From: Escherichia phage Bp7
Sequence record: NC_019500.1
Strand: one strand, 5' to 3'
Length of the DNA: 64,000 nt
Within the stretch, counting starts at the first letter, position 1. Every line of letters starts with the position of its first letter. Below the pieces are notes generated by a model, which had not been told where the DNA came from, did not search any database, and was given only the letters and a program-made list of their open reading frames with translations. Shown piece after piece: positions 1 through 64,000 of the stretch. The position numbers were made by a program, and so were the translations under genes.

Positions 1-507
1 CCTAACTATGTTTGTGACTGGACGTCGTTGCGGGAAGACTTGGCTAAACATGGCATCCGTAATAGCACATTATCAGCACTTATGCCGTGTGAATCAAGCA
101 GCCAGGTTTCCAACTCTACAAACGGTATCGAACCTCCACGTGGTCCGGTAAGTATTAAAGAATCTAAAGAAGGTAACTTCCGTCAGGTAGTTCCTAATGT
201 AGAACATAACCAAGGACTCTACGATTACGCTTGGAGCCTCGCTAAGAAAGGTAATAAACCTTATCTTACCCAAGTGGCAATAGCGTTGAAATGGGTGTGT
301 CAATCGGCATCAGCTAATACATATTATGACCCACAGATTTTTCCAAAAGGAAAAGTTCCGATGTCGGTAATGCTTGATGACCTGCTGTATTTCTGGTACT
401 ACGGTGGTAAGAACCTTTACTATCATAATACCCGTGATGGCTCTGGTACTGATGACTATGAAATCGAAACTCCTAAAGCCGATGATTGTGCAGCTTGTAA
501 GCTTTAA
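1..507 (+). CDS. nrdA: Ribonucleotide reductase large subunit NrdA, C-terminal part (gene continues upstream of window)
   Basis: Frame-1 ORF open from window edge; C-terminus ...DDYEIETPKADDCAACKL resembles class Ia NrdA C-terminal Cys pair; synteny immediately upstream of nrdB. Confidence 0.8.
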   Translation, partial: PNYVCDWTSLREDLAKHGIRNSTLSALMPCESSSQVSNSTNGIEPPRGPVSIKESKEGNFRQVVPNVEHNQGLYDYAWSLAKKGNKPYLTQVAIALKWVCQSASANTYYDPQIFPKGKVPMSVMLDDLLYFWYYGGKNLYYHNTRDGSGTDDYEIETPKADDCAACKL

Positions 508-561
508 TAAAATCCGATTATAATTGACTCACGGATGAGTCACTAACAAAATGAGAATAAT

Positions 562-1236
562 ATGTCTACAGTTTTTAATACTACCCCAGTTGATGTTTTA
601 GTCGAGCCGATGTTCTTTGGTTCAGGATTAGGTATCGCCCGTTATGATATCCAACGTCATAAAGTGTTCGAAGAGCTTTGTGAAAAGCAACTATCATTTT
701 TCTGGCGTCCAGAGGAAGTTAACTTGATGATGGACTCTGCGCAGTTAATAAGCTTCCAGAGTTCCAACAAAATATATTTACCAATAACTTGAAATATCAG
801 TCGCTTTTGGACAGTATTCAGGGCCGGGCTCCTTCTGCTGCACTCCAAGCCTTGATTTCTGACCCTAGCCTTGATACATGGGTGGCAACATGGACCTTTA
901 GTGAAACTATTCACTCGCGTTCGTATACCCATATCATGCGTAACCTCTATACAGACCCATCTAAGGTATTTGATGAAATTCTGTTAGATGACGCTATCAT
1001 GAAGCGCGCTGAATCCATTGGTCGTTATTATGATGACGTTATTGAGAAAACTAGATATTGGCAGAATGCTAAAGCTGATATTGAGTACCAAAAAGAAATT
1101 AACGCAGACGAAGATGATATTGAAGATGCCATAGAGCATGAGATGTATTGGAAACGTGAACTGATGCGTTCTCTTTATCTCTGTTTGCATGTTATCAATG
1201 CCTTAGAAGCTATTCGTTTTTATGTATCTTTTGCGT
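562..1236 (+). CDS. nrdB: Ribonucleotide reductase small subunit NrdB, exon 1 (apparent 1-nt frameshift near 745)
   Basis: [12 protein letters not shown]...EEVNLMMD in frame 1 then continues in frame 3 (...[21 protein letters not shown]...[12 protein letters not shown]); matches T4/E. coli NrdB; exon ends at T1236. Confidence 0.8.
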
Positions 1237-1310
1237 AAAATGCGCCTTTAAACGGTAACGTTTATCGAAAACTCCTTTAATTGCTGGAAAGTCCTTTATA
1301 GGAAAACTAG

Positions 1311-1337
1311 CAGCCAAGGTTTTGCTTGCACCTTTAA
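1311..1337 (+). promoter_or_regulatory. Putative middle promoter (MotA box TTTGCTTGCA, 11 nt, TATAAT) inside intron upstream of endonuclease ORF
   Basis: Sequence motif match to T4 middle promoter consensus. Confidence 0.45.
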
Positions 1338-1381
1338 TTAGTATAATATAAATATGATTATACTTTTAAGAGGATGCACAA

Positions 1382-2188
1382 TTGAACTATAGAAAAATTT
1401 GGATAGATGCTAACGGACCTATACCTAAAGATTCTGATGGAAGAACATACGAAATCCATCATAAAGACGGTAACCGTGAAAATAATGATTTAGATAATTT
1501 GATGTGCCTTTCTATACAGGAACATTATGATATACATTTAGCTCAAAAAGATTACCAGGCTTGTCATGCTATAAAGCTTAGAATGAAATATTCTCCTGAA
1601 GAAATTTCTGAATTAGCTTCTAAAGCCGCAAAATCTAGAGAAATCCAGATTTTTAATATCCCTGAAGTACGAGCTAAAAATATTGCCTCTATTAAATCTA
1701 AGATAGAAAATGGTACATTTCATCTTTTAGACGGTGAAATACAGCGTAAATCTAATTTAAATAGAGTTGCATTAGGTATACATAATTTCTCTAGAGGAGC
1801 CCATGCAAAAGTTAAAGAACGCAATATTGCAGCTATAAAAGAAGGTACTCATGTATTTTGCGGTGGTAAAATGCAGTCAGAAACTCAATCAAAACGGGTA
1901 AATGACGGTTCACATCATTTCTTGTCAGAAGACCATAAGAAAAGAACATCAGCAAAAACATTAGAAATGGTTAAGAACGGGACCCATCCTGCACAAAAAG
2001 AAATCACATGTGATTTCTGCGGTCACATTGGTAAAGGTCCTGGATTTTATCTAAAACATAATGACAGATGTAAATTAAATCCAAATAGAATTCAATTGAA
2101 TTGTCCATATTGTGATAAGAAAGATTTATCACCATCAACATATAAACGATGGCACGGCGACAATTGCAAAGCAAGGTTCAACGACTAG
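1382..2188 (+). CDS. Intron-encoded HNH homing endonuclease (I-TevIII-like), TTG start
   Basis: 268 aa; EIHHKDGNRENNDLDNLMCLSIQEHYDIH HNH motif; C-terminal Cys/His zinc-finger-like pairs; RBS aagagga upstream of TTG. Confidence 0.75.
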   Translation: MNYRKIWIDANGPIPKDSDGRTYEIHHKDGNRENNDLDNLMCLSIQEHYDIHLAQKDYQACHAIKLRMKYSPEEISELASKAAKSREIQIFNIPEVRAKNIASIKSKIENGTFHLLDGEIQRKSNLNRVALGIHNFSRGAHAKVKERNIAAIKEGTHVFCGGKMQSETQSKRVNDGSHHFLSEDHKKRTSAKTLEMVKNGTHPAQKEITCDFCGHIGKGPGFYLKHNDRCKLNPNRIQLNCPYCDKKDLSPSTYKRWHGDNCKARFND

Positions 2189-2324
2189 TCTTCGGACGTA
2201 GGGTCAAGCGACTCGAAATGGGGAGAATCCCTCTGGGATTGTGATATAGTCTGGTCTGCATAGTAATATGTAGCAGTTCATAAGAGAACGGGTTGAGAAT
2301 TAGCGAGCTCAATCGAACATAACG

Positions 2325-2827
2325 GTACCTTTAACTTCCATAAGAACATGGAAATCATGGAAGGTAATGCTAAGATTATGAAGTTCATTGCACGTGATGA
2401 ACAGCTCCACCTTAAAGGCACCCAGTACATTATTCGTCAGCTCCAACTTGGTACTGATGGCGACGAATGGGTTAAAATTGCTCAAGAGTGCGAACAAGAA
2501 GCAGTTGATATTTTCATGGAAGTTAACCGTCAAGAAAAAGAATGGGCCGCTCACCTGTTCAAAGATGGTACTTGCCCTGGATTAAATACTCAGAACATGG
2601 GTGCTTTTGTCGATTACCTGACAGTTTCTCGTATGAAGCAATGTGGCTTACCGTGTCCTATTACTGATGCTCCTACTCGCCATCCTTATCCTTGGATTCG
2701 CGAATACCTGAACTCTGATGCTGTACAGGCTGCTCCTCAGGAAGTGGAAATCAGTTCTTACCTTGTAGCACAAATTGATAACGATGTTGATGAAAAAGTA
2801 ATGGCATCGTACAAGAAATATTTTTAA
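2325..2827 (+). CDS. nrdB: Ribonucleotide reductase small subunit NrdB, exon 2
   Basis: TFNFHKNMEIMEGNAKIMKFIARDEQLHLKGTQ... to C-terminus; matches NrdB iron-ligand region. Confidence 0.8.
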
Positions 2828-2854
2828 GGAATGGGGCTTCGGCCCCTTATTGCT

Positions 2855-3268
2855 ATGAAAGAAATCGCAGACGAATTTAGCTTTATCAAGTACGTCACCC
2901 TAGAACTCCAAGATGACGCCACCATAGCTCCACTCACAGTACCAAATAAACAAAATGTCATATATGCTATAGCGGTTGATGATATACTAGTCTACGTTGG
3001 GAAGACTAAAAATCTTCGTAAGCGCATCAACTACTACCGAACCGCTATTAATCGTAAGGACCAAACGTCGGATTCGACTAAGTCCATTCTGATTCATGAA
3101 GCATTAATGGCTGGTAAAAAGGTAGAGTTCTATGCACGGCAGTGCTTTAATCTGTCGATGACTAACGAACTTGGAACTATGTCAGTTGAGACCATGTCTC
3201 TTGAAGAGCCAATGTTCATAAAGAAATTTAATCCACCTTGGAATACCCAACACCGATTAAAAGGATAA
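2855..3268 (+). CDS. denA: Endonuclease II DenA (GIY-YIG family)
   Basis: MKEIADEFSFIKY...YAIAVDDILVYVGKTKNLRKRINYYRTAINRKD; strong similarity to T4 DenA; start taken at internal ATG matching T4 N-terminus. Confidence 0.85.
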   Translation: MKEIADEFSFIKYVTLELQDDATIAPLTVPNKQNVIYAIAVDDILVYVGKTKNLRKRINYYRTAINRKDQTSDSTKSILIHEALMAGKKVEFYARQCFNLSMTNELGTMSVETMSLEEPMFIKKFNPPWNTQHRLKG

Positions 3269-3272
3269 AGCA

Positions 3273-4421
3273 ATGATTGAATTATATGATAACTTGATGG
3301 CCCTGGTTAAAAACTCGACTAAATCTAAGTTCTTCTTTAAAGACTTTCAGAGTGCGCTAGGAGTCAACTATCGCATCTTTAGTTATAACTATGCCTCGTA
3401 CAGTGATTGGTTGGAAGACGGCGCGCTAGAGGGCCGAGGCATTATGTTTGAAATGGACGAGAACGGTCCAGTACGTATTGCTGCTCGTCCTATGCAAAAG
3501 TTCTTTAACCTTGACGAAAACCCTCTGACCATCGGTCTAGATTTGTCACCAGAAAATATTGACCTCGTAATGGCTAAGGAAGATGGTTCTCTGATTTCTA
3601 CATTCATGGACCGACAGTATCTTTCTGTTAAATCTAAAGGCTCTATCCATTCATCAATGGTGCATGATTCTTTACGGTTCCTTCGTCTCCCTGAGAACGA
3701 GGCTTTTGCCGCACGTCTAGAAGAAATCACCAAAGCTGGGTATACCTGCAACCTTGAATATGTAGCACCTACCAACCGTATCGTTCTGGCTTACCAAGAA
3801 ACAAACCTCATCCTGTTGAACGTTCGTAATAATGAAACAGGTGAATATATTCCGTATGCTGAATTGTTTAAAGATGGTGCCCTGCGTAAGCATTTGGTTG
3901 AAAGCTATGACCTCGCTGAAGGTGATTTCGTAGAAAACATCCGTAAACAAGAAGGTATTGAAGGTTTCATCTTTGTACTGAAAGATGGTACGTTCTTTAA
4001 ACTCAAAACCGCCTGGTACAGTGCACTGCACCATACCAAAGATTCCATTAACAATAACGAACGTTTGTTTGAAGTTGTAGTGGCTGGTGGAACTGATGAC
4101 CTTCGTGGATTGTTCAGTACAGATTCGTTTGCTATCGAGAAAATCGATGCCTTTGAACGTATCCATTTAGATTACTTAGAACAATCATTAGCCTTGTTAG
4201 AAGCAGCGTACTCCCAACTTAAGGGTCGCGACCGTAAGGACTACGCCGTTACTGGTCAACTAATCCTTAAGGACTTTCCAGGGTTGTTCTCTATTCTTAT
4301 GCAGGCGTACGTAGGCGGCATTAATTATGATACGGTCATGGACCAGATTAACTCTGTGTTCTTGAAAAACCATAAAGCCCAAATCCCTGAAAAATATTTG
4401 AAAGAAATTGTGGTAGAGTAG
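3273..4421 (+). CDS. rnlA: RNA ligase 1 (gene 63, tail fiber attachment catalyst)
   Basis: 382 aa; YRIFSYNYASYSDWL...ALEGRGIMFEMD...KEDGSL motifs matching T4 RnlA. Confidence 0.85.
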   Translation: MIELYDNLMALVKNSTKSKFFFKDFQSALGVNYRIFSYNYASYSDWLEDGALEGRGIMFEMDENGPVRIAARPMQKFFNLDENPLTIGLDLSPENIDLVMAKEDGSLISTFMDRQYLSVKSKGSIHSSMVHDSLRFLRLPENEAFAARLEEITKAGYTCNLEYVAPTNRIVLAYQETNLILLNVRNNETGEYIPYAELFKDGALRKHLVESYDLAEGDFVENIRKQEGIEGFIFVLKDGTFFKLKTAWYSALHHTKDSINNNERLFEVVVAGGTDDLRGLFSTDSFAIEKIDAFERIHLDYLEQSLALLEAAYSQLKGRDRKDYAVTGQLILKDFPGLFSILMQAYVGGINYDTVMDQINSVFLKNHKAQIPEKYLKEIVVE

Positions 4422-4449
4422 TTTACATCTCCTCATGATGTGTTAGTAT
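4421..4449 (+). promoter_or_regulatory. Putative early promoter (GTTTACA -35, 17-nt spacer, TAGTAT -10)
   Basis: Motif match; upstream of alc-like ORF. Confidence 0.45.
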
Positions 4450-4479
4450 AGACTTACCAACTAATGAGGAGAAAACAAA

Positions 4480-4980
4480 ATGAATATGCAAATGATTACT
4501 AACGAAATGGTTGTTAAGGCTTTTGGTGACTCTACCGACGGTATCCAAGTTTTTAAAGGTTCTCGTGCAGTAGGTTACCTGACCGATCTTCGTGTTACTT
4601 TAGCTAAAAATGCTAAAAAGAAAATCAAGCAAAAAGAATACTCTACCCGTTACGCTGAAGAAAAGCGTGAAGCCATGCCCGAAGCTGTTAACTCTATGGT
4701 TGAGTTTCTCCGAAACAACCTTTCCAAGTATGATGCTGAGGTGTTCATTAATATTAGCCAACCTAATGTTAAAATCTCAGGCATCACTTTCTATTTGATT
4801 TGTGACCCATTAAGCGACAAGTTTAATCGCCTTGGCATTTCAAGTCCTTACCATACCGCTGAAGAATTGTGTTTTATGTTCGAAACGTACAAAATTCAGT
4901 GCGAAAATCCTAAAACGGTTCTTATTAATTCCCTGTCACGTGATGACATCATCGAGATTATTACCAAATGTCTAAATTAA
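4480..4980 (+). CDS. alc: Alc-like protein (inhibitor of host transcription on cytosine DNA), tentative
   Basis: 166 aa ORF at the position alc occupies in T4 (between 63 and pseT region); size matches T4 Alc (167 aa); identity by synteny and size only. Confidence 0.5.
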   Translation: MNMQMITNEMVVKAFGDSTDGIQVFKGSRAVGYLTDLRVTLAKNAKKKIKQKEYSTRYAEEKREAMPEAVNSMVEFLRNNLSKYDAEVFINISQPNVKISGITFYLICDPLSDKFNRLGISSPYHTAEELCFMFETYKIQCENPKTVLINSLSRDDIIEIITKCLN

Positions 4981-5321
4981 GTATTTACCTTTTAGCTGGA
5001 GCCATTGCAGTAGGTGCTTACGGTTTTATTTCGTATCAATCAAGTCGTATTGATACCCTTACCGAAGAACTGAAAACAACCCAGCAAACAGCTAAACAGA
5101 ACGCTGAAGCTGTAGAGGACCTTCGCGGTCAATACTCTGATATCGAATTCCGTACTACTGAAATGAATGCCCGAATGGATAAAATTAAGGTAGAAAATGA
5201 AAAGCTCCGTAAAGATTCGAAGAAGGCGCACGTGGTGGCAAGTAAGCCAGGACTGGTCGAAAAACAAATCAACAAGTCCTTCGATTCCTTTACAGAAGAC
5301 TTCAGGAGCATTACAGAATGA
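4968..5321 (+). CDS. i-spanin (Rz-like; T4 pseT.3 equivalent)
   Basis: 117 aa; N-terminal TM segment (LSIYLLAGAIAVGAYGFISY) followed by charged coiled-coil; overlaps next ORF. Confidence 0.7.
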   Translation: MSKLSIYLLAGAIAVGAYGFISYQSSRIDTLTEELKTTQQTAKQNAEAVEDLRGQYSDIEFRTTEMNARMDKIKVENEKLRKDSKKAHVVASKPGLVEKQINKSFDSFTEDFRSITE

Positions 5322-5608
5322 TTAAATTATCTGTGGTAGTATTATCTATTGGCTTGTTAGTTGGATGTGCCCAGGATATCCCTGTAGTGCCTAAGCAACA
5401 GCTGCATCCTTCATGGCCACAACCTATTGCCGAACATAATGTTAAATGGCAGGTTAAGGTAATCGATGGTAAAGCTTGGGTTGGAATGCCTTTCGAAGAC
5501 TCCCAAGAACATCGTATTTGGTTGAATGACGTAAAAAGATATGTACAAGACCAGAAATCTATGTTATGTTATTATCGTTCTGGACTAAAAGAGGAGAAGT
5601 GCAAATGA
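5318..5608 (+). CDS. o-spanin lipoprotein (Rz1-like; T4 pseT.2 equivalent)
   Basis: 96 aa; signal peptide with lipobox LLVGC; Pro-rich mature region; adjacent to i-spanin. Confidence 0.7.
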   Translation: MIKLSVVVLSIGLLVGCAQDIPVVPKQQLHPSWPQPIAEHNVKWQVKVIDGKAWVGMPFEDSQEHRIWLNDVKRYVQDQKSMLCYYRSGLKEEKCK

Positions 5609-5711
5609 TTGAGTCTTGTATCGATGGGTCGGATATCATTCTATTTGGCTTTACATGCTTTTGTTTTGGAATCGTGCTTAGCATGTGTATGCATGGTCTT
5701 TTTGGAAAGTA

Positions 5712-5741
5712 GTTTACAAACTCTTGGGAGCAGAGTATAAT
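5712..5741 (+). promoter_or_regulatory. Putative early promoter (GTTTAC, 18 nt, TATAAT), -10 inside hairpin GGAGCA/TGCTCC
   Basis: Motif match. Confidence 0.55.
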
Positions 5742-5775
5742 GCTCCTACGGATTATAAAAATTGAGGAAATTATT

Positions 5776-6075
5776 ATGAAAGAATTATTAGAGAATTACA
5801 TCAAGTGTTCAGACAATTACGTGGATTTATGTTATGGATTGAAAATATCTGAACATGATGAAGATGCGGCGCATCTGGCATTAGATACCGCAGGTAAAGC
5901 CTTGCGTAAAGCAGCTAAAGCCCAGGGCGTTGATATGGCTGAACTAAAGAAACATTTAATTATGTTTATCTCTGCTAACGTCTCTAGCCGGTCGGGTAAC
6001 AAAGCTGTCGCAAAATCAGGTGAAGAACGCACTGAACTACGCATTCAGCTCCTCAAAACCTCTGTTGGGAATTAA
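5776..6075 (+). CDS. Hypothetical protein (pseT.1 position)
   Basis: ORF with RBS gaggaaa 7 nt upstream of ATG 5776; immediately precedes pseT. Confidence 0.55.
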   Translation: MKELLENYIKCSDNYVDLCYGLKISEHDEDAAHLALDTAGKALRKAAKAQGVDMAELKKHLIMFISANVSSRSGNKAVAKSGEERTELRIQLLKTSVGN

Positions 6076-6983
<908 letters not shown>

Positions 6984-6984
<1 letters not shown>

Positions 6985-7181
6985 TGAATAATATCGAAAA
7001 GATTTTTCGTACAATCGAAGAAATTGAAAAACGTAAATGCTTTTTCTTCGGCGTATGGCCTTTAACTGATGGACGTATTGGCCTGGATGTGATGGACTAT
7101 AAAGATGAAGACAAGGTCGATGGTGGTATTTTTAAATCCGCTCCTGAACTCCTTGCCTTCTTGGAAGAACATTATGTATAA
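6984..7181 (+). CDS. Hypothetical protein
   Basis: 65 aa ORF, start overlaps pseT stop (translational coupling). Confidence 0.45.
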
Positions 7182-7389
7182 CAAACACCATGAAGTTGAA
7201 GAAGAAGCTTATAAAGAGCTTCAGAAATTGGTAGGTCAGAATATGTCTCCTACCCTCATTAACTCACTAGCGGCCCTTCGTAATGACCTCAATGAACGTT
7301 ACAAAGGCGAGTACTATGTTGAGTTCGTTCCTCTGACTGAAGTCGTTGACCGGTTTATTGTTAACGTGAAGGTCCATACAGTACACTGA
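7177..7389 (+). CDS. Hypothetical protein
   Basis: ORF in cd.x-type small-gene block; internal ATG with RBS chosen. Confidence 0.4.
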   Translation, partial: YNKHHEVEEEAYKELQKLVGQNMSPTLINSLAALRNDLNERYKGEYYVEFVPLTEVVDRFIVNVKVHTVH

Positions 7390-7396
7390 GGTAATT

Positions 7397-7675
7397 ATGT
7401 TCCCTACTTATTCTGAAATTGTTAAAGTAGTTTTTAGTCAGATTGTATCTGATTATCTATACGAAACCGTCGACACGTCGACTGAACTAAAAGTGCACGG
7501 TCGTTTGTCTGCTATTCTGGAAATCATGTTCCCGGATGCAGTTGATGCAATCACTGTTCAACTCACGCCTGGTGCAGCATTTGCAATTGTTCCATTTAAA
7601 ATTGATAACCACATTTTGGCTATTTCATGCAAAATGGACTTCCAGAAACAAACGGTAGTTGTCGAAGCAATTTAA
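7397..7675 (+). CDS. Hypothetical protein
   Basis: 92 aa ORF. Confidence 0.45.
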   Translation: MFPTYSEIVKVVFSQIVSDYLYETVDTSTELKVHGRLSAILEIMFPDAVDAITVQLTPGAAFAIVPFKIDNHILAISCKMDFQKQTVVVEAI

Positions 7676-7676
7676 G

Positions 7677-7706
7677 TGTTTACACTATGGTAGGACTGTG
7701 GTATAG
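7677..7706 (+). promoter_or_regulatory. Putative early promoter (GTTTAC, 18 nt, TATAGT), -10 in loop of hairpin GGTAGGACT/AGTCCTACC
   Basis: Motif match. Confidence 0.5.
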
Positions 7707-7737
7707 TAGTCCTACCGAAACAAATGAGGAAATCGAA

Positions 7738-8292
7738 ATGAGCCAGTTCTTTGAAGAGCGTAAGTTTTATAAGTTCGTTGGTGAATACACTAAAAACAAA
7801 TTCACTAATAACGGTGCTTATGGCCTCAATACAGCTTTTGCCAAGTATGTAGGTATGAACCCGTTTGAAGTTGAAATTGATTACCATAACGGGAAGCCAC
7901 GTGTAAGCCGAATTCGTGTATACGATGAGTTGATGTTTGTTGACCTGAGCAAAATCACAGGTAATCCCGATGATGCAACTAGTGTTCTTTTTAATTCAGT
8001 AGGCGCCTTTGCCCATGAATTCGAATACTTTATTGAAGTAGTACGTCCACTGGCTACTACGAGTATTGCTGTAAAGCCGGAACCTAAGCCAGTAAAAGCT
8101 ACAGCCGATTGGAAAGTGCTTATTGTTAAAAATGGTAAGATTGAAGTTCATTCTCGCCATAACACAAAGGAACAAGCCGATCGTCAGGCTGAAGAGCTTT
8201 TGACTAAGTCGTTCCAACAAGTGTGTTATATTGTTAAAGGCGACATTACCCAAGCTACCACTACCAAACAACTTAAGTTGGAGAGCATCTAA
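7738..8292 (+). CDS. Hypothetical protein
   Basis: 184 aa from ATG with RBS gaggaaa; ORF track start 7627 lies inside promoter. Confidence 0.5.
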   Translation: MSQFFEERKFYKFVGEYTKNKFTNNGAYGLNTAFAKYVGMNPFEVEIDYHNGKPRVSRIRVYDELMFVDLSKITGNPDDATSVLFNSVGAFAHEFEYFIEVVRPLATTSIAVKPEPKPVKATADWKVLIVKNGKIEVHSRHNTKEQADRQAEELLTKSFQQVCYIVKGDITQATTTKQLKLESI

Positions 8293-8525
8293 TGCTGAGC
8301 GAACAACCTATTACTGTAGAGCAGTTCCAAGTTAAAGTTAAAGAATTTGCTCAGGCCCTGATTAATAAGGTTTCTGTACGTTTTCCTGACGCAACTCTGC
8401 GAGTAATTCAGGAATCACCACGTGCGGTATTGGTTATCGTTAATCCTAAAAATGGCGGCCAGATTACCCAGTTGAAACTTGGTTCTGATGGTCTGGTCGA
8501 AGCGCAGCGAGTGTTCATAGAATGA
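8292..8525 (+). CDS. Hypothetical protein
   Basis: 77 aa ORF, coupled to neighbours. Confidence 0.45.
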   Translation: MLSEQPITVEQFQVKVKEFAQALINKVSVRFPDATLRVIQESPRAVLVIVNPKNGGQITQLKLGSDGLVEAQRVFIE

Positions 8526-9067
8526 AAGCAAGCACATACCTTCAGATTGCATATCTGATTTCTCAGGAATCAAAATGTTGTTCATGGAAAGTGGGCGCGG
8601 TTATTGAAAAGAATGGCCGCATTATTTCTACAGGGTATAACGGTTCACCATCCGGTGGTGTTAACTGTTGTGACCACGCTGTGGAACAAGACTGGACCCG
8701 TGTTGTGTATGACCCAGCGCGGATGTCGCACAAATCCGTTCTTCTTAAAGAACACCGTATGGCTCATGCAGCATGGTCATCCAAAAATGAAATCCATGCT
8801 GAACTGAATGCCATTTTGTTTGCAGCTCGTACCGGAAGTTCTATTGACGGCGCTACGATGTACGTGACGTTATCTCCATGTGCAGATTGTGCTAAGTCTA
8901 TTGCGCAGTCTGGAATTAAAACATTGGTTTATGCTGAGCTATATGACCGAAATCCTGAAGGATGGGACGATATCCTCCGTGAATCAGGCATAGAAGTTAT
9001 CCAGTATAATCGTACAGGTCTCCGTTCTCTGAACTGGGAATCAATTCAAAACTATTGTGGTGAATAA
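8522..9067 (+). CDS. cd: dCMP deaminase
   Basis: HAELNAILFAARTG and SPCADCAKSI zinc-ligand motifs of cytidine/dCMP deaminase; N- and C-termini match T4 Cd. Confidence 0.9.
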   Translation: MKASTYLQIAYLISQESKCCSWKVGAVIEKNGRIISTGYNGSPSGGVNCCDHAVEQDWTRVVYDPARMSHKSVLLKEHRMAHAAWSSKNEIHAELNAILFAARTGSSIDGATMYVTLSPCADCAKSIAQSGIKTLVYAELYDRNPEGWDDILRESGIEVIQYNRTGLRSLNWESIQNYCGE

Positions 9068-9339
9068 TGAAATTTCGTCTAGTTAAATTTTCAGGTCTGA
9101 ACTCAAAAGGTGAAAGCTTAGTAGCCTATTCAGTAGAATATAAAAAGTACTTTTTCTCTCGATGGAAATCGTACTATAAATCTGATTGGGTTTATGCCAA
9201 CATGAATTACAAAACAGTACCTATTCTTGATAATTGCCATAGCCTATTAAGAGCTCTAAAAGAGCGTAACGCAACCACTATCAAAACTATCTGGAATAAT
9301 TATGATTTTAACCGAACAAGAAACAATTCGTCTCCGTGA
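9067..9339 (+). CDS. Hypothetical protein
   Basis: 90 aa ORF. Confidence 0.45.
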   Translation: MKFRLVKFSGLNSKGESLVAYSVEYKKYFFSRWKSYYKSDWVYANMNYKTVPILDNCHSLLRALKERNATTIKTIWNNYDFNRTRNNSSP

Positions 9340-9601
9340 AAAAGTCAAGACTATTTTGTCTGTGGGTACTCACGAAGTCCTGTTTGAAAAGGCCGACGGT
9401 AGTGCACGTCGTATGACTTGTACACGTGACTTAGACCTGCTTCCATATAAAGAAGTCCAGGCCCCTGGGCCTGAAGCCAATAAAGAACCTGTTAATTATA
9501 TCAGAGTATTTGATACCAAGGTTAATGAATGGCGTTCATTCCGTTTCGATAAGCTGATTTCCGTTAATGGGCTTCAGACTGAAACTCTGCTTGTCATGTA
9601 A
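9302..9601 (+). CDS. Hypothetical protein
   Basis: 99 aa ORF. Confidence 0.45.
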   Translation: MILTEQETIRLREKVKTILSVGTHEVLFEKADGSARRMTCTRDLDLLPYKEVQAPGPEANKEPVNYIRVFDTKVNEWRSFRFDKLISVNGLQTETLLVM

Positions 9602-9628
9602 TATGCTTTAAGAATAGCGTGTTATTAT
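9602..9628 (+). promoter_or_regulatory. Putative middle promoter (MotA box TATGCTTTA, 12 nt, TATTAT) upstream of gene 31
   Basis: Motif match. Confidence 0.5.
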
Positions 9629-9659
9629 TAATCTATCAACAAAACAATATGGATTAAAT

Positions 9660-9983
9660 ATGGAACTTCCTATTAAAGCGGTCGGAGAATATGTTATTCT
9701 CGTTTCCGAACCAAAACAAGCTGGTGATGAAGAAACTACTGCATCTGGTATCGTTATTGGCAAACTTCATCAAGGTGAAATCCCTGAACTTTGTGAAATT
9801 TATTCTGTAGGACCTGATGTCCCTGAAGATTTTTGTGAAGTAGGCGATTTGACTCCACTTCCTGTTGGTAAGATTGCTAACGTGCCTCATCCTTTGGTTG
9901 CATTGGGTATTAAACAACCTAAAGAAATTAAACAAAAATTCGTTACCTGTCACTATAAAGCTATTCCTTGTCTTTATAAGTGA
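9660..9983 (+). CDS. 31: Co-chaperonin gp31 (GroES-like, capsid folding)
   Basis: 107 aa; size, position next to rIII and cd; GroES-like fold assigned by T4 synteny. Confidence 0.75.
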
Positions 9984-9991
9984 TATAAATA
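9984..9991 (+). promoter_or_regulatory. Possible late promoter TATAAATA
   Basis: Exact TATAAATA upstream of rIII. Confidence 0.3.
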
Positions 9992-10129
9992 ATAATATGG
10001 ATTGGCTGCCGGACTAGTTAGTTAACCGGAGAATCCTAAGCGGTGGACTACAACTGAGAGACTTGCCGAAAGGAAGTGAAATTCAGAAGAACGTGTCCAC
10101 CAATCTTTATCTCGAATTGAGAAACTAAA

Positions 10130-10378
10130 ATGAACAAACAATTGAATCACGCTCTTGAACTGCAACGCAACGCTTGGAACAACGGTCACGAAAACTACGG
10201 CGCATCTATTGATGTTGAAGCCGAAGCACTGGAAATCCTGCGTTATTTCAAACATCTGAATCCTGCTCAGGCTACTCTGGCTGCTGAACTGGAAGCTAAA
10301 GATGAACTGAAATTTGCTAAGCCTTTGGCTTCAGCAGCTCGTAAAGCAGTACGTCATTTTATTATTACCCTGAAGTAA
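10130..10378 (+). CDS. rIII: Lysis inhibition accessory protein rIII
   Basis: 82 aa; MNKQLNHALELQRNAWNNGHENYGASIDVEAEALEILRYF matches T4 rIII. Confidence 0.85.
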   Translation: MNKQLNHALELQRNAWNNGHENYGASIDVEAEALEILRYFKHLNPAQATLAAELEAKDELKFAKPLASAARKAVRHFIITLK

Positions 10379-10410
10379 ATTAAATCGAGGAGCCGTCGAA
10401 CTGTTTGATT

Positions 10411-10437
10411 AATGATTTGCGAATCATTATAGTTTTA
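10411..10437 (+). terminator. Hairpin AATGATT-tgcg-AATCATT followed by U-rich stretch
   Basis: Inverted repeat seen directly. Confidence 0.35.
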
Positions 10438-10641
10438 AGACCCCAACAGTTTTACGGTGTACCTCTTGAATGTATTTTGTACTATCACGCGTCAGAAAAA
10501 GGTTATCTGTCTAAGCCGTGGTCGGTATGATGACGAGGTTTATGGTTATCCTGTCGTTAAATATCCGAAACCTATGTTCCCCTTGAGGGCTTGCGCAGGC
10601 AACGCCAATAAGTCCTGCATCCTAATTTAAGAGATTTAAAA

Positions 10642-10803
10642 ATGGCTAAGAAAGAAGTTAAAGTAGTTGACGGTACCTCTAAACGCGCTGGTTACAAGCG
10701 TGCGTCCAACAAGCGTATCAATCAGGTAGTTGATAAGCTTCAAGCTCGTGCTCGTGCAGTATTGCGTGCAGATGCTGCTTGCTTTGGTAAGCCTCAGGCA
10801 TAA
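10642..10803 (+). CDS. Small basic hypothetical protein (53 aa)
   Basis: MAKKEVKVVDGTSKRAGYKRASNKRINQVVDKLQARARAVLRADAACFGKPQA; RBS aagag 8 nt upstream; followed by strong terminator. Confidence 0.45.
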   Translation: MAKKEVKVVDGTSKRAGYKRASNKRINQVVDKLQARARAVLRADAACFGKPQA

Positions 10804-10808
10804 GTTAT

Positions 10809-10837
10809 GGGACTCTTCGGAGTCCCATTTTTGTTTC
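10809..10837 (+). terminator. Rho-independent terminator GGGACTCTTCGGAGTCCC + T-tract
   Basis: Perfect hairpin plus T run. Confidence 0.6.
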
Positions 10838-10854
10838 TAAATCTTTAAAAAAGG

Positions 10855-10883
10855 GTGTACATCTCCGGTAGGCATGATACTAT
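10855..10883 (+). promoter_or_regulatory. Putative early promoter (GTGTAC, 17 nt, TACTAT)
   Basis: Motif match. Confidence 0.45.
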
Positions 10884-10927
10884 AGACATGTACCAAATAA
10901 TACGAAAACAAACTGGAGAATAAAATG
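10881..10927 (+). repeat. 47-nt promoter/leader cassette, copy 1 (TATAGACaTGTACCAAATAATACGAAAACAAACTGGAGAATAAAATG)
   Basis: 46/47 identity with 11287..11333. Confidence 0.9.
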
Positions 10928-11257
10928 AAAACTGTAAATCTGAATGCATCTGTTAAAGCTAAATGTTTCAACGGTGAATATCAAGAAACCATGTGGGTCC
11001 TGACTGCAGTTGAAGGTGATATCATCGAAGTTGAAACAACTGAAGGTATGGGTACTGATTTTACATTCACCATCGAGCTTCACAACTTCTTTACAGGTTG
11101 GATTTATGAACTGAAAACTGTAATTACTGGTCGTATTGAAGAAAACAAAAATGGTGAATTCTATTATGTTAATGCCCGTACACGTGCTGAACGTCTGATT
11201 GCTCAGATGAAAAAAGTTGGTAAACTTGATATGAAAAATTGGAATGTTGTGAAATAA
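10925..11257 (+). CDS. Hypothetical protein
   Basis: 110 aa ORF preceded by conserved leader and RBS ggaga. Confidence 0.55.
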   Translation: MKTVNLNASVKAKCFNGEYQETMWVLTAVEGDIIEVETTEGMGTDFTFTIELHNFFTGWIYELKTVITGRIEENKNGEFYYVNARTRAERLIAQMKKVGKLDMKNWNVVK

Positions 11258-11260
11258 ATG

Positions 11261-11289
11261 TTTTACTTTGGTACAGGTTGTGTTATTAT
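11261..11289 (+). promoter_or_regulatory. Putative early promoter (TTTTAC, 17 nt, TATTAT) inside hairpin GGTACAGG/CCTGTACC
   Basis: Motif match. Confidence 0.45.
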
Positions 11290-11333
11290 AGACCTGTACC
11301 AAATAATACGAAAACAAACTGGAGAATAAAATG
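11287..11333 (+). repeat. 47-nt promoter/leader cassette, copy 2
   Basis: 46/47 identity with 10881..10927. Confidence 0.9.
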
Positions 11334-11696
11334 AACTACATCAACTTCGAACGTAAATATGTTTCTAACGGTATCGCTGGTTCTTCTGAAGTTATTTGCC
11401 TGTGGAAACACAACAACGGCGCGGTGTGCGAAATCGAACAGTGCATGACTCCTAACTACGTTTATATGCGCTTTGAAAATGGTATTACGGTTTCAATCAC
11501 AATGGAAGGTTCTACTTTTAAAATCGCTTTAGATGATGATTTCCGTCAACGTGATTTAGGTACCCATCCTTGCTGGAACGGTTCTAATCGTAAGCTTCTG
11601 GTTAAAACCTGGATTCGTCACATCCTGAGCAACCGAGCTAAACCTGAACACCTGGAAGCAATCTTTGATGTAGTTCTGAATGAATTCGATATCTAA
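11331..11696 (+). CDS. Hypothetical protein
   Basis: 121 aa ORF preceded by same leader. Confidence 0.55.
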   Translation: MNYINFERKYVSNGIAGSSEVICLWKHNNGAVCEIEQCMTPNYVYMRFENGITVSITMEGSTFKIALDDDFRQRDLGTHPCWNGSNRKLLVKTWIRHILSNRAKPEHLEAIFDVVLNEFDI

Positions 11697-11739
11697 TCTT
11701 AAAAATGGAGGCTTCGGCCTCCTTTGAGGAAAATATTAT

Positions 11740-12025
11740 GTTTATGACCACTTATTTTGATACTCGTAAAAATTTCTGTGAAGTTGTTTTCTCTAAAGCA
11801 GGTAAAGATGTTCCTGCCGACAAACAACCTACTCGTGAATCTATTAAGGCTTATGCCGATGTTGTATGCCCGGTAGAATTCCGTACTGTTAATGGTCGTG
11901 ATACCCTAGCAATCACTAAGCTAAACCATGATATCAATATCGACCCAAGTGTCGCCCGTGAAGTCAATACCTCTGACATCTATGGTGGTAATGTTAAATC
12001 ACATGGCTTTCAGATGAGGTTCTAA
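11740..12025 (+). CDS. Hypothetical protein
   Basis: ORF with RBS gagga upstream of ATG 11740. Confidence 0.45.
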
Positions 12026-12219
12026 TGCAACTATTCTTATCACAAACTGTTCAGCTAAAAGGTGTAGGTATTCCTGGAATGATTTCAAAGGTTCTACCTG
12101 CTTTTAAATTAGGTAATGTTACTATTAAAGAAGCCTACACCGTCCTATGGGTCGATGGAACTGAAGATGTTCGCATGGGTGGTGAACTGTCTGTAATCAA
12201 ATGTTTAAAGCGAGGATAA
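12025..12219 (+). CDS. Hypothetical protein
   Basis: 64 aa ORF, start overlaps upstream stop. Confidence 0.4.
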   Translation: MQLFLSQTVQLKGVGIPGMISKVLPAFKLGNVTIKEAYTVLWVDGTEDVRMGGELSVIKCLKRG

Positions 12220-12220
12220 T

Positions 12221-12436
12221 ATGGTTAAGAAATTGATTCAGAAATTATTAGGTACGGAAATGGTCGAAGTGACTTATCGTGTGACTGATGTTTCTCCTCA
12301 TACGGCAGACCATTTAGAACCTTATATCATGACAATTAAAATGGCCAAATATGACGGTGGTTTATCCATTGAAGACCGTCTGCCAGGTTACGGGCATTGG
12401 GCTGATGTCGAAATTATAAGTGTCAAAGATGTCTGA
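12221..12436 (+). CDS. Hypothetical protein
   Basis: 71 aa ORF. Confidence 0.4.
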   Translation: MVKKLIQKLLGTEMVEVTYRVTDVSPHTADHLEPYIMTIKMAKYDGGLSIEDRLPGYGHWADVEIISVKDV

Positions 12437-12887
12437 GTTAGAAATCAGAAGTAATTTTCCGTGGCCATCGTGTGCATTAAGTAACTTTGCTAAATGGCCT
12501 TTCGTTATGGATGGTATCCAATTTGGAGGGCTCGAAGGATTCCTCCAAGGGTGTAAGGTGAGAAATCATGAACAACAAAAACGTATATTTGGGATGTCCG
12601 GTCTGGCCGCACAACAAACTGGAAGAGCTTATGCAAGAGCTGCGGACCGTGGGACGCTTTTCTGGCTTGGAATTCCCTTTTCAAGATACTCTACATCATG
12701 GAAAGAGTTGTATACAAATGCATATTTTGAAGCAGCGCTCCAAAACAAAGGATTCCGCGACGCATTACAAGCTACAAAGGGCAAAGTTTTAAAGCATTCG
12801 ATGGCGAGCCACCTTACAGAATGTGATACAATACTAACTGAAAAAGAGTTTATCGACATCCTAAACAAATTGAGAGATTTATTATGA
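12420..12887 (+). CDS. NADAR/YbiA-like (DUF1768) domain protein, tentative
   Basis: 155 aa; pattern ...LSNF...F..DG..F...EGFLQ..K... resembles YbiA/NADAR family; assignment from motif memory only. Confidence 0.45.
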   Translation: MSKMSELEIRSNFPWPSCALSNFAKWPFVMDGIQFGGLEGFLQGCKVRNHEQQKRIFGMSGLAAQQTGRAYARAADRGTLFWLGIPFSRYSTSWKELYTNAYFEAALQNKGFRDALQATKGKVLKHSMASHLTECDTILTEKEFIDILNKLRDLL

Positions 12888-13522
12888 AACCAGTTATCTT
12901 AACAGATATCGATGGAGTATGTTTAAGTTGGCAGTCCGGCTTGCCTTATTTCGCACAGAAATATAATTTGCCTTTAGAACATATTTTGAATATGATTCAG
13001 GACGAACGTTTCTTATCTCCTGGTGAGCTGTTTAATTGTGATAATGAATTAGGCGCTCGTTTAATCGAGAAGTACAATCAGTCAGATTTTATTCGTTATC
13101 TGTCTCCTTACATGGACGCATTAAAACATATCAACAAGCTCAAAAAAGACTTCGATTTTGTAGCCGTGACTGCGCTAGGCGACTCAATTGATGCACTGCT
13201 GAATAGACAATTCAATTTGAATGCTTTGTTCCCTGGCGCATTCAAGGAGATTCTGATGTGTGGTCATTCAGAATCAAAAGAAGACCTCTTCATAAGAGCT
13301 AAAAATACGTACGGTAAACGTATTAAGTTTTATGTTGATGATTTGGCTCACCACTGTGATGCTGCATCTAATGTTCTCATGGATATCCAAGTTTATTGGT
13401 TAGCTCGTGGTGAACGTGACTTTAAACCTAATTTAGCCGTAAAGGTTAATTCATGGGACGATATCGCAGCAATCGAATCCCTTCGTAATAATGCCGCAGT
13501 TGAATGGATTGCTCGAGGTTAA
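12884..13522 (+). CDS. HAD-superfamily phosphatase-like protein, tentative
   Basis: 212 aa; N-terminal ILTDIDGV (HAD motif I DxDG) and downstream acidic YVDD; tentative. Confidence 0.45.
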   Translation: MKPVILTDIDGVCLSWQSGLPYFAQKYNLPLEHILNMIQDERFLSPGELFNCDNELGARLIEKYNQSDFIRYLSPYMDALKHINKLKKDFDFVAVTALGDSIDALLNRQFNLNALFPGAFKEILMCGHSESKEDLFIRAKNTYGKRIKFYVDDLAHHCDAASNVLMDIQVYWLARGERDFKPNLAVKVNSWDDIAAIESLRNNAAVEWIARG

Positions 13523-13523
13523 T

Positions 13524-13802
13524 ATGTTTGTAGTTCATACAATTTCAGACTATGGTCCTACCACTACAATGGATTATGGTCATGTAAACCAGTTTATTCG
13601 TCATGTGAATCATGATTACTCATTTGATGTAAATCCGGCTAAAGACCATCCTGTTTGGCGCGAATGCGTCGAACAGGGATTCATTTATGTCCACTTTATG
13701 TCCAAGTTCAAATCTGATGGGCGAATGAGATTTGTGTTCTCTTATCATAAGCGATTAGACTTGCTTTTGGCTGATGTGGCTTATAATAGAATCCATGACT
13801 AA
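13524..13802 (+). CDS. Hypothetical protein
   Basis: ORF from internal ATG following HAD-like gene stop. Confidence 0.4.
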   Translation: MFVVHTISDYGPTTTMDYGHVNQFIRHVNHDYSFDVNPAKDHPVWRECVEQGFIYVHFMSKFKSDGRMRFVFSYHKRLDLLLADVAYNRIHD

Positions 13803-13812
13803 TGAGGTGATT

Positions 13813-15336
13813 ATGATTTTAGATATTTTAAACGAAATTGCTGCTATTGATTCTACTAAAGCTAAAGAAGCCATTATTGCTCGTGAAAAGGACAATGAGC
13901 TTCTGAAACGTGTTTATCGTATGGCTTATACCCGTCGTCTGAACTACGGTATTAAAAAGTGGCCAGAACCTGGATTTACATCTCAATCCTTTGGTATGAT
14001 TACTCTTGAAGACCTTCTTGATTTCGCTGAATTCACATTAGCCACACGTAAGATTACGGGTAATGCGGCTATTGAAGAACTGGCTCAAATCATTGCTGAT
14101 GCTAAGGCCCCGGATGCCGAGGTATTACGTCGTGTAATGATGCGCGACCTTGAATGTGGTGCATCGATTTCTATTGCTAACAAGGTTTGGAAAGGTTTAA
14201 TCCCTGAACAACCGCAGATGTTGGCGAGTTCTTATGATGAAGCTTTGATTAAGAAAAATATTAAATGGCCAGCGTTTGCTCAATTAAAAGCTGATGGCGC
14301 TCGTTGTTTTGCTGAAGTTCGTAACGATGGTGTGACATTCCTTACTCGTGGTGGTAATGAATATCAAGGGCTTAATCTTTTGGCGGCTGAATTAATGGCC
14401 ATGACCGAAGAAGCTCGCCAGCGCCATCCTAATGGTGTTATGATTGACGGTGAATTAGTTTACCATACTCCTAAGGTAGAACCTAAAGCATCTAATGATT
14501 TGTTTAGTATGTTTGATGAGGAACTTCCTGAATTAAGTAAGGCTAAGGAATTCCAAACTGTCGCCGATCGTTCTACGTCAAATGGATTGGCTAATAAGGC
14601 TCTTCAAGGAACTATTACTCCAGCCGAAGCAGCCGGTATGGTATTACAGGCGTGGGATTATGTCCCATTGGATGTCGTATATTCCGAAGGTAAAATTAAA
14701 GGCGATAAGTATGATGTACGCTTTACAGCCTTAGAACTTATGGTTGCTCATAATGTCGTATTGCATGGTGCAACGCGTGTTGAAGCTATCGAAAACCAGT
14801 GGGTTAATAATCTTGAAGAAGCTAAAGTTGTTTATAAGAAATATGTCGACCAGGGCCTGGAAGGCATTATCCTTAAGAACATGGACTCCTACTGGGAAAA
14901 CCGCCGTTCTAAGAATCTTATCAAGTTCAAAGAAGTAATCGATATTGCTTTAGAAGTGGTAGGTTATTATGAACACTCGAAGGACCCTAACAAACTTGGT
15001 GGTGTCGAGTTGGTATCGCGTTGTCGTCGAATTACAAGTGACTGCGGTTCAGGCTTTAAAGATACCACCCATAAGAAAGATAAATCAGGTAAAAAGGTAT
15101 TAATTCCATTGGAAGACCGTCCTGATTTAGACCGTGAACTTCTTATGAAACAAGCTCGTGAAGGTAAGTTGATTGGACGTATTGCTGACTGTGAATGTAA
15201 TGGTTGGGTTCATTCTAAAGGACGTACTGATACTGTAGGTATTTTCCTTCCAATCATTAAAGGTTGGCGTTTCGATAAAACAGAAGCTGATACATTTGAA
15301 GATGTATTCGGTGATTGGTCTCAAACTGGTCTATAA
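13813..15336 (+). CDS. 30: ATP-dependent DNA ligase gp30
   Basis: MILDILNEIAAIDSTKAKEAIIAREKDNELLKRVY...; adenylation KADGAR motif; C-terminus FEDVFGDW; matches T4 ligase. Confidence 0.9.
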   Translation: MILDILNEIAAIDSTKAKEAIIAREKDNELLKRVYRMAYTRRLNYGIKKWPEPGFTSQSFGMITLEDLLDFAEFTLATRKITGNAAIEELAQIIADAKAPDAEVLRRVMMRDLECGASISIANKVWKGLIPEQPQMLASSYDEALIKKNIKWPAFAQLKADGARCFAEVRNDGVTFLTRGGNEYQGLNLLAAELMAMTEEARQRHPNGVMIDGELVYHTPKVEPKASNDLFSMFDEELPELSKAKEFQTVADRSTSNGLANKALQGTITPAEAAGMVLQAWDYVPLDVVYSEGKIKGDKYDVRFTALELMVAHNVVLHGATRVEAIENQWVNNLEEAKVVYKKYVDQGLEGIILKNMDSYWENRRSKNLIKFKEVIDIALEVVGYYEHSKDPNKLGGVELVSRCRRITSDCGSGFKDTTHKKDKSGKKVLIPLEDRPDLDRELLMKQAREGKLIGRIADCECNGWVHSKGRTDTVGIFLPIIKGWRFDKTEADTFEDVFGDWSQTGL

Positions 15337-15337
15337 T

Positions 15338-15520
15338 ATGAAAGCTTATTTAGAAACCGTGGTTATTGGATATAAAGAAGGTGGGGATGTCTCCACTGCA
15401 GTGTCCCAAATTGTCCTTGAATTTGAAAATGAAATCGCGTTCGCTGATTTTAAAGATAATTTCGACCGCTATGAAAAGGGTCCTAAATTTGAAGTGTACC
15501 GTACGCTGTTAGTACTTTAA
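15338..15520 (+). CDS. Hypothetical small protein
   Basis: 60 aa ORF after ligase. Confidence 0.35.
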   Translation: MKAYLETVVIGYKEGGDVSTAVSQIVLEFENEIAFADFKDNFDRYEKGPKFEVYRTLLVL

Positions 15521-15523
15521 TAA

Positions 15524-15541
15524 AGGCCTTCGGGCCTTTTC
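15524..15541 (+). terminator. Rho-independent terminator AGGCCTTCGGGCCT + TTTT
   Basis: Hairpin plus T run. Confidence 0.6.
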
Positions 15542-15574
15542 TGGCATAAATAAGGTTATTAAAGAGGAATTATT

Positions 15575-17659
15575 ATGACCGAACAATTAAATGAAGTGTT
15601 TGAGTCCGAAGGCACACTGCCTACAGTAAACTTGAACCCAAAACTTAAAGTACCCCAGATTTGGAAGATTGGTGACGCAGAATCCCAATTAGTGGCGCGT
15701 ATGGTATCCTACGCTTCTGAAGGTGATGCTATTAAACAGGTTAAGATGGGTGATAAATATGCCCACGTTATCCTTATGAGCCTTTCAGCTAAAGGTTCGC
15801 CTGCCGAACTTAAAGGTGGCCTAGGCCCTACTCCCGTAGATGCGATTAATACTATTTTTGATGTGGTTTATGACCAAGTTAAAAAGCTTCGTATGGATGC
15901 CGTGATGTTCCGTTTCCCTACTAAGAAAATGAAAGGTCAAGGCCCTATCGTTCAACGGATTATCCAACGTTTGGTAGCACAGAAAACAGGTGGACGTTTT
16001 AAAGTAGTTCCGGCTATGTACCAATTTACCGGTAAACATACTTATATCCTAGTAGTTCGTAAACAGGCTGATATCGAAGATATCAAAGGTATGCCAGGAA
16101 TTAATGCCGAATTATACACTAAGGTAGATTCTGATGTCGGTGAAGTTTATATTTCTAAAAAAGAAGGCGTGCAGGTTACTAAAGAAACTGCTATTGCCGG
16201 CAGTATTGCTAAAGTTGAAGAACGTCGCACTGATAAAATGGTTATAACCAAGACTAAGATTTCTCGTCGTGCCATTGCAGCAAGTCAATCGTTAGAATCT
16301 TATCGTAATGAAAGTGAACTGTTTAAGAAATATGAAGCAAATGCCGTAGATTTTAATAAACCTGCAACAGCTCCATTAATCCCTGAGGCCCAGGAAATGG
16401 TTACTAATAACAATTCTCCCGCGGCTAAAAATAAGGTTGCTAATATAGTAGCTGAAGGTACTGCTGAAGAATTGCATTATGATTATAAAATGTTTCCTCT
16501 TCACGGTATAGGTGAAATCCAAGAGAAAATTAAAGATAAAATTCTTGCGGCCATCAAAAACGAACCTTTGACATCTGTTAAAGCTCTAGAAAAATATGCC
16601 TCTGCTATTAATACCGTTTTCGAAGAATACAAAGGTGAATGGCTGGCCCGGCATAACAAAACTCGTAAAGGCCAACCTGACGACCTCTGGAATGAATTGA
16701 CCGATGCGAAGTGGAAAGCCGCCAAGACCAAGTTCATTAAAAAACGTGTATATAGTTTTGCCGGTGTAGGTGGCGGTATTATGGTCGATATTACTATTGC
16801 TCGTGAGGGCTCTAAATATACCCCATCACAAAAGCGCGGCATCAGAGAATATTGTGGCTCAGGATATACAGACATAAATAATCTTCTTTTAGGACGCTAT
16901 AACCCTCAGAACTATGAGGTTATGGGCGAAAAAGATATCGAATCTGCAGTTAATAATTTGGATTCTGCTTTTGAAAATGGCGACCGTATACCAGAAGGCA
17001 TCACAGTTTATCGTGCACAGAGTATGACTGCTCCTATATACGAAGCACTAGTTAAAAATAAAGTGTTCTATTTCAGAAATTTTGTATCCACTTCATTGAC
17101 TCCTATCATTTTTGGACGTTTTGGTGTTACACACGCCGGTATCGGTCTTTTAGAACCGGAAGTTCGCGATGAATTGACAGTCGATAAAAATGAAGAAGGA
17201 ATAACTATTAATCCTAATGAAATAAGAGCATATAAAGAAAATCCTGATTATGTTAAAGTTCAAATAGGATGGGCTATTGATGGGGCTCATAAAGTTAATG
17301 TCGTATATCCAGGAAATCTCGGAATAGAAACTGAAGCCGAAGTTATTCTACCGCGTGGATTAATGGTCAAAGTTAATAAAATAACAGATGCTTCTAATAA
17401 TGATGGAACAACATCTAGTAATACAAAACTCATCCAAGCTGAAGTTATGACAACAGATGAGCTTCAAGAATCTGTGGTATATGATGGTGACGTACTAATG
17501 GAAACCGGCGAGTTGGTCGTATATAAAGATGACTTCGATACTTCCGAAAGCCCTGTATCTTTTGATTCATTTGTTAAATCTACACGGTTTGATGTATTGC
17601 CTCTTTTGGCTTCATGCATAGACCTCTATGACATCCCAGAAAAATTCATCCAAGGGTAA
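15575..17659 (+). CDS. alt: ADP-ribosyltransferase Alt (copy 1)
   Basis: 694 aa; C-terminal ART domain (RGIREYCGSGYTDINNLL..., YRAQ..., FVSTS); size and position match T4 Alt. Confidence 0.85.
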   Translation: MTEQLNEVFESEGTLPTVNLNPKLKVPQIWKIGDAESQLVARMVSYASEGDAIKQVKMGDKYAHVILMSLSAKGSPAELKGGLGPTPVDAINTIFDVVYDQVKKLRMDAVMFRFPTKKMKGQGPIVQRIIQRLVAQKTGGRFKVVPAMYQFTGKHTYILVVRKQADIEDIKGMPGINAELYTKVDSDVGEVYISKKEGVQVTKETAIAGSIAKVEERRTDKMVITKTKISRRAIAASQSLESYRNESELFKKYEANAVDFNKPATAPLIPEAQEMVTNNNSPAAKNKVANIVAEGTAEELHYDYKMFPLHGIGEIQEKIKDKILAAIKNEPLTSVKALEKYASAINTVFEEYKGEWLARHNKTRKGQPDDLWNELTDAKWKAAKTKFIKKRVYSFAGVGGGIMVDITIAREGSKYTPSQKRGIREYCGSGYTDINNLLLGRYNPQNYEVMGEKDIESAVNNLDSAFENGDRIPEGITVYRAQSMTAPIYEALVKNKVFYFRNFVSTSLTPIIFGRFGVTHAGIGLLEPEVRDELTVDKNEEGITINPNEIRAYKENPDYVKVQIGWAIDGAHKVNVVYPGNLGIETEAEVILPRGLMVKVNKITDASNNDGTTSSNTKLIQAEVMTTDELQESVVYDGDVLMETGELVVYKDDFDTSESPVSFDSFVKSTRFDVLPLLASCIDLYDIPEKFIQG

Positions 17660-19714
17660 ATGATGGAAAATTTAAACGAAGTTTTTGATAGCGATTCCGC
17701 TAAAAACTATCCAGTAATAAATCTTAAACCAGGTTCCGGTATCCCACAGATTTTCTCTATTAAAGCACCGGGTAATGATAACCTGGTTGCTCGTATGGTA
17801 TCTTATGCGTCTCAAGGAGACGCTATTAAAATGGTTAAGCCGGGCGACAAATATGTCCACGTTATTCTAATGAGTTTGTCAAGCAAGGGTGCTCCGGCTG
17901 AACTCAAAGGTGGTCTTGGTTCTGACCCACTCGGTACGCTGAATACCATTTTTGATACTGTATACGAACAAGTAAACAAACTTAAAATGGATGCGGTTTT
18001 ATTCCGTTTCCCTACCAAGAAAATGAAAGGTAAGGGCCCTACTGTTCAGCGTGTATTAGCTCGTTTGGCTATGGCTCGTACTGGTGGTAAGTTTAAAGTT
18101 GTTGATGCCATGTACCAATTCACTGGAAAACATACCTATGTTCTTTTAGTACGTCGTGGCACTAATATTGAAGATATCAAGGGTATGCCTGAAATTGATG
18201 CCGAACTTTATACTAAGGTTGAGTCCAAAGTTGGCGAAGTTTATGTTTCTAAGGAAACCGGCCAGTCCGTAAGTAAGGCCGAAGCTGTCTCGGCAAGTAT
18301 AGCTAAGGTTGAAGAGAAACGTACTGATAAGGCCGTCATTACCAAGACTAAGATTTCTCGTCGTGCTATTGCTATGTCGCAATCCTTAGAATCGTCACGA
18401 TTTGAAACTCCTATGTTTAAGAAATTTGATTCTAATGCTGCTGAATTGAATAAACCGGCTACGGCTCCTTTAATGTCAGAAGCAAATGAAATAAAGGTTA
18501 TTTCTAATTCTTTCTTGGCTTTAGAAAATACCATTAGTGCTAATACTGGTGGTATGTCGTTTAAAGACAACCTTCTTATTCCAGAAGATAAAATGGAAGA
18601 AATTAATACCGACATAAAAATGAGAGCTTTTGAGAAATTACATGGATTAAATGTGACTTCAGTAAAAGCCCTAGAAAATTATGCTTCAGTGGTTGATGAC
18701 GTCATCGAAGAATATAAAGGTCCTTGGCTTCAAAAGCTAATGGCTCAACATTCACACCTAGGTTATCACGAAGCAGTCGAGTTGGCTGAAAATTCTTGGA
18801 ATGCTATAAAGACCAAAATTATTCAACGTGAGCTGCGTGTTTACGCTCTTACCGCCGGTTGGCAATTGCATTCTATTATAGAAAATAAAGACGCGTCTCG
18901 TTATACTCCTGCCCAGAAACGTGGTATTCGTGAATATGTTGGCTCCGGTTACGAAGATATGAATAATGTTCTTTTAGGTCTCCATGACCCGAATGTAAGA
19001 AGCAGTATTCTGACTAATGAAGACATAGAAAAAGCTATCAATAACTTAGATTCTGCTTTTGAAAATGGCGAACGTCTACCACCAGGTATTACTCTTTATC
19101 GTTCCCAACGAATGATTCCTGATATTTACTTGGCTATGATTAGCAATAAAGTATTCTATTTCAGAAACTTTGTTTCAACTGCGATATATCCGAATATTTT
19201 TGGTACATGGATGACTGATTCTGGTGTTGGTCTTTTGCCTGACGAAAAACGTCGTGATGTTGCATTAGACAAATCGGATGAAGGTTTAGTATATTCGAAT
19301 AAAGATACTTTAGTAGGTATTGGTTGGGCCTTTACCGGTACAGATAAGGTAAATGTCGTTTTACCTGGTGGAGACTTGGCTCCTTCTAACGAAATGGAAG
19401 TAATTCTTCCTAGGGGTTTGATGGTCAAAATCAATAAAATTACAGATGCTTCATACAATAACGGAACTACTCGTTCTAACAATAAGTTCGTTCAAGCCGA
19501 AGTAATGACTGCAGACGAACTTAATGAAGCCGTGGTGTACGATGGTGATGCTCTGATGGAAACAGGCGAACTAGTTGTCTATAAAGAGGGTAATGAGCTT
19601 TCTTTTGATTCTTTTGTTTCTAATGAGAAGAAAAAGAAATCAGACAGAGGTCTTGGCTTGTTAGCTTCTTGTATAGATATCGACGCTCTCCAGTATAAAT
19701 TTGTACAAGGGTAG
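17660..19714 (+). CDS. ADP-ribosyltransferase Alt paralog (copy 2)
   Basis: 684 aa; collinear similarity to copy 1 along full length (e.g. RMVSYAS.GDAIK, RGIREYVGSGYEDMNNVLLG). Confidence 0.85.
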   Translation: MMENLNEVFDSDSAKNYPVINLKPGSGIPQIFSIKAPGNDNLVARMVSYASQGDAIKMVKPGDKYVHVILMSLSSKGAPAELKGGLGSDPLGTLNTIFDTVYEQVNKLKMDAVLFRFPTKKMKGKGPTVQRVLARLAMARTGGKFKVVDAMYQFTGKHTYVLLVRRGTNIEDIKGMPEIDAELYTKVESKVGEVYVSKETGQSVSKAEAVSASIAKVEEKRTDKAVITKTKISRRAIAMSQSLESSRFETPMFKKFDSNAAELNKPATAPLMSEANEIKVISNSFLALENTISANTGGMSFKDNLLIPEDKMEEINTDIKMRAFEKLHGLNVTSVKALENYASVVDDVIEEYKGPWLQKLMAQHSHLGYHEAVELAENSWNAIKTKIIQRELRVYALTAGWQLHSIIENKDASRYTPAQKRGIREYVGSGYEDMNNVLLGLHDPNVRSSILTNEDIEKAINNLDSAFENGERLPPGITLYRSQRMIPDIYLAMISNKVFYFRNFVSTAIYPNIFGTWMTDSGVGLLPDEKRRDVALDKSDEGLVYSNKDTLVGIGWAFTGTDKVNVVLPGGDLAPSNEMEVILPRGLMVKINKITDASYNNGTTRSNNKFVQAEVMTADELNEAVVYDGDALMETGELVVYKEGNELSFDSFVSNEKKKKSDRGLGLLASCIDIDALQYKFVQG

Positions 19715-19743
19715 TTTACAAACGCCAAGGATGGTGGTACTAT
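19714..19743 (+). promoter_or_regulatory. Putative early promoter (GTTTAC, 18 nt, TACTAT)
   Basis: Motif match. Confidence 0.5.
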
Positions 19744-19771
19744 TACCTTACACAAACATGAGGAGAACATT

Positions 19772-20062
19772 ATGAAATCTGCATTCCGCTTTAACGGTCA
19801 AGAACTGGTAGTTGAAAACGTTATCCCTGCTTCCGAAGAGTTTGACAGTGCAGTTGGTAATGAATTGCGTCGAGTTTTCGGTGAAGATAAGCAATTTGAT
19901 ATCCGTCCTGTTGAGAACTTTTCTCATCCGGAACAAACCGAAAACATTTTTAATGGTGTAGTGACTGGTCAGCTTGAATCTGAAGCTCCTATTTCAGTTA
20001 CGGTGTTTGTTAAAAAGCAACCACTAATGACTGCAGCAGGTTTCATTTCGTTCCGTAAATAA
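19772..20062 (+). CDS. Hypothetical protein
   Basis: 96 aa ORF with RBS gaggag; followed by terminator. Confidence 0.55.
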   Translation: MKSAFRFNGQELVVENVIPASEEFDSAVGNELRRVFGEDKQFDIRPVENFSHPEQTENIFNGVVTGQLESEAPISVTVFVKKQPLMTAAGFISFRK

Positions 20063-20070
20063 ACCCCTAA

Positions 20071-20096
20071 AGGAGAGCGTACGCTCTCCTTTTTTG
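20071..20096. terminator. Bidirectional rho-independent terminator AGGAGAGCGTACGCTCTCCT + T6
   Basis: 20-nt perfect palindrome with flanking T/A runs between convergent genes. Confidence 0.65.
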
Positions 20097-20108
20097 TTAT
20101 AGCAACCT

Positions 20109-21050
20109 CTATATTCCATTATTAATAGCACGCCCGCCGAATGTATTAACTAATCCTGTTAATCCACTAGAAGCTCCTGAAAGTCTACTTAATTTGGCCA
20201 CTGAAGAACTCAGGGAATTGCTCTCACTTATACCCGCCACGCCTTTAAGGACTTTATCTTCCAGCCATTCGTAAGCAGCCTGTTTACCGACTGCGCCTGT
20301 CTGTACACTTCTATAAGCAAATGTAACATCAAACGAAGCAATTTGGTTATCGCCGTCGTAAGATAATTCCGGGGAAGATACGCTCACAGGAACGCAACCA
20401 TTAAGCATTACTACCGTATGTGGTAATCCATTACGGGAATGAAGGTTGACTTGAATGTCAGCTTCAACATCCTCCGGTAATGCTCTTAATTGTGTAATAG
20501 GGTCTTGAACACTATTGACCCAATCATTAAAAGCACGGTAGTTAGCAGCTTCAGAATCCATACGGAAGCTTAATACTAATGGAGAATATTCTCTTCCGGT
20601 AATTTTGATGTTAGGTGAGTTGTGGTTCAAATCCATTTCATAGTTCAAAGTATTATCCGGGATTTTAACGGCGTGGACTAAAAGACCTGCCGTAGGATAG
20701 GCCATATTGAAAAAATCCATCAGATATGTACCTACTTCAAACTCCCCTAGTAAGCTCTGCACAACCCTGGATGACATAGCTCCAATCAAATATTTACTTA
20801 TGCCTGACTTACGAATCAACTTCTGAGTGCCCGCTGTCACTAATGTCGTAACACCTTGGGTCAACTCTCCTTGTGTAATACCAAACAAATCGCTATTCAA
20901 TGGGATATTGTTAAATAAAGCTCCACCGAACTGGTCGAGGAGCGTCTGAGATTTAGAAGAAGGAACTGTGGCAAATACCACACTAAACAGGTTATTCCTT
21001 TGTAGGTCAATATTAATTGCCTGATTCTGAAATTCTTGTAAAGTATACAT
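20109..21050 (-). CDS. 54: Baseplate tail tube initiator gp54
   Basis: 313 aa; order 48-54 and size match T4. Confidence 0.8.
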   Translation of the reverse strand: MYTLQEFQNQAINIDLQRNNLFSVVFATVPSSKSQTLLDQFGGALFNNIPLNSDLFGITQGELTQGVTTLVTAGTQKLIRKSGISKYLIGAMSSRVVQSLLGEFEVGTYLMDFFNMAYPTAGLLVHAVKIPDNTLNYEMDLNHNSPNIKITGREYSPLVLSFRMDSEAANYRAFNDWVNSVQDPITQLRALPEDVEADIQVNLHSRNGLPHTVVMLNGCVPVSVSSPELSYDGDNQIASFDVTFAYRSVQTGAVGKQAAYEWLEDKVLKGVAGISESNSLSSSVAKLSRLSGASSGLTGLVNTFGGRAINNGI

Positions 21051-22138
21051 TAGAATCCTTCCGTATAAAGTGAGCCACGGTTCAGAGTAATAATTTCACG
21101 GAAAGTAACTTCTAAACTAAACGTAGATGGTAAGTTAGGAGCAATAGCCAATCCGTTAAAATGGCCGTCCGGAGTTTTATCAAAACGGATACTCTGGATT
21201 TGGCATGGGCCAAAAATATCTTCACGACCATCATATGAACTGCTATCACCAAAGTTTCGGATATACCAAATGGTTGGGTTACTTACCACAATAACATTAG
21301 AAAGGAAGCTTGTAATACTTTCCCCTAATAGCTTACCATCAAACTTGTCAATAGCTTCTTTTTTAAATGTAGAACGATACCAAGTATCAATCTTCTCTTT
21401 TAATTCACCTGCGAAAGCCGAATTACCCGTTTCGCCGTAAGAATAATAGTTGAAGATTTCGTATATTTTAATAATCTGGATAAGGTCTTGGGCATTTCGT
21501 GGAGTCATTTCCCAAGTGAATACCTTAGTACGGTTATCCGGACCGGCGTACATACTACGAGCTGTAGTGTATATCTGTTCGCCTGAATCAGCCATTACGC
21601 CGTTAGTCACAGATTCTAATGCACCAAATACCGCGGTACTAGCAACGTTACTTAAAATACCTGTAGCAGTACCACCGCCTTTAGTAATTAAGGACTCACC
21701 AACATCATTAAATTTGTGTGATACGGAATCCACATCAGATTTAGAACGAGGTAAAAGGATATTAGCTAAGGCTTGGGTATCAAATTTAACGCCCTTAGTA
21801 TTTCCACCAAATAAGTTTTTAACAGCACTATATGTTCCACTATTGCCTGTTAATTTGCTGGCTGCACTTGAGAACTTTTTAGTCATTTGACTCGAACGGT
21901 CGTTACGCAAATCCGGAGATACACGAGAACTAAAATTATATGCGGTAAAAAGCAATCCATTTTTATAGAGGTCGTTTAATACCATATCGGTTGAGGTATC
22001 ATTACCTGAAGCACGCTCAGCTGGATACTGAGCGGTTACCGTGGTTTTTATTGCTGGTGTTTTAGATTGACCTGCGGAGGTCTTTGAACCTCCTTTAAAC
22101 AAGGAGGCTACATCAAAGTCAAGTTCTTTTACTTTCAT
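21050..22138 (-). CDS. 48: Baseplate tail tube cap gp48
   Basis: 362 aa; synteny and size. Confidence 0.8.
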   Translation of the reverse strand: MKVKELDFDVASLFKGGSKTSAGQSKTPAIKTTVTAQYPAERASGNDTSTDMVLNDLYKNGLLFTAYNFSSRVSPDLRNDRSSQMTKKFSSAASKLTGNSGTYSAVKNLFGGNTKGVKFDTQALANILLPRSKSDVDSVSHKFNDVGESLITKGGGTATGILSNVASTAVFGALESVTNGVMADSGEQIYTTARSMYAGPDNRTKVFTWEMTPRNAQDLIQIIKIYEIFNYYSYGETGNSAFAGELKEKIDTWYRSTFKKEAIDKFDGKLLGESITSFLSNVIVVSNPTIWYIRNFGDSSSYDGREDIFGPCQIQSIRFDKTPDGHFNGLAIAPNLPSTFSLEVTFREIITLNRGSLYTEGF

Positions 22139-22146
22139 TATTAATC

Positions 22147-23883
22147 CTAATTAACTTTAGTAGCTTGACGCATACCAGGGGCCGGAGTAGAGGACTGTGG
22201 AGGTAAATTATAGCTTGTCTTACTCGTTTTCTTGATATTCGTTTGCTGATTTATTTGAGTTGGAGCTTGCTGACTATATTTAGCATTTTCCTTTGCTCTC
22301 ATTTGCTCATCAACCTTTTTAACCTGGGTATTTTCAGGAGATTCCGCTACAGAAGCAGGTTTAGGCTTTTCAGCTTCATTAAATTTCTCTAAAGATTTAT
22401 TCATCTTATCAAGTAATTGCTGGATATTAAGGTCCTTCGGTGCTCCGCCTTTAGCCATAATAGGGTCGGCCAATTGTTTCTCGATATCAGCTTTAAATGC
22501 TTTGGCATTTTCGATATCTTTAGAATCAGGCTTCATTATATTATCGGCAGTTTGAGTCAAACGAATAATATCAGCCTGGGCTTTATCACGTTTCTTGAAA
22601 TACTCTAAACGTTCTTCTTCAGGGAGGTCACGGAAGCTTGTGTCAATTCCACCTGCGCGTAATTGGTCAGCTTGTTCTTTAGTAAGATTACCGTATTTCT
22701 CTGCCTGGTTTATAAGCTCAGGTTTATCCTTATACTTCTTATTCATTTTCTCGGCTGTTTCTAAAGCCTCAGCAGAACGTCTATCATGGTACTTGGCTAC
22801 TTTAGTTTGGTCTTCGACATCCAAAGTGGCTCCGGTATTTTGTTGATACGACATTAAAGCAGAAGCCTCTACGTTTTCAGCCAACTCACCCATACCAGGT
22901 ATTTTGCTTAAAATAGCAGAAATCAACTTAGAAATACCGAGCATTAAAAGCTGGGCCATATTTTTAGTAAGATTAACCATACCACGAATAATGGCTTCAG
23001 CCAGACCTAACCAGTTCCCTTCACTAAACATAGCTTCGGCATTCTTGGCCCATGTCATTAATCCTTCAAGTAACGGGCCCCACTCTTTAAACTTATCATT
23101 AAATTCTTTCCACCCTGACTCAAATTGGTCCATGAAATATTGGAAGTACACACGAATGGCATCTATACCAAATATTAAAAGGACTAAACCTGCGGCGAGT
23201 TTAGCAGCTTCAGCGGCAGCGGTAATGGTATACTTAAAAAGCATGCCTGAAATTCTATCAGCGACGCCTATAGAAGCTTTAAATCCCTTTTCAGTTATTT
23301 TAGTAAGGGCTTCAATTTTATCAGAAAGAGAAGTCTTATCACCTTCTTTACCTTCATCTGAATTTTTAGGAGGCTCGGGCATAAATTCAGCGTCAGGTTT
23401 ATTATCTTCAGGCGGAAGAATATCTTCAACAACAGCAGGAACTTTAGGAGTTTCGGCCTTAGGTTCTTCTGGAATAGAGTCTTCAATAACCTTTAATGAA
23501 CTCCCTTCCGGTGGAATAGAAATACCAGAAAATTTAGCCTCTAACATATTAGAAAGCTTATTAATCTTTTCGTTTAGTGCATCCGAAAGAGCTTTAGATT
23601 GTTGAGTTTGTTCTGATATAGCTTCAGCCGTTAATTCTGTCCCAGCAACAACATCTTGGACGCTTTTATCTACTCGGTCTACAGAACTAATAATCTGATT
23701 GGACTTTGTCTCAACCACTTCAGAGAGCAATTCAGACGCCGCCTGGGAATCGGATAAAACATCTGATATATTTCCTAATTCGTCGTTCTGAGTTTGGGCT
23801 AGCGCCTCAGCACGACGCTGAGGAGCCATTTCTTCAATCAGTTTATTGCGACGAAAACTATTCTGATTAGATTCGTTCTTCAT
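22147..23883 (-). CDS. 29: Baseplate hub/tail length determinant gp29
   Basis: 578 aa; coiled-coil rich; synteny. Confidence 0.8.
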   Translation of the reverse strand: MKNESNQNSFRRNKLIEEMAPQRRAEALAQTQNDELGNISDVLSDSQAASELLSEVVETKSNQIISSVDRVDKSVQDVVAGTELTAEAISEQTQQSKALSDALNEKINKLSNMLEAKFSGISIPPEGSSLKVIEDSIPEEPKAETPKVPAVVEDILPPEDNKPDAEFMPEPPKNSDEGKEGDKTSLSDKIEALTKITEKGFKASIGVADRISGMLFKYTITAAAEAAKLAAGLVLLIFGIDAIRVYFQYFMDQFESGWKEFNDKFKEWGPLLEGLMTWAKNAEAMFSEGNWLGLAEAIIRGMVNLTKNMAQLLMLGISKLISAILSKIPGMGELAENVEASALMSYQQNTGATLDVEDQTKVAKYHDRRSAEALETAEKMNKKYKDKPELINQAEKYGNLTKEQADQLRAGGIDTSFRDLPEEERLEYFKKRDKAQADIIRLTQTADNIMKPDSKDIENAKAFKADIEKQLADPIMAKGGAPKDLNIQQLLDKMNKSLEKFNEAEKPKPASVAESPENTQVKKVDEQMRAKENAKYSQQAPTQINQQTNIKKTSKTSYNLPPQSSTPAPGMRQATKVN

Positions 23884-24394
23884 TTAAGATATCCATGATT
23901 TTAAGCAATCCTTTGATAGGACCATTAGGACCAGGGATAGCTATAGTAGAAGTTATATCGTCGGCCCATGTAGCAACAAAGGCAGGCATATCCAGAAAAT
24001 CTGGTACATCATCACCAAGGTAAAGGGACTGTAATACACTATCAACAGGTCCAAATGTTTGAAATGGTTCATGTGATTTAAATTTAAATGTTTTACCTTG
24101 GAATTGGAATTCAAGTCGTTGGCAGATATAAAGGTCATTTAAGTTATAAGTAAACCCGTCTTTGGTTACTTTACTTTTTAATCTTCCGTTGAATTCTAAA
24201 AGGTGAAGAGCGGCAAAATCGGTCTCTGCCGCGGATAAATCTTTATAAATGGAATTCATTAATATGTGAAGAGCCTTGTAAGGGTCTTTTTCATCTTTAA
24301 CCAATTTCTGGTGTTTAAGACCCAATTTAGGAATAGAAATCTCTTTATCACCCAGCGTTATTTTCTTGATCGGGAGTATCAGTTTTAAGTTCAT
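23867..24394 (-). CDS. 28: Baseplate hub distal subunit gp28
   Basis: about 175 aa from internal ATG; synteny between 27 and 29. Confidence 0.65.
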
Positions 24395-25517
24395 TTTTAA
24401 CCTTCGGTGGTTCTTCAATCTTAATAGGCTTACCATTAGTAAACATATAAAGGTTTGTAATTGATGTATTGTTACTCACTTCATGAATAACTTCGTCTAC
24501 ATAAAAATCGTATTGGAATTGGTTTTTAGGGTCATAGAAATTAATCTTATCGCCTGGAGTTAGTTCAAAGTTACCGTATACCTTACAATGCGCGTAGCCG
24601 TCGTATTGGGCCATAGTAACTAATCTATCGGCTTCTTCAAATCCGTTTCGGTAGGTATAATCAGAATATCCACCAGAGCGAGAAACCAATATACTGTTTT
24701 GCCCATCGCCAAAAGTAATTCGTGTGGCGTTTTTGTCTAAGAAAGAGTGGGCGTATATAGTAGCGTTTTCATATGGCTTTCTGGAATGCTGGTTGGCTTT
24801 AGTTAACCATTCAAAATCAAATGCGATAGGAGTATCCATATCTTGAACGTATTGGCCTATTAAACGCGGCTCACCCACCACAAAATTAATTGGCTCTTGA
24901 TTAACCATAAATTCATAGTCCATAATAGAAATACCATCTATATCTTCCCAGACAAATACAAATTTATCAGATTCAACGGCCATACCTACTTCTCGTACAA
25001 ATTCCATATAACGGTCCATTGAATCGCACCAAGGGACATTAGGAACATAAACGTTTATCCCGTTCAATGGAGGTGCAAGAAGTGGACGGTCTTGGTAAAT
25101 AACACCAATCATTTCTGTTAATGTTTCTTGAACACTAGGGAAGAACATACGCCCGAATTTAAGATTTTCTAAAAAGTGGATTGGGGCGAGTTGTATTGTT
25201 ATGATATTGTCGCCCTTCGAATCCACTCCTACAGCAAAGTGTTTGCTTCCATAAATTCTTGACTGGGTACGCTCGGAGTTAGCGTTCTTAACAGAAATTT
25301 GGATAATCTGCTCACCGTCCATTTTAGTATGAAGGTTCTTTGCATCATAAAACTGGAGCAGCCCTTCATTACTACCGTAAAGCCCATCTCGCATTGTTAG
25401 AGTAGTAAATGTTGCGCCTAGTTCAACAAAACGATGCTCTAACCAGGCGTCATAATCTTCGTAAAGGCGTATACTGATATTAGGAAAGCCTTCACGTTGC
25501 ATAGTTTTTGAACTCAT
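24348..25517 (-). CDS. 27: Baseplate hub subunit gp27
   Basis: 389 aa; synteny and size (T4 391 aa). Confidence 0.8.
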
Positions 25518-26266
25518 TTCTTAAGGTCCTTTTCAACCAAAGACAAAGCAATACCGCGTTCGATTGGAATCATCTGCATAATGCTTTCTAATGAATAATT
25601 GTTCTTTACCAATAAATGGTTTATTTGGTAAAATAAAAATATCTCATCCGGATTGACTATAAGCTTAAACACCTCTAAAATATCGGTATACGTAATTGTT
25701 CTACGATTACAGCACCCATATTTGAGTTCGAAATGAATAGGGCTAGTTTGTTTAACTATATCCTCTAAAGTGGATAAGTCAATAGCATCTATTACGGCTA
25801 ATTGGTCCTCTTCTGAAAGGTCTGACCAATTATATTTTCCGTTTTCATCTTCTACGGTTTGGAGGGTGTTCAAAATCAATTCAGATTTATCGTGATATTC
25901 TATTTCCGGAAATTTGAATGTTAGCTTCAAGCCTGCCACTTCAATTGTAGGGTTATCTAACTTGGCCTGTTTCAAATTGAATAAGACTTGTCTATCCTTT
26001 TCACACTTACTGCAAGTGTATCGGATAGGAATTTTTGTCTTGCCGAGTGATGACGTGTAAAGTTCAATGAACATATACGGGCGCCATGACATAGGATATT
26101 CACCGAAGTATTCTTCCAGTAACTCATCTAAAATTTGTTTTTGCTCTTCAGGCGATTTATTATTCATGTCATTTCGAATCAAAATAAAATCACGATAATC
26201 AGCTACTGTAAAAGGTTTAAATCGGTGGACTCCATCAGGCATTTCACAACGTACTATATTAGCCAT
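25514..26266 (-). CDS. 51: Baseplate hub assembly catalyst gp51
   Basis: about 250 aa from ATG with RBS aagagga; divergent from gene 26 as in T4. Confidence 0.7.
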
Positions 26267-26286
26267 AGGGTGTCCTCTTATTGATG

Positions 26287-26294
26287 TATTTATA
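26287..26294 (-). promoter_or_regulatory. Late promoter TATAAATA (minus strand) for gene 51
   Basis: Exact T4 late promoter octamer on minus strand. Confidence 0.5.
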
Positions 26295-26298
26295 AATA
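26291..26298 (+). promoter_or_regulatory. Late promoter TATAAATA (plus strand) for genes 26-25
   Basis: Exact octamer, overlapping the divergent one. Confidence 0.5.
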
Positions 26299-26316
26299 AG
26301 CTTAAAGGAGAAGACA

Positions 26317-26940
26317 ATGAATTATACTTTTGACGTAAAAATTAAAAACAAAACCATAAAATGCAGAGCATTTACCCTCAGAGAGTATAAGGACTTGCTC
26401 CAAGCTAAATTAGAAGGCAGAATAGAGTCCTTTATCAATGAACTCATTTCGAATTGCACAGATGCTCGTGATTTAAACAAGCAAGAATCTGAGCTCCTGG
26501 TGATAAACCTGTGGGCCCATTCATTAGCTGAAGTGAATATAGAACGTGAGTGGAGTTGTAGTTGTGGTCGCTCACAGGTTGTCCCTATGACACTAACTCG
26601 AGCAACATTGGGTAAAGAGCCGGATGTTATTAAAGACTTTGGCAACTTTAAAATTGTTTTCAGATATCCTAAACTCTTTGAAGATAAAAATAGAGCTATG
26701 ATGGTCGCCGGGTGTATCGATTATATTTTAACTTCTGCAGGCGAAAAGCTTTTTCTTTCCGATTTAAGCGATGCGGAACTTGATGACCTTTATTCTGTGA
26801 TAACAGAAAAAGATATAAAAGAAGTTTATGATGCACTAGTCGCCCCTAAGCCTATTTTGGCTATACCTATTTCTTGTGAATGTGGTGAACACACCGTCCA
26901 CGTTATTGAGGGACTTAAAGAGTTCTTTAAGGTGATGTAA
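26317..26940 (+). CDS. 26: Baseplate hub subunit gp26
   Basis: 207 aa (T4 208 aa); divergent from 51. Confidence 0.7.
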   Translation: MNYTFDVKIKNKTIKCRAFTLREYKDLLQAKLEGRIESFINELISNCTDARDLNKQESELLVINLWAHSLAEVNIEREWSCSCGRSQVVPMTLTRATLGKEPDVIKDFGNFKIVFRYPKLFEDKNRAMMVAGCIDYILTSAGEKLFLSDLSDAELDDLYSVITEKDIKEVYDALVAPKPILAIPISCECGEHTVHVIEGLKEFFKVM

Positions 26941-27329
26941 TGAATATCAATAAAATGTATTCAGATTTAGACCCTGAAATGAGGACGTCTTGGAATAGAG
27001 ACGTCGCTAAAGCTACAGGTGCTCGCGCAGTAAAAAATAGTTTGTTAGGCATTATTACTACTCGCAAAGGTTCACGCCCTTTTATGCCAGAATTCGGTTG
27101 TGATATCAGTAACCAACTGTTTGAGAATATTACTCCACTAATCACGGATACCATTAAGCGTAATATAGTTTCCGCTGTGCGGAACTTCGAACCCAGAATT
27201 TCTACCCTGGCTGTAGGTGTGACACCTGTGTACGATGATAACTCGATTATAGTGACGGTTCAGTTTAGTATAGTTGATGACCCTGATACATTAGAGCAAA
27301 TTAGAATCCAACTCTCACAGAGTGGTTAA
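26940..27329 (+). CDS. 25: Baseplate wedge subunit gp25
   Basis: 129 aa; gpW/gp25-like; synteny 26-25-uvsY. Confidence 0.8.
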   Translation: MNINKMYSDLDPEMRTSWNRDVAKATGARAVKNSLLGIITTRKGSRPFMPEFGCDISNQLFENITPLITDTIKRNIVSAVRNFEPRISTLAVGVTPVYDDNSIIVTVQFSIVDDPDTLEQIRIQLSQSG

Positions 27330-27387
27330 TTGCTGTTCAATTGAATAGTGTATAATGGTCCTATGGTTATTACACAGGAAACATGCG

Positions 27388-27822
27388 ATGAGTAAAGAGA
27401 TTGAATATAAATTAGAGTCGTTTCAAGATGCTTTGGATGAAGATTTAAAGATTGATGGGACTCGTTTACAGTACGAAGTACAGAACAACGTTTTGCTGCA
27501 CAGCAAATGGCTAAGGCTGTATACGAATTGTAAGAAAGAAATAATGAGATTAGAAATCCAGAAAAAGACCTCACTTAAGAAGCGATTAGATTTCTACACG
27601 GGCCGTGGAGAGCCTGGTGATGAGGTTTGTATGGACCAATATGAGAAGTCTGAATTAAAGACCGTTATGGCTGCGGATTCTAGTGTAATTAAAATCGACA
27701 CATCAATTCAGTATTGGGCTTTATTACAAGACTTTTGTAGTTCAGCACTTGATGCTATTAAGGCGCGTGGTTTTAACCTTAAGACCATGCATGAGATGAG
27801 ACAATTTGAGGCAGGTAAATAA
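27388..27822 (+). CDS. uvsY: Recombination mediator UvsY
   Basis: DGTRLQYEVQNNVLLHSKWLRLY...DTSIQYWALLQDFCSSALDAIKARGF matches T4 UvsY. Confidence 0.85.
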   Translation: MSKEIEYKLESFQDALDEDLKIDGTRLQYEVQNNVLLHSKWLRLYTNCKKEIMRLEIQKKTSLKKRLDFYTGRGEPGDEVCMDQYEKSELKTVMAADSSVIKIDTSIQYWALLQDFCSSALDAIKARGFNLKTMHEMRQFEAGK

Positions 27823-27949
27823 TGAGACGTACTAAAAATACCAAACCCATTAAAGTAGATGCCGATAAAATGAAACTTCTTCAAGAATTCATTAATGCCG
27901 CTTTATCAAGTAATAAATAGATATGTAAGTTAAACTAAGGAGACAATCA

Positions 27950-28116
27950 TGTCAGATAAGATTTGCGTTGTCTGTAAAACTCCAATCGATGCTGCATTGG
28001 TTGTTGAAACAGAAAAAGGTCCGGTTCATCCGGGTTCATGTTATAATTACGTTCAAAGCCTGCCTGTTACGGAAAACACTGAAGAACAGCTGAACGAAAC
28101 CCAATTACTACTTTAG
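27950..28116 (+). CDS. Small Cys-containing protein (uvsY.-2-like), tentative
   Basis: 55 aa; CVVCKTPID...HPGSC. Confidence 0.4.
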
Positions 28117-28145
28117 TCTAGTGAGTCTAGCCCTTTAGGGTTACC

Positions 28146-28175
28146 GGCCCTTCCGAAAGGTTGGGCCTTTTTTGT
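28146..28175 (+). terminator. Hairpin GGCCC...GGGCC + T6
   Basis: Stem-loop followed by TTTTTT between convergent uvsY region and uvsW.1. Confidence 0.4.
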
Positions 28176-28403
28176 TTAGAAATCTTCCTCTTCCTCGTCG
28201 TCCATCGACTCCAATTCAGCTCTCTTACCAGCCAATGCATCACGCACGCTAATATCATCCGAATCACGAAGTTCGGCTTCCTTACTACGAGTTTTGTAAT
28301 ACTTTTCCAATTCCTTCAGACCATCCATAGTCTGACAAGAACCAATTTTAGCCATGAAGCTTTCAATAGATGCTTCCTGAATAACTTCTTTAAAGGTTTT
28401 CAT
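28176..28403 (-). CDS. uvsW.1: UvsW.1
   Basis: 75 aa acidic C-terminus, located downstream of uvsW as in T4. Confidence 0.6.
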   Translation of the reverse strand: MKTFKEVIQEASIESFMAKIGSCQTMDGLKELEKYYKTRSKEAELRDSDDISVRDALAGKRAELESMDDEEEEDF

Positions 28404-29182
28404 AATATTTCCTCGAAAAATTTGGTAACCATTTTACCGTAATGCACATTAGGATAACCGGCTTTAATGGCTTCTTTTGTAAATTTACCAACTTTAAGCT
28501 TTCCTGTATTTATCCAAAGCTCTTTAAGCTCATCATACATTAACCAGTGTGGATATTTCTTAGCCAAAGTAGCTTGCCAATTTTTAGAATGGTCCTCAGA
28601 CCTAAACGATTTCTTTACACCTTTATTGGCTTTGCCAGCTTTTGAACACGTTTCATAATCTCCGGCTTTAATAGGTGTAAATCCTTTCATTGCTTTAGAC
28701 CTTTTGGCTATGGTCTCTTTGGATTGCTTGGAGCCTTTATTTTTGGTCCAAGCCTTTTCTAAAGCTTTTAATTTGGCTTCTGTTAATCCAACTTTAGCCA
28801 TAGCTTTTCGGTGTATTTCTCTTCGTTCATCAGTCCATTCATAAGAACCGTTTGTATTACCAATCATGGCTTCGCTTATTAATCTAGAAGCATTTTCTTT
28901 TAAAATGGAAATAGACCTAGAGCTTATCTCATTTAATCTTTTGCCACATGTCATACCAAATGCGGCACGCCATAATTTTCCACCTTGAGCTTTAGCCAAG
29001 ATTATATGGCCCAAAATATGTTCCCTAATAGTCAATGCAACTAAATTGTTAGGGTCATCGGAACCACCTATCGACTTAGGAATAATATGATGAATTTCGA
29101 TTTTACAGGGCGCAGTAGCTTTGGTCCATCCTCTGGACCTAGCATTCTCTATTAAATCATCGTAAATTTTCTGATAATTCAA
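28400..29182 (-). CDS. HNH homing endonuclease (free-standing, between uvsW and uvsW.1)
   Basis: 260 aa; HHIIPKSIGGSDDPNNLVALTIREH HNH motif; overlapping start/stop with neighbours. Confidence 0.75.
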   Translation of the reverse strand: MNYQKIYDDLIENARSRGWTKATAPCKIEIHHIIPKSIGGSDDPNNLVALTIREHILGHIILAKAQGGKLWRAAFGMTCGKRLNEISSRSISILKENASRLISEAMIGNTNGSYEWTDERREIHRKAMAKVGLTEAKLKALEKAWTKNKGSKQSKETIAKRSKAMKGFTPIKAGDYETCSKAGKANKGVKKSFRSEDHSKNWQATLAKKYPHWLMYDELKELWINTGKLKVGKFTKEAIKAGYPNVHYGKMVTKFFEEIL

Positions 29183-30682
29183 AGCTGCACCTCTTTCATA
29201 ACATAATTAAATTTCTCGTCGGCGTATCGTTGTATACGTTCCAATCCATGTTTCAGGCAATAATTTAAATGAACATATTTCTTTTTAGAATCTTTAGATT
29301 TAGGGCGGACTCCCATATCATCCACGAGGTCCCAGACTTGGGCCACTTGTTTGCTATCGTGCTTACGTAGAACACGCCCAATTGTTTGCAGAACAATGAT
29401 TTTAGATTTTACGCCGTGAGCAAATACAACGTGGTGAAGGTTCTTAACGGAAATACCAGTAGAGAACACACCATAACTTGCCACAACAATAATACCCTTA
29501 CCATTTTCCGCCATTACTTTCAGAGCATTACGCGTTTCGGTATTAACTTCACCTGATACGTAATAAACTTCTTTATGTTGCTCTTTAACCATTTCAAAAA
29601 GAGTTTTACCGTGTTCGATGTTTTTAAACATCAGGAATACGTTCTCTTCTTTCTTAGCGAGTTTAACAGCTAAATTAGCAACCCATTTATTACGACGAGT
29701 AGCCTTAGTAATGACCTTGATTTCTGATTGGTAATCTTTACCTTTCATCTTAACAGTGAATTCGTCTGGGTATCGAAGGAAAATACTGTTGATTTTAAGG
29801 TCGGTAACCTGTCCTTCTTCCATTAACTGGGAAGTGGATACCGGCTTAAACACATCACCAAACAAACCCATATATTGCATTAAATTAGCTTTACCATCTT
29901 TTAAAGAACCAGACAAACCGAATTTAAACATACAGTTGGTTAGGCCTTCGATGATAGTAGAAATAGATTTACCTGTAGCCAAATGGCATTCGTCGTTCAT
30001 AAACATACCGAACTGAGCAAACCATTCTTTAGGTTGCTTGATAGCAGTTTGATAAGTTGAAACGTAAATCATTGCATCAGAATCACGAGCAGTACCTGAA
30101 CGAATACCAAGCATTGCTGCTTTAGGGAACAATCGATAATCGATGAAGTCATTAATCATCTGGTCGACAAGTGCAGTAGTAGGAACCAGAATAAGGATTT
30201 TACCTTCATAGTTCTCAACGTAATATCGACTCAGGAGCGCCTGGATTAATGATTTACCTGCGGATGTAGGTAAATTCAGAATTGCACGACGTTTTGTCAG
30301 GCCGTTGTATACGGCTTCATTCTGATACCAATGAGGCTCAATCTTGGTAGACCCTGAATAAATTTCTTGAGAAGCTACCCATGAATCAAAATCTTCACGA
30401 GAAATATCTTCCTGTTCAAGAATACGCGGGTCAATCCACAGAGAATATTCAAATTGTTCAGCGAACTTTTTAATTTGAGGGACAAGTCCATAAGGGCAAG
30501 TTTACGGCAGTTACGTAATCTAGAAGAAGAAGACTTCCATCCCATTGCCCATAACGAAATTTAGGGTTGAATTTATATCCATCGGCTTCAAAGCTAAAAT
30601 AGTCTCTGAGTTCGTAGAATGTGGATTCATCACACTCAATACGAACATGACTAAAATTATCGAAATGTACTTGAATTTGCAT
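29179..30682 (-). CDS. uvsW: DNA/RNA helicase UvsW (apparent 1-nt frameshift near 30490)
   Basis: N-terminus MQIQVHFDNFSHVRIECDESTFYELRDYFSFEADGYKFNPKFRYGQWDG; after frame change continues ...PYGLVPQIKKF...LPTSAGKS...DECH...QTIGRVLR; matches T4 UvsW in two frames. Confidence 0.8.
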
Positions 30683-30696
30683 AAGTAATTCTCAGT

Positions 30697-30704
30697 TATA
30701 AATA
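30697..30704 (+). promoter_or_regulatory. Late promoter TATAAATA for inh-hoc
   Basis: Exact octamer 33 nt upstream of inh ATG. Confidence 0.5.
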
Positions 30705-30710
30705 TAGTTA

Positions 30711-30718
30711 TATTTATA
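30711..30718 (-). promoter_or_regulatory. Late promoter TATAAATA (minus strand) for uvsW
   Basis: Exact octamer on minus strand upstream of uvsW start. Confidence 0.5.
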
Positions 30719-30737
30719 CACCAACAAGAGACTAATT

Positions 30738-31409
30738 ATGGATACTCAATATATTGAAGAGCTTCGTGCACTCGAAGATAAAAAAGAAGCTAAAGCTAAG
30801 TTAATCGAATACGGCGAACAGTTCGGTTTAAAACTTAAGAAAACCCGTTCGTTTGATAATTTGATTATCGATATCTCTGAAGGCCTTAAAGCCCTGGCTG
30901 ATGAACCACTTCCAGAAACCGAAGGGTTGTCTATTTCTGATTTGATTGATGCTGATAACGAACTCACCGGTGGTAATGACTTTATCGAAGGTGTAGAACC
31001 AGCTAAAGAAGAAGCCACCCTGTTGTTCGATGCTCCTGAGGCTGTAGTCGAAGTCATTGAGGTAGCCGAACTTCCTAAGGTCGAGATTATTGAAGAAGAT
31101 GTCCCATTTGACGAAGAGAAATTCAAAGAGGCTGTAGCCAAGGTTGTTGAATTGGAAAAACCTGTATTCTCTTTACCTGAAAACTTCAGCCCTAATCTTT
31201 TGCTTATCGGTAAGAACCCTGGCTATTGCACCGTTCCTTGGTGGATTTACCAATGGATTTCTGAGACCCCGGATTGGAAAGAACGTCCAACTGCTTTCCA
31301 ACATCCTTCTGCCCACCAAACATTATTTAGTCTGATTTATTACATTAATCGTAATGGTTCAGTATTAGTACGTGAAACTCGTAACTCATCTTTTGTCACT
31401 TTAAAATAA
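30738..31409 (+). CDS. inh: Inhibitor of prohead protease Inh
   Basis: 223 aa; position between uvsW and hoc; size matches T4 Inh. Confidence 0.7.
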   Translation: MDTQYIEELRALEDKKEAKAKLIEYGEQFGLKLKKTRSFDNLIIDISEGLKALADEPLPETEGLSISDLIDADNELTGGNDFIEGVEPAKEEATLLFDAPEAVVEVIEVAELPKVEIIEEDVPFDEEKFKEAVAKVVELEKPVFSLPENFSPNLLLIGKNPGYCTVPWWIYQWISETPDWKERPTAFQHPSAHQTLFSLIYYINRNGSVLVRETRNSSFVTLK

Positions 31410-31418
31410 GGGTTTATT

Positions 31419-32267
31419 ATGGCTTATACCGTAGATATGGCTCCTTTGGCGGCTACGGCCGTTATTGGAGCAACAACCAATTTCACTGCGACCGGTTCCG
31501 GTGCTGCAGCTGAAGGTACCGAATCATTTGTCTGGACCGTTGATGGCGTTCCTCAATCTTCTGTGACTGCTGCAATGGATTATGTTGCTGTTGGCCCGGC
31601 AGGCAGCAAGACTATTAAAGTTGTTGCAACAACTACACCGGCGGACGGCGAACCAGAAACAGCTGAAGCCGAAACAACTTTAACTATCCAGAATAAAACC
31701 ATTTCCGGTGTTTCTGTGACATTAACCCCAGCTTCGATTAATGTTCCGGAAGGCACTCCAGCTTCTTTTAAAGCGGATGTGGTCGGCGCTCCTGCTGGTG
31801 CTACTTTTGCCTATTCTTGGAAGAAAGACGGTTCTCCTGTAGTTGGCACCACGGATACTCTAGCAATCGATACAAGCACTGAAGGTTCACAGGTTATTGA
31901 AGTTTCTGTTGTGGTTTCGGCGACTGATTATAACCCGGCGACTGTCACAAAAACCGGTAATGTAACAGTCACGGCTAAAGTCGCACCGGTTCCGGATGGC
32001 GAATTACCTTACGTTCATCCACTCCCTGTTCGTAATTCAGCATATATTTGGGTTGGTTGGTGGGTTATGGATGAAATCCAGAAAATGACTCTTGAAGGCA
32101 AAGACTGGAAAACAGATGACCCGGATAGCCCGTATTATTTGCACCGATATACACTTCAAAAAATGATTACCGACTATCCAGAGGTTGATGTACAAGAATC
32201 TCGTAATGGTCGAATTATTCATCGCACCGCTTTAGAAGCTGGTATTATATACGATTACGTTTACTAA
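31419..32267 (+). CDS. hoc: Outer capsid protein Hoc (shortened)
   Basis: Ig-like repeats and conserved capsid-binding C-terminus ...LPYVHPLPVRNSAYIWVGWWVMDEIQKMT...YYLHRYTLQKM...; 282 aa vs 376 in T4. Confidence 0.85.
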   Translation: MAYTVDMAPLAATAVIGATTNFTATGSGAAAEGTESFVWTVDGVPQSSVTAAMDYVAVGPAGSKTIKVVATTTPADGEPETAEAETTLTIQNKTISGVSVTLTPASINVPEGTPASFKADVVGAPAGATFAYSWKKDGSPVVGTTDTLAIDTSTEGSQVIEVSVVVSATDYNPATVTKTGNVTVTAKVAPVPDGELPYVHPLPVRNSAYIWVGWWVMDEIQKMTLEGKDWKTDDPDSPYYLHRYTLQKMITDYPEVDVQESRNGRIIHRTALEAGIIYDYVY

Positions 32268-32270
32268 TTA

Positions 32271-32291
32271 TGGGCCGCAAGGCCCATTTTG
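32271..32291 (+). terminator. Rho-independent terminator TGGGCCGCAAGGCCCA + TTTT
   Basis: Hairpin plus T run after hoc. Confidence 0.6.
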
Positions 32292-32581
32292 CATTAAAGT
32301 ACAAAATTCCTGTTTACAAGGACTCTAGTCTATGTTAAGATGGGTTTACCAACTCAACGAGAGAATTGTTATGGATAAGGTTAAAGTACATTTTTTACAC
32401 GAATCCGGGTTGAATTTTATAGAAATTGCTAAAAAAATGGGCGGGACCGCTAAGGATATGGCCAAAGCATGGGTTGATGTAGAACAAGCCTAGAGCCAAA
32501 TTTAAAGCGAAAGAAAAGGTTGTTTATCGTAAAAGATTGAACAACAAGGTTCGGCGCAAAGCGCGTTCTGGTTCAAAGTAA

Positions 32582-32609
32582 TATGCTTTAAATTTAGGTG
32601 TGATATAAT
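32582..32609 (+). promoter_or_regulatory. Putative middle promoter (MotA box TATGCTTTA, 13 nt, TATAAT) upstream of rnlB
   Basis: Motif match. Confidence 0.5.
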
Positions 32610-32695
32610 GAGTCTAGGTCCTTCCGTTAAACCATTTGGCTTGGTGACAGAAGACTACTAGCTCTTCTATTTAATTATATTTATTATGGTGATTT

Positions 32696-33703
32696 ATGTT
32701 CAAGAAATATAGCAGTCTCGAAAACCACTACAACAGTAAGTTTATCGAAAAACTCCGTACTAATGGTTTGACTGGTGGTGAATGGGTAGCACGTGAGAAG
32801 ATTCATGGAACCAACTTTAGTTTAATCATAGAACGTGACGCAGTCACATGCGCCAAGCGCACTGGCCCTATCCTCCCTGCTGAAGATTTCTATGGTTATG
32901 AAATTGTACTTAAGAACTACGCTGATTCTATTAAATCAGTTCAACATCTAATTGAATCGATTAATTATCAGTCATACCAGATTTATGGCGAATTCGCTGG
33001 GACAGGTATCCAGAAGAATGTGGACTACGGCGATAAAGACTTTTATGTGTTCGATATCCGAGTTACTAAAGAAGATGGCTCAGAATCTGTTCTAACCGAT
33101 ACATTGATGGAAGCCTTCTGTATTATCCATAAGTTTAAGGTAGCTCCATGTCTGGCCACTGGTAGCTTTGAAGACCTTATTAAACTTCCTAATGATTTTG
33201 ATTCAGTTGTTCCTGATTATAATTTTGCAGTGGATAACGCAGGCTTAACTATTGCAAACTCAACCGATTTTATTCCTAAGGTAGAAGGTAAGGTATTCAC
33301 GGCTGAAGGCTTTGTATTGAAACCTGATGTTCCTACCTGGCTTCCAAACGGAAATCGTGTGGCGATTAAATGTAAGAACTCTAAATTCAGCGAGAAGAAA
33401 AAGTCTGATAAGCCTATTAAAGTTGCAGTGGTTTTATCCCAAGATGATATGGATTTGATGTGGCAATTCACTGATTATGTGACTGTTAACCGCATTAACA
33501 ATGTCATCAGTAAGATTGGCGAAGTATCGCCGAAGGATTTCGGAAAGGTGATGGGCTTGACAGTCCAGGATATCCTTGAAGAAGCCGCCCGTGAAGAATT
33601 GGAATTAACTGATGCGGAAAATCCCGTTGAAGTTAAAAAGCAGCTCGTTGAGTGTGTAAAAGAAACATTAAGACATGTATGGATTGAACTAGTATCCAAA
33701 TAA
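32696..33703 (+). CDS. rnlB: RNA ligase 2
   Basis: [20 protein letters not shown]...[10 protein letters not shown] (KxHG adenylation motif); near-identical to T4 Rnl2. Confidence 0.9.
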
Positions 33704-33710
33704 ACGATAA

Positions 33711-33738
33711 AGGGACCGTAAGGTCCCTTTTATTTTTC
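33711..33738. terminator. Bidirectional terminator AGGGACCGTAAGGTCCCT + T-tract
   Basis: Hairpin between convergent rnlB and gene 24 paralog. Confidence 0.6.
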
Positions 33739-35010
33739 TAAAGGCGGTAATTTTACGCCGAGATAAGAACTCAATTGACTTTGATTAGCCATTTTGTCCA
33801 TATCAGAACCATCAATAATGCGGGCTTCTTTATCGTCCTTAGCGACGGTATAAGGGTTTGCAGTCAATGCATAACGAGCAAGCAATGCTACTGTAGGTTG
33901 TAAGCTTTCCGGGTCAACAATAACCTTAAATTCACCAACTGAAGTATCACCTTCTTCGTCAACCACATTCAAACCTTCCGTATAAGGCGCATAATATAAA
34001 GATGCGACCGTCTGTCCTTCACCCATCTGGGCATTTACACCAACAATAACATAATCACATGGACTATTCATATCAGCATAAAGTGGTAGGCCATTCTTTA
34101 ATATACCATAAGCCAATTCGTCCTGGTCTTCCTTTTTCTCAACCCAACCAGAGGCGGCGAGAATAGCAGCACAACGAGAACTAGCTACTGCATAAGTCCC
34201 GGCAAAAGAAGTCTGTCGTTGGACGGCAGAGTTCATCTCACACATATAATAATATAATGTGCGAGCACGGTCCTGGGCATTATCGTAGCGAGGGTTGGTA
34301 AGGTCTAATACACCCTTTTCAGAAACACCCTGGACTTTAAAACGAGAGCTCACGGTAATTAATGACTGTAATACATCCTTATTAATTTCTTCTGCCATTT
34401 GAATGCCTAGCAGATTTTCAACGAAATTAGGAGCATTAAACCCGTTAGATTCTAGGTCTTGGGCTAATTCGACTGTCAATGAAGTTTTCAGTTTACGTGA
34501 TTTAACTTCAGATTGCCATTTGTCGATGCGGAATCCGGTTTCAGCAATTTCAGGATGGCCTTGTTCAAATTTAGAAGTAATAGCAGCATCCGACACCATA
34601 CGGATATGGCCGGCTGCCACTGCTTCAGAAATAACTTCGCTGAGGTTGGTTTCTGTGGTTCCGGCGAAAGGAGATGCTTCTAGAACTTTAAACACTACGC
34701 TTTCAAACTGGAACATATCACCGACCGCATAAGCTGTAGATGAATCAGTAAATTCTGGAATATTTTCACGTTCCGTCATACCAATCTGGCCCGCAAATGT
34801 TGCTCCACCAAGATAAGTCATTTTGTCGTCAGGGTTCAGTACACGTACCCCATACAGAGCAGCAACCGGTTGATTTGTTTTTTGTTCAGCAACTAGGGCT
34901 TTAAAGATTCGTTTATTAGTTGCTTGGGTGTATGAAAGAAGAGCAGGACGGCCAACCGAGCTGGCAGCCGTCAATGTGGATTCTTTAATTAGGTCTACAA
35001 TCTTAGACAT
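33730..35010 (-). CDS. Capsid vertex protein gp24 paralog (divergent second copy)
   Basis: 426 aa; gp24/gp23-fold conserved blocks (KSRKLKTSLTVELAQDLESNGF, YYAPYTEGL, RYALTANPYTVAKDDKEARIID). Confidence 0.85.
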   Translation of the reverse strand: MSKIVDLIKESTLTAASSVGRPALLSYTQATNKRIFKALVAEQKTNQPVAALYGVRVLNPDDKMTYLGGATFAGQIGMTERENIPEFTDSSTAYAVGDMFQFESVVFKVLEASPFAGTTETNLSEVISEAVAAGHIRMVSDAAITSKFEQGHPEIAETGFRIDKWQSEVKSRKLKTSLTVELAQDLESNGFNAPNFVENLLGIQMAEEINKDVLQSLITVSSRFKVQGVSEKGVLDLTNPRYDNAQDRARTLYYYMCEMNSAVQRQTSFAGTYAVASSRCAAILAASGWVEKKEDQDELAYGILKNGLPLYADMNSPCDYVIVGVNAQMGEGQTVASLYYAPYTEGLNVVDEEGDTSVGEFKVIVDPESLQPTVALLARYALTANPYTVAKDDKEARIIDGSDMDKMANQSQLSSYLGVKLPPLEK

Positions 35011-36293
35011 TAATCAGCCTCGTAAATAATTGCCGGAAGTTTAACGCCAACCAGATAAGACATATTGCTCTGTCCAGCCATTAAATCCATATTGGTTGCA
35101 TCGATAACACGAGCTTCTTTATCGTCTTTAGCCACGGTGTACGGGTTAGCTGATAGTGCATAACGAACCATCAGAGAAATAGAAGGTTGTAATGAATCCG
35201 GGTCAACAATAACCTTATAAGCACCGACGTGTTCTTGGTCATCTAAATCTAAGCCTTCGGTATAGGGAGCGTAGAAAATAGAACCGACAACTTCATTACC
35301 GCCGTAATTCTCTTTAACACCAACGGTAACATAATCTAATGGACTGTTAACGTCACAAAACAGAGGCAGACCATTCAACAAATATCCGTATGCAGTTTCC
35401 GGAAGCCAATTATTATCTTCGGGTTTATGTTTTAACCAGCCAGAACCTGCAAGCATTGCAGCCACACGACTTGAAGCCACAACAAACGTGCCAGAATAAG
35501 AAGTAGTTTTCTGGATTTCAGAATTCATCTCACAAACGAGTTCATAAAGTTTACGTGCAGATTCAGGAGCACTGTCATAAGACAAATCGATGATGCCGTT
35601 ATCAGATACACCAGTAACTTTATAACGTTTGGATACGGTTATTAGAGATTGCAGAACGTCTTTATTAATTTCATCTGCCATTACTGTAGCCAAGAGGTCT
35701 TCTAAGAACGCCGGCGCGTCAAAGCCATTTGATTCCATATCCTGCGCTAATTCTACAGTCAAAGCCGTCTTCAATTTACGGGTCTTAACCGGAGCATTCC
35801 ATTTATTAACCTGGAATACGGCATCAGAGATTTCTACATCACTCGCTTCAAATTTAGTGGTATGGGCAGCATCAGGAACCAGACGACATGTTAATGACAC
35901 TAAACCTTCTTGAAGAGCATCAGCCAATTCTGTGGCGCTAGTGGACGCGAGTGGGCTTGCTTTAAGAGCCTTATAAACCACATTCTGATACTTGAAATAT
36001 TCACCCTGAGCAATCGCCTGGGCCTTATCTGTGAGTTCTGGGATAGTTTCACGGTCTTTAGAACCAACTTCACCACCATAAGAGGCACCTGTCTGGAAAC
36101 TAAATTCATTATCAGGGGTAAGATATTTGACACCATACAGTGCAGCAATAGGCTGGCTAGTACGTTGTTCGGCGATAATATCACGGTAAATCAATTTGGT
36201 TGTAGCACGGGTCAAAGCAACAAGATTAGGGCGACCCAATGAGTTGCTGGAAGTAGTTGTTGACTCGCGCAGTAATTCGTTAATCTTTGCCAT
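35010..36293 (-). CDS. 24: Capsid vertex protein gp24
   Basis: 427 aa; MAKINELLRESTTTSSNSLGRPNLVALTRATTKLIY... matches T4 gp24. Confidence 0.9.
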   Translation of the reverse strand: MAKINELLRESTTTSSNSLGRPNLVALTRATTKLIYRDIIAEQRTSQPIAALYGVKYLTPDNEFSFQTGASYGGEVGSKDRETIPELTDKAQAIAQGEYFKYQNVVYKALKASPLASTSATELADALQEGLVSLTCRLVPDAAHTTKFEASDVEISDAVFQVNKWNAPVKTRKLKTALTVELAQDMESNGFDAPAFLEDLLATVMADEINKDVLQSLITVSKRYKVTGVSDNGIIDLSYDSAPESARKLYELVCEMNSEIQKTTSYSGTFVVASSRVAAMLAGSGWLKHKPEDNNWLPETAYGYLLNGLPLFCDVNSPLDYVTVGVKENYGGNEVVGSIFYAPYTEGLDLDDQEHVGAYKVIVDPDSLQPSISLMVRYALSANPYTVAKDDKEARVIDATNMDLMAGQSNMSYLVGVKLPAIIYEAD

Positions 36294-36321
36294 TGCGCTT
36301 TCCTTATTGAGGGTATATGTT

Positions 36322-36329
36322 TATTTATA
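36322..36329 (-). promoter_or_regulatory. Late promoter TATAAATA (minus) for gene 24
   Basis: Exact octamer about 30 nt upstream of gene 24 start. Confidence 0.55.
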
Positions 36330-36335
36330 AAAGTT

Positions 36336-36365
36336 GTTTACAGCAAGATTCTCACATGTTACTAT
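36336..36365 (+). promoter_or_regulatory. Putative early promoter (GTTTAC, 18 nt, TACTAT)
   Basis: Motif match. Confidence 0.5.
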
Positions 36366-36394
36366 AGACCTATCAAAACATGAGGAGATTAAAA

Positions 36395-36661
36395 ATGAAC
36401 AAGTTAAACTTTATTCGTACTACTCTTTCCGCTCTTGATAAAGACATCAAAGCTCTGGTAGAAAAATTCGGTAACAATCCTAATGGTAATGCAGTGAATG
36501 CCTTAGTTAAGAAATACGAAGCCATGGCTTATGCTACCGACTTCTGGTGGAACGGTGAATACTCTACCCATACCAAAGACAAATCTGGTAACTGGCTGAA
36601 AATCCAAGAAAATCGTATTGACTTCCGTGATATCATCAACCGCCGAGTTAAGATTGCATAA
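36395..36661 (+). CDS. Hypothetical small protein, antisense-oriented between genes 24 and 23
   Basis: 88 aa; RBS gaggag 7 nt upstream; own promoter and terminator. Confidence 0.55.
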   Translation: MNKLNFIRTTLSALDKDIKALVEKFGNNPNGNAVNALVKKYEAMAYATDFWWNGEYSTHTKDKSGNWLKIQENRIDFRDIINRRVKIA

Positions 36662-36676
36662 TACAGAAACAAGAAT

Positions 36677-36700
36677 GGGAGACCGAAGTCTCCCATAATA
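36677..36700. terminator. Hairpin GGGAGACCGAAGTCTCCC between convergent ORF and gene 23
   Basis: Perfect 7-bp stem, tetraloop. Confidence 0.5.
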
Positions 36701-36710
36701 AGGTTATATC

Positions 36711-38270
36711 TTAGATACCTTTAACATATACGCGACGGAAGTAACCATTCAGACCAAGGCTGTTAACGATGTCAGGCATACCATTCTGGATACGTTTGGT
36801 AGGAGCCTGAGCAGCAGGGTCAGCGAACGGGTTGATACCGATACCGTAACGAGTTTTGAAGCCCATTACCGGTTGGAAGTTCTTCGGATCGGAACCACGC
36901 AGCGGGGTCAGTGCAACGTACGGAGCATAGTAGATACCTGCGTCCATTTCGTTAGCGCCTTTATAACCAATGGTGAAGTAATCGGAACGTGCATACTGGT
37001 CGATGTAAACGCGATATTTACCACCAAGAACACCGGCAAATACTGCTTTGGTTGTGTCAACGTTGAAACCTTGACCCAGACCTTGAGCTGCATAACTTAC
37101 AGAAGTATCAACTGCAGCCAGTACGTTAACTACGTTACGGGAAGCGATGATGAAGTTACCAGCACCACGACCGGTCTGACGAGCGATTTCCGCTGCTTCT
37201 TTATCAATCTGGAACAGAAGGGCTTTAAAGCTCTCACCGGCCCAACGAGCACCACGGATATCAATCGGGTCCTGGAAGTCAAACACACCAGCTTTAGCGC
37301 CGACGGTGTTAGTCATACCAGATTTACCAACCTGTGCAGAGTAGTTAATCCAATCGATAACTTCACGGTTGATTTCGAGCATAATTTCGGTAGCAAGGAT
37401 ACCGGACAGTTCAGCATCTGCATCCATACCGTGTACTGCACGAAGGTCCTGTGCCAGTTCGATAGAGTAGCTTGCTTTCAGCTGACGGGATTTAGCTTCG
37501 ATAACTTGTTTGTCGATGCGGAAGCCCATTTCGTTCCACGGGTTATCGGTAGAACCGTTAAAGCCTTCCTGAAGTTCAGCGATAGAAGTAGCCATACCTT
37601 CAGCCAATTCAGCCAACTTACCAGCTTCAATCAAAGCGGTAACAGCAGCATCCAGTTTAGCGGCATCAGTAGCAGCAGCATCAACGGTTACAGCTTCAAC
37701 AGCCTGGAAGTGTGCAGCACCGGTAGCTTCGAAGAAGTGGGAATAAATTTTACCAACTTCCAGAACTTTGCTTGCAGCCAGTGCTTCGAAAGATTTAGCA
37801 GCACCCTGACCAGAGAACATAGCGTCCGGAGAATACATCGGATGGAAAGCTTCTTTAGCGCCAGCAGCGATAGGGTCTTTACCATAAACTGCACGAAGGG
37901 CAAATACCTGGCCGGTAGGGTTATTCAGAGGCTGAACACCACAAATGTCAAAAGCAATCAGATGAGGAATAGCACGACGAACCATACCCATTACTGCCGG
38001 CCCAATCTGAGTTACAGCACCAGAAGTCTGGCCAGCTGCGATATTGGTAGCATCATAACCGTGGTCACCACCGATTTCAGCTTCGGTCAGGAAAGAACCA
38101 AATGCTTCAGAGATTTTTTCGTCACGATATTCCGGAGCAGTCAGGATGTCTTGTTCCTGGTTTTCGAAAATTTTAGCGATGATAGCTTGTTTAGAAGCAC
38201 CAACGATTTCAGGAAGAGCTTCGTTTTCCAGCAGAGCGGACCATTTTTGAACTAATGCATTCTTTTTCAT
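36711..38270 (-). CDS. 23: Major capsid protein gp23
   Basis: 519 aa; long identical stretches to T4 gp23 (GDHGYDATNIAAGQTSGAVTQIGPAVMGMVRRAIP..., C-terminus RVYVKGI). Confidence 0.95.
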   Translation of the reverse strand: MKKNALVQKWSALLENEALPEIVGASKQAIIAKIFENQEQDILTAPEYRDEKISEAFGSFLTEAEIGGDHGYDATNIAAGQTSGAVTQIGPAVMGMVRRAIPHLIAFDICGVQPLNNPTGQVFALRAVYGKDPIAAGAKEAFHPMYSPDAMFSGQGAAKSFEALAASKVLEVGKIYSHFFEATGAAHFQAVEAVTVDAAATDAAKLDAAVTALIEAGKLAELAEGMATSIAELQEGFNGSTDNPWNEMGFRIDKQVIEAKSRQLKASYSIELAQDLRAVHGMDADAELSGILATEIMLEINREVIDWINYSAQVGKSGMTNTVGAKAGVFDFQDPIDIRGARWAGESFKALLFQIDKEAAEIARQTGRGAGNFIIASRNVVNVLAAVDTSVSYAAQGLGQGFNVDTTKAVFAGVLGGKYRVYIDQYARSDYFTIGYKGANEMDAGIYYAPYVALTPLRGSDPKNFQPVMGFKTRYGIGINPFADPAAQAPTKRIQNGMPDIVNSLGLNGYFRRVYVKGI

Positions 38271-38291
38271 GTGTTGTATAACCTTATTAAA

Positions 38292-39107
38292 TTAAGAAAT
38301 TCGTGATGCTGCGATTGCAGACAGGTCCGCGAAGGACAGGGTAGGCTTAGCGCCTTTTTCTTCAACTGCTTCTGAAATGTAATTCAGTGCCGCAGCATCG
38401 TCTACATTTTTATTTATAGCGGCTTCGGTGATTGGGTTTTCAACGTCAGACTGACCTTTAACCATTTCAACAATAGCGCCAATTTTTTTACCGAATGCAT
38501 CGGAATAATCCATGCCTTCTACCAGAGAACTAACTTTTTCTTTTTGAGATTCAGTCAGGTCTTTAGTTGCTTCCGTAACAGCAACTTCACGCTGCACGTA
38601 ATTAATATACGCATCGCGCATACCAACTTCTTCGAACAGACGAGCGGTTTCATCTTTCTGCTCTTGGAGCTCTTCTTCCATTTCAGCAACAACATCTACT
38701 GCTTCTTCTGGAACAACCACATTGTGTTCAACAAACAGTTCTTTCATACCCATCAACATGGATTCGAACAGTTCGGCTTTAATACCTTTATCAACAGCCA
38801 GCTGGTTTTCAGCCATCCATTCTTTAGCAACGTGGTCAAGGAAACGACCGGCAGCTTCTTGGATTTTCTTATCGGCTTTTTCTTCAGCTTCTTCTTTATT
38901 TTTCTCGACTTCTTCTTCCGCTTTTTCAGCGATTTTAGCGATGTGAGATTCAGCCAGTTTCACGGCGTGTTGCTTGACGGTAGCTTCGAATACAGTGCCG
39001 AAAGTTTCTTTTGCTTCCGGAGAAATATTAACTGATTCGAAAATACTATCAAGAGCAACGGAAGCATCAATATTCTGTGCTTCGGCGATCAGTTGTTCTT
39101 TAAGCAT
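38292..39107 (-). CDS. 22: Prohead core scaffold protein gp22
   Basis: 271 aa, acidic coiled-coil; synteny. Confidence 0.85.
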   Translation of the reverse strand: MLKEQLIAEAQNIDASVALDSIFESVNISPEAKETFGTVFEATVKQHAVKLAESHIAKIAEKAEEEVEKNKEEAEEKADKKIQEAAGRFLDHVAKEWMAENQLAVDKGIKAELFESMLMGMKELFVEHNVVVPEEAVDVVAEMEEELQEQKDETARLFEEVGMRDAYINYVQREVAVTEATKDLTESQKEKVSSLVEGMDYSDAFGKKIGAIVEMVKGQSDVENPITEAAINKNVDDAAALNYISEAVEEKGAKPTLSFADLSAIAASRIS

Positions 39108-39134
39108 TTTGTAGTCCTGTTGTTTAGATAATAA

Positions 39135-39142
39135 TATTTATA
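39135..39142 (-). promoter_or_regulatory. Late promoter TATAAATA (minus) for gene 22
   Basis: Exact octamer. Confidence 0.5.
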
Positions 39143-39773
39143 ACGCTTTTTTCATGGCCTCTGCGAGAGCCATAAAGGCGTCATCGGCACTGGTATCGGT
39201 TTCTACCGTTTGTGATTCTGTAATTTGCTTTGGAGTTACATAAGCATCAGGAGCAGATGGTCCCCATACTGCATCAACACCGACGGTTAATTTATAACCT
39301 TCGTTTACACGCTTATATCCTTTGTTGGTTTCGGTTAAAGAACCAAGACCGCGAGAACTAACACCAGGAACCCAGCCAGCTCGGATATTTGCAGCTAGTT
39401 TATCACCCGGGCCATGGTCACCTTCGATGATACGTGCACGTCCATAAACATCATTACCTTTCCACCACATATCTTCAATAATGATAGCAGCTTGCATAGG
39501 GTCGACGTTAGCACGAGGTGGATGGTTTAATTCTCCTAAAGCTTGTTTAGTAGCAACTTGTTCTGCCATGTAATCGGCAACGGCTTTTTCCAAAATAGGT
39601 TTTGGGTAAAGGCGTTTATTACGGTTAACTACCTCTGCTTGCATGAAAATGCCTTCTATATAAAGGCCGGGAGCAAGACCAGAATTTTTTCCATCATGAG
39701 ATTCCAGCATTGGAACCCCATCGATAATTTCACCTGGTTGTCCCCAATGTTCGATGAGCAATTCAGGTTTCAT
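39138..39773 (-). CDS. 21: Prohead core protease gp21
   Basis: 211 aa; synteny and size. Confidence 0.85.
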   Translation of the reverse strand: MKPELLIEHWGQPGEIIDGVPMLESHDGKNSGLAPGLYIEGIFMQAEVVNRNKRLYPKPILEKAVADYMAEQVATKQALGELNHPPRANVDPMQAAIIIEDMWWKGNDVYGRARIIEGDHGPGDKLAANIRAGWVPGVSSRGLGSLTETNKGYKRVNEGYKLTVGVDAVWGPSAPDAYVTPKQITESQTVETDTSADDAFMALAEAMKKAL

Positions 39774-40201
39774 TAGTTAAGTCCAAAAGCTTTACGTTTA
39801 GAACGGGCTTTCTTACGCTTACGTTCGGCACGTACTTGAGTAGACGGATTAGCACGTTTGGTTTTAGATGCTTTACGAGCAATCTGACGGCGTTTTGCTT
39901 TAGATAAACCTGTCGTTTGGAACGCATTACGTTGACGGGTTTTAATATCTTTAGTACGAGTAAGCTCACCTTTAGAGGAAACGTGTTTAACGATAAATTC
40001 GTTAAGAGCCATTGATTCATTTAAAGAACCAAGAGCGATAGCACATTCGATATCGCCTTCAGCAATCATGTTCTCTACAAGATTATTTATATCGCTTTTC
40101 TCGAGCGCTTCAGAAAGAGCAGCAAAACGTCCCTGTGCTTCTGGAATTTTGGCCTCTACGCTTTCTAGAGTTAATTCGTAATCATCAGGGATAAGGAACA
40201 T
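39773..40201 (-). CDS. 68: Prohead core protein gp68
   Basis: 142 aa; synteny. Confidence 0.75.
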
Positions 40202-40446
40202 TATTCGTCGTCCTCGTCATCATCCGCATCGTCAGATTCTTTTTTGTCTTTCTTATCTGCTTTATCGGATTTTTCGTCGTCTTCGTCATCTTCGTCAGCT
40301 TCTTCGCCTTCAATCATAACGGAGCGAGCAATTTCTGCTTTACGGGCTTCAATCAAAGCGGTTACTCGAGATTCGATAAGCGGGGCTGCTGCTTTACGAA
40401 CTGCTACGAGGTCGTTTGATTTAATAGCTTCGATTAAATCTTCCAT
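40201..40446 (-). CDS. 67: Prohead core protein gp67
   Basis: 81 aa with poly-acidic C-terminus; synteny. Confidence 0.75.
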
Positions 40447-42019
40447 TAGAAATCCTCTTCTTCTTCATCTGGGTTTTGGAAACGAGCCTCTTTAGACTCT
40501 TCTTCAATTTGCTTAGCTTCTTGATTAATTTCTTCGTCGGTCATTTGGAGGAAATCTTTCATAGCCGTTTGATGTGAAATGTACTTACCAATAAATGGTT
40601 CAGCCATCGTTAGCATATTGATTCTGCGTTCCATGATTTCAGCATCTTTCATTTCACTGAAATAGCTATCACGGTTAAACGTAACTTTAATATTATTTAT
40701 TTCCTTTTCCCACTCATCTTCTGTAATAATCTTTTTAAGAATGAGGTTTGTTTTTAACGGGTCTAGGAAAATTTCTTCAAATTTGTTTTGTAGTTGACGA
40801 ATCCATTTAGAGAATTTTAATTCGTCACGAGTGATTGCTGTACCGGCATCAAACATAACACCAGAATTAGACTCGCTAGGGATACGTGATTCAGGAACAC
40901 GCAACGCACGGTAAAGTGCTGTGCGGAAATAAAGAACGTCATCCATATCACTCATACCAGTAGCACCTGGCATTGTATCAACTTCTGTTACCGCTTTACC
41001 ATCACGACGTTGCAACCAATAGTCTTCAGTCATGGACATATTGTGTTGTTGGTTTTTAATTTTACCTGTCGAAGCATCATACACCACACGGTTTTTCATC
41101 GTGTTCATGATATGTTGCATTTGTGCTGCAGCCTTACGTGAAGGCATATTACCTGTATCGATATAAAACACACGACGGTCAGGAGCACGTGTAATACGGT
41201 AGATGACCATTGCGTCTTCCATCAATTTAAGCTGGTTTGCAGGCTTAATAGCACGTTGCAAATAGCCAATGATGTTTTTACCACAACAATCTAATAATCC
41301 AGAATGAGCATAAACCACTGCAGCACGAGGAATTTTAACTTTAGTCCCGGCTGAATAAATGCGTCCATCTGCGCAATAGCTTTCATGACCTGTGTCGTAA
41401 ACGAAAAACTCGCGATATCCGTCTACAACTTTAACGCCATCTTCCATACGTGTAACGATTTCACGAATATATTGGACTTGGCGTGGGTCTAAGCGACGAA
41501 GCTCTTGTACGCCATCTTTCATTTTTTTAGGGTTTATAATTTTATGAAAGAAAATTCTTGAGTCTACATACCAGCGTTGGAAATGGTCAGTGCCTTTACG
41601 TTGGAAATTTAAAAGGTTTAAAACTTCACTGAATTCGGCCAAGATTTTATCTTTAATTGCTTGACTAAATTCTGTCCCGTCTAAATTCAATGCAACTACT
41701 TCTTTATCATCTCATAGACAATAGCGTCAGACACAATTTCCTGTACGGCGTTGTCGACTTCATAGTTGTTCATTAAATTACGGTAGGTATCAATAAGTTC
41801 CCTGGTATTTTTAACTTCAGGCTCATTACTACCAAACATCTGTTGCATAAGAGCATTATAAGGAATATTTTGCTCTTGTGTCTCAATTTCGCGAGCGCCA
41901 TCATCAAGCTTAGGTGCGGTGACAGACTCTAAATTGTTATTAATTTGTTGTTTGAATTCTTTTTCGTCTTCATTAGCCCATGGCTTAAGAAAACTTAATA
42001 TTGTATTAAAGTTTGCCAT
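40446..42019 (-). CDS. 20: Portal vertex protein gp20 (apparent 1-nt frameshift near 41711)
   Basis: Two adjacent ORFs (41696..42019 and 40446..41690) together match T4 gp20 end to end; break falls between ...[10 protein letters not shown] and [11 protein letters not shown]. Confidence 0.85.
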
Positions 42020-42067
42020 TAGAGTCTCCGATGAATGGGATAAGGAGCCGAAGCTCCTTGATAATTC

Positions 42068-42075
42068 TATTTATA
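42068..42075 (-). promoter_or_regulatory. Late promoter TATAAATA (minus) for gene 20
   Basis: Exact octamer. Confidence 0.5.
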
Positions 42076-42076
42076 C

Positions 42077-42658
42077 TCATTCATTTTCATGTTTGTGATA
42101 ACGTGTTATAGCCGAACGAGTTGATTCAACACCACAGATAGGGCAAATCATCCTTGGCTGATTAATCTTTTTGCCTTTAGCCGGATGTTCTTTACCAAAC
42201 ATCGGATTACCTTCACCAGACATAGCTTTGGCTTGGTCTGGTCGCTTACGTCCTTTTAGAGCTTTAGAATGTTCAGGCCTCTTTTTACCTAACCTACAAT
42301 CTCTTTGTAGCTGTTTGGCATGTTCACTCATTGGAATCCCTTTACGAGACATTCCAAAGAACCCGTCAGGCTGAGCTAATGACATATTTATATAGTTTTT
42401 AGATTTAACTACATTATACTTTATTTGAAGCTCTTTCTCAGCTATACGAGCTTCTTTATCGGTTTCAAATAAAGATAAAATTCTGGTTTTGAAAAGGTGC
42501 GGATTTTCTTTACGTTCTAGATTCCAAATCTTTTTATATGCTTGGGATAATACAGAACCATTATATCCTTCTTTGAGAATCCTTTCAACGTATGTTGAGC
42601 CAATATAACGACGGGGTAGTTTAGACCCCGTGTATATGGTTAAGTAAGTACAATACAT
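42077..42658 (-). CDS. GIY-YIG homing endonuclease (Seg-like), free-standing between genes 19 and 20
   Basis: 193 aa; N-terminal TYLTIYTGS...RRYIGST GIY-YIG motif; Lys/Arg-rich DNA-binding C-terminus. Confidence 0.7.
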   Translation of the reverse strand: MYCTYLTIYTGSKLPRRYIGSTYVERILKEGYNGSVLSQAYKKIWNLERKENPHLFKTRILSLFETDKEARIAEKELQIKYNVVKSKNYINMSLAQPDGFFGMSRKGIPMSEHAKQLQRDCRLGKKRPEHSKALKGRKRPDQAKAMSGEGNPMFGKEHPAKGKKINQPRMICPICGVESTRSAITRYHKHENE

Positions 42659-42688
42659 TCTAAACTCCTTGACTTCATTGTTTGAATG

Positions 42689-42696
42689 TATTTATA
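42689..42696 (-). promoter_or_regulatory. Late promoter TATAAATA (minus) upstream of GIY-YIG ORF
   Basis: Exact octamer. Confidence 0.45.
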
Positions 42697-42725
42697 CTAT
42701 CATAATTTGCTATAAAAGTAAAAAC

Positions 42726-43217
42726 TTATTCCCACCAGTCAATAGCAAATGTGCTTTCAAATGTTTCTACCTCGTTATTCGAGTCCCAGTCCATCTGGAC
42801 TTCACCAACGTTAGTAGGCCATAAGCCGTAAATTGTAACTTCTTTGGTCACAGTCTTGCCGTCACGATGGAACTGGCGAACTACTGCTTGTTTCTTATAT
42901 TCTGCAGGTGCTGCACCGGTAATTTCATTGGTCATACCGTGACAGAGATTCTGCCAATCGACAATTGCTTGACGGGTGTCATGTGCATCATCGTTATAAA
43001 TGGTAATTGTCCAATCATCAAACGTACGGTCACCAGCTACGTTAATTTTACGGTTCATGTAGCCAACCGGTACTTTTTCTACAATGCCTGCCGGCATAGG
43101 GGCTGCTTTACATTTAAAGCTAAAGTTTTTACCGAGAAATGGAATTTCCACTTCGAAAAGGTTAGGGCGTGCAAAGTCACCTGACTCGAAGGCCCTAGTG
43201 ATATCGGTCAACTCCAT
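42726..43217 (-). CDS. 19: Tail tube protein gp19
   Basis: 163 aa (T4 163 aa); synteny. Confidence 0.85.
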   Translation of the reverse strand: MELTDITRAFESGDFARPNLFEVEIPFLGKNFSFKCKAAPMPAGIVEKVPVGYMNRKINVAGDRTFDDWTITIYNDDAHDTRQAIVDWQNLCHGMTNEITGAAPAEYKKQAVVRQFHRDGKTVTKEVTIYGLWPTNVGEVQMDWDSNNEVETFESTFAIDWWE

Positions 43218-43254
43218 TGGCGACCTCCATCTAAGTTAAATTCTTGATAAGTTT

Positions 43255-43926
43255 TCATGATAGTTTTCCATTTGGTTGTTTTGATTCAATCATATTTATA
43301 AGAGTTTTTAAGCTCATCCCACAGCCATCTGATTTGGAAAGATTTTCTTCCCACGGAATAATTTGCAAGTTACAAATATGGCCTATATGTTCTGCGGGTA
43401 TTTTATTATCATAACCAAATTTCTTAGATATTATATGGTCTAATTGATAAGCACCTTTGACTCCGCACTTGCCTATTTTAGTAAAATTCTTCATTTTACT
43501 TATTTCATTTCTATATTTATACTGATGACGCTTGACATCCATACAATATTTATGATATTTTTTCTTATCAATCCAGTGTTCTTTAGATTTGAGACCTTTA
43601 CCTGTTCTATTTTTGGAAATTTTAGGCCCTTTGGTTTTACGGATTTTTATGCCTTCATCAGAATTCCAATATTCTTTTCTTGTTTCTGAATAGACTTCCC
43701 AGCGATGTTCTTTACAGAACTTAGAATTTGTTTCATTAAGACGTCCTTTTGTTACAGTATAATAAGTGCCACATTTATCACATTTACATGTAACAGCAAT
43801 TTTTCCAGGACAATCTTCTAATTTTATTAAATGAGAGCTTCCACTTTTAACTTGATATCCGAGATTTTTAAAAGCAGAAACATTGCGATTCGTTATAGGT
43901 ATTTCAAATAGAGTATTAGTAATCAT
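43255..43926 (-). CDS. HNH homing endonuclease, free-standing between genes 18 and 19
   Basis: 223 aa; QLDHIISKKFGYDNKIPAEHIGHICNLQIIPWEENLSK HNH motif; Cys-rich N-terminus. Confidence 0.7.
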   Translation of the reverse strand: MITNTLFEIPITNRNVSAFKNLGYQVKSGSSHLIKLEDCPGKIAVTCKCDKCGTYYTVTKGRLNETNSKFCKEHRWEVYSETRKEYWNSDEGIKIRKTKGPKISKNRTGKGLKSKEHWIDKKKYHKYCMDVKRHQYKYRNEISKMKNFTKIGKCGVKGAYQLDHIISKKFGYDNKIPAEHIGHICNLQIIPWEENLSKSDGCGMSLKTLINMIESKQPNGKLS

Positions 43927-43931
43927 ACTTA

Positions 43932-43939
43932 TATTTATA
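43932..43939 (-). promoter_or_regulatory. Late promoter TATAAATA (minus) upstream of HNH ORF/gene 19
   Basis: Exact octamer. Confidence 0.45.
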
Positions 43940-43948
43940 TACCAGAAA

Positions 43949-43977
43949 GTCGCAGGATTGAGCCTGCGACGTTTTTA
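43949..43977. terminator. Hairpin GTCGCAGG...CCTGCGAC + T-tract downstream of gene 18
   Basis: 8-bp perfect stem. Confidence 0.4.
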
Positions 43978-44107
43978 GTTATACAGTTGATAAATCATAT
44001 TCCTAAAGAATAATCAACCCCAGGCGCAATTCTGCGTGATGTACGCTGTAACCAAACTCATGGTATAATGGTTTTAGGTTCTTTATATTACAGCCTGGGA
44101 TAATAGA

Positions 44108-46090
44108 TTATACTAAAGGTCCAATCAATTCATCAAAGTCAGCACCAGTGCTCGTCGCGACGAAATTCAATGTAATATAGTTAATACTGCGAGCAGGTTT
44201 AACATAGATATTAGCAATAAACTCGTTACGGTCGATAACCGCAGGGGTGTTCACTGTAGTATCACAAACCACACGTCCTTCATAAATCCCACCAAGTGCC
44301 TTAATACCATCTAAGTACTGAGAAACTTCCATACGGAAGCTTGAACGAGTGAAGTTGTCGTTCAATTCAAACAGTTTATATTTAGAGGCATCACCGATAT
44401 TTTTCTTAAGCATGTTGAACAGACGGCGAACGTTAATGTGGTCCATCGGAGATGGAACTTTGGTTGCAGTCTTATCACCAAACAATACGAAACCATCGCC
44501 ACCAGCAAAACCAACAACCGGGTTAATAGCTTCTTGGTACATGCGGTCACGTTGAGCTTGGCGCGGTTCAATTGCCAATTTCAGAACGTTAAGAATCTGG
44601 CCACGGTTATAACCTGCCGGAGACATCCAAGGCTGAGAAACATCATCAGTACGTGCACACAAACCAGCCATATCAGCGGCCAGAGGCACCCAACGGTTTA
44701 CGTCATTATATTTGTCATACTGATATTTATAGTTACCATCAATAGCAGCATAAGTGGTGCTAATGTTCATGTTGTTGGCATCGAAAGTACCTGCACCGGT
44801 ACGCCAGTCGATAAGATTATCTACTGCACGAGTCAATGGAACGTTAACCAACAGTCCTTTAGGAGGAGAAATAAATGCCAAGCAATCCTGACGTTCATCA
44901 GCAATACTAACAACGTGTTTCTGGACTGTAGAAGCAACTTCATCACCTTCACCAGCAACAGCACCAGCAATCAAAAGGTTAATATGGAGTGCTTCACGGT
45001 CGGCAAACAAATCCCAACCCTGCATCAAATCACCTGCAGTAACCTGGTCGTTAGCAGATACACCACCCATAAGATTGATGATACCACTAAAACCGGCCGG
45101 CCAGTTCAGAGAGGTAGCGAAGATATAGTTAGAAGTACCTTTAGCGAAATAGTCGTCAAGATAAATGTTATTACCGTAAACGTCTTTTTCACCTTCTTTG
45201 GTAGAAAGTACGACAGATTCTACGATAGCGCCGTCACGACGAACAATAATCGCGTATTGGTCATCTGTTTGTGGGCCGTAATTAAATACCGCCTTGGCAA
45301 TAGAAGCACGAGTACCGCCATTTGGATAAATATCCAACATTTTAGTAGAACCAGCGTCATAAGCCGCTTTAGAAACAATTTCAACTTCCAGAGTACTACC
45401 AATTTCACCAGGATAAAGGGCGACCACACCAGGCATACCAAACTGTTTAAGAGATGCTTGGAATTCCAGGGAAGTAATAACTTCTTCACTGTTCTCTGCT
45501 TCAGTCAACAGAATACCGGAATCGGTTACAATTTTACCGACAGTAATAGTACCAGAAACACCGGAAGAGGCAGAAGTAACTTCAGCAGTCCACGCAGGGC
45601 CTAGGTTCGGATACTGGTTAACAGAACGAGCATAAGAAATAATCTTGCCGGTAGGAATAAACACTGATAGAATTTTACCGTCTGTATCGACCGAAGTTAC
45701 ACGACCTTCAGATTCAACAACAGTCTGGTTATATTTGATATTAATTTTATCACCTACCGCATAGTTAGAACCTGCAGTAGTAATAGTGGTTTGGACGTTA
45801 CCTGCTACCGGAGACGCGTTTTTAGCGAATTCACGGTTAACAACACGAACAGTACGAAGGTCGTTACCATACTGGAGGAAGTTCATACCCGACATGAAGT
45901 AATCAGCAACTTCGTTATTAGGACCTCCAAATAAGTCGACCAGTTCAACTTCATTAGTAATCTGAGTTACCTGGAAAGCAGGGCCCCACTGGAATTTACC
46001 AACCAGCGCTGCACGACCCGTTGCGTTACGAACGACAGTACTCTGTACGGACGTTTCTTTGAGCTCAATGCCCGGTGATAATAAAGACAT
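44108..46090 (-). CDS. 18: Tail sheath protein gp18
   Basis: 660 aa; synteny and size. Confidence 0.9.
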   Translation of the reverse strand: MSLLSPGIELKETSVQSTVVRNATGRAALVGKFQWGPAFQVTQITNEVELVDLFGGPNNEVADYFMSGMNFLQYGNDLRTVRVVNREFAKNASPVAGNVQTTITTAGSNYAVGDKINIKYNQTVVESEGRVTSVDTDGKILSVFIPTGKIISYARSVNQYPNLGPAWTAEVTSASSGVSGTITVGKIVTDSGILLTEAENSEEVITSLEFQASLKQFGMPGVVALYPGEIGSTLEVEIVSKAAYDAGSTKMLDIYPNGGTRASIAKAVFNYGPQTDDQYAIIVRRDGAIVESVVLSTKEGEKDVYGNNIYLDDYFAKGTSNYIFATSLNWPAGFSGIINLMGGVSANDQVTAGDLMQGWDLFADREALHINLLIAGAVAGEGDEVASTVQKHVVSIADERQDCLAFISPPKGLLVNVPLTRAVDNLIDWRTGAGTFDANNMNISTTYAAIDGNYKYQYDKYNDVNRWVPLAADMAGLCARTDDVSQPWMSPAGYNRGQILNVLKLAIEPRQAQRDRMYQEAINPVVGFAGGDGFVLFGDKTATKVPSPMDHINVRRLFNMLKKNIGDASKYKLFELNDNFTRSSFRMEVSQYLDGIKALGGIYEGRVVCDTTVNTPAVIDRNEFIANIYVKPARSINYITLNFVATSTGADFDELIGPLV

Positions 46091-46119
46091 TTTGAATCCT
46101 CTTGGTTATGCTTTATTGT

Positions 46120-48429
<2,310 letters not shown>

Positions 48430-48433
<4 letters not shown>

Positions 48434-49248
48434 GGGTTTCTCCTTGGTGCTGGAGGCGCCGGCTCGACAGGCACTGGAATATCTTGTGAATATGTTTGAA
48501 CGGAACTTCCATCCCATTCTTTTTCTTCTACACCTCTAGGAACCACTTCGCTATCAACCGATTCGAAATTACCTTCAGGAGCGAGTTCCTTTGAGTTGGC
48601 AAAGAAATCAAGATAAATGGTTTTAATTTCGCCTTCCATTTCCTTCACAGGAGGATATAACCAACCATTAACCTCAAACATCATAGACCACTCTAAGCGA
48701 CGTCTAGAAGTGGTATCACCTTCTAATTGTTCATCCATTGCTATAGATTGGAACACAATACGGATATCACGGTCAAATTTAATTTCGTTTGTATAGAGTT
48801 CAGTGATAGTTGTATTGAAGTGAGGTTGGAAATAAGGCATAATCTGTTCTACAATTTGGAACATATCATCTTGGGTTCTAGTGTAAATACCCAGTTCGAA
48901 AATCATTTTAACCGGAGTAGGAGAATATTGGCTGACACGCTTACGTGGGTCGCCATTCTCAAATTGAATTTGTGTTCTGTTTTGAAGGGCTGTTTTATAT
49001 TGTGAGTTGTAAAGCATATCAACCATTTGGAGGTTCATACGCGGAAGAACTGTTTCCACTTTAGCTTTTTGTTCGGCCCGTTCTTTAGCTGTCATATTAG
49101 GATTTGGAATATTCTGTACTGCCGTCCATTTACCCAAATTTGCCATAAATCTTTCTTTAGAAGCATACGTAATAGGAACCTTAATAAATTTAAGTCCTGT
49201 ATCTTCTCTTTGGCGCGCTACTTGGACATGGGAAAATAAATCACCCAT
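48430..49248 (-). CDS. 15: Tail sheath stabilizer/completion protein gp15
   Basis: MGDLFSH...; synteny; N-terminal boundary uncertain (see findings). Confidence 0.8.
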
Positions 49249-49337
49249 CAAAACAATGTAGCGACGCAGCGATGAATTGTACCAGTGGCCAAAAATAAAT
49301 CACCTCTCAAAATGGCGCACCATGCGCCATGTATTAT

Positions 49338-50111
49338 TTAATCATCTAAAAAAGCATCATCAAATGCTGTAGGAGGAGCATCCTCTCCTCGTCCATTAAT
49401 TACAACATAAGGATGTACGAATTCCGCCGCTTCAGCATTAATCTCATTGACCTCTTCATATTGAATGTCGGAGATATCAGCCAATCCGTCGATATTCTTA
49501 ACAGGCATTAAATCAAGCTCACTAAACTCAGGGATATTAATACCTTCATTTCTCTGTAATTCAGGGCGAAGTTCTTCACCATTGTAAATGAACTTGGTAG
49601 CGGTGATGCGCCGCTGGACGTTAGCTCCTACTTGATAGAATGGGTCGTAAGGTTGTACCCAGTTAATTTCGAATAGGCTGTTGTCCATTGGGAAATAAAT
49701 CAAATCACCTGAAACAGGTTCAGTGCCATTGCATTGATGTTTAAAAAGGTTAGGGTTAATTGTGATTGTTACTTCGTCATTAACCATCATACCGAACTTA
49801 CTGAAATAAGTATTGTCACCGGAATAACCTTCAAAGGAATCCAAATAACCTGCAAATTTCCAGGCTTTAGTAAATTTGTTCTGAAGGTCTTCGCCAAATA
49901 GCTGGTCTGGATTAACGTATTCACGTGGTATATAATAAAGCTCAATACCACGCATTTGAATAGACTCAGCAACTAAAGCATCAGCCAATGTTTGGGTATT
50001 CTCATGCTTGTAGAAGTTGACGAACGGATTCATTATTTCAGTTTCGTTCGTGTTAGCATAGCCAGTATTATTTTCCAGCTTGGCAAATAAACTCGAATCG
50101 AAAGTAGCCAT
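49338..50111 (-). CDS. 14: Neck protein gp14
   Basis: 257 aa; synteny. Confidence 0.85.
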
Positions 50112-50113
50112 AA

Positions 50114-51049
50114 TTATCCAATTAAAATAGGTGTTGGTGGGTCGAGTAAATCTAATTCTTCGCGAAGGCGTTCTTTTTCTAAACGAGCTTCTTCAATCAA
50201 TCGAATACCATCTACAGTGGTTCCACCCGCAAGTTGCATGCCTTGGTGTTTGGCCAAAATATTACCATTGACTTCTTTAACCAATGCCGTCGCATAATCT
50301 TTGACCCAACGGTTATTATATGAACCATCTTGCAAACCAAGGTCTTCACCTGCCCTCATACCTGAAATACGACGAGCCGGGTTATCCCAAATAGCTCCGG
50401 GGCTCCATTCATTTTCGTCGCACCCACCAGAGGCATATCCATATCCTGCGGTATTTCCTACCATAGAATCGACCCCATTAAAAGAGCGAGTATAAACTTC
50501 AATTACAATAAAATCGCCTTTAACAAAGTTACCCATTACCTTCAACTGTTCAGTGGCATCGTTATACCAATAATCAGGCAATGGAACCAAAAGGTCCTGC
50601 ATCATAGAACGATATTGCATTAATTGTGTAAAATACCCGAGGTCAGCACCAAAGGCATTAGGCCCAAAGCTGTTACAAGAAGTTCCAAGACCGCCATTAA
50701 TACCAGCTAGGCCTAATACAAAATCAGTAAACCATGGATAAGTCGCTTGGCCATCCATAGATGTTAAAGAACCTACATTAGTTCTTAAAATTTGTGTTAC
50801 TGCAAATATATTACGGCCTTTAAGGTCAAATACGCCGTTACGGAATTTTTCTTCGTCATCATGGCCTATATAAAAAGCCTGATAACCTTTGTTATAGCCG
50901 TTATAATGATACTCACCGTAGAGCTCCAGGGCGCGCTGGATGCAATCGTATACTTGGTCTGTAGTTACTTCAATATTCGTAATCGGTGCACCCAGGCGGC
51001 GCAGGATTGCGTCCTTGAGTTGCTTAGGGTTATATGATTCACTTGCCAT
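50114..51049 (-). CDS. 13: Neck protein gp13
   Basis: 311 aa; synteny. Confidence 0.85.
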
Positions 51050-51070
51050 GGTTTATTCCTCTAATAACCG

Positions 51071-51078
51071 TATTTATA
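51071..51078 (-). promoter_or_regulatory. Late promoter TATAAATA (minus) for gene 13
   Basis: Exact octamer between wac terminator and gene 13. Confidence 0.5.
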
Positions 51079-51080
51079 GC

Positions 51081-51104
51081 AAAAAAGGGCCGAAGCCCTT
51101 TTAT
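51081..51104 (-). terminator. Rho-independent terminator after wac (GGGCTTCGGCCC + T6 on minus strand)
   Basis: Hairpin flanked by A6 on plus strand. Confidence 0.65.
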
Positions 51105-52693
51105 TATGGTGCTGGGTTTAAAGTCACAAAATCTGACAATAGCACCCACGCATTATCAACAAGAACATATGGAAGTCCATCAGCAACTGGAGCCACTGGT
51201 GGACGTTTAGCAAGTTCAGTTTCTAATGCAGTGATTTTATCTTCTGCTGTAGTAACTCTAGAAGTTAAAGCTGCCACATTACCATCGGTAACAACTAAAT
51301 CAGCTTTAACGGTCCCTATTTCAGTAGAAACGTTAGGAACTTCGGTCCACGTAGCATTACGACGAGCATAAAGCTTACCATCGGAAGGGGCATCATTCAA
51401 CTTACCTAACATCCGGGTTTCTAAAGAAGTAACCGCGTTAATAAGACCACGTTCTTCTACAGTAGTACCGTTAGGGTTTGTCCCGTCAACCTTATTGGTG
51501 AGTTTAAGTAAAGTACCCTTAATACCGGATTGGTTATTTCCAATTTCTACTTGAATATCCTGGATAGATGAAGTAGATTGGTTTGCTTGGATAATAACGT
51601 CATTTAAACGCTTATTAATGGTCCCAGCTGCCGGAGATACTTCACTACCTAAACGGCGGTTGATATCAGTAACTTGGAAACGTAAGCCATCACTTGAACT
51701 AACACCCACTATGGTTTTAAGGTCATTTACATCAGTACGAAGACCGCTTAAACGTCCATTAATAGAAGTAGGAGTTGATTCAGAACCTATTTGGGTTTCA
51801 ATTGATGTTACACGAGGTTTTAAATCAACGTTGACTGAATTTTCTAGGGTAAGAGTTTTGCTTTCTAAAGTAGTTACTCGGTCCTTTATAGGCATACCGG
51901 AGAAATCAATATTAGTCTTAATTTCGTCGATAGATGTATTGAAATTAATTGCAGCCGTTTCTAATACAGAAATTCGGGTATAAGCCTGTTGTTTACCTAC
52001 CGTATCGGAATGGGGCCCAAGTTCAGCACGAATTTCATTTAATTTAATACCTAGTTGCCCGACGTCAGAATCTTCATAATTCCTTTCAAGGGTATCAATG
52101 CGAAGACGATGGTCGACCAATTGAGTGGTATTATCAATGATGCGACGTTTCATACCGGTGGCTTCGCTGGTTTCACCAGGAGGCAACGGATTACCATTTA
52201 TATCCTGGTTTTCATAATGACCTATTTCGGTTTTAAGAAGAACAATATTTTCACGTACAGTTAAATACGGGCCGTCTTGTAAAGGGTCGTGGTAGCCAAC
52301 GTCTTCTTTTAGGTGGTCTAAATTTATGGTTAAATTGTTTAGCCCAGTAGTGGTTTCGCCTTCTACTCTCTTAAGCTCTACGATATCAACACGGTTTTTC
52401 TCAATTTGTTGGATGACGGAAATATCCGTAGCCATTTCTAAGGCATCATTGATATTATTAACGTTTTCTACCAGTTCGTTAACTTTATCTGCGGTTTTCA
52501 AATCATTCGCATCAAGAGCTTCAACGTTTTTCTGAACTCCTAAAGCAGCAGCGTTCAAATTACCTTCATTGCCGTATTTTGTTTTTGCTGCAGACATACA
52601 ATCACCCTCGCGTATCCATTGGATACGCTTTTGAGGAGCATCAGGTACGCCGTCAACAAATGGTAACTCACTAAGTTCCAATTTGTTAATCAT
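51104..52693 (-). CDS. wac: Fibritin (whisker) Wac
   Basis: 529 aa; N-terminus ...LSELPFVDGVPDAPQKRIQWI..., long coiled-coil, C-terminal foldon-like ...GLPYVLVDNAWVLLSDF. Confidence 0.85.
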   Translation of the reverse strand: MINKLELSELPFVDGVPDAPQKRIQWIREGDCMSAAKTKYGNEGNLNAAALGVQKNVEALDANDLKTADKVNELVENVNNINDALEMATDISVIQQIEKNRVDIVELKRVEGETTTGLNNLTINLDHLKEDVGYHDPLQDGPYLTVRENIVLLKTEIGHYENQDINGNPLPPGETSEATGMKRRIIDNTTQLVDHRLRIDTLERNYEDSDVGQLGIKLNEIRAELGPHSDTVGKQQAYTRISVLETAAINFNTSIDEIKTNIDFSGMPIKDRVTTLESKTLTLENSVNVDLKPRVTSIETQIGSESTPTSINGRLSGLRTDVNDLKTIVGVSSSDGLRFQVTDINRRLGSEVSPAAGTINKRLNDVIIQANQSTSSIQDIQVEIGNNQSGIKGTLLKLTNKVDGTNPNGTTVEERGLINAVTSLETRMLGKLNDAPSDGKLYARRNATWTEVPNVSTEIGTVKADLVVTDGNVAALTSRVTTAEDKITALETELAKRPPVAPVADGLPYVLVDNAWVLLSDFVTLNPAP

Positions 52694-52702
52694 TTTTTAC
52701 CC

Positions 52703-54229
52703 TTATTCTACTTTAATAATAAAAAGAACGGACATTGTCCATGGACGTGTTTCGTTGGCAATAAGACCTTCACTATTCAATGTGGTATGTCCATCACGGT
52801 TCCAAGGATCGGTGGTCTCAAAACCTTCGTTGGTATAATAACTACGGTTATCCCAGTCAAGGCCTTTACGAGTACCAACATATCCGGAGTTAGCGGTGTT
52901 ACCAAAAGCGCCATAGTTATCATGTTCACCAAAACCACCAGCATGTTTATGATAACGTAATGCTTGGGCTTGAACGGAAGATTGTGGGAACGAACCAACA
53001 CCGTTGCCTAAACGGGCCTTACCTTTACCGTCTTGTCCTCGGTTACCAGCAATATGCGGGTTAACTTCGCCTTCAGAATATCCACCAACCATGTTAGCGC
53101 CACGAGGATATAATCCACGGAAATCTGGAATAGCACCCCACCATCCCCAACGCCCACCAACAGCATTTAAATATGCACCACCAGTGTAAGTCCCACCTAC
53201 ACAAGCACGCCATTTACCAGGTATATTACCTTCATTGCCACCCCACATGCAAATAGTACCCACCGGAACGCTATCTGATAATTGGTCATGGGTAACAACA
53301 TCAACACCATTACGACGTAATGCTCCATTAACGTTTAAAGTACCCCATATTTCGCCGCCTGAAGTAGAAATAACGTTAGCATTATAAGCCAGTGCCGTAT
53401 TACCATCGCCTTGGCCTACAGTAGTAGATAAACGAACCAACCCAATACGTCCAGTATTACCTGTACGAGCTAACAAAGAAGCAGGTGTAACAGCGGCAGT
53501 GTGGTCGGTACCATTAGATACCATATCCCAACCAGCGAGTTTAATAATACCACTTCTGGCTTCGGTGGAAGTTAATGTGGCTAATCCGGCTGGAGAAATA
53601 GCAATACCCACCGAAAGACTTCCATTACCAACCTCGGCATTGGTCGCTAAACGAACTAAACCTTCATTTGTAGTCGTTGCTGTAGAATAAACCGGTAACG
53701 CTGCCGTCGCTGCACCAATTGCCTGAGATACTTTAAGTGGGGTCATTGCTGTGGTATCATCGGTACCAGCTAATGCGGCAGGTGTAGTTGAAATCTTGAT
53801 AACGCCTGTAGCGTTCTCTGTTGATAAACGGTTCTCAAATGTATAATCCATTACCGCTTTCAAAGAGGTTGCTACGATTGCAGCCTGGGGCTCTGTGCCT
53901 GCTATAGCTTCAGCGTTAGTAGCATAACGGGTGATACCTACATAAGTTTCTGTTGCCTGAGTAGGAATATCTAAACGGGCTTTTAAAGTTGCTGGAGTCA
54001 CCGCACTATAAGCATCCAATCCATCCATTACTTCTTGTGTGGTTGCAAGACGAATAATACCTTGGGATGTTTCTGTGGCTGAAGGAACATTACCTGTGAC
54101 GCCGATTAATGAAATAGTGGCCAATGCTTCTTGAACATTAGTAATATCAGGCGGGAAATTCGACCCAGTAGGGTCGAATGATTTGAATTCCGATTTATCA
54201 CTAATGTGTTTTAGTGTGTTTGTTGACAT
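52703..54229 (-). CDS. 12: Short tail fiber protein gp12
   Basis: 508 aa; synteny; repetitive beta-rich sequence. Confidence 0.85.
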   Translation of the reverse strand: MSTNTLKHISDKSEFKSFDPTGSNFPPDITNVQEALATISLIGVTGNVPSATETSQGIIRLATTQEVMDGLDAYSAVTPATLKARLDIPTQATETYVGITRYATNAEAIAGTEPQAAIVATSLKAVMDYTFENRLSTENATGVIKISTTPAALAGTDDTTAMTPLKVSQAIGAATAALPVYSTATTTNEGLVRLATNAEVGNGSLSVGIAISPAGLATLTSTEARSGIIKLAGWDMVSNGTDHTAAVTPASLLARTGNTGRIGLVRLSTTVGQGDGNTALAYNANVISTSGGEIWGTLNVNGALRRNGVDVVTHDQLSDSVPVGTICMWGGNEGNIPGKWRACVGGTYTGGAYLNAVGGRWGWWGAIPDFRGLYPRGANMVGGYSEGEVNPHIAGNRGQDGKGKARLGNGVGSFPQSSVQAQALRYHKHAGGFGEHDNYGAFGNTANSGYVGTRKGLDWDNRSYYTNEGFETTDPWNRDGHTTLNSEGLIANETRPWTMSVLFIIKVE

Positions 54230-54894
54230 TAATATAATCTCTTATAGTAATATAAAGGAATCGTGCCGTTAACTGTACCACCTGCTAACGATTGGGTAGA
54301 GTTACCTAAGTATTCCCACTTACCGTATCCAGCCCTTGGCTGTTGGACTATAGTATGGGAAATTGTACAACCCGATTGTTTATATGGTGAAAAAATATGA
54401 TTCTGATAGTCATTGTATTTAATATTCAAGGTAGATTGGTCTAAGGCATCAATAGCAGTTTCGGCTAAAATATAGCTATTAGCAATAGCGTCTAAAAACA
54501 CATCATTTACTTTAGATGCAACCAATACAGATGAATCGCCAACTAAGACCTCTACAGGAAGTCCGAACACTTTAATAATAACCGGGTCGCCAAGTTCACC
54601 GCCTGAAGAAATAGAACCGGTAAATGTAATTTTATCAGATTGCTGAATAAATCCAGGTGCTCTGTTTTCTGTGGTAATAATAACAGAGTTCACAGGAAGC
54701 TCTGTTCTAAATGCAATATCATCTATTGCACTTTGGACTGTAGGAAAATAAACACCCTTCTGGGTTTGGTTTGCAGAAGGCCCACCGATAGGACGTTGGT
54801 CAGCGACAGCAGTAGGCTTGTCACTAGTGTAAGATAATTCCAAATAATCGGCTAAGCGGGATTTTAACCCGCTTTTCATTTCAGTTAAAGTCAT
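54229..54894 (-). CDS. 11: Baseplate wedge protein gp11
   Basis: 221 aa; synteny. Confidence 0.85.
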   Translation of the reverse strand: MTLTEMKSGLKSRLADYLELSYTSDKPTAVADQRPIGGPSANQTQKGVYFPTVQSAIDDIAFRTELPVNSVIITTENRAPGFIQQSDKITFTGSISSGGELGDPVIIKVFGLPVEVLVGDSSVLVASKVNDVFLDAIANSYILAETAIDALDQSTLNIKYNDYQNHIFSPYKQSGCTISHTIVQQPRAGYGKWEYLGNSTQSLAGGTVNGTIPLYYYKRLY

Positions 54895-56705
54895 TATGCA
54901 ATCCTCATCCAGCGATGAACAGTTAAGTATGGTGGTAGAGTATTAACCGGGATAGGAGTGGTTCCTTGAGCCTTATTAATACTGGCTTTATCTTCACGAT
55001 ATTTTGTATAAGCCGGTCCTTGTGAATCAGGGTCAACTAAACACCCACCTACAAAAATAGGGCCATCGTTATCAGCAATAAGGACTTTATCATCGGTATT
55101 AAGTTCAGGGATATTCTCATATTTCAAATTAGCCACATGAGCGCCACCAGTACCGCCAGCAGTTGACTGTGGAATACCGGCAGAATCCAGATCGTTGTTA
55201 TTTGCATTAAACAAAGAACTAGCGTCAGGAGACCAACCTACCAAGAACACATCAGATAAACGCTTCCATGAACCAAAGCCCATATAAGTTTTAGGGTTAT
55301 TAGGGTTCACCGTATTCTCATAGATGGTTCCTATTGGGTAAACCAAATCAAAAAACGTTGCTGCTGTATCTATTGTAATATTGGACGCGGCGACCTGTTC
55401 AACGTTAGGTGCAAAAGGATTATCTACATCAGTAATACGAACTTGACCTGTTATATCGATAGAAGGCCCTTTGGAAATATAGATGTTGTTGGTATAATCC
55501 AAAATCTCATCAATTTCCATGGTGGTACCGATATCATTATTGTACCAAATTACTGTAAGAATATCACCATGTTCAAAGTTACGTCCAAATTCAATGGATT
55601 CAATCTTGTCTTCAGGAGTCAAATTAAAAATATAGTCTGATTTAGATTGGGTCCATTGACCACCAGCATTAAAACACTCGGTAGCAGTACGACCATCAGC
55701 ACCTTCACAATAAAACGAAGGAAGTCCTGCTGTACCCGCTTGATGAAGTAATGTGCTATTAAGCATGACTTGACAAGCATTTGGGTTGATAGGGCTGTTA
55801 ACAGAAATATTCAAATCTGCGGCTGATATAACATGCGAAGTATTCAAATCTCCGACGAAAGAAGAACCAGGAACAGAAACGTTTTTAGTCAATTCTGAAC
55901 TTTGGATTGTTATATCACGGCGGTTATAAGAACTACGCCATTGAGCAAGTCCGTCATTATATGATTTGATAATAACAGTATCACCTGCTTCACAAGGATA
56001 TTTTAAACGGATGTCCTTACCATTCAAAGCTACCAATTCGCCTGGTTGAGCACCTGGAGAACCGAACTCTGCGGTAGCAGCGTCAAAAATATCATCAATA
56101 CCGTAGAACAAATTGTTACCACGTTGCGAAACGCTTAAACTTGCTACGTTATAAGAAAGCCCTGGGAAAATGTCTAGAAAATCTGTTTGGCCTTCAGTGG
56201 CAATAAACTGCTTAGTTGCTACAGTAGCGAGGTCGTTATTTGGAATACGGTTTACTTGCTTATTTTCAACGTATTCCCATCGTCCTGGGGCACAATAAAC
56301 TAATTCAAGGTCCGAGAAGTTGCGAGCAATTTCTACTTGAGTAGCTGAACCCTTAATGGTATCACCCGTGGCAGGGATTAGGGTTACAGGGTTAGCTTGC
56401 CATGAGGAATACACATCACGTACACGGATAACAAAGTTATATTCTTCAGGAGAGCCTTTAGGAAGCTGAACGTTAATACGCCCACCTTGAGTATTAAGGG
56501 TATAGCTATGACCCATTACAGCGTTCAACAAAGCACCATCTGCAGTAGAATGCTGTTTCCAAGCGCCTGCTGCATGAGGGTTGTTGCCATCACCTAATTG
56601 GTAATAAAGCTCATTGAAGTTGTTATTAATTTTAAGACCACCTGCACGCAGGTAATCACCGGACCCGTCATCAACAGCGGAACCTACTTTTAAGTCTTGT
56701 TTCAT
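54894..56705 (-). CDS. 10: Baseplate wedge protein gp10
   Basis: 603 aa; synteny. Confidence 0.85.
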   Translation of the reverse strand: MKQDLKVGSAVDDGSGDYLRAGGLKINNNFNELYYQLGDGNNPHAAGAWKQHSTADGALLNAVMGHSYTLNTQGGRINVQLPKGSPEEYNFVIRVRDVYSSWQANPVTLIPATGDTIKGSATQVEIARNFSDLELVYCAPGRWEYVENKQVNRIPNNDLATVATKQFIATEGQTDFLDIFPGLSYNVASLSVSQRGNNLFYGIDDIFDAATAEFGSPGAQPGELVALNGKDIRLKYPCEAGDTVIIKSYNDGLAQWRSSYNRRDITIQSSELTKNVSVPGSSFVGDLNTSHVISAADLNISVNSPINPNACQVMLNSTLLHQAGTAGLPSFYCEGADGRTATECFNAGGQWTQSKSDYIFNLTPEDKIESIEFGRNFEHGDILTVIWYNNDIGTTMEIDEILDYTNNIYISKGPSIDITGQVRITDVDNPFAPNVEQVAASNITIDTAATFFDLVYPIGTIYENTVNPNNPKTYMGFGSWKRLSDVFLVGWSPDASSLFNANNNDLDSAGIPQSTAGGTGGAHVANLKYENIPELNTDDKVLIADNDGPIFVGGCLVDPDSQGPAYTKYREDKASINKAQGTTPIPVNTLPPYLTVHRWMRIA

Positions 56706-57565
56706 TATACTGGAACTCCAATAGTTTGGGTTTCTACGACCTTAATTGCAAGCCTCATAGGATTGACAGAAGAAGCGGTCGCGATAATATAGTTTGATGT
56801 ATCAAATTTAAAATCTAGGGAATAAATTTCGTCATCATCTGAAGTTTGCCCACGTTTAATAACAGCGTATTCGGTGGAATAAATCTTTTTAGCTTGGTTG
56901 TCGATAAACACAAGATATTCTGAAGCTTTGTAAATGGTTTCGTTGGCATTCACTGCCGTAACTAAAAGTTTGACCAATGAATACTGGCCGGAATAAACCA
57001 CCGGAATATCACGAGCGACAGAAGATATATTATATGTCTTATTTAATGGAACTCGTTTATCACCAAACATACTTTCAATTGAATAATCCCATACTGCAAT
57101 GCCGTTTGTATCTGATACACACCATAAAAGAACTCGTGTATAAGGTGTTACGATACGCAAAGTCGAAGTTGAATGGCTTGCAAAAGTATCCAATATACGG
57201 ATTTCAAGATAATTAGTGGAAGAAATACTCCCGTTAGAGTTGATAATCTCGATTCCTTCACCGACTGCACCTTTTACAGTGGTTAATACGATAGAACCGG
57301 TAGAAGCATCGATATCCACCAAAGAGCCTAAATCTACTGAGCTTGCTTGGTCCATATCACCAAATTTTTGATAATAACCTGTAGCGTGTAATTTCTGACC
57401 GGTTAATTCACCAGTTAAAGCAGTTTTGCGTTGGTCGCCGAAAGTATTATATATGTTGTTTAAGTCAGTGTTCAGTTTAACACCGCCATCATAAAGAATG
57501 TCGCCGGTGCTGGCATTACCAATTTCACCGACGTCAATTAGTTCTTTACCAGTTTGCTTAATCAT
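56705..57565 (-). CDS. 9: Baseplate wedge protein gp9 (long tail fiber socket)
   Basis: 286 aa; synteny. Confidence 0.85.
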   Translation of the reverse strand: MIKQTGKELIDVGEIGNASTGDILYDGGVKLNTDLNNIYNTFGDQRKTALTGELTGQKLHATGYYQKFGDMDQASSVDLGSLVDIDASTGSIVLTTVKGAVGEGIEIINSNGSISSTNYLEIRILDTFASHSTSTLRIVTPYTRVLLWCVSDTNGIAVWDYSIESMFGDKRVPLNKTYNISSVARDIPVVYSGQYSLVKLLVTAVNANETIYKASEYLVFIDNQAKKIYSTEYAVIKRGQTSDDDEIYSLDFKFDTSNYIIATASSVNPMRLAIKVVETQTIGVPV

Positions 57566-57599
57566 AGGTATGCCTCATTATTGATATACTGTATTTATT

Positions 57600-57626
57600 A
57601 AACCCGAAAGGGCCTTGCGGCCCTTA
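57600..57626 (-). terminator. Hairpin GGGCCTTGCGGCCC downstream of gene 8
   Basis: Stem-loop with flanking T-rich run on minus strand. Confidence 0.45.
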
Positions 57627-58631
57627 TTAGAATTCGAAGATAATGTTAATTTCTTCTGTTTGGTCCATGGAACGAATAACCGGAGGACGGTTTTCCATAT
57701 AAATCATTTCACCTGAATGGCGGGAGAGGTCTATAACATCATAGTACTCTTTTTCGGCTTTAATGATCGGATCGGATGGGTGAGCTTTAGCTTCTAATGG
57801 ATTAGAAATTATCGAAAGCTGTCTAAATCCTTTGTTACCAGGAAGACTAAATTCAGGGAAGTAAACTGAATCTAAGAATGCTTTAAAACGAATGGTATTG
57901 CCTTTAATACGATAAATCAATCCATAATCGTCTTGCTGCCAAGTAAGATTATTCTCGTATCCCCAACGTTCAGGGTCTTCGGCAATTTCTTCTGGCCATG
58001 GTACTACAATATATTCATTAGTGCAACGGTTAATACTTACATCAGGTGGAATCTCATACAAATATTCCCAGAGATACCCATCACCCGTATCAACCATACC
58101 TTCCGTATCACCTTGACCTGCTGGAGCTTTAACCGACTGTACATTTGAGGTCCATTTACCACCAAGTTTAATACACTCAGTTTTATTATCAAGGGACAAA
58201 ATAGAACATGTACCTGATTCTGGGATATCTACACAACGATAAACCATCCACCCGGCACCGACATCAGTACGGTTTTGCGGCTGGCTGTTCGCCACTACAA
58301 TTTCACCAATCTGGAAAGTAAACGGATTAGGATAAGAGGTATCGCCCCAGTCTTTGCGCGGGACAACACAATCCAACATGCTCTTATAAACCTTAACGCA
58401 TCCCATCATGTTTGTCCAGACGTCTTCTACGCCTTCAGAATCATCTACAGGATATGGCGGGGCAAAACCTGGGTCGTTTTCGTTATCTGCCCATGGTCGG
58501 GCCCTTCCGAAAGATACATACATGGTGTTCTGGTCTTCACCATCACCTATTGTTCTGTAAAAGTTGTACATTTTTTCCGTTCTAAATTTTGAAGTAACAA
58601 TAGAACGATAAACTACTGTAGAATTAATCAT
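57627..58631 (-). CDS. 8: Baseplate wedge protein gp8
   Basis: 334 aa (T4 334 aa); synteny. Confidence 0.85.
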   Translation of the reverse strand: MINSTVVYRSIVTSKFRTEKMYNFYRTIGDGEDQNTMYVSFGRARPWADNENDPGFAPPYPVDDSEGVEDVWTNMMGCVKVYKSMLDCVVPRKDWGDTSYPNPFTFQIGEIVVANSQPQNRTDVGAGWMVYRCVDIPESGTCSILSLDNKTECIKLGGKWTSNVQSVKAPAGQGDTEGMVDTGDGYLWEYLYEIPPDVSINRCTNEYIVVPWPEEIAEDPERWGYENNLTWQQDDYGLIYRIKGNTIRFKAFLDSVYFPEFSLPGNKGFRQLSIISNPLEAKAHPSDPIIKAEKEYYDVIDLSRHSGEMIYMENRPPVIRSMDQTEEINIIFEF

Positions 58632-61600
58632 TAATTTTTACCTGAGTTGGAACTTTAGGGTCTCTAGGATTTCCAATATCGTCTTTAAGACGCTTATCAA
58701 CCAGTGCACGCCAATTGGCAAAGGTCGCAGCACTTTGGTCAAACAATGGACTATGCTTTTTAATACGTTCGTGTGGTAATTGACCTTGGAATACAGAGAA
58801 ATCATTTTCCGCATCATAATCTGCAGGGATATCAAACGGTTCTCCTGCTTTAGGTCCAACGTTATAAACCGGAAGTCCTGTTCTAGGGTCTCGTTCTATA
58901 TTACCATCAAAACCTATTACAGCAACTCTATCATACCATTCAGATGGCAAACCTGAGTCCCATTTGTAGTTCTTAAGGATATTAATAATAGTTTCTGTAT
59001 GTTTTAGCGTTAAACCTACGTTAACGAACATAGAAAGCAAAGTTATACCTACAAAGCCGAAACCTACTGGATGAACAAATCTCAAAACATCGTTGCGATA
59101 ACGAGAAGTAGGGAGATTAGACTTAATGGTCATCACATAATAAGAACGGTTACGGTTGATATAGTCGATATTGTTACTCAAAAGCTCTTTACCACGTACG
59201 CCCTGAACAATCATACCCTTGAACGAAGTACGTTCAGATTTAATTTCCTGTCCGACTATAAAACGACCTAAAAGATTATGAATGGTTAAACGCCATTGCA
59301 GTTTACCATCTTTGTAATTTCGTTCTATATAAGTAACATTACTACGACCTGTAGGAGTATAAATCGTTTGGCCTACGATATCTTCACTGATATTATCAGA
59401 TTCTACGATGATATCATATTCGATAGAGTTCTTGGACTCGATATCAATTTCTACATCTTCATTGTAAAGCAATTTAAACAGGAATTTATATGAAGCTTCG
59501 GTACCTTTTGTAGACCAAAAATCGGTTTGGCGCGCCTGGAAAAAACGAACTACTTCGTCGCGTTTTTCTTTCGACAAATAGATATTACGCTTATAGATTT
59601 CCGACCACAAATATTCCCATGAATCTTCTTCACGTGGGTATTGGTTACGAATAAGATTCAACAAATTATTATAGTGTGTACCTGAGCCATCACTAATAAA
59701 TTGGAGATAGTATTCACAGAATTTTTCAAAGTTGCTATCTTGAAGCAAATAACTATCTGGAATCATTTTAACCAGTAAAGGCTGGAGGTCCGGGTCTTGC
59801 TCACCAACTTCCTCTTTAGGTTTCCACGGGATTTCATGTTCTTGGTTTTGCAATTCAGCCGTAAACATAATTTCTTTAGGCTTCCAAATAACACGGACTT
59901 CATCGCGTACACGATAGTCGAATTCAAAATATCCAACCAATTCACCTGTAGATTTGTGAATCATCATTCCAGAAGAATATTTCTTAAAGCCGTTGAACTC
60001 TATATTAGGAGATGTGACTTTACAAAAACCTTTATTCCAAATCTCATGAACAATACGTTCAGGTGAAGAACCACTGTTCAGGTCGATAATTTTCTGGTAT
60101 AAAGCATCGTTATAAACAACCATCGCATGGTCACCAGTGGTAATCCATGAACGGGTTCCATCGCGTCGAGACCAACTAAAGAATGGTTCGGCATAATAAG
60201 CCATACGCCCAGGTTTAAATTCTTTGAAATCGGATTTAGAGTTAGACCTAAAACTCATCATCAAATAATGTTTATCGTGAATCCATTGTTCATCTTTAAC
60301 ATATTTAACGGCGGAGGTGACAATTTCAGGGTATTCCAAAGGAAGCTCAGAATCAACCTCTACTTCATATCTAAAGTTGCTTGAACTGAAAAATAATTCC
60401 TCTCCATCAGTAGACATGCTGGTATATCCATGCTCTATACGACGACGTTCTTCTTCAGTGTTTCCAAATACACGGGTCCATGTATCAGTTGAAGTGTCTA
60501 ACCAATAAACACCTTTGGATTCAGAATCAACCACATTGGATTCGACCGTAGGGTCCATTTTTTCTTCTTTAACTTCACCTGTAATTAAAGCAAATGTATG
60601 GCCTTGGATAGAATCTAATTTATAACAAACTGCTTTAGGGTTCCCTGTGATAGTTGAATATCCGCTTTCAAATATCTTCTCTCCATAAGTCGGAGAACTA
60701 GGGTCGGTGTCTATAGGTGCCTCAGATGTTTTTGCTTTATAAACTCTGTCTCTACCTGCAACATAAATGAAATCATCAGAAGCGCATATAGCTTCAGCAA
60801 TAGTGGAAATAGGCAAAGGAAGTTTTGCATATGACCCAAATATCTCGATTTCAAATGGAAGGTCGATATCACTACCTATTTTAGCAAATGTTATATCTTG
60901 GGAGCTAAAACGGACATCATCAGCAGACCAACGAATATCACTTGATTTACGTCCGTAAAATATTTGGTCATAACCTAGAACATACGTAGTAGTTTCAGTT
61001 TGGTAATGTGCCGTACGTGAAACAGGGTTACCTACTCGGTCATTAAACAAACGGATATAATGCCAGTTCTGCCCTTTATCATTAGAAACCTTAGCAGTAC
61101 TTTGGAACCTTTCTAAAAGGTAAAGTACACCACCAAGTTCCATTAAAATAGAACGTTTAGGGTCTTTACAAACCGCTTGGATGCTTCCTTGGATTTCATG
61201 GAATCGGTCTGCTTTTAAAACATAATTTGATATAGATGACAAATGCGAATACGCTGGCGTAAAGTTAAAATCTTCCGTCATTAAGGAAGCCATAATGGCA
61301 TCGGTATTAAAGTTCACATAATTCTGATTATTTTTTGTGAATTTTTCTTCAATAAATTTATTAGACAAAGTGAATTCACGCATATGCTCAAATGTATATG
61401 CGTTGGTAGAGAAAGTTTCAAATTCTTCAGTGTAAACCCATTCAGACTGCTCAAACCCCTGGGCGGCCACCGCAACTCGCATTTTATAAAATGAATTAGG
61501 AGAAATGAATGCCTCTTCAAACCATTCGTTATTAGGGGTGTAACCTAAATTTCTCCAAAATAATCTATCGTCGGGAATTTCTACACCCGCATCCTTCGTT

Positions 61601-61719
61601 TGGGCCAGTTCTACGAAATAATAGAAGTTGGCGCCTACGTCATCCCAAAGAATGCTCACATGGTTAGCCGAGAGTTTATCAATTCTCAGACTAGTAACAT
61701 AAGGCGCTTGTACAGACAT
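58624..61719 (-). CDS. 7: Baseplate wedge protein gp7
   Basis: 1031 aa (T4 1032 aa); synteny. Confidence 0.85.
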   Translation of the reverse strand: MSVQAPYVTSLRIDKLSANHVSILWDDVGANFYYFVELAQTKDAGVEIPDDRLFWRNLGYTPNNEWFEEAFISPNSFYKMRVAVAAQGFEQSEWVYTEEFETFSTNAYTFEHMREFTLSNKFIEEKFTKNNQNYVNFNTDAIMASLMTEDFNFTPAYSHLSSISNYVLKADRFHEIQGSIQAVCKDPKRSILMELGGVLYLLERFQSTAKVSNDKGQNWHYIRLFNDRVGNPVSRTAHYQTETTTYVLGYDQIFYGRKSSDIRWSADDVRFSSQDITFAKIGSDIDLPFEIEIFGSYAKLPLPISTIAEAICASDDFIYVAGRDRVYKAKTSEAPIDTDPSSPTYGEKIFESGYSTITGNPKAVCYKLDSIQGHTFALITGEVKEEKMDPTVESNVVDSESKGVYWLDTSTDTWTRVFGNTEEERRRIEHGYTSMSTDGEELFFSSSNFRYEVEVDSELPLEYPEIVTSAVKYVKDEQWIHDKHYLMMSFRSNSKSDFKEFKPGRMAYYAEPFFSWSRRDGTRSWITTGDHAMVVYNDALYQKIIDLNSGSSPERIVHEIWNKGFCKVTSPNIEFNGFKKYSSGMMIHKSTGELVGYFEFDYRVRDEVRVIWKPKEIMFTAELQNQEHEIPWKPKEEVGEQDPDLQPLLVKMIPDSYLLQDSNFEKFCEYYLQFISDGSGTHYNNLLNLIRNQYPREEDSWEYLWSEIYKRNIYLSKEKRDEVVRFFQARQTDFWSTKGTEASYKFLFKLLYNEDVEIDIESKNSIEYDIIVESDNISEDIVGQTIYTPTGRSNVTYIERNYKDGKLQWRLTIHNLLGRFIVGQEIKSERTSFKGMIVQGVRGKELLSNNIDYINRNRSYYVMTIKSNLPTSRYRNDVLRFVHPVGFGFVGITLLSMFVNVGLTLKHTETIINILKNYKWDSGLPSEWYDRVAVIGFDGNIERDPRTGLPVYNVGPKAGEPFDIPADYDAENDFSVFQGQLPHERIKKHSPLFDQSAATFANWRALVDKRLKDDIGNPRDPKVPTQVKIND

Positions 61720-61746
61720 TAAATCTCCTTAAACCTCCGAAGAGGT

Positions 61747-63705
61747 TTATATTGTAATTGGTTCCAACTCTATAGTTGTGTACTGAGGACGAAGGTCATC
61801 TTCAAATACGATTAAAGAACCGTCTTTGGTAAAGATGTTGTCTTGGTCTGGCCCTGCATAAAGTTCAATAGACTGGACTTCAAAACGGTCGGAAGTAAGG
61901 CCTATTGCGGCGATATCCCAGAAAATAAAGTCCGAGTAATAATCAATTTCGCCAATAACATAGTAGACCGATTGGTCTGCAGGCGCTGCCATTTTATCGA
62001 AGTCATCTCCGGTGTAAGGTTGGATGTATTGGTTTTCAATTACATCGCCAGGTCGGAAAGGACCTATAACCATTTTACCATCGCCTCGTTCGTCTTTATC
62101 TGTGGCAACAATACGTACGTTGTAAGATTTAACAACATCAGATACGTTTGTTGGGACGAACTCAAATTCACTAGAAGTTACAGAACGGTTGGTGTATTGA
62201 TTATAGTATTTAATACCCGCTTCAGGTGTTTTGAAGAAGTTTAATACCTCGCGAACCATTGTTACCGTAGCCGAAGAGCCAAGGATACTGTGGTCTGCAT
62301 TATCAATATAAGTCAGCATTTTAGACTTGGCAAATCCGTGGTTGAATATTTCAACTTCGTTAATATAATAACGGTCTATTTGGGAAAGGATTTGAGCCGT
62401 TAACCATTGTTCGGATTCCTGTAATTTGTTCAGTGCATATGAAACCTTAATTTTATGCTTCAAGAACAAGTAGTCAGGAGAAATAACCGAAGGGGTAATA
62501 GGTGCCAAGTTAAATTCTGAAAGATAATTTTGGATATCTTCGCGTTGAACCGCAGTCAAATACAATCCTGATTTAGGTTTAATGGTAACAAAGGCATAAC
62601 CTGGTTTATTTGGGTCTGTAAAGGTTTGTACTGCTTGTACAATAGAACCAAATCGCTCCGAAACGAATGTATCATAATCTGTACCGGTTACAGCACGCAT
62701 CTGGGCTTCACGTTTAACTACAGCAAGTTCACGAATACGTTCAATATCTTCAGGGTCACCACCACCGTCAGCACCTACATAATCCGGGTTTTCATCGTAG
62801 TTTTCTGTAATTTTTTCAACCGTAATATATGCCAAAGAATCCGCATAACTAAAGTCCACTGCCCCGTTAGCAACTTCACCATCTGTACGAAGGTATTCTA
62901 TAACAATGGTAGCATCTTTAACAGGTTTTAAACCACCAATATAATTAGCTTCTAATACCCCACCTGCAACTGATTTTTCAGCAACACCTTCACCAAAGAA
63001 GAATTCAGTATTACCATCTACGGTTTCACGCATATAGTAAATTGTTGATGTACTACCAGCATGAACCATGGATTTATTAGTCCAGTTAGTCCATTCTGCG
63101 CCATCGACATAAAGTTTAACTTCCTGTCTATCAATATCCGGGTCACGAATAAGAATAGGAGTTTTAGGGTCATACTTAAGTTCAGTACGGATAATACGAC
63201 CTTGTGCTAAAGATACGATAGGAAGATATTGGTTATTAACATCACGTACGGCAATAACGTTTTCCGTGGTAACAAAAGCATACGGGTCTGCTGAAGTATC
63301 ACGGGCATAGGCCAAGAATTTAGTACCACGTGGGATACGAATATTCTTTTCATTCAGGGCTTGGGTACAGGTCAACATGATACTTGTTTTGGCTGCTGAT
63401 TTAGAACTTGGCAAATAGCCGTTATCCTGTGCAGCCTGGACGACGGAGGAACGCAAGTTAGCAGTACCGATGAAAGATTCATATACCGCGGTATTAGCAA
63501 ACTGCTGCATATACAGGGTGTTGTAAGCTAACATGTCAATCAGGATATTCATTCGCGAACCAACGAAATCGTAATCCTTAAATTCGTCCTGGCTAGAAAG
63601 CCAATCGATAATATTCTTTTTAATCTCTTCAAACGTAGCTCCCACAAATACTTTTGGGATAGCGTTAACGGTTCTTGTTAATTGGTAATTCGTAGGAGTA
63701 GCCAT
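61747..63705 (-). CDS. 6: Baseplate wedge protein gp6
   Basis: 652 aa; synteny. Confidence 0.85.
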   Translation of the reverse strand: MATPTNYQLTRTVNAIPKVFVGATFEEIKKNIIDWLSSQDEFKDYDFVGSRMNILIDMLAYNTLYMQQFANTAVYESFIGTANLRSSVVQAAQDNGYLPSSKSAAKTSIMLTCTQALNEKNIRIPRGTKFLAYARDTSADPYAFVTTENVIAVRDVNNQYLPIVSLAQGRIIRTELKYDPKTPILIRDPDIDRQEVKLYVDGAEWTNWTNKSMVHAGSTSTIYYMRETVDGNTEFFFGEGVAEKSVAGGVLEANYIGGLKPVKDATIVIEYLRTDGEVANGAVDFSYADSLAYITVEKITENYDENPDYVGADGGGDPEDIERIRELAVVKREAQMRAVTGTDYDTFVSERFGSIVQAVQTFTDPNKPGYAFVTIKPKSGLYLTAVQREDIQNYLSEFNLAPITPSVISPDYLFLKHKIKVSYALNKLQESEQWLTAQILSQIDRYYINEVEIFNHGFAKSKMLTYIDNADHSILGSSATVTMVREVLNFFKTPEAGIKYYNQYTNRSVTSSEFEFVPTNVSDVVKSYNVRIVATDKDERGDGKMVIGPFRPGDVIENQYIQPYTGDDFDKMAAPADQSVYYVIGEIDYYSDFIFWDIAAIGLTSDRFEVQSIELYAGPDQDNIFTKDGSLIVFEDDLRPQYTTIELEPITI

Positions 63706-63706
63706 T

Positions 63707-63994
63707 TTAATTCCTAGTAGGAGATTCTAAACAAGGTATGCAAATGGAAAGGGATGGAAATGCAATCGTTAAACCGAATATTCCCAGCATCTTATTAATC
63801 CATTGTACCACCTTACTTAAGGATAATGTTGATATTTGGTTATACATTGATTTGCACAAGTCTTTCATTGACCTGGAACCATCAGTAAATTCGTGATATA
63901 AAGATTTTGCTTTAGTTACTGAGTTCTCGTATATAACCATGATATCATCTACAGTAGCTCCGAGCATACCGAGAAGTTCTTCCATTTGAGCCAC
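63707..63994 (-). CDS. Hypothetical protein upstream of gene 6 (gene 5.4 position); may extend beyond window
   Basis: 95+ aa ORF whose stop abuts gene 6 start; hydrophobic C-terminal segment; no obvious PAAR-type Gly-rich repeats. Confidence 0.4.
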   Translation of the reverse strand: MAQMEELLGMLGATVDDIMVIYENSVTKAKSLYHEFTDGSRSMKDLCKSMYNQISTLSLSKVVQWINKMLGIFGLTIAFPSLSICIPCLESPTRN

Positions 63995-64000
63995 AATAGG

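What the first reader, a model, noticed from the sequence alone, without database searches (positions are those of the whole stretch)
41690..41720. Apparent -1 frameshift in the essential portal gene 20
Portal protein is encoded in two abutting ORFs: the N-terminal 107 aa end ...[14 protein letters not shown], and the rest starts at ...LNLDGTEF. T4 gp20 reads ...[15 protein letters not shown] through this point; inserting one G into TATGAGATGAT (to TATGAGGATGAT) restores it. Portal is indispensable, so a true frameshift would have to be read through by ribosomal slippage. With two further single-base indels in this window, sequencing error is the most parsimonious explanation.
Basis: partly seen in the sequence, partly recalled or inferred. 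Interest (0 to 1): 0.5.

Follow-up and report, generated by a model that had tools for sequence, protein, structure and literature searches.

The report
Likely sequencing error splitting portal gene
The portal gene of phage Bp7 is split in two by one missing base that no related phage lacks, and the evidence points to an error in the deposited sequence, not an unusual way of reading the gene.

Summary
The window is from Escherichia phage Bp7, a T4-like Dhakavirus. Gene 20 (portal, minus strand, 42019..40446) is 1574 nt; three close relatives have 1575 nt. One G of GAG-GAT is missing (a single C at + strand 41711 where relatives have CC). This gives a 107-aa N-terminal ORF and a 414-aa remainder in the -1 frame, both annotated separately in the Bp7 record.

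The deletion is private to this record. None of 36 phage records sharing the junction DNA has it, and 1551 of 1552 T4-type records encode the junction peptide almost in full. All 7-15 nucleotide differences downstream of the break are synonymous in the gp20 frame.

The 16-nt frame overlap holds only a bare A_AAG tetramer, with no heptamer, homopolymer run or significant downstream structure. Such tetramers shift at background level (about 0.15%) without a pseudoknot.

Three other genes in the window (nrdB, uvsW, 24.3) also carry frame-breaking indels found in no relative. The matching 24-kb block of three relatives has none.

Only resequencing can prove it. Interest is low.

The parts
41696..42019 (-). 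5' fragment of gene 20 (portal): 107 codons plus TAG. The last four residues (MIKK) are out-of-frame read-through after the missing base.
   Evidence: ORF list. Exact match to Bp7 protein AEN93953.1, a singleton cluster. Pfam PF07230 Portal_T4 profile positions 2-32, E 9e-7.
41711..41711 (-). Site of the lesion: a single C (+ strand), i.e. a single G on the coding strand, where all relatives have two (GAG-GAT, Glu103-Asp104).
   Evidence: Alignment A1. The repair restores 1575 nt / 524 codons. None of 36 records sharing the 71-nt junction has the deletion.
41696..41711 (-). 16-nt overlap GATGATAAAGAAGTAG between the -1-frame stop (TGA, 41714-41712) and the 0-frame stop (TAG, 41698-41696). This is the only place where a ribosome could change frame productively.
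   Evidence: Frame enumeration.
41702..41705 (-). A_AAG tetramer, the only -1 slippery motif in the overlap. No X_XXY_YYZ heptamer and no A/T run of 5 or more.
   Evidence: No significant downstream RNA structure, z = -0.44. Tetramers without a pseudoknot shift at about 0.15%, which is background (PMC4066793).
40446..41690 (-). 3' part of gene 20 as annotated (414 aa from TTG). The gp20 frame is in fact open from 41711.
   Evidence: Exact match to Bp7 AEN93952.1; every other listed member of its 90% cluster is 524 aa. Pfam PF07230 profile positions 41-433, E 4e-177. 100% amino-acid identity to QL01 residues 104-524.
744..745 (+). Private 1-nt deletion in nrdB exon 1 (CAG-TTAAT against CAATTTAAT), splitting it into ORFs 562-792 and 789-1238.
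   Evidence: tblastn frame change, ORFs, alignment with QL01 and vB_EcoM_F1.
30496..30514 (-). Private patch in uvsW: 7 extra bases in two blocks (5 + 2) with clustered substitutions. It breaks the frame after about codon 56.
   Evidence: In the ten best of 252 matching records the 141-nt query spans only 134 nt, at no more than 90.8% identity.
32491..32491 (+). Private 1-nt insertion in gene 24.3 (GCCTAGAGCC against GCC-AAGGCC), creating an in-frame TAG after codon 40 of 69.
   Evidence: None of 29 records sharing the 71-nt segment has the insertion.

Best explanation
The window is part of the deposited genome of Escherichia phage Bp7 (HQ829472 / NC_019500). The split portal gene is most likely an error in that record: one G of a GG dinucleotide was lost during base-calling, assembly or editing, or through sequencing of a mutated clone. 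The living phage then encodes an ordinary uninterrupted 524-aa T4-type portal protein (gp20). No special decoding takes place. Shown: the missing base, its uniqueness to this record, the intact frame everywhere else, the other private frame breaks in the same record, and the lack of recoding signals. Inferred: that the phage's real DNA carries the G.
For: Identity of the record: both fragments match Bp7-only proteins exactly (AEN93953.1, 107 aa, a singleton cluster; AEN93952.1, 414 aa), each seen on one 168,066-bp contig. Every other listed member of the 90% cluster is 524 aa.

Private lesion: QL01, IME540 and vB_EcoM_005 have the G and a 1575-nt CDS. None of 36 phage records with the 71-nt junction shares the deletion. 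All 4 viral-contig matches are the intact form and the deleted form has none. Of 1552 T4-type records, 1551 encode at least 80% of the 70-aa junction peptide, and all 40 sampled rows are one ungapped piece.

Selection: all 7 (QL01, IME540) or 15 (vB_EcoM_005) nucleotide differences downstream of the break are synonymous in the gp20 frame, with 100% amino-acid identity over residues 104-524.

Record quality: the same 64 kb holds three more private frame-breaking indels, in nrdB, uvsW and 24.3. For 22 genes of the matching 24-kb block, IME540, WG01 and JS98 show no frame break.

No recoding apparatus: the overlap is 16 nt, with only an A_AAG tetramer, no heptamer and no homopolymer run. Downstream folding is no better than shuffles, z -0.44. 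Such tetramers give about 0.15%, against 0.11% background, without a pseudoknot (PMC4066793).

Biology: gp20 is one of three essential T4 capsid proteins (PMC3012670). [quoted passage not shown] Bp7 is nonetheless a propagated laboratory phage with a measured host range (PMC10987938).
Against: No reads or resequencing data could be examined. The repaired Bp7 protein is not in the 15-billion-protein collection, and the 107-aa fragment is not on any other contig. There is therefore no independent sequence of this exact phage.

The lost base lies in a GG dinucleotide, not a long homopolymer, so it is not the classic pyrosequencing error.

The three other broken genes are, from my own knowledge of T4, dispensable in the laboratory. 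They could be real mutations, in which case they do not prove poor sequence quality.

The Bp7 genome announcement (PMC3503090) is not held, so the sequencing method is unknown to me.
Confidence: 0.9

Rival explanations
1. The deletion is real, and full-length portal is made by low-level -1 ribosomal slippage of tRNA-Lys on A_AAG (41705-41702). The product would be gp20 with ...[14 protein letters not shown] in place of ...[14 protein letters not shown]. Only 12 copies are needed per virion, so a leaky 'savior' frameshift might sustain growth.
For: A_AAG is the most shift-prone Z_ZZN tetramer in E. coli (PMC4066793). It lies inside the 16-nt overlap, just before the 0-frame stop. Translational correction of problem indels by frameshifting is a recognised phenomenon (abstract of PMC5009743).
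Against: Without a strong pseudoknot, tetramers gave about 0.15% against 0.11% background; A_AAG reached 5.6% only with the IS3 pseudoknot. No significant downstream structure is present (z -0.44), nor a heptamer. The flanks are identical to intact relatives, so nothing has evolved to support recoding. The deletion is in no other record. The product would replace two aspartates that are shared by T4 and Dhakavirus. A drop of several hundred-fold in an essential head-assembly initiator is, by my inference, hard to reconcile with a routinely propagated phage.
Confidence: 0.03
2. The deletion is real and the portal is made as two polypeptides: residues 1-107, then a C-terminal piece re-initiated at TTG 41690, 5 nt after the TAG. 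The two would assemble non-covalently. This is what the GenBank annotation implies.
For: A TTG lies 5 nt downstream of the 0-frame stop in the gp20 frame, a geometry compatible with termination-reinitiation. The record annotates both pieces as 'portal vertex protein of head'.
Against: No Shine-Dalgarno-like sequence precedes the TTG; the upstream 20 nt read ATGATAAAGAAGTAGTTGCA. [quoted passage not shown] A single Pfam domain is split across the two ORFs, with profile positions 33-40 lost. No other T4-type phage sampled shows a break at this junction.
Confidence: 0.02
3. The deletion was really present in the DNA molecules sequenced but not in the viable phage. It could be a mutation selected during cloning of a poorly tolerated gene in E. 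coli, a PCR-introduced change, or a defective sub-population. This is an artefact of the template and not of base-calling.
For: T4 gp20 is described as extremely insoluble when expressed (PMC4493910). The uvsW lesion is a messy multi-base patch, unlike a simple miscall. The lost base is not in a long homopolymer.
Against: There is no information on how Bp7 was sequenced. The outcome for the biology is the same as the main explanation: the phage has an intact gene 20.
Confidence: 0.05

Closest known systems
Bacteriophage T4 gp20 portal protein (PDB 6UZC, 3JA7; Pfam PF07230 Portal_T4)
   Same: The repaired ORF is 524 aa, the same length as T4 gp20, and aligns over residues 4-524 at E 1.1e-273. 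Gene order is that of T4-type phages: g19, (homing endonuclease), g20, g67, g68, g21, g22, g23.
   Different: In this record the ORF is interrupted at codon 103/104 by one missing base. In the three nearest relatives, and in 1551 of 1552 matching records, the junction is encoded almost in full.
Intact gene 20 of Dhakavirus relatives (QL01, IME540, vB_EcoM_005, WG01, JS98)
   Same: 98.9-99.4% nucleotide identity over the gene for QL01, IME540 and vB_EcoM_005. Amino-acid sequence is identical to QL01 from residue 104 to the end, with one difference (F22Y) upstream.
   Different: Those genes are 1575 nt; here the gene is 1574 nt.
Bacterial programmed -1 frameshift sites (dnaX A_AAA_AAG; IS3/IS911 A_AAA_AAG or A_AAG with a pseudoknot)
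   Same: An A_AAG tetramer sits just upstream of the 0-frame stop, and the downstream ORF is in the -1 frame.
   Different: There is no heptamer, no stimulatory pseudoknot or hairpin (z -0.44), no upstream Shine-Dalgarno-like element and no phylogenetic conservation. The expected efficiency is at background (PMC4066793).

Membership tests
T4-type portal protein (gp20; Pfam PF07230 Portal_T4) | Significant match to the Portal_T4 profile | tested here: met
   Fragment 1: 28.4 bits (cut-off 22.9), profile positions 2-32. Fragment 2: 589.7 bits, profile positions 41-433.
T4-type portal protein (gp20; Pfam PF07230 Portal_T4) | End-to-end colinearity with solved T4 gp20 | tested here: met
   After adding one G, residues 4-524 align to residues 3-524 of 6uzc_E, E 1.1e-273.
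T4-type portal protein (gp20; Pfam PF07230 Portal_T4) | Encoded as one uninterrupted ORF | tested here: not met
   As deposited, the gene is two ORFs in different frames. This is the anomaly under test, and it is judged to be an error in the record.
T4-type portal protein (gp20; Pfam PF07230 Portal_T4) | Conserved position in the head-gene cluster (g19 ... g20-g67-g68-g21-g22-g23) | tested here: met
   tblastn of QL01 proteins onto the window shows the colinear order, matching the annotations of relatives.
Programmed -1 ribosomal frameshift site | Slippery heptamer X_XXY_YYZ in the frame overlap | tested here: not met
   None in or near the 16-nt overlap.
Programmed -1 ribosomal frameshift site | At least a Z_ZZN slippery tetramer | tested here: met
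   A_AAG at 41705-41702. On its own this gives background-level shifting (PMC4066793).
Programmed -1 ribosomal frameshift site | Stimulatory downstream RNA structure or upstream Shine-Dalgarno-like element at the proper spacing | tested here: not met
   The 106 nt from the motif onward fold at -15.9 kcal/mol against a shuffle mean of -14.6 (z -0.44), and the only stable hairpin starts about 30 nt downstream. The upstream 25 nt lack a GGAGG-like element.
Programmed -1 ribosomal frameshift site | Conservation of the two-frame arrangement among relatives | tested here: not met
   0 of 36 close records. Of 1552 T4-type records, 1551 cover at least 80% of the junction peptide, and all 40 sampled rows are one ungapped piece. 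Every other listed cluster member is 524 aa.
Programmed -1 ribosomal frameshift site | A demonstrated trans-frame protein product | not testable with these tools
   This needs mass spectrometry or a western blot of Bp7 virions, or a reporter assay.
Transcriptional slippage site | Long A or T homopolymer run at the junction | tested here: not met
   No run of 5 or more A/T, or 4 or more G/C, within 60 nt of the junction.
Sequence-record artefact | Lesion private to one deposit, in an essential gene of a viable organism, together with other private frame breaks | tested here: met
   Essentiality: PMC3012670. Phage in laboratory use: PMC10987938.
Sequence-record artefact | Raw reads or independent resequencing show the intact base | not testable with these tools
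   No reads are available. There is no second assembly of this phage in the collections.

The most novel reading that the evidence does not exclude
Phage Bp7 really carries a 1-nt deletion in its essential portal gene. It survives because a small fraction of ribosomes slip -1 on the bare A_AAG just before the stop, or re-initiate at the nearby TTG. That would show that a T4-type phage can tolerate a very large reduction, or a physical split, of its portal protein.
Probability: 0.04. Interest if true: 0.55.

Novelty: not a real feature. Interest (0 to 1): 0.06.

Why it matters
If it is an error, the value is only curatorial. The Bp7 record, which also exists as a RefSeq entry, carries a falsely split portal gene. 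At least three other probably false frame breaks (nrdB, uvsW, 24.3) sit in the same 64 kb. These spread as 'portal vertex protein' fragments of 107 and 414 aa in protein databases and can mislead automated annotation, pangenome work and recoding screens.

If it were real, it would be a natural case of an essential virion protein expressed through an unprogrammed frameshift or as a split protein. Nothing in the sequence supports that.

Tried and rejected
- **Same deletion elsewhere.** I searched for it in other sequences. The exact 34-mer has no match in viral contigs. An either-form pattern found 4 viral contigs, all intact, and nothing in metagenome contigs. None of 36 phage records has it. 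It is therefore not a circulating polymorphism.
- **Independent copy of Bp7.** The 107-aa fragment is on no other contig, and the repaired 524-aa protein is absent from the protein collection. No resequencing evidence points either way.
- **Bp7 primary papers.** I tried to read them for the sequencing method and growth data (PMC3754183, PMC7307102, PMC3503090 and one DOI). None is held. A search for 'Bp7' with 'frameshift' returned only unrelated human-genetics papers.
- **Programmed frameshift.** Rejected: no heptamer, structure or conservation.
- **Transcriptional slippage.** Rejected: no homopolymer run.
- **Structured RNA or intron at the junction.** Rfam finds nothing at gathering score anywhere in the window. 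The flanks are identical to relatives with an intact gene.
- **Link to the homing-endonuclease ORF upstream of gene 20 (42077-42658).** Rejected: QL01, IME540 and vB_EcoM_005 carry the same ORF with an intact gene 20.
- **nrdB junction by megablast.** A 71-nt query found nothing because that region is too divergent. It was resolved by direct alignment instead.

Full report
**What is in the sequence.** The portal gene lies on the minus strand. ORF 41696..42019 (-) encodes 107 aa ending ...[17 protein letters not shown] 40446..41690 (-), read from a TTG, encodes 414 aa beginning MNLDGTEF. Together they span 1574 nt.

The closest phage records are QL01, vB_EcoM_IME540 and vB_EcoM_005, at 98.9-99.4% identity. 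Each annotates a single 1575-nt CDS here. A four-way alignment shows the only length difference: TATGA-GATGAT in the window against TATGAGGATGAT in the relatives. On the + strand this is a single C at 41711 where relatives have CC.

Adding the G gives a 524-codon ORF. It aligns over residues 4-524 with solved T4 gp20 (6UZC and others, E 1.1e-273), and T4 reads [15 protein letters not shown] at the same place. One Pfam Portal_T4 domain is split across the two ORFs, with profile positions 2-32 in the first and 41-433 in the second. The downstream piece is in the -1 frame. The two frames are both open over only 16 nt, GATGATAAAGAAGTAG, at 41711-41696.

**Where the window comes from.** Both fragments are exact matches to proteins found only in Escherichia phage Bp7. 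AEN93953.1 (107 aa) is a singleton cluster, and AEN93952.1 is the 414-aa piece. Both are named 'portal vertex protein of head', and each was seen on one contig of 168,066 bp. Every other listed member of the 90%-identity cluster of the large fragment is 524 aa. The Bp7 record itself is not in the phage collection searched, where the best match is 99.4% identical.

**Is the deletion seen anywhere else?** No.
- Thirty-six phage records share the 71-nt junction segment. None matches at 99% or more, and each of the eight listed spans 72 nt for the 71 query bases.
- A pattern that accepts either form found four viral contigs, all with the extra base, and nothing in metagenome contigs. The deleted form alone found nothing.
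- A 70-aa peptide spanning the junction matches 1552 phage records, from Dhakavirus to cyanophages. In 1551 of them one place covers at least 80% of the peptide. All 40 sampled rows are a single ungapped piece, 36 of them spanning the full 210 nt.

No lineage of T4-type phages shows two frames at this point.

**Selection on the downstream part.** Relative to QL01 and IME540 there are 7 nucleotide differences downstream of the break, and relative to vB_EcoM_005 there are 15. All are synonymous in the gp20 frame. Amino-acid identity to QL01 is 100% over residues 104-524. The downstream 421 codons have therefore evolved as a translated portal gene. The break is either extremely recent or not real.

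**Could the ribosome repair it?** The 16-nt overlap contains one -1 slippery motif, the tetramer A_AAG (41705-41702). It has no X_XXY_YYZ heptamer, no A/T run of five or more (which rules out transcriptional slippage), and no Shine-Dalgarno-like element in the 25 nt upstream.

The 106 nt from the motif onward fold no better than shuffled sequence: -15.9 kcal/mol against a mean of -14.6, z = -0.44. The only stable hairpin begins about 30 nt downstream, too far away to act as a stimulator.

In the systematic E. coli study of such motifs, tetramers without a pseudoknot gave 0.147%, against 0.112% for non-shifty controls. A_AAG reached 5.6% only with the strong IS3 pseudoknot (PMC4066793). The sequence on both sides is also identical to relatives whose gene is intact, so nothing has been shaped for recoding. 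A slip at A_AAG would in addition replace Asp104-Asp105, which are shared by T4 and Dhakavirus, with Met-Ile.

**Could it work as a split protein?** A TTG lies 5 nt after the TAG, but no ribosome-binding site precedes it. [quoted passage not shown]

gp20 is one of the three essential T4 capsid proteins (PMC3012670). Bp7 is a phage that its laboratory propagates and uses for host-range comparisons (PMC10987938). A broken portal is hard to reconcile with that.

**Quality of the rest of the window.** I mapped all QL01 proteins of the region onto the window by tblastn. Every gene is colinear and in a single frame except four:
- **Gene 20**, the subject of this finding.
- **nrdB exon 1.** One base is missing between 744 and 745: CAG-TTAAT against CAATTTAAT in both QL01 and a Tequatrovirus.
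- **uvsW.** Seven extra bases sit in two blocks, amid clustered substitutions, at 30496-30514. In the ten best of 252 matching records the query spans seven fewer bases, at no more than 90.8% identity.
- **Gene 24.3.** An extra T at 32491 creates an in-frame TAG. None of 29 records has it.

As a control, I mapped 22 QL01 proteins onto the matching 24-kb block of IME540, WG01 and JS98. No frame break appeared. The only deviations were truncation at the block's edge and length variation at the C-terminal ends of wac and gp67. So the window contains four private gene-disrupting indels in 64 kb, and they are not confined to long homopolymers. This pattern is typical of an under-polished early assembly.

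**Verdict.** The best explanation is an error in the deposited Bp7 sequence, or in the template that was sequenced. The phage has a normal 524-aa gp20. I put about 0.9 on a base-calling, assembly or editing error and about 0.05 more on a template artefact. Real-mutation scenarios, rescued by leaky slippage or re-initiation, together get about 0.05.

What I could not do is look at reads. No independent assembly of this phage exists in the collections, and the genome announcement is not held. An amplicon across 41600-41850 would settle it.

This is not a biological feature, and interest is low apart from flagging the record for correction.

Noticed in passing
window 562-2827 (+), break between 744 and 745: nrdB is interrupted twice. 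A roughly 1.1-kb insertion (about 1236-2326), absent from QL01, carries an I-TevIII-like 'intron-like DNA endonuclease' ORF at 1382-2188 (phrog_12324, E 1e-189). It is presumably the T4-type group I intron. Exon 1 also has a private 1-nt deletion that shifts the frame. Records that cover this whole nrdB segment, insertion included, are Tequatrovirus phages at about 87-88% identity.
   Followed up: partly
window 1-64000: Rfam at gathering thresholds reports no RNA family anywhere in the window, not even a group I intron at the nrdB insertion. The endonuclease ORF inside the insertion may prevent a match. I did not examine this further.
   Followed up: no
window 30496-30514 (-): uvsW carries a private, messy patch: 5 + 2 extra bases and about five substitutions within some 55 nt of an otherwise 97%-identical gene. 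It breaks the frame after codon 56. It looks like a low-quality stretch, not a natural variant.
   Followed up: yes
window 32491 (+): Gene 24.3 has a private extra T that creates an in-frame TAG after codon 40 of 69.
   Followed up: yes
window 28400-29182 (-): A 260-aa HNH-type homing endonuclease ORF (phrog_655, E 3e-47) sits between uvsW and uvsW.1. QL01 has no such insertion there.
   Followed up: partly
window 42077-42658 (-): A 193-aa homing-endonuclease ORF (phrog_314, E 1e-29; no Pfam hit) lies between genes 19 and 20. It is 100% identical to QL01's copy at the protein level. An ORF of the same size and position is annotated in IME540 and vB_EcoM_005. It is absent from WG01 and JS98. 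It is not linked to the gene 20 lesion.
   Followed up: partly
window 43255-43926 (-): The slot between gene 18 and gene 19 is variable. Here it holds a 223-aa ORF of unknown function (phrog_5104, E 6e-66; no Pfam hit), whereas QL01 has an unrelated 206-aa ORF.
   Followed up: no
window ~6060, ~9290, 19722/19734, 548, 10638: Further single-base length differences relative to QL01. One is near the 3' end of gene 31.2 (9290). One is near the end of the ORF after pseT (6060). A compensating -1/+1 pair lies 12 nt apart near the end of an alt paralogue (19722/19734). Two are A-run length differences in intergenic DNA (548, 10638). They were compared with QL01 only.
   Followed up: no

Follow-up and report, generated by a model that had tools for sequence, protein, structure and literature searches.

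Two probable free-standing homing endonuclease genes on either side of the tail tube gene of a Dhakavirus

In the T4-type coliphage analyzed here, a Dhakavirus (JS98-like, JS98 group) with its late genes on the minus strand, gene 19 is bordered on both sides by an open reading frame that most Dhakaviruses lack. This raises the question of what these two genes encode, how they reached their positions, where their products would act and how they would be expressed. The window, by which the whole analyzed stretch of 64,000 nucleotides is meant, contains the following genes at this locus, the neighbours having been identified with Pfam and the two ORFs taken from the ORF list:

40446-42019: gene 20, portal protein gp20
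42077..42658, minus strand: ORF-A, 193 aa, between genes 19 and 20
42726..43217, minus strand: gene 19, tail tube protein (Pfam Phage_T4_gp19, E 2.8e-10), flanked by both predicted endonuclease genes
43255..43926, minus strand: ORF-B, 223 aa, between genes 18 and 19
44108-46090: gene 18, sheath protein gp18

The essential gene 20 of the window shows a 1-nt deletion, a frameshift near 41711, so errors in the sequence are possible. The two ORFs are present where the first-pass annotation had placed them, on the minus strand on either side of gene 19. Its core reading, two free-standing homing endonuclease genes that each have a late promoter and contribute to mosaicism, is supported by comparative evidence, but the location of the targets, the simple insertion of ORF-B and the label 'HNH' need correction.

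The 18-19-20 regions were compared across T4-like phages, the check proposed with that reading, and presence of the genes proved to be sporadic. Of some 40 Dhakaviruses, about 4 carry the two genes and most have neither; full-length orthologues of ORF-A and ORF-B occupy the same junctions outside the genus. ORF-B is absent from JS98, WG01 and IME281, and the 19/20 locus is empty, with no ORF-A, in JS98, PP01, VR7, Mokit and WSPA. WG01 and IME281, devoid of both genes, are ~100% identical to the window in most bins of flanking DNA. The sequence of ORF-A is 100% identical in four phages with differing backbones, and phage S16 contains a decayed, deletion-bearing remnant of the ORF-A cassette. 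This comparison with relatives, which alone supports homing of ORF-A and ORF-B, shows what appears to be a recent arrival of both genes via gene conversion.

ORF-A had been called a Seg-like GIY-YIG enzyme. The protein comprises an N-terminal nuclease domain (residues 1 to ~100), NUMOD3-like repeats and a C-terminal CxxC...HxH finger, and it matched PHROG 314, 'homing endonuclease', with an E-value of 1e-29. The two tyrosine motifs of GIY-YIG proteins, T-I-Y9 ... Y18-I-G, are found about 10 residues apart at the N-terminus, and Y9, G11, Y18, Y32, G34, S38, E74 and N91 are invariant across 35 homologues; E74 and N91 correspond, by position and predicted fold, to the catalytic E75 and N90 of I-TevI. 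The AF2 model (pLDDT 84, above 94 in the N-terminal domain) has the GIY-YIG alpha/beta fold. Its top three Foldseek matches in the PDB were to the I-TevI catalytic domain (1ln0/1mk0), with modest statistical support (probability 0.99/0.84, E 0.035-0.14, TM 0.52-0.58), and the GIY-YIG domains of UvrC and Slx1 were among the matches that came after. Similarity to T4 SegA-G and I-TevI extends over the N-terminal GIY-YIG-type domain (TIY9...Y18IG, GYxGS, E74 and N91), the NUMOD3 and zinc-finger DNA-binding parts and the free-standing location between conserved phage genes. Unlike the Seg proteins and I-TevI, ORF-A fell below all curated GIY-YIG thresholds: Pfam SegE_GIY-YIG scored 17.6 bits against a cut-off of 25, and NCBIfam grpIintron_endo 14.5 against a threshold of 56, with no usable match. 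Alignment by hhalign of the ORF-A family profile with I-TevI residues 1-97 was not significant either. Within the family (n=35), NUMOD3 was recognized in 30 members, and SegE_GIY-YIG and PF01541, both weakly, in 15 and 3, respectively. A further difference concerns the arginine that is conserved, and has a role, in the first helix of GIY-YIG enzymes (R27 in I-TevI): R26 of ORF-A, in helix 24-30, is presumably its counterpart, and in the family this column is occupied by R, K, N or S. Motifs and predicted fold support the Seg-like GIY-YIG assignment, which no curated HMM supports at its threshold; judged from its model, ORF-A is a predicted nuclease, a divergent member of this class. The RefSeq name of ORF-A, 'HNH endonuclease', looks like a misnomer.

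ORF-B belongs to the gp19.1 family (PHROG 5104, function unknown, E 6e-66, in agreement with tblastn), whose members always lie at the 18/19 junction, in at least 8 genera and 242 phage records, and are annotated 'hypothetical' almost everywhere. The hypothetical gp19.1 proteins of T6 and VR7 share family and position with ORF-B, which is only ~27-35% identical to those of VR7 and the Tequatroviruses. An N-terminal zinc ribbon (C49, C52, C71, H74) precedes a C-terminal HNH-like (H-N-N) nuclease domain, encoded at ~43312-43572, in which strand 160-164 ends in D163-H164, strand 187-191 is preceded by N186, and helix 192-198 contains N195. The His base, the structural Asn and the metal-binding Asn of HNH (beta-beta-alpha-metal) nucleases are thereby accounted for, and none of these residues varies, either among 26 relatives or among 36 more distant ones. 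Loss of catalytic residues, which the first-pass annotation had named as evidence against its reading, was found in neither protein.

The ORF-B protein had no match in Pfam or NCBIfam, and curated HNH models applied to its family gave weak HNH_4 matches in 4/26 relatives, HNH matches in 2/26, and none to the nuclease domain in the 36 distant relatives. The Foldseek list for ORF-B was headed by Cas9 HNH domains. The Cas9-type signature (Pfam HNH_4) is D-H ... N-x8-N-x2-K, which in SpCas9 corresponds to D839-H840, N854, N863 and K866 and in ORF-B to D163-H164, N186, N195 and K198; hhalign brought the catalytic residues into register (P 0.0016), the SpCas9 sequence used having been verified against PDB entries. 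The likeness is one of motif only: the stretch from D-H to the first Asn is ~8 residues longer in ORF-B, and context and partners are entirely different. Searches of the PDB with the sequences and family profiles of both proteins were uninformative; the only matches of the ORF-B nuclease-domain profile were to leucine-rich repeats, set aside as a chance resemblance of 'PxEIGxIxNLQxIPWxxN' to an LRR unit.

With T4 Mob, I-HmuI and I-TevIII, ORF-B has in common that it is a free-standing phage gene of sporadic occurrence with an H-N-(N/H) beta-beta-alpha-metal motif; it differs in matching no Pfam HNH model, in having Asn rather than His as the last metal ligand and in being apparently leaderless. 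In T4 Mob proteins the HNH is N-terminal and the DNA-binding region C-terminal (PMC2988022), whereas in ORF-B the nuclease is C-terminal and the zinc ribbon N-terminal. Of the 'HNH' label, the motif and some weak structural support stand, but no curated model backs it and the domain order is the reverse of that in Mob. The motif and weak structural evidence suggest that, among the HNH (beta-beta-alpha-metal) nucleases, ORF-B represents an H-N-N variant outside Pfam coverage. At least 3863 clusters (50% identity) share its nuclease domain. As in homing endonucleases, this domain is joined to DNA-binding modules that are interchangeable, and ORF-B itself is mosaic, with a 5' half 91-97% identical in nucleotides to vB_EcoM_005 and a nuclease half only 58-60% identical. 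Both genes are ordinary in kind, coding for predicted nucleases of known type; full-text literature searches turned up no publication dealing with endonucleases encoded at the 18/19/20 junctions.

At T4-type late promoters, initiation takes place late in infection and depends on gp55, gp33 and gp45. The late-promoter sequence TATAAATA was then counted in the window, where 20 exact copies are present versus 6.7 expected, a number that 0/100 shuffles reached. The late-gene strand carries 16/20, six of them within 42068-43939; the copies at 42385 and 43514 sit inside AT-rich ORFs and may be chance. The claim of an exact late promoter ahead of each gene was confirmed by copies at 42689-42696 and 43932-43939, which are not chance occurrences, since in other genera too the orthologues have a box at this distance. 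In T4-type late promoters the box spans -13 to -6, counted from the transcription start (PMC1524935); both boxes have the T4-type late-promoter sequence, and the spacing at ORF-B leaves no leader.

Junction alignments with JS98, vB_EcoM_005 and QL01, together with blastn, delimited the segment containing ORF-A and its signals:

42076..42724, minus strand: ORF-A cassette, a 649-bp insertion relative to Dhakaviruses without such genes
42068..42075, minus strand: native gene-20 late-promoter box, kept directly after the ORF-A stop codon
42689..42696, minus strand: ORF-A late-promoter box, exact TATAAATA, 30 nt upstream of the ORF-A ATG, with the Shine-Dalgarno AAGGAG downstream of the box
42647..42698, minus strand: predicted read-through-only RNA hairpin, in which the region around the ORF-A AUG pairs with a stretch that overlaps the late-promoter box

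The edges of the cassette carry the 8-bp repeat GAAT(A/G)AGT, so that each boundary is ambiguous by ~8 nt, and the ORF-A stop codon stands where the native gene-19 stop was. In Kosakonia phage 305, both the ORF-A box and the sequence downstream of it are conserved, and Acinetobacter phage AB-Navy4 has the box as well. Late transcription of ORF-A is predicted to start near 42683, and late-promoter transcripts are devoid of the 5' arm of the hairpin. Read-through RNA folds at -13.1 kcal/mol (z -2.1), compared with -3.4 kcal/mol (z +0.8) for the late-start RNA, and the start-region stem also forms in Kosakonia 305 (z -2.9) and Moon (z -1.5). The hairpin would accordingly be seen only by read-through transcripts, on which it may hide the ORF-A AUG. 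For I-TevI, segB and mobE, the start codon is hidden by a hairpin on longer transcripts (PMC2988022), and ORF-A resembles I-TevI and segB in combining a late promoter with a predicted hairpin of this kind.

Two groups of synonymous differences were found in gene 19, one at each end:

42738..42789, minus strand: donor-type tract in gene 19, at its 3' end, with 8 synonymous substitutions fixed in 4/4 ORF-A carriers and absent in 7 non-carriers
43188..43206, minus strand: synonymous differences in gene-19 codons 4 and 8-10, found only in phages with this ORF-B type

The 8 substitutions, within the last 63 nt of gene 19, are the only fixed differences between carriers and non-carriers in the aligned region 40446-46090 (~5.6 kb). 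Apparent fixed differences in 43508-43892 were discarded as alignment artefacts, cassette DNA having been aligned to unrelated intergenic DNA. Identity of WG01 and IME281 to the window drops to 88% only in bin 42696-42845 and is 100% in the adjacent gene-19 bin, 42846-42995. At the other end of the gene, the encoded protein is identical in 11/11 phages, and the DNA downstream of codons 4 and 8-10 is invariant. A nucleotide signature in gene 19 common to ORF-A carriers of different genera was looked for and none was found; the Dhakavirus tract is therefore read as donor DNA, not as proven resistance or immunity. On this comparison, 42738..42789 is a candidate region for the recognition or cleavage site of ORF-A, and 43188..43206 a candidate region for the ORF-B target. 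The first-pass annotation had expected cleavage at the cognate sites between the genes; given the fixed synonymous differences, which fall within the last 63 nt of gene 19 for ORF-A and its first 10 codons for ORF-B, the targets probably lie at the two ends of gene 19, not in intergenic DNA. Free-standing endonucleases of T4 usually cut hundreds of bp from their own gene (PMC2988022), as the Seg enzymes do, so a target of ORF-A within ~70 bp of its insertion would be atypical.

The segment containing ORF-B has a different structure:

43218..43973, minus strand: ORF-B cassette, a 756-bp segment in place of the ~60-bp native gene-19 late promoter and leader of Dhakaviruses without such genes
43949..43970, minus strand: GC-rich hairpin resembling a terminator, GTCGCAGG-CTCAAT-CCTGCGAC with TTTCTGG after it, located at the cassette head
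43932..43939, minus strand: ORF-B late-promoter box, exact TATAAATA, 5 nt upstream of the ORF-B ATG
43293..43300, minus strand: TATAAATA inside the ORF-B 3' end, 83 nt before the gene-19 ATG
43224-43228: new gene-19 Shine-Dalgarno, GGAGG
43974..44107, minus strand: resident 18-19 intergenic segment, outside either cassette, conserved in JS98, QL01 and 005

ORF-B had been taken for an insertion. A new segment is indeed present at 18/19, but it is a replacement that displaced the native gene-19 late promoter and leader; the window has neither the promoter nor the leader hairpin found ahead of gene 19 in JS98 and WG01. The place of ORF-B within the intergenic region varies: in QL01 it adjoins gene 18, in the window gene 19. 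Several haplotypes exist for the 3' end of gene 18. The terminator-like hairpin belongs to the inserted segment, as JS98 homology ends just upstream of it, and it has counterparts ahead of the box in WSPA, 4S and KMB20; it would insulate ORF-B from gene-18 transcripts. The resident segment is strongly structured (RNA fold -54.6 kcal/mol, z -4.55), and an Rfam search of 41900-44300 gave no match.

No Shine-Dalgarno is found ahead of the ORF-B ATG, and this, with a box only 5 nt away, implies a leaderless late mRNA, the transcript being predicted to begin at the A of the AUG, 43926. The arrangement TATAAATA-N5-ATG is kept in six other phages from at least four genera (N6 in CBH8), as opposed to the Shine-Dalgarno and GTG start of gp19.1 in VR7 and the Tequatroviruses. 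To our knowledge, leaderless late mRNAs have not been described for T4-type phage genes.

With its native promoter displaced, gene 19 may possibly be served by the box at 43293..43300 as a replacement, although this copy could be chance in AT-rich DNA. The 005, 4S and CBH8 alleles have no TATAAATA within 160 nt of gene 19, from which it follows that gene 19 there depends on the ORF-B promoter. Promoters embedded in homing endonuclease genes are a known feature, and mobB and mobC carry promoter signals for the downstream essential gene (PMC2988022), a property that ORF-B would share. These observations bear on an explanation that we consider unlikely, namely that both genes derive from homing endonuclease genes, are no longer active nucleases and are kept since their deletion would remove signals of essential neighbours, the ORF-B cassette being the only late promoter and ribosome-binding site of gene 19. 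The loss of the native promoter and leader, the reliance of gene 19 on ORF-B in the three alleles, the precedent for retention via embedded promoters and the decay seen at this locus in S16 fit such an explanation. However, both ORFs are full length with all family-invariant residues intact, the identity of ORF-A in four differing backbones and its short donor tract point to recent transfer, and nothing essential depends on ORF-A, as the gene-20 promoter was retained outside it.

It is quite improbable, in our estimate, that gp19.1 is instead an ancestral T4-type accessory gene, repeatedly lost and not mobile, with a cellular role such as nicking of host or phage DNA or regulation. Its invariable 18/19 position across genera and the 'hypothetical' annotation of proteins for which no target has ever been shown are in line with that role. 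The shifting position of ORF-B within the intergenic region (QL01 versus the window), its mosaic alleles, the synonymous clusters in adjoining gene-19 codons of carriers with the several gene-18 haplotypes, the joining of the nuclease domain to interchangeable DNA-binding modules and the existence of close relatives with ~100% identical flanks and no ORF-B all argue against it. HK97-like phages use an HNH factor with their packaging terminase, but for ORF-B this identity, favoured only by its location in the 17-18-19-20 late cluster, was rejected as extremely improbable because most Dhakaviruses, including JS98, WG01 and IME281, lack ORF-B and have the same gene 17 terminase, a note on gene 17 in the JS10 record names the terminase's own nuclease activity, and gene 18 separates ORF-B from gene 17.

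The explanation that we favour, and hold to be likely, is that both ORFs are free-standing homing endonuclease genes in a WG01/IME281-like Dhakavirus backbone, with targets at the ends of gene 19 and late-only expression. Both genes would have entered by double-strand-break repair during mixed infection. ORF-A would bind near the 19/20 junction of phages without it and cut gene 19 within about 70 bp of its 3' end; repair off the carrier genome would then copy the 649-bp cassette plus a short tract of donor gene 19. By analogy with other GIY-YIG enzymes (PMC2988022), such a cut would be expected to leave a 2-nt 3' overhang. ORF-B, with the zinc ribbon as its N-terminal DNA-binding part, would target the gene-19 start, its cassette replacing the native promoter and leader. 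Expression of both would be confined to late infection, for ORF-A by its own late promoter and by the hairpin hiding the AUG on read-through transcripts, and for ORF-B by a terminator hairpin followed by a late promoter so placed that the transcript starts at the AUG. In this scheme, the ORFs with their motifs and predicted folds, their distribution, the junctions, the donor tracts and the conserved promoters are observations; that ORF-A and ORF-B cleave DNA, where they do so, where their transcripts begin and how their translation is controlled are inferred. More tentatively, and with somewhat less than even confidence, the gp19.1 family may represent a large group of H-N-N homing endonucleases not covered by Pfam, one subfamily of which would have a self-contained cassette (terminator hairpin, late promoter, AUG), a leaderless late mRNA and a takeover of tail-tube promoter function that makes loss hard.

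The mosaicism of T4-type phage genomes is shaped by free-standing homing endonucleases, which also account for marker exclusion when phages are crossed. The understanding of homing itself is unchanged by these two genes, which are candidate examples flanking one small essential gene. WG01 and IME281 provide an unusually clean natural control, with neither gene and ~100% identical flanks, and this would make target mapping and homing crosses straightforward. For gp19.1, 'hypothetical' in hundreds of phage records, a functional reading as a predicted nuclease is now offered, and, if true, the takeover of the gene-19 promoter by the ORF-B element would make that element hard to lose.

The window comes from a Dhakavirus, one of the JS98-like T4-type coliphages, and megablast with the query 41600-44200 matched 51 phage records, nearly all of them Escherichia Dhakaviruses. 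The window's late genes are carried on the minus strand. The ORF list and Pfam-identified neighbours agreed with the first-pass annotation on the coordinates and order of the two ORFs inserted between genes 18, 19 and 20:

36711-38270, minus strand, gp23
40446-42019, minus strand, gp20 portal
42077-42658, minus strand, ORF-A (193 aa)
42726-43217, minus strand, gp19 tail tube
43255-43926, minus strand, ORF-B (223 aa)
44108-46090, minus strand, gp18 sheath
46123-47958, minus strand, gp17

A 1-nt deletion at about 41706-41713 (minus strand) interrupts portal gene 20 (GTCTATGAG-ATGATAAAG in the window versus GTCTATGAGGATGATAAAG in vB_EcoM_005, QL01 and IME540) and splits a 524-aa ORF into 107 and 414 aa. 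Programmed frameshifting was ruled out because relatives are intact, and the deletion most likely reflects miscalling of GG as G during sequencing, or else a defective genome.

Both ORFs were present in vB_EcoM_005 (hereafter 005) and IME540, and QL01 contained ORF-A together with a distinct ORF-B relative located where the spacer meets gene 18; the ORF-A protein is 100% identical across the four carriers. Neither ORF was found in JS98, JS10, WG01, IME281, AnYang, MX01 or IME08, in which genes 19 and 20 are directly adjacent (57-bp spacer) and the 18-19 spacer is 185 bp. Most of the 51 records covered only 46% of the query, which means that they lack both ORFs.

ORF-A had been described as a Seg-like GIY-YIG protein. 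Its match to Pfam SegE_GIY-YIG was sub-threshold (17.6 bits, cut-off 25), and it belongs to PHROGs family 314, 'homing endonuclease' (E 1e-29). Residues Y9, G11, Y18, Y32, G34, S38, E48, E74 and N91 are invariant across 35 homologues and include the GIY...YIG pair, the GYxGS motif and the family-expected Glu and Asn; no catalytic residue (Y9, Y18, E74, N91) has been lost. R26 is found in the window protein, but its column varies. The I-TevI catalytic domain supplied the three best PDB matches to the AlphaFold model (pLDDT 84, above 94 over residues 1-90), with UvrC and Slx1 GIY-YIG domains lower in the list; by hhalign, similarity of the ORF-A profile to I-TevI residues 1-97 was not significant. 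Among the 35 relatives, 30 contained NUMOD3, six a C2H2-type finger and fifteen weak SegE_GIY-YIG matches. ORF-A was thus accepted as a putative divergent Seg-like GIY-YIG protein from motif and predicted fold, the curated threshold not being reached. In RefSeq, the ORF-A protein of 005 and QL01 (records L001 and L002, 1979-2560 in each) is named 'HNH endonuclease' and the HNH-like ORF-B relative 'hypothetical'; the former label looks wrong.

Searches of Pfam, NCBIfam and PDB with the ORF-B sequence gave no match, and the protein belongs to PHROG 5104, 'unknown function' (E 6e-66); its relatives are named gp19.1 in VR7 and T6. An N-terminal CxxC...Cxx(C/H) zinc ribbon is common to 26 homologues, among which the core GAYQLDH...NL...W..N..K is invariant (Q161, D163, H164, G171, N186, L187, W192 and N195). 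In the structure model (pLDDT 86) a strand ends with D163-H164, N186 precedes the next strand and N195 lies in the helix after it, a predicted beta-beta-alpha-metal layout. Cas9 HNH domains headed the Foldseek list at a non-significant level, and hhalign against SpCas9 783-908 placed the D-H pair opposite D839-H840 and N195/K198 opposite N863/K866 (P 0.0016). Searched against 1.84 billion representatives, the nuclease-domain profile matched 3863 clusters. Of 36 that were sampled, Pfam covered the nuclease domain in none, and its N-terminal partners were helix-turn-helix modules, NUMOD3, DUF7487 or zinc ribbons, a modular architecture characteristic of homing endonucleases; in T4 Mob proteins (PMC2988022) the domain order is reversed relative to ORF-B. 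The earlier HNH assignment is backed by the motif and by weak fold evidence, and not by a curated model: ORF-B is very probably an H-N-N variant of HNH, below curated-model level, with none of its catalytic residues (D163, H164, N186, N195) lost among the 26 homologues.

The ORF-A cassette is a 649-bp insertion between copies of GAAT(A/G)AGT, its stop codon falling exactly at the JS98 position of the gene-19 stop, and an intact gene-20 late promoter comes after it. Alignment of window 40446-46090 (about 5.6 kb) from four carriers and seven non-carriers revealed eight fixed differences between the groups; every one falls within 42738-42789, inside the final 63 nt of gene 19, and is synonymous at a third codon position. 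Compared in 150-bp bins, WG01 and IME281 match the window at 100% for most of the gene-20 bins and for the gene-19 bin 42846-42995; only in the bin adjoining the cassette does identity drop to 88%. Precise cassette loss by WG01 would leave unexplained the common non-carrier haplotype of WG01 in this tract. On this alignment, the tract is a minimal donor patch on an otherwise roughly identical backbone, the trace expected when a carrier genome serves as template for double-strand-break repair, and its location makes it likely that ORF-A cut inside gene 19.

Three further genera have full-length ORF-A orthologues at the 19/20 junction (Kosakonia phage 305, 71% identical; Citrobacter phage Moon, 66%; Acinetobacter phage AB-Navy4, 52%), and other loci host relatives alike in the nuclease half only. 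The 148-nt 19-20 spacer of Salmonella phage S16 (L007 3737-3884) is a remnant of the cassette after deletion: the promoter-like head, some 17 initial codons (no longer in frame) and the final 57 nt survive, and the match to Moon is 86% over the first ~100 nt and 98% over those final 57 nt. This locus thus displays a cycle of invasion, decay and loss. The proposed comparison of 18-19-20 intergenic regions thus found most Dhakavirus records without both ORFs, and a remnant of one cassette in S16.

At the other end of gene 19, JS98 homology stops within the native gene-19 late promoter and restarts at the gene-19 ATG; the native promoter, along with its leader hairpin, has thus been replaced by the ORF-B cassette (43218-43973). 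Synonymous changes in gene-19 codons 4 and 8-10 set carriers of this ORF-B type apart from all others, and the DNA farther downstream is invariant in all 11 phages. The gp19.1 family was found in 242 phage records, and all relatives examined (PP01, VR7, S16, Mokit, WSPA, 4S, CBH8 and KMB20), from at least seven genera, sit between genes 18 and 19. Mosaicism is evident in the window allele, whose first ~106 residues are near-identical to 005 (nucleotides 91-97%) and whose nuclease half shows only 58-60% nucleotide identity. The annotated start of the PP01 relative (L005, about 2438-3043) is an internal ATG and probably too short, because the conserved family N-terminus (VIISKFV...) is encoded from an in-frame GTG that lies 48 nt farther upstream. 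Over its final ~100 nt (44108-44225), gene 18 has three haplotypes that differ almost only synonymously, one common, one in QL01 and IME08 and one window-only, which suggests repeated gene conversion there too. QL01 has its ORF-B relative adjoining gene 18; IME08, of the same haplotype, has no ORF and may represent an 'emptied' or resistant site.

The exact T4-type late-promoter box TATAAATA occurs 20 times in the window against 6.7 expected, a count reached by no shuffle, and the boxes reported before each ORF were verified, 30 nt (ORF-A) and 5 nt (ORF-B) from the ATG and conserved in orthologues. The ORF-A box is followed by the Shine-Dalgarno AAGGAG; box and following sequence are conserved in Kosakonia 305, and AB-Navy4 also has the box. 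On longer transcripts the AUG region is predicted to pair with box-overlapping sequence in a hairpin (-13.1 kcal/mol, z -2.1), a stem that also forms in Kosakonia 305 and Moon; the 5' arm is missing from a transcript that begins 6 nt past the box (-3.4 kcal/mol). By analogy with I-TevI, segB and mobE, for which such control has been described (PMC2988022), we infer AUG-hairpin control of ORF-A. A second, GC-rich hairpin (ACGGGG-N9-CCCCGT, 42611-42631, codons 10-16) lies in the first 50 nt of coding sequence, its GGG/CCC codons looking out of place in an AT-rich region. The stem is retained in Kosakonia 305, Moon and AB-Navy4, with loop and some amino acids varying; in the S16 remnant it is followed by a T-run and is terminator-like in appearance. 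It may be an internal attenuator.

ORF-B lacks a Shine-Dalgarno. Since the late box spans -13 to -6 (PMC1524935), its transcript should start at the A of AUG. The order GC hairpin, TATAAATA, N5, ATG recurs in 005, IME540, WSPA, 4S and KMB20 (N6 in CBH8); this conservation of spacing favours a leaderless late mRNA. No further TATAAATA was found within 160 nt of gene 19 in 005, 4S and CBH8, so gene 19 there must use the ORF-B promoter; in the window an extra TATAAATA is embedded at 43293-43300. Other gp19.1 alleles (QL01, L002 upstream of 3944; VR7, L006 upstream of 2501) have a GCGCGTA...TACGCGC hairpin, Shine-Dalgarno AAGGA and a GTG start, with TATAAATA within the hairpin in VR7 and the extended -10-like box TGGTATAAT in place of the late box in QL01; expression signals therefore vary between subfamilies. 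The resident 18-19 intergenic segment (43974-44107), conserved Dhakavirus-wide, contains a long-range stem CCCAGGC...GCCTGGG and had no Rfam match; folding of 43900-44110 gave an MFE of -54.6 kcal/mol (z -4.55).

Combined, these results confirm overall the observation of two ORFs between genes 18, 19 and 20 with late promoters. The attribution to homing-driven mosaicism was right in kind, given distribution, junctions and gene-19 tracts, and needs amending for ORF-B, a promoter-replacing cassette with an apparently leaderless start. Cleavage had been expected at intergenic sites; the carrier-specific synonymous changes sit instead at the two ends of gene 19, which are the likely candidate targets. 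Both genes belong to already known kinds, and neither kind is new.

Follow-up and report, generated by a model that had tools for sequence, protein, structure and literature searches.

Gene 15 and its initiation region in phage Bp7

The window analysed here is a 64,000-nt stretch of the genome of Escherichia phage Bp7 (NC_019500.1), a Dhakavirus among the JS98-like, T4-type phages, in which gene 15 lies on the minus strand within the synteny wac-13-14-15-16-17 (Table 1). Its product, gp15, is a hexamer that terminates the tail and carries the neck (PMC12929629). Upstream of the internal ATG that opens the sequence MGDLFS, the gp15 frame reads TGA TTT ATT TTT GGC and encodes FIFGHWYNSSLRRYIVL; from the ATT onwards the minus-strand codons are ATT TTT GGC CAC TGG TAC AAT TCA TCG, followed by CTG CGT CGC TAC ATT GTT TTG ATG, the last of these being the internal ATG (49248-49246). 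The original prediction that this upstream frame resembles the N-terminus of T4 gp15 is borne out by the PDB chains and the T4 record, in which this N-terminus reads MFGYFYNSSFRRYATLMGDLFS. In Bp7, no canonical start codon (ATG, GTG or TTG) occurs in the frame between the TGA and the conserved upstream codons, which confirms on the minus strand what had been noted for ATG and GTG and extends it to TTG.

Table 1. Features of the gene 15 region of phage Bp7 (window positions)
Feature	Position	Strand	Remarks
gp16 small terminase gene	47942..48433	-	start and gp15 stop overlap in ATGA
Proposed full-length gp15 CDS (tail terminator / tail sheath stabilizer)	48430..49296	-	288 codons plus stop, ATT first
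Recombinant patch, 96 bp	49213..49308	-	holds the ATT-type initiation region; codons 2-28 diverged at synonymous sites
Direct repeat, downstream copy, TTTTGATGGGTGATTTATTTT	49233..49253	-	gp15 codons V15-L16-M17-G-D-L-F
Internal ATG (Met17)	49246..49248	-	start taken by gene callers and GenBank annotators
Direct repeat, upstream copy, TTTTGAGAGGTGATTTATTTT	49292..49312	-	T-run, SD, spacer, ATT and TT
ATT (AUU), proposed gp15 initiation codon	49294..49296	-	position homologous to the relatives' starts
Shine-Dalgarno sequence, GAGGTGAT	49299..49306	-	predicted 9-pair duplex with the 16S 3' tail
In-frame TGA closing the gp15 frame	49300..49302	-	two codons 5' of the ATT; inside the SD
GC-rich hairpin, 8-bp stem ATGGCGCA/TGCGCCAT, 3-nt loop	49312..49330	-	3' of the gp14 stop, 5' of the gp15 SD
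gp14 neck protein gene	49338..50111	-	stop TAA at 49340-49338

Only a TTT separates the in-frame TGA from the ATT, which is the sole near-cognate start codon between this TGA and the conserved Phe2. The ATT aligns codon-for-codon with the ATG of JS98, WG01, IME08, KIT01 and T4, and also with the TTG start of Kosakonia phage 305. An in-frame ATT exactly at the start position of the relatives, with a strong Shine-Dalgarno (SD) sequence ahead of it, had been overlooked earlier. Counted from this codon, the gp15 CDS comprises 867 nt, or 289 codons including the stop; the PDB chains of T4 gp15 (3J2M/4HUD) align to the ATT-started protein from residue 1 with an E value of 1e-100, and Pfam PF16724 matches residues 4-271 (E 2e-100). 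The JS98 and WG01 orthologues are 288 aa long, their first codon being the aligned ATG.

The predicted duplex of the SD with the 16S 3' tail amounts to -13.4 kcal/mol in Bp7, versus -11.4 in JS98 and -7.3 in T4, and the spacing of GGTGA, three nucleotides and start codon is the same in Bp7, KIT01 (ATG) and phage 305 (TTG). The extended SD, GAGGUGAU, would place the AUU in the P site, its core lying 6 nt 5' of the AUU in the register shown by the ATG start in KIT01 and the TTG start in phage 305, and initiation here would yield a full-length gp15 of 288 aa beginning (f)Met-Phe-Gly-His-Trp-Tyr-Asn. It is most likely that gp15 starts at this rare ATT, behind an unusually strong ribosome-binding site. 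Comparison of the sequences points to AUU as the codon actually used and, with a probability of roughly 80%, gene 15 of Bp7 is an intact, AUU-initiated gene for a normal 288-residue tail terminator.

Alleles with ATT at the start position and the strength of the Shine-Dalgarno sequence

An ATT occupies the gp15 start position in LC53, phiR1-RT, HMGUkp2, Biddle_MM4, F48, Merci and KpV477 and in the Logan contigs of P0014, P0016, P0017, P0077, P0082, P0104 and P0108; P0018 carries ATC. Starts of the ATT/ATC type are present in 8 of the best 120 protein clusters at 90% identity and comprise at least nine distinct initiation regions spread over several Tevenvirinae genera. The evidence for ATT alleles comes entirely from the phage genome collection and the Logan assemblies: searches of IMG/VR with the ATT-type sequences TTTATTTTTGGNYAYTGGTAYAAY and GGGGTGGTTTATTTTYGG returned either no match or three unrelated chance matches, and a scan of JGI metagenomes returned no ATT allele. 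Literature searches turned up neither a description of gp15 starting at ATT nor proteomic data covering the gp15 N-terminus. The Bp7 arrangement, in which no canonical in-frame start precedes the ATT or ATC, is found in 13 of 16 alleles. The exceptions are P0017 with an in-frame GTG and P0108 with a distant in-frame ATG, both lacking an SD, and P0104, whose in-frame starts lie 42-63 nt upstream within a region called as endonuclease gene.

Because many related phages share the ATT arrangement, gp15 is listed 16 residues too short in databases. At least nine GenBank/RefSeq phage records carry a gp15 that is 16 residues short or termed 'hypothetical protein', short annotations being found for MX01, ABTNLS3, LC53, phiR1-RT, HMGUkp2, Biddle_MM4, F48, Merci and KpV477. 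A short entry does not always denote an ATT allele, as an ATG is present in P0011, P0040, P0048, Cronus and the CC31/PG7 group, which are simply mis-called. TTG-start alleles (phage 305 and IMG/VR L015-L018, L020 and L024) are annotated at full length, since TTG is canonical and accepted by gene callers. They represent the same gene and start position, share the geometry GGAGGTGA-NNN-start with the ATT alleles and have a similarly strong SD.

AUU is disfavoured by IF3 discrimination, so the yield of gp15 could be low. The long SD pairing, possibly aided by the surrounding U-rich sequence, would offset the weak start codon, and the demand for gp15 is small, at six copies per virion. Such a compensation logic is suggested by the SD:anti-SD duplexes of distinct initiation regions, with medians of -7.3 kcal/mol for ATG (n=17), about -14 for ATT/ATC (n=9) and -15.2 for TTG (n=5). 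All ATT/ATC alleles fall between -9.3 and -15.4 kcal/mol. ATG and ATT/ATC regions differ at p=5e-5 (Mann-Whitney), a value that treats regions as independent and ignores kinship, and the module GGGGGTGGTTTATT is common to several ATT alleles.

Enterobacterial systems very rarely initiate translation at AUU or AUC, the textbook cases in Escherichia coli being infC and pcnB. Both genes start with AUU in E. coli, and across bacteria infC uses AUU or AUC (PMC5499595). In an E. coli reporter, AUU and UUG perform about equally, each giving 6-8 times less than AUG, and translation from AUU rises 3.1-fold with an A/U-rich enhancer (PMC3592434). Gene 15 resembles infC and pcnB in the apparent use of an in-frame Ile codon as start behind an SD, conserved across taxa, with AUU and AUC alternating (ATC in P0018), and by analogy reduced, IF3-sensitive initiation would be expected (PMC5499595, PMC3592434). 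In contrast to both, gene 15 belongs to the essential late genes for virion structure in a lytic phage, its AUU use is deduced from nucleotide sequence, and its start is polymorphic within genera (ATG, TTG and ATT), the AUU being always paired with an extra-long SD; no autoregulatory logic is evident. That E. coli infected with T4 can initiate at an AUN near-cognate codon is shown by a rIIB mutant with AUG changed to AUA, in which, by the account quoted in PMC5499595, translation is reduced by about 85% at 25 C (Belin et al., 1979, via PMC5499595). This was a temperature-sensitive laboratory mutation, whereas the ATT of gp15 is a naturally fixed allele with a strengthened SD.

Conservation of the N-terminal codons and alternative routes of initiation

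A very unlikely alternative is that gp15 starts at the internal AUG (Met17), or at the UUG of Leu16, which would make it 16 residues shorter and leave the FIFGHWYNSSLRRYIVL codons as an untranslated relic. The ATG is present in Bp7, annotation in nine phage records (MX01 to KpV477, with MX01 and ABTNLS3 opened at Met17) agrees with such a start, and the program-made list of open reading frames likewise gives an internal start, opening the gp15 frame at TTG 49251 (Leu16). However, a relic would decay, whereas the amino acids of codons 2-16 are retained among ATT lineages in which synonymous sites are close to saturation: for the nine ATT alleles from phage records, pS is 0.5-1.0 and pN 0-0.09 over these codons, which indicates purifying selection, and all six differences between Bp7 and JS98 in codons 2-9 are synonymous. 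None of the residues F2, G3, S8, S9 and Y13 varies among 46 gp15 sequences, and the upstream frame is open in every ATT/ATC allele. Furthermore, the extension is kept even in distant homologues with a non-Met codon 17; two lineages are without Met17, and Merci, KpV477 and P0017 have Leu at this codon and therefore lack the internal ATG. In an AF2 model, Met17 is placed inside a predicted helix spanning residues 9-20. Finally, no SD is present in the sequence ahead of the internal ATG, cgctacattgttttgATG, as against the predicted 9-pair SD before the ATT.

The original prediction had named use of the MGDLFS start as one possibility, and this is contradicted by the selection on codons 2-16, the invariant residues, the Leu17 lineages and the missing SD. 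Aligning the 5' regions of gp15 genes from relatives, the comparison proposed at the outset, revealed the same arrangement as in Bp7, yet with a conserved upstream coding sequence. The pattern of conservation indicates that the upstream codons are a genuine, conserved and translated N-terminal part of gp15. The short annotation drops part of the first helix together with five invariant residues, and expression, modelling or MS searches that are built on those entries use the wrong protein.

It is also very unlikely that translation begins in the -1 frame, at the GUG at 49301-49299 or, in other alleles, at an AUG or UUG at -13, and that ribosomes then slip by +1 on UAU UUU U|GG, in a programmed frameshift that would bring them into gp15. 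The product would read M-I-Y-F-G-H-W, with MIYFGHWYNSSLR as N-terminal peptide. Of the 16 ATT/ATC alleles examined, 15 carry a GTG at -7 and 12 carry an ATG or TTG at -13. P-site re-pairing is permitted by UUU_U/C, and where an endonuclease gene is linked, its stop codon and the ATG share bases in TAATG, a coupling motif. The prfB frameshift site is UAU CUU UGA, and the UAU CUU UGG of P0018 resembles it; the gp15 region shares with prfB a U-rich slippery stretch after an SD-like G-rich element and a short ORF in the -1 frame. The likeness ends at the A site, where Bp7 and most other alleles have UGG, CGG occurring only in phiR1-RT and F48, so that the Bp7 allele presents neither a stop nor a rare codon. 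The spacing is also wrong, as 5-8 nt separate the SD-like element from the slip codon, compared with 3 nt in prfB, and its distance from the AUU is instead that of an initiation signal. Moreover, the short ORF has no independent initiation region: the GTG is part of the SD (GGUG), lacks an SD of its own and is abutted by GAGAG, sequences 5' of the -13 ATG/TTG are not conserved, and the Bp7 allele has neither ATG nor TTG at -13. In P0108, a TAA 4 nt before the ATT in that frame makes the route impossible, and the extra N-terminal residues of a frameshift product are unseen in any ATG- or TTG-started gp15.

A recombinant patch and the proposed origin of the ATT-type region

The ATT-type initiation region of Bp7 lies within the 96-bp recombinant patch. 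Compared with WG01, Bp7 has 15 mismatches and a 2-nt indel inside the patch and zero differences outside it from 49720 to 48510; compared with MX01, it has two differences in the patch and many in the flanks. ABTNLS3 is identical over 86 nt, and MX01 matches at 98.8%. A mob-like endonuclease gene is situated between genes 14 and 15 in KIT01/005, LC53, phiR1-RT and Klebsiella phages, and directly 5' of gp15 in many ATT/ATC alleles. The endonucleases of KIT01 and LC53 show 76% identity, and no Pfam domain was found in the two. Free-standing homing-endonuclease genes of T-even phages (seg, mob) are flanked by co-conversion tracts. The Bp7 patch is similar to such tracts in being short, in its clustered, mostly synonymous substitutions, in its location beside the site of the relatives' mob-like HNH endonuclease gene and in its movement between otherwise different genomes, but Bp7 itself has no endonuclease gene between genes 14 and 15. 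It is hypothesized that the ATT-type initiation region entered the Bp7 genome as a recombination or gene-conversion patch of about 96 bp. It is one of a set of ATT/ATC-start gp15 alleles distributed over several Tevenvirinae genera.

The direct repeat originally described here as 22 nt long is present twice, although the extents of 22-23 nt were one or two bases generous. Its copies differ at two of 21 positions, are spaced 59 nt apart and have the exact 13-nt core GGTGATTTATTTT in common. At up to three mismatches, these two are the only matches in the 64 kb, for a chance expectation of 0.01, and two matches were obtained in 0 of 100 shuffles. The downstream copy is coding sequence kept in all Dhakavirus relatives, and the 19/21 match arises because the SD, spacer, ATT and TT (GGTGATTTATTTT) happen to equal the codons GGT GAT TTA TTT T (Gly-Asp-Leu-Phe). 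A functional role of the copies, either as paired protein or endonuclease sites or as two initiation regions producing a long and a short gp15, is difficult to credit. The repeat does exceed chance by far, and its downstream copy has an AUG followed by an SD-like GGUGAU. However, it is specific to the allele of Bp7, MX01 and ABTNLS3, other ATT alleles match at only 8-15 of 21 positions, and their internal copy drifts synonymously (GGA GAC CTG TTT). The 59-nt spacing, in addition, puts the copies in different frames, and ribosomes guided by the downstream GGUGAU would start at an AUU outside the gp15 frame and reach a stop after about 15 codons. Of the duplicated initiation region that had been proposed, the upstream copy stands as an initiation region; the absence of the repeat from other ATT alleles implies that there is no functional duplication. 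Most likely, the repeat is a footprint of the allele's origin, by short ectopic conversion or template switch, and not a functional element.

The imperfect palindrome noted earlier does have an 8-bp stem, and its loop is cca on the plus strand, not cc. This hairpin forms in the RNA fold and is followed by UUUU and then GAGAGG; a terminator scan scored it on the opposite strand only. Among relatives that lack the endonuclease gene, almost every one has a hairpin in this place, its sequence differing from phage to phage. No Rfam match was obtained in 48900-49700 at E values up to 1. The 131-nt region folds no more stably than shuffled sequence (z = -1.0), and no special structure is claimed beyond the hairpin.

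Extremely improbable is an artefact or defect, namely an indel in the T5 run, as originally considered, or a start-codon mutation making gene 15 a pseudogene: a T4 run in place of T5 would bring the GTG into frame (GTG ATT TAT TTT GGC) and the exact Bp7 genome is represented by one copy, yet the independently sequenced ABTNLS3 and MX01 share the sequence, ATT or ATC recurs in more than 12 other genomes or assemblies, some without a T5 run (ATT TTC, ATC TTT), selection on the extension argues otherwise, and the gene for the hexameric tail terminator (PMC12929629) is carried here by phages that are plaque-forming isolates.

As a tentative extension of AUU initiation, the ATT/ATC start and its over-strong SD may be a selected design, as opposed to a tolerated defect. 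If this were to operate through IF3, synthesis of the six-copy gp15 would be IF3-sensitive, as for infC, tuning stoichiometry or late timing. In a second version, the ATT-type region would be a putative allele of the mob-like endonuclease's target that resists cleavage, spread through T4-like phages by endonuclease-driven conversion, and the weak start would be a hitch-hiking or protective polymorphism. The 96-bp mosaic patch and the homing-endonuclease hot spot illustrate how very short conversion tracts may shuffle regulatory sequence between phages. Since alleles with ATG, with TTG and with ATT are all present in nature, and the SD is stronger the weaker the start codon, gp15 offers a natural series for the study of compensation between start codon and SD, and the locus may be useful for studying IF3 discrimination during phage infection. 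An essential virion gene appears to be AUU-started in a sizeable minority of T4-like phages, represented by the 8 clusters among the best 120 and by the Bp7 allele.

The gp15 initiation region and its extension

The phage is a Dhakavirus (JS98-like T4-type coliphage), and the gp15 region falls in its block of late structural genes, with the minus-strand gene order wac, gp13, gp14, gp15 and gp16. The closest record in the phage collection is phage WG01 (97.9% identity over 991 nt), and none in that collection is identical to the window. From the gp14 stop, the minus strand reads TAA ATAATAC ATGGCGCAtggTGCGCCAT TTT GAGAGGTGA TTT ATT TTT GGC CAC TGG TAC AAT TCA TCG CTG CGT CGC TAC ATT GTT TTG ATG GGT GAT TTA TTT TCC, in which the ATG is the internal codon (Met17) opening the annotated protein (MGDLFS). 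The original prediction described an in-frame N-terminal extension upstream of MGDLFS, preceded by TGA and lacking ATG and GTG. Reading of the frame confirms this: it is open from the TGA to MGDLFS, codes for FIFGHWYNSSLRRYIVL and holds no in-frame ATG, GTG or TTG between the TGA and the MGDLFS codons; ahead of Phe2, ATT is the one codon after the TGA that could serve as a start. The resemblance noted to T4 gp15 also stands, as the T4 protein starts with MFGYFYNSSFRRYATLMGDLFS.

Features of the gp15 region (SD, Shine-Dalgarno sequence)
Feature	Position	Strand	Description
gp14	49338-50111	minus	
Hairpin, 8-bp stem	49312-49330		Fold of the palindrome, directly upstream of the gp15 SD
Upstream repeat copy	49312-49292	minus	T-run, SD, spacer, ATT and TT
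In-frame TGA	49302-49300	minus	Stop bounding the open gp15 frame upstream
Proposed gp15 start (ATT)	49296-49294	minus	
Downstream repeat copy	49253-49233	minus	Codons V15-L16-M17-G-D-L-F
gp16	from 48433	minus	

In JS98, WG01 and IME08, the homologous stretch reads AGGAGGTTTG ATG TTT GGA CAT TGG TAT AAT AGT TCG CTA; the window ATT aligns codon for codon with this ATG, and all six nucleotide differences over the eight codons after the start are synonymous. Kosakonia phage 305 presents GGAGGTGA ACA TTG TTT GGC CAC TGG, with TTG as the annotated start, and KIT01, a Dhakavirus with an endonuclease gene, presents GAGAGGTGA GTA ATG TTC GGT. The SD-to-start geometry of the window (GAGAGGTGA TTT ATT TTT GGC) is exactly that of these two phages. 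Among 68 IMG/VR gp15 loci, six start with TTG and the others with ATG, and the N-terminal motif MFG.(W/F)YN..(L/I)RR is kept, also in very distant homologues that have Phe or Leu instead of Met at residue 17.

A truncated gp15 starting at the internal MGDLFS codon, one of the options originally offered, is very unlikely in view of several features. Across nine ATT alleles from phage records, codons 2-16 are nearly saturated with synonymous changes (pS 0.5-1.0), while the amino acids hardly vary (pN 0-0.09). In an alignment of 46 gp15 proteins with identity down to 58%, F2, G3, S8, S9 and Y13 are invariant, and conservation is 90% or more at M1, Y6, N7, R11 and R12. Pfam PF16724 starts at gp15 residue 4, and a moderate-quality AlphaFold model (mean pLDDT 67.7; ~81 for residues 11-20) has Met17 within helix 9-20. 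Codon 17 is Leu (CTG or CTT) in Merci, KpV477 and the P0017 allele, and the supposed internal ATG is therefore absent there. Finally, no SD precedes the internal ATG in the window.

Probable initiation at AUU

The SD before the window ATT (GAGGUGAT) has a predicted pairing with the 16S 3' tail of -13.4 kcal/mol over 9 pairs. Counted over distinct initiation regions, with shared ancestry uncorrected, median SD duplex energies are -7.3 kcal/mol with an ATG start (n=17), about -14 kcal/mol with ATT or ATC (n=9; Mann-Whitney p=5e-5) and -15.2 kcal/mol with TTG (n=5); thus, weak start codons accompany very strong SDs. Starts of this type are known from infC (AUU and AUC) and pcnB (AUU), and IF3 represses them (PMC5499595). 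In an E. coli reporter, AUU is about equal to UUG, both being 6-8-fold weaker than AUG; with an A/U-rich enhancer, translation from AUU rises 3.1-fold (PMC3592434). Each virion has a single hexameric ring of gp15 (PMC12929629), which makes a modest yield plausible.

An alternative is that translation starts in another frame and enters the gp15 frame by a +1 slip on UUU_U/C. Most ATT/ATC alleles do offer possible starts in the slip-entry frame, GTG at -7 and ATG or TTG at -13, and in endonuclease-linked alleles a TAATG may couple such a start to termination of the endonuclease gene. However, the GTG lies within the SD and lacks a separate one, the sequence before the -13 codon is not conserved among alleles, the -13 ATG is absent from the window allele, the A-site codon is an ordinary UGG, and in the P0108 allele a TAA four nucleotides before ATT shuts the slip-entry frame. 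Such a slip is accordingly unlikely, although it keeps a small probability in the endonuclease-linked alleles.

The SD, the comparison of alleles, the infC/pcnB precedent and the low copy need point together to AUU as the start of gp15, with a probability of about 0.8: the strong SD would direct the ribosome to this codon, and the product would be the normal 288-residue protein. Judged from sequence, this would be mechanistically a non-canonical start of the infC/pcnB type, with which it shares a homologous position, no canonical alternative, a correctly spaced SD and downstream codons that are translated. No report of an ATT start in gp15 was found in the literature searched.

Repeat, hairpin and mosaic patch

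The direct repeat and the palindrome noted originally are both present. The two copies of the 21-nt repeat match at 19/21 positions; when up to 3 mismatches are allowed, the window holds no further match, and 0.01 would be expected by chance. This identity is confined to the allele of the window, MX01 and ABTNLS3; in other ATT alleles the copies agree at 8-15/21, owing to synonymous drift of the internal copy or to a different SD, and the repeat as such is not under selection. In KIT01, the ATG-type region GGTGAGTAATGTT equals the internal GGTGATTTATTTT at 10/13 positions, and three substitutions, ATG to ATT among them, lead from this region to the window sequence. The window allele could plausibly have arisen through a short ectopic conversion or template switch from the internal copy. 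The window SD (TGAGAGGTGA) is also identical to the 10 nt that precede the stop codon of the KIT01 endonuclease gene.

Hairpins of different sequence occupy the same position in nearly all relatives without an endonuclease gene; what is conserved is the position of the structure, not its sequence. GC-rich examples lie just before the gp15 SD, ~15-40 nt upstream of the start, in loci L009-L037 and L090-L100 (GGGCCGCAAGGCCC, CCCGGCTTAGACCGGG and GAGGCTTCGGCCTC in different lineages). The window hairpin, which follows gene 14, probably serves as a terminator-like or transcript-stabilising element; the U-run behind it is just four residues long, and Rfam gives no match.

From 49720 to 48510, the window has no differences to WG01 outside 49213-49308, where 15 mismatches and a 2-nt indel occur. 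Over this patch MX01 differs at two sites, its flanks at dozens, and the 86-nt stretch surrounding the start is 100% identical in Salmonella phage ABTNLS3 and 98.8% in MX01, which excludes a sequencing error or the indel in a T5 run first considered. This makes the ATT-type initiation region a ~96-bp mosaic patch, one that has moved between Dhakavirus genomes. Another very short mosaic segment, at 48501-48509 near the gp15 C-terminus, is common to the window and MX01 (GGAAGTTCCGTT, Gly-Ser-Ser-Val), and not to WG01, which like JS98 carries GGTAAGTCCATT (Gly-Lys-Ser-Ile). In the small-terminase gene gp16, 22 mismatches to WG01 cluster at 48161-48415, downstream of ~1.2 kb nearly without differences bar these two patches, which points to a recombination boundary close to where gp15 and gp16 meet. 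The mechanical gp16 ORF (47942-48517, minus strand) extends 28 codons upstream of the homologous ATG, which shares ATGA with the gp15 stop; the longer form is probably not used.

Distribution and annotation of ATT alleles

The codon at the gp15 start position is likewise ATT in LC53 (Winklervirus), phiR1-RT (Tegunavirus), F48 (Marfavirus), Merci and KpV477 (Jiaodavirus) and the Klebsiella phages HMGUkp2 and Biddle_MM4. All seven carry a mob-like HNH homing-endonuclease gene directly upstream and an invariant junction, GATTAATGGGGGTGGTTT ATT TTY GG. Further alleles were obtained by protein search followed by DNA look-ups in public read assemblies: ATT without an endonuclease gene (P0014, P0016, P0017, P0082, P0108), ATC without it (P0018) and ATT with it (P0077, P0104). 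Overall, these alleles fall in 8 of the 120 best clusters at 90% identity, and 9 distinct initiation-region sequences carry ATT or ATC. In the ATC allele (locus L095, Logan SRR14654594 contig), ATC replaces ATT behind the same GGGGGTGGTTT module, and the local UAU CUU UGG resembles the prfB frameshift site, UAU CUU UGA.

Many relatives carry the ~195-aa endonuclease gene in the gp14-gp15 spacer (window 49297-49337; L086, 427-1014; L087, 904-1500), including KIT01, vB_EcoM_005, LC53, phiR1-RT and several Klebsiella phages; the window spacer has none. The KIT01 and LC53 endonucleases share 76% identity, and in KIT01 the endonuclease stop overlaps the gp15 ATG (TAATG).

In all ATT-bearing GenBank/RefSeq records examined, the gp15 annotation begins at codon 16 or 17. 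Nine entries (KU878969/NC_031934, OR756449, OP617331, HE956709/NC_019909, PV683292, PP738796, MG746602/NC_048694, OK499981, KX258185/NC_031087) are 16 residues short because the true start position is ATT, a systematic annotation error; in MX01, gp15 is named 'hypothetical protein'. Start calling for gp15 is unreliable in general. Some entries are cut to MGDLFS or MLGDLFS despite a normal upstream ATG with an SD, and others, the P0021 group (MGPLGPLGEIMFGHW...), are over-extended through the upstream hairpin; the entries concerned include P0047 (Erwinia phage Cronus), P0094/P0097/P0101 (KMB20, CC31, PG7), P0011, P0040 and P0048, with loci L027, L030-L034, L096, L097 and L101.

ATT-start gp15 would thus be widespread, and an essential structural protein systematically mis-annotated. 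The locus would represent a natural series of ATG, TTG and ATT alleles whose SDs compensate, beside a homing-endonuclease hot spot.
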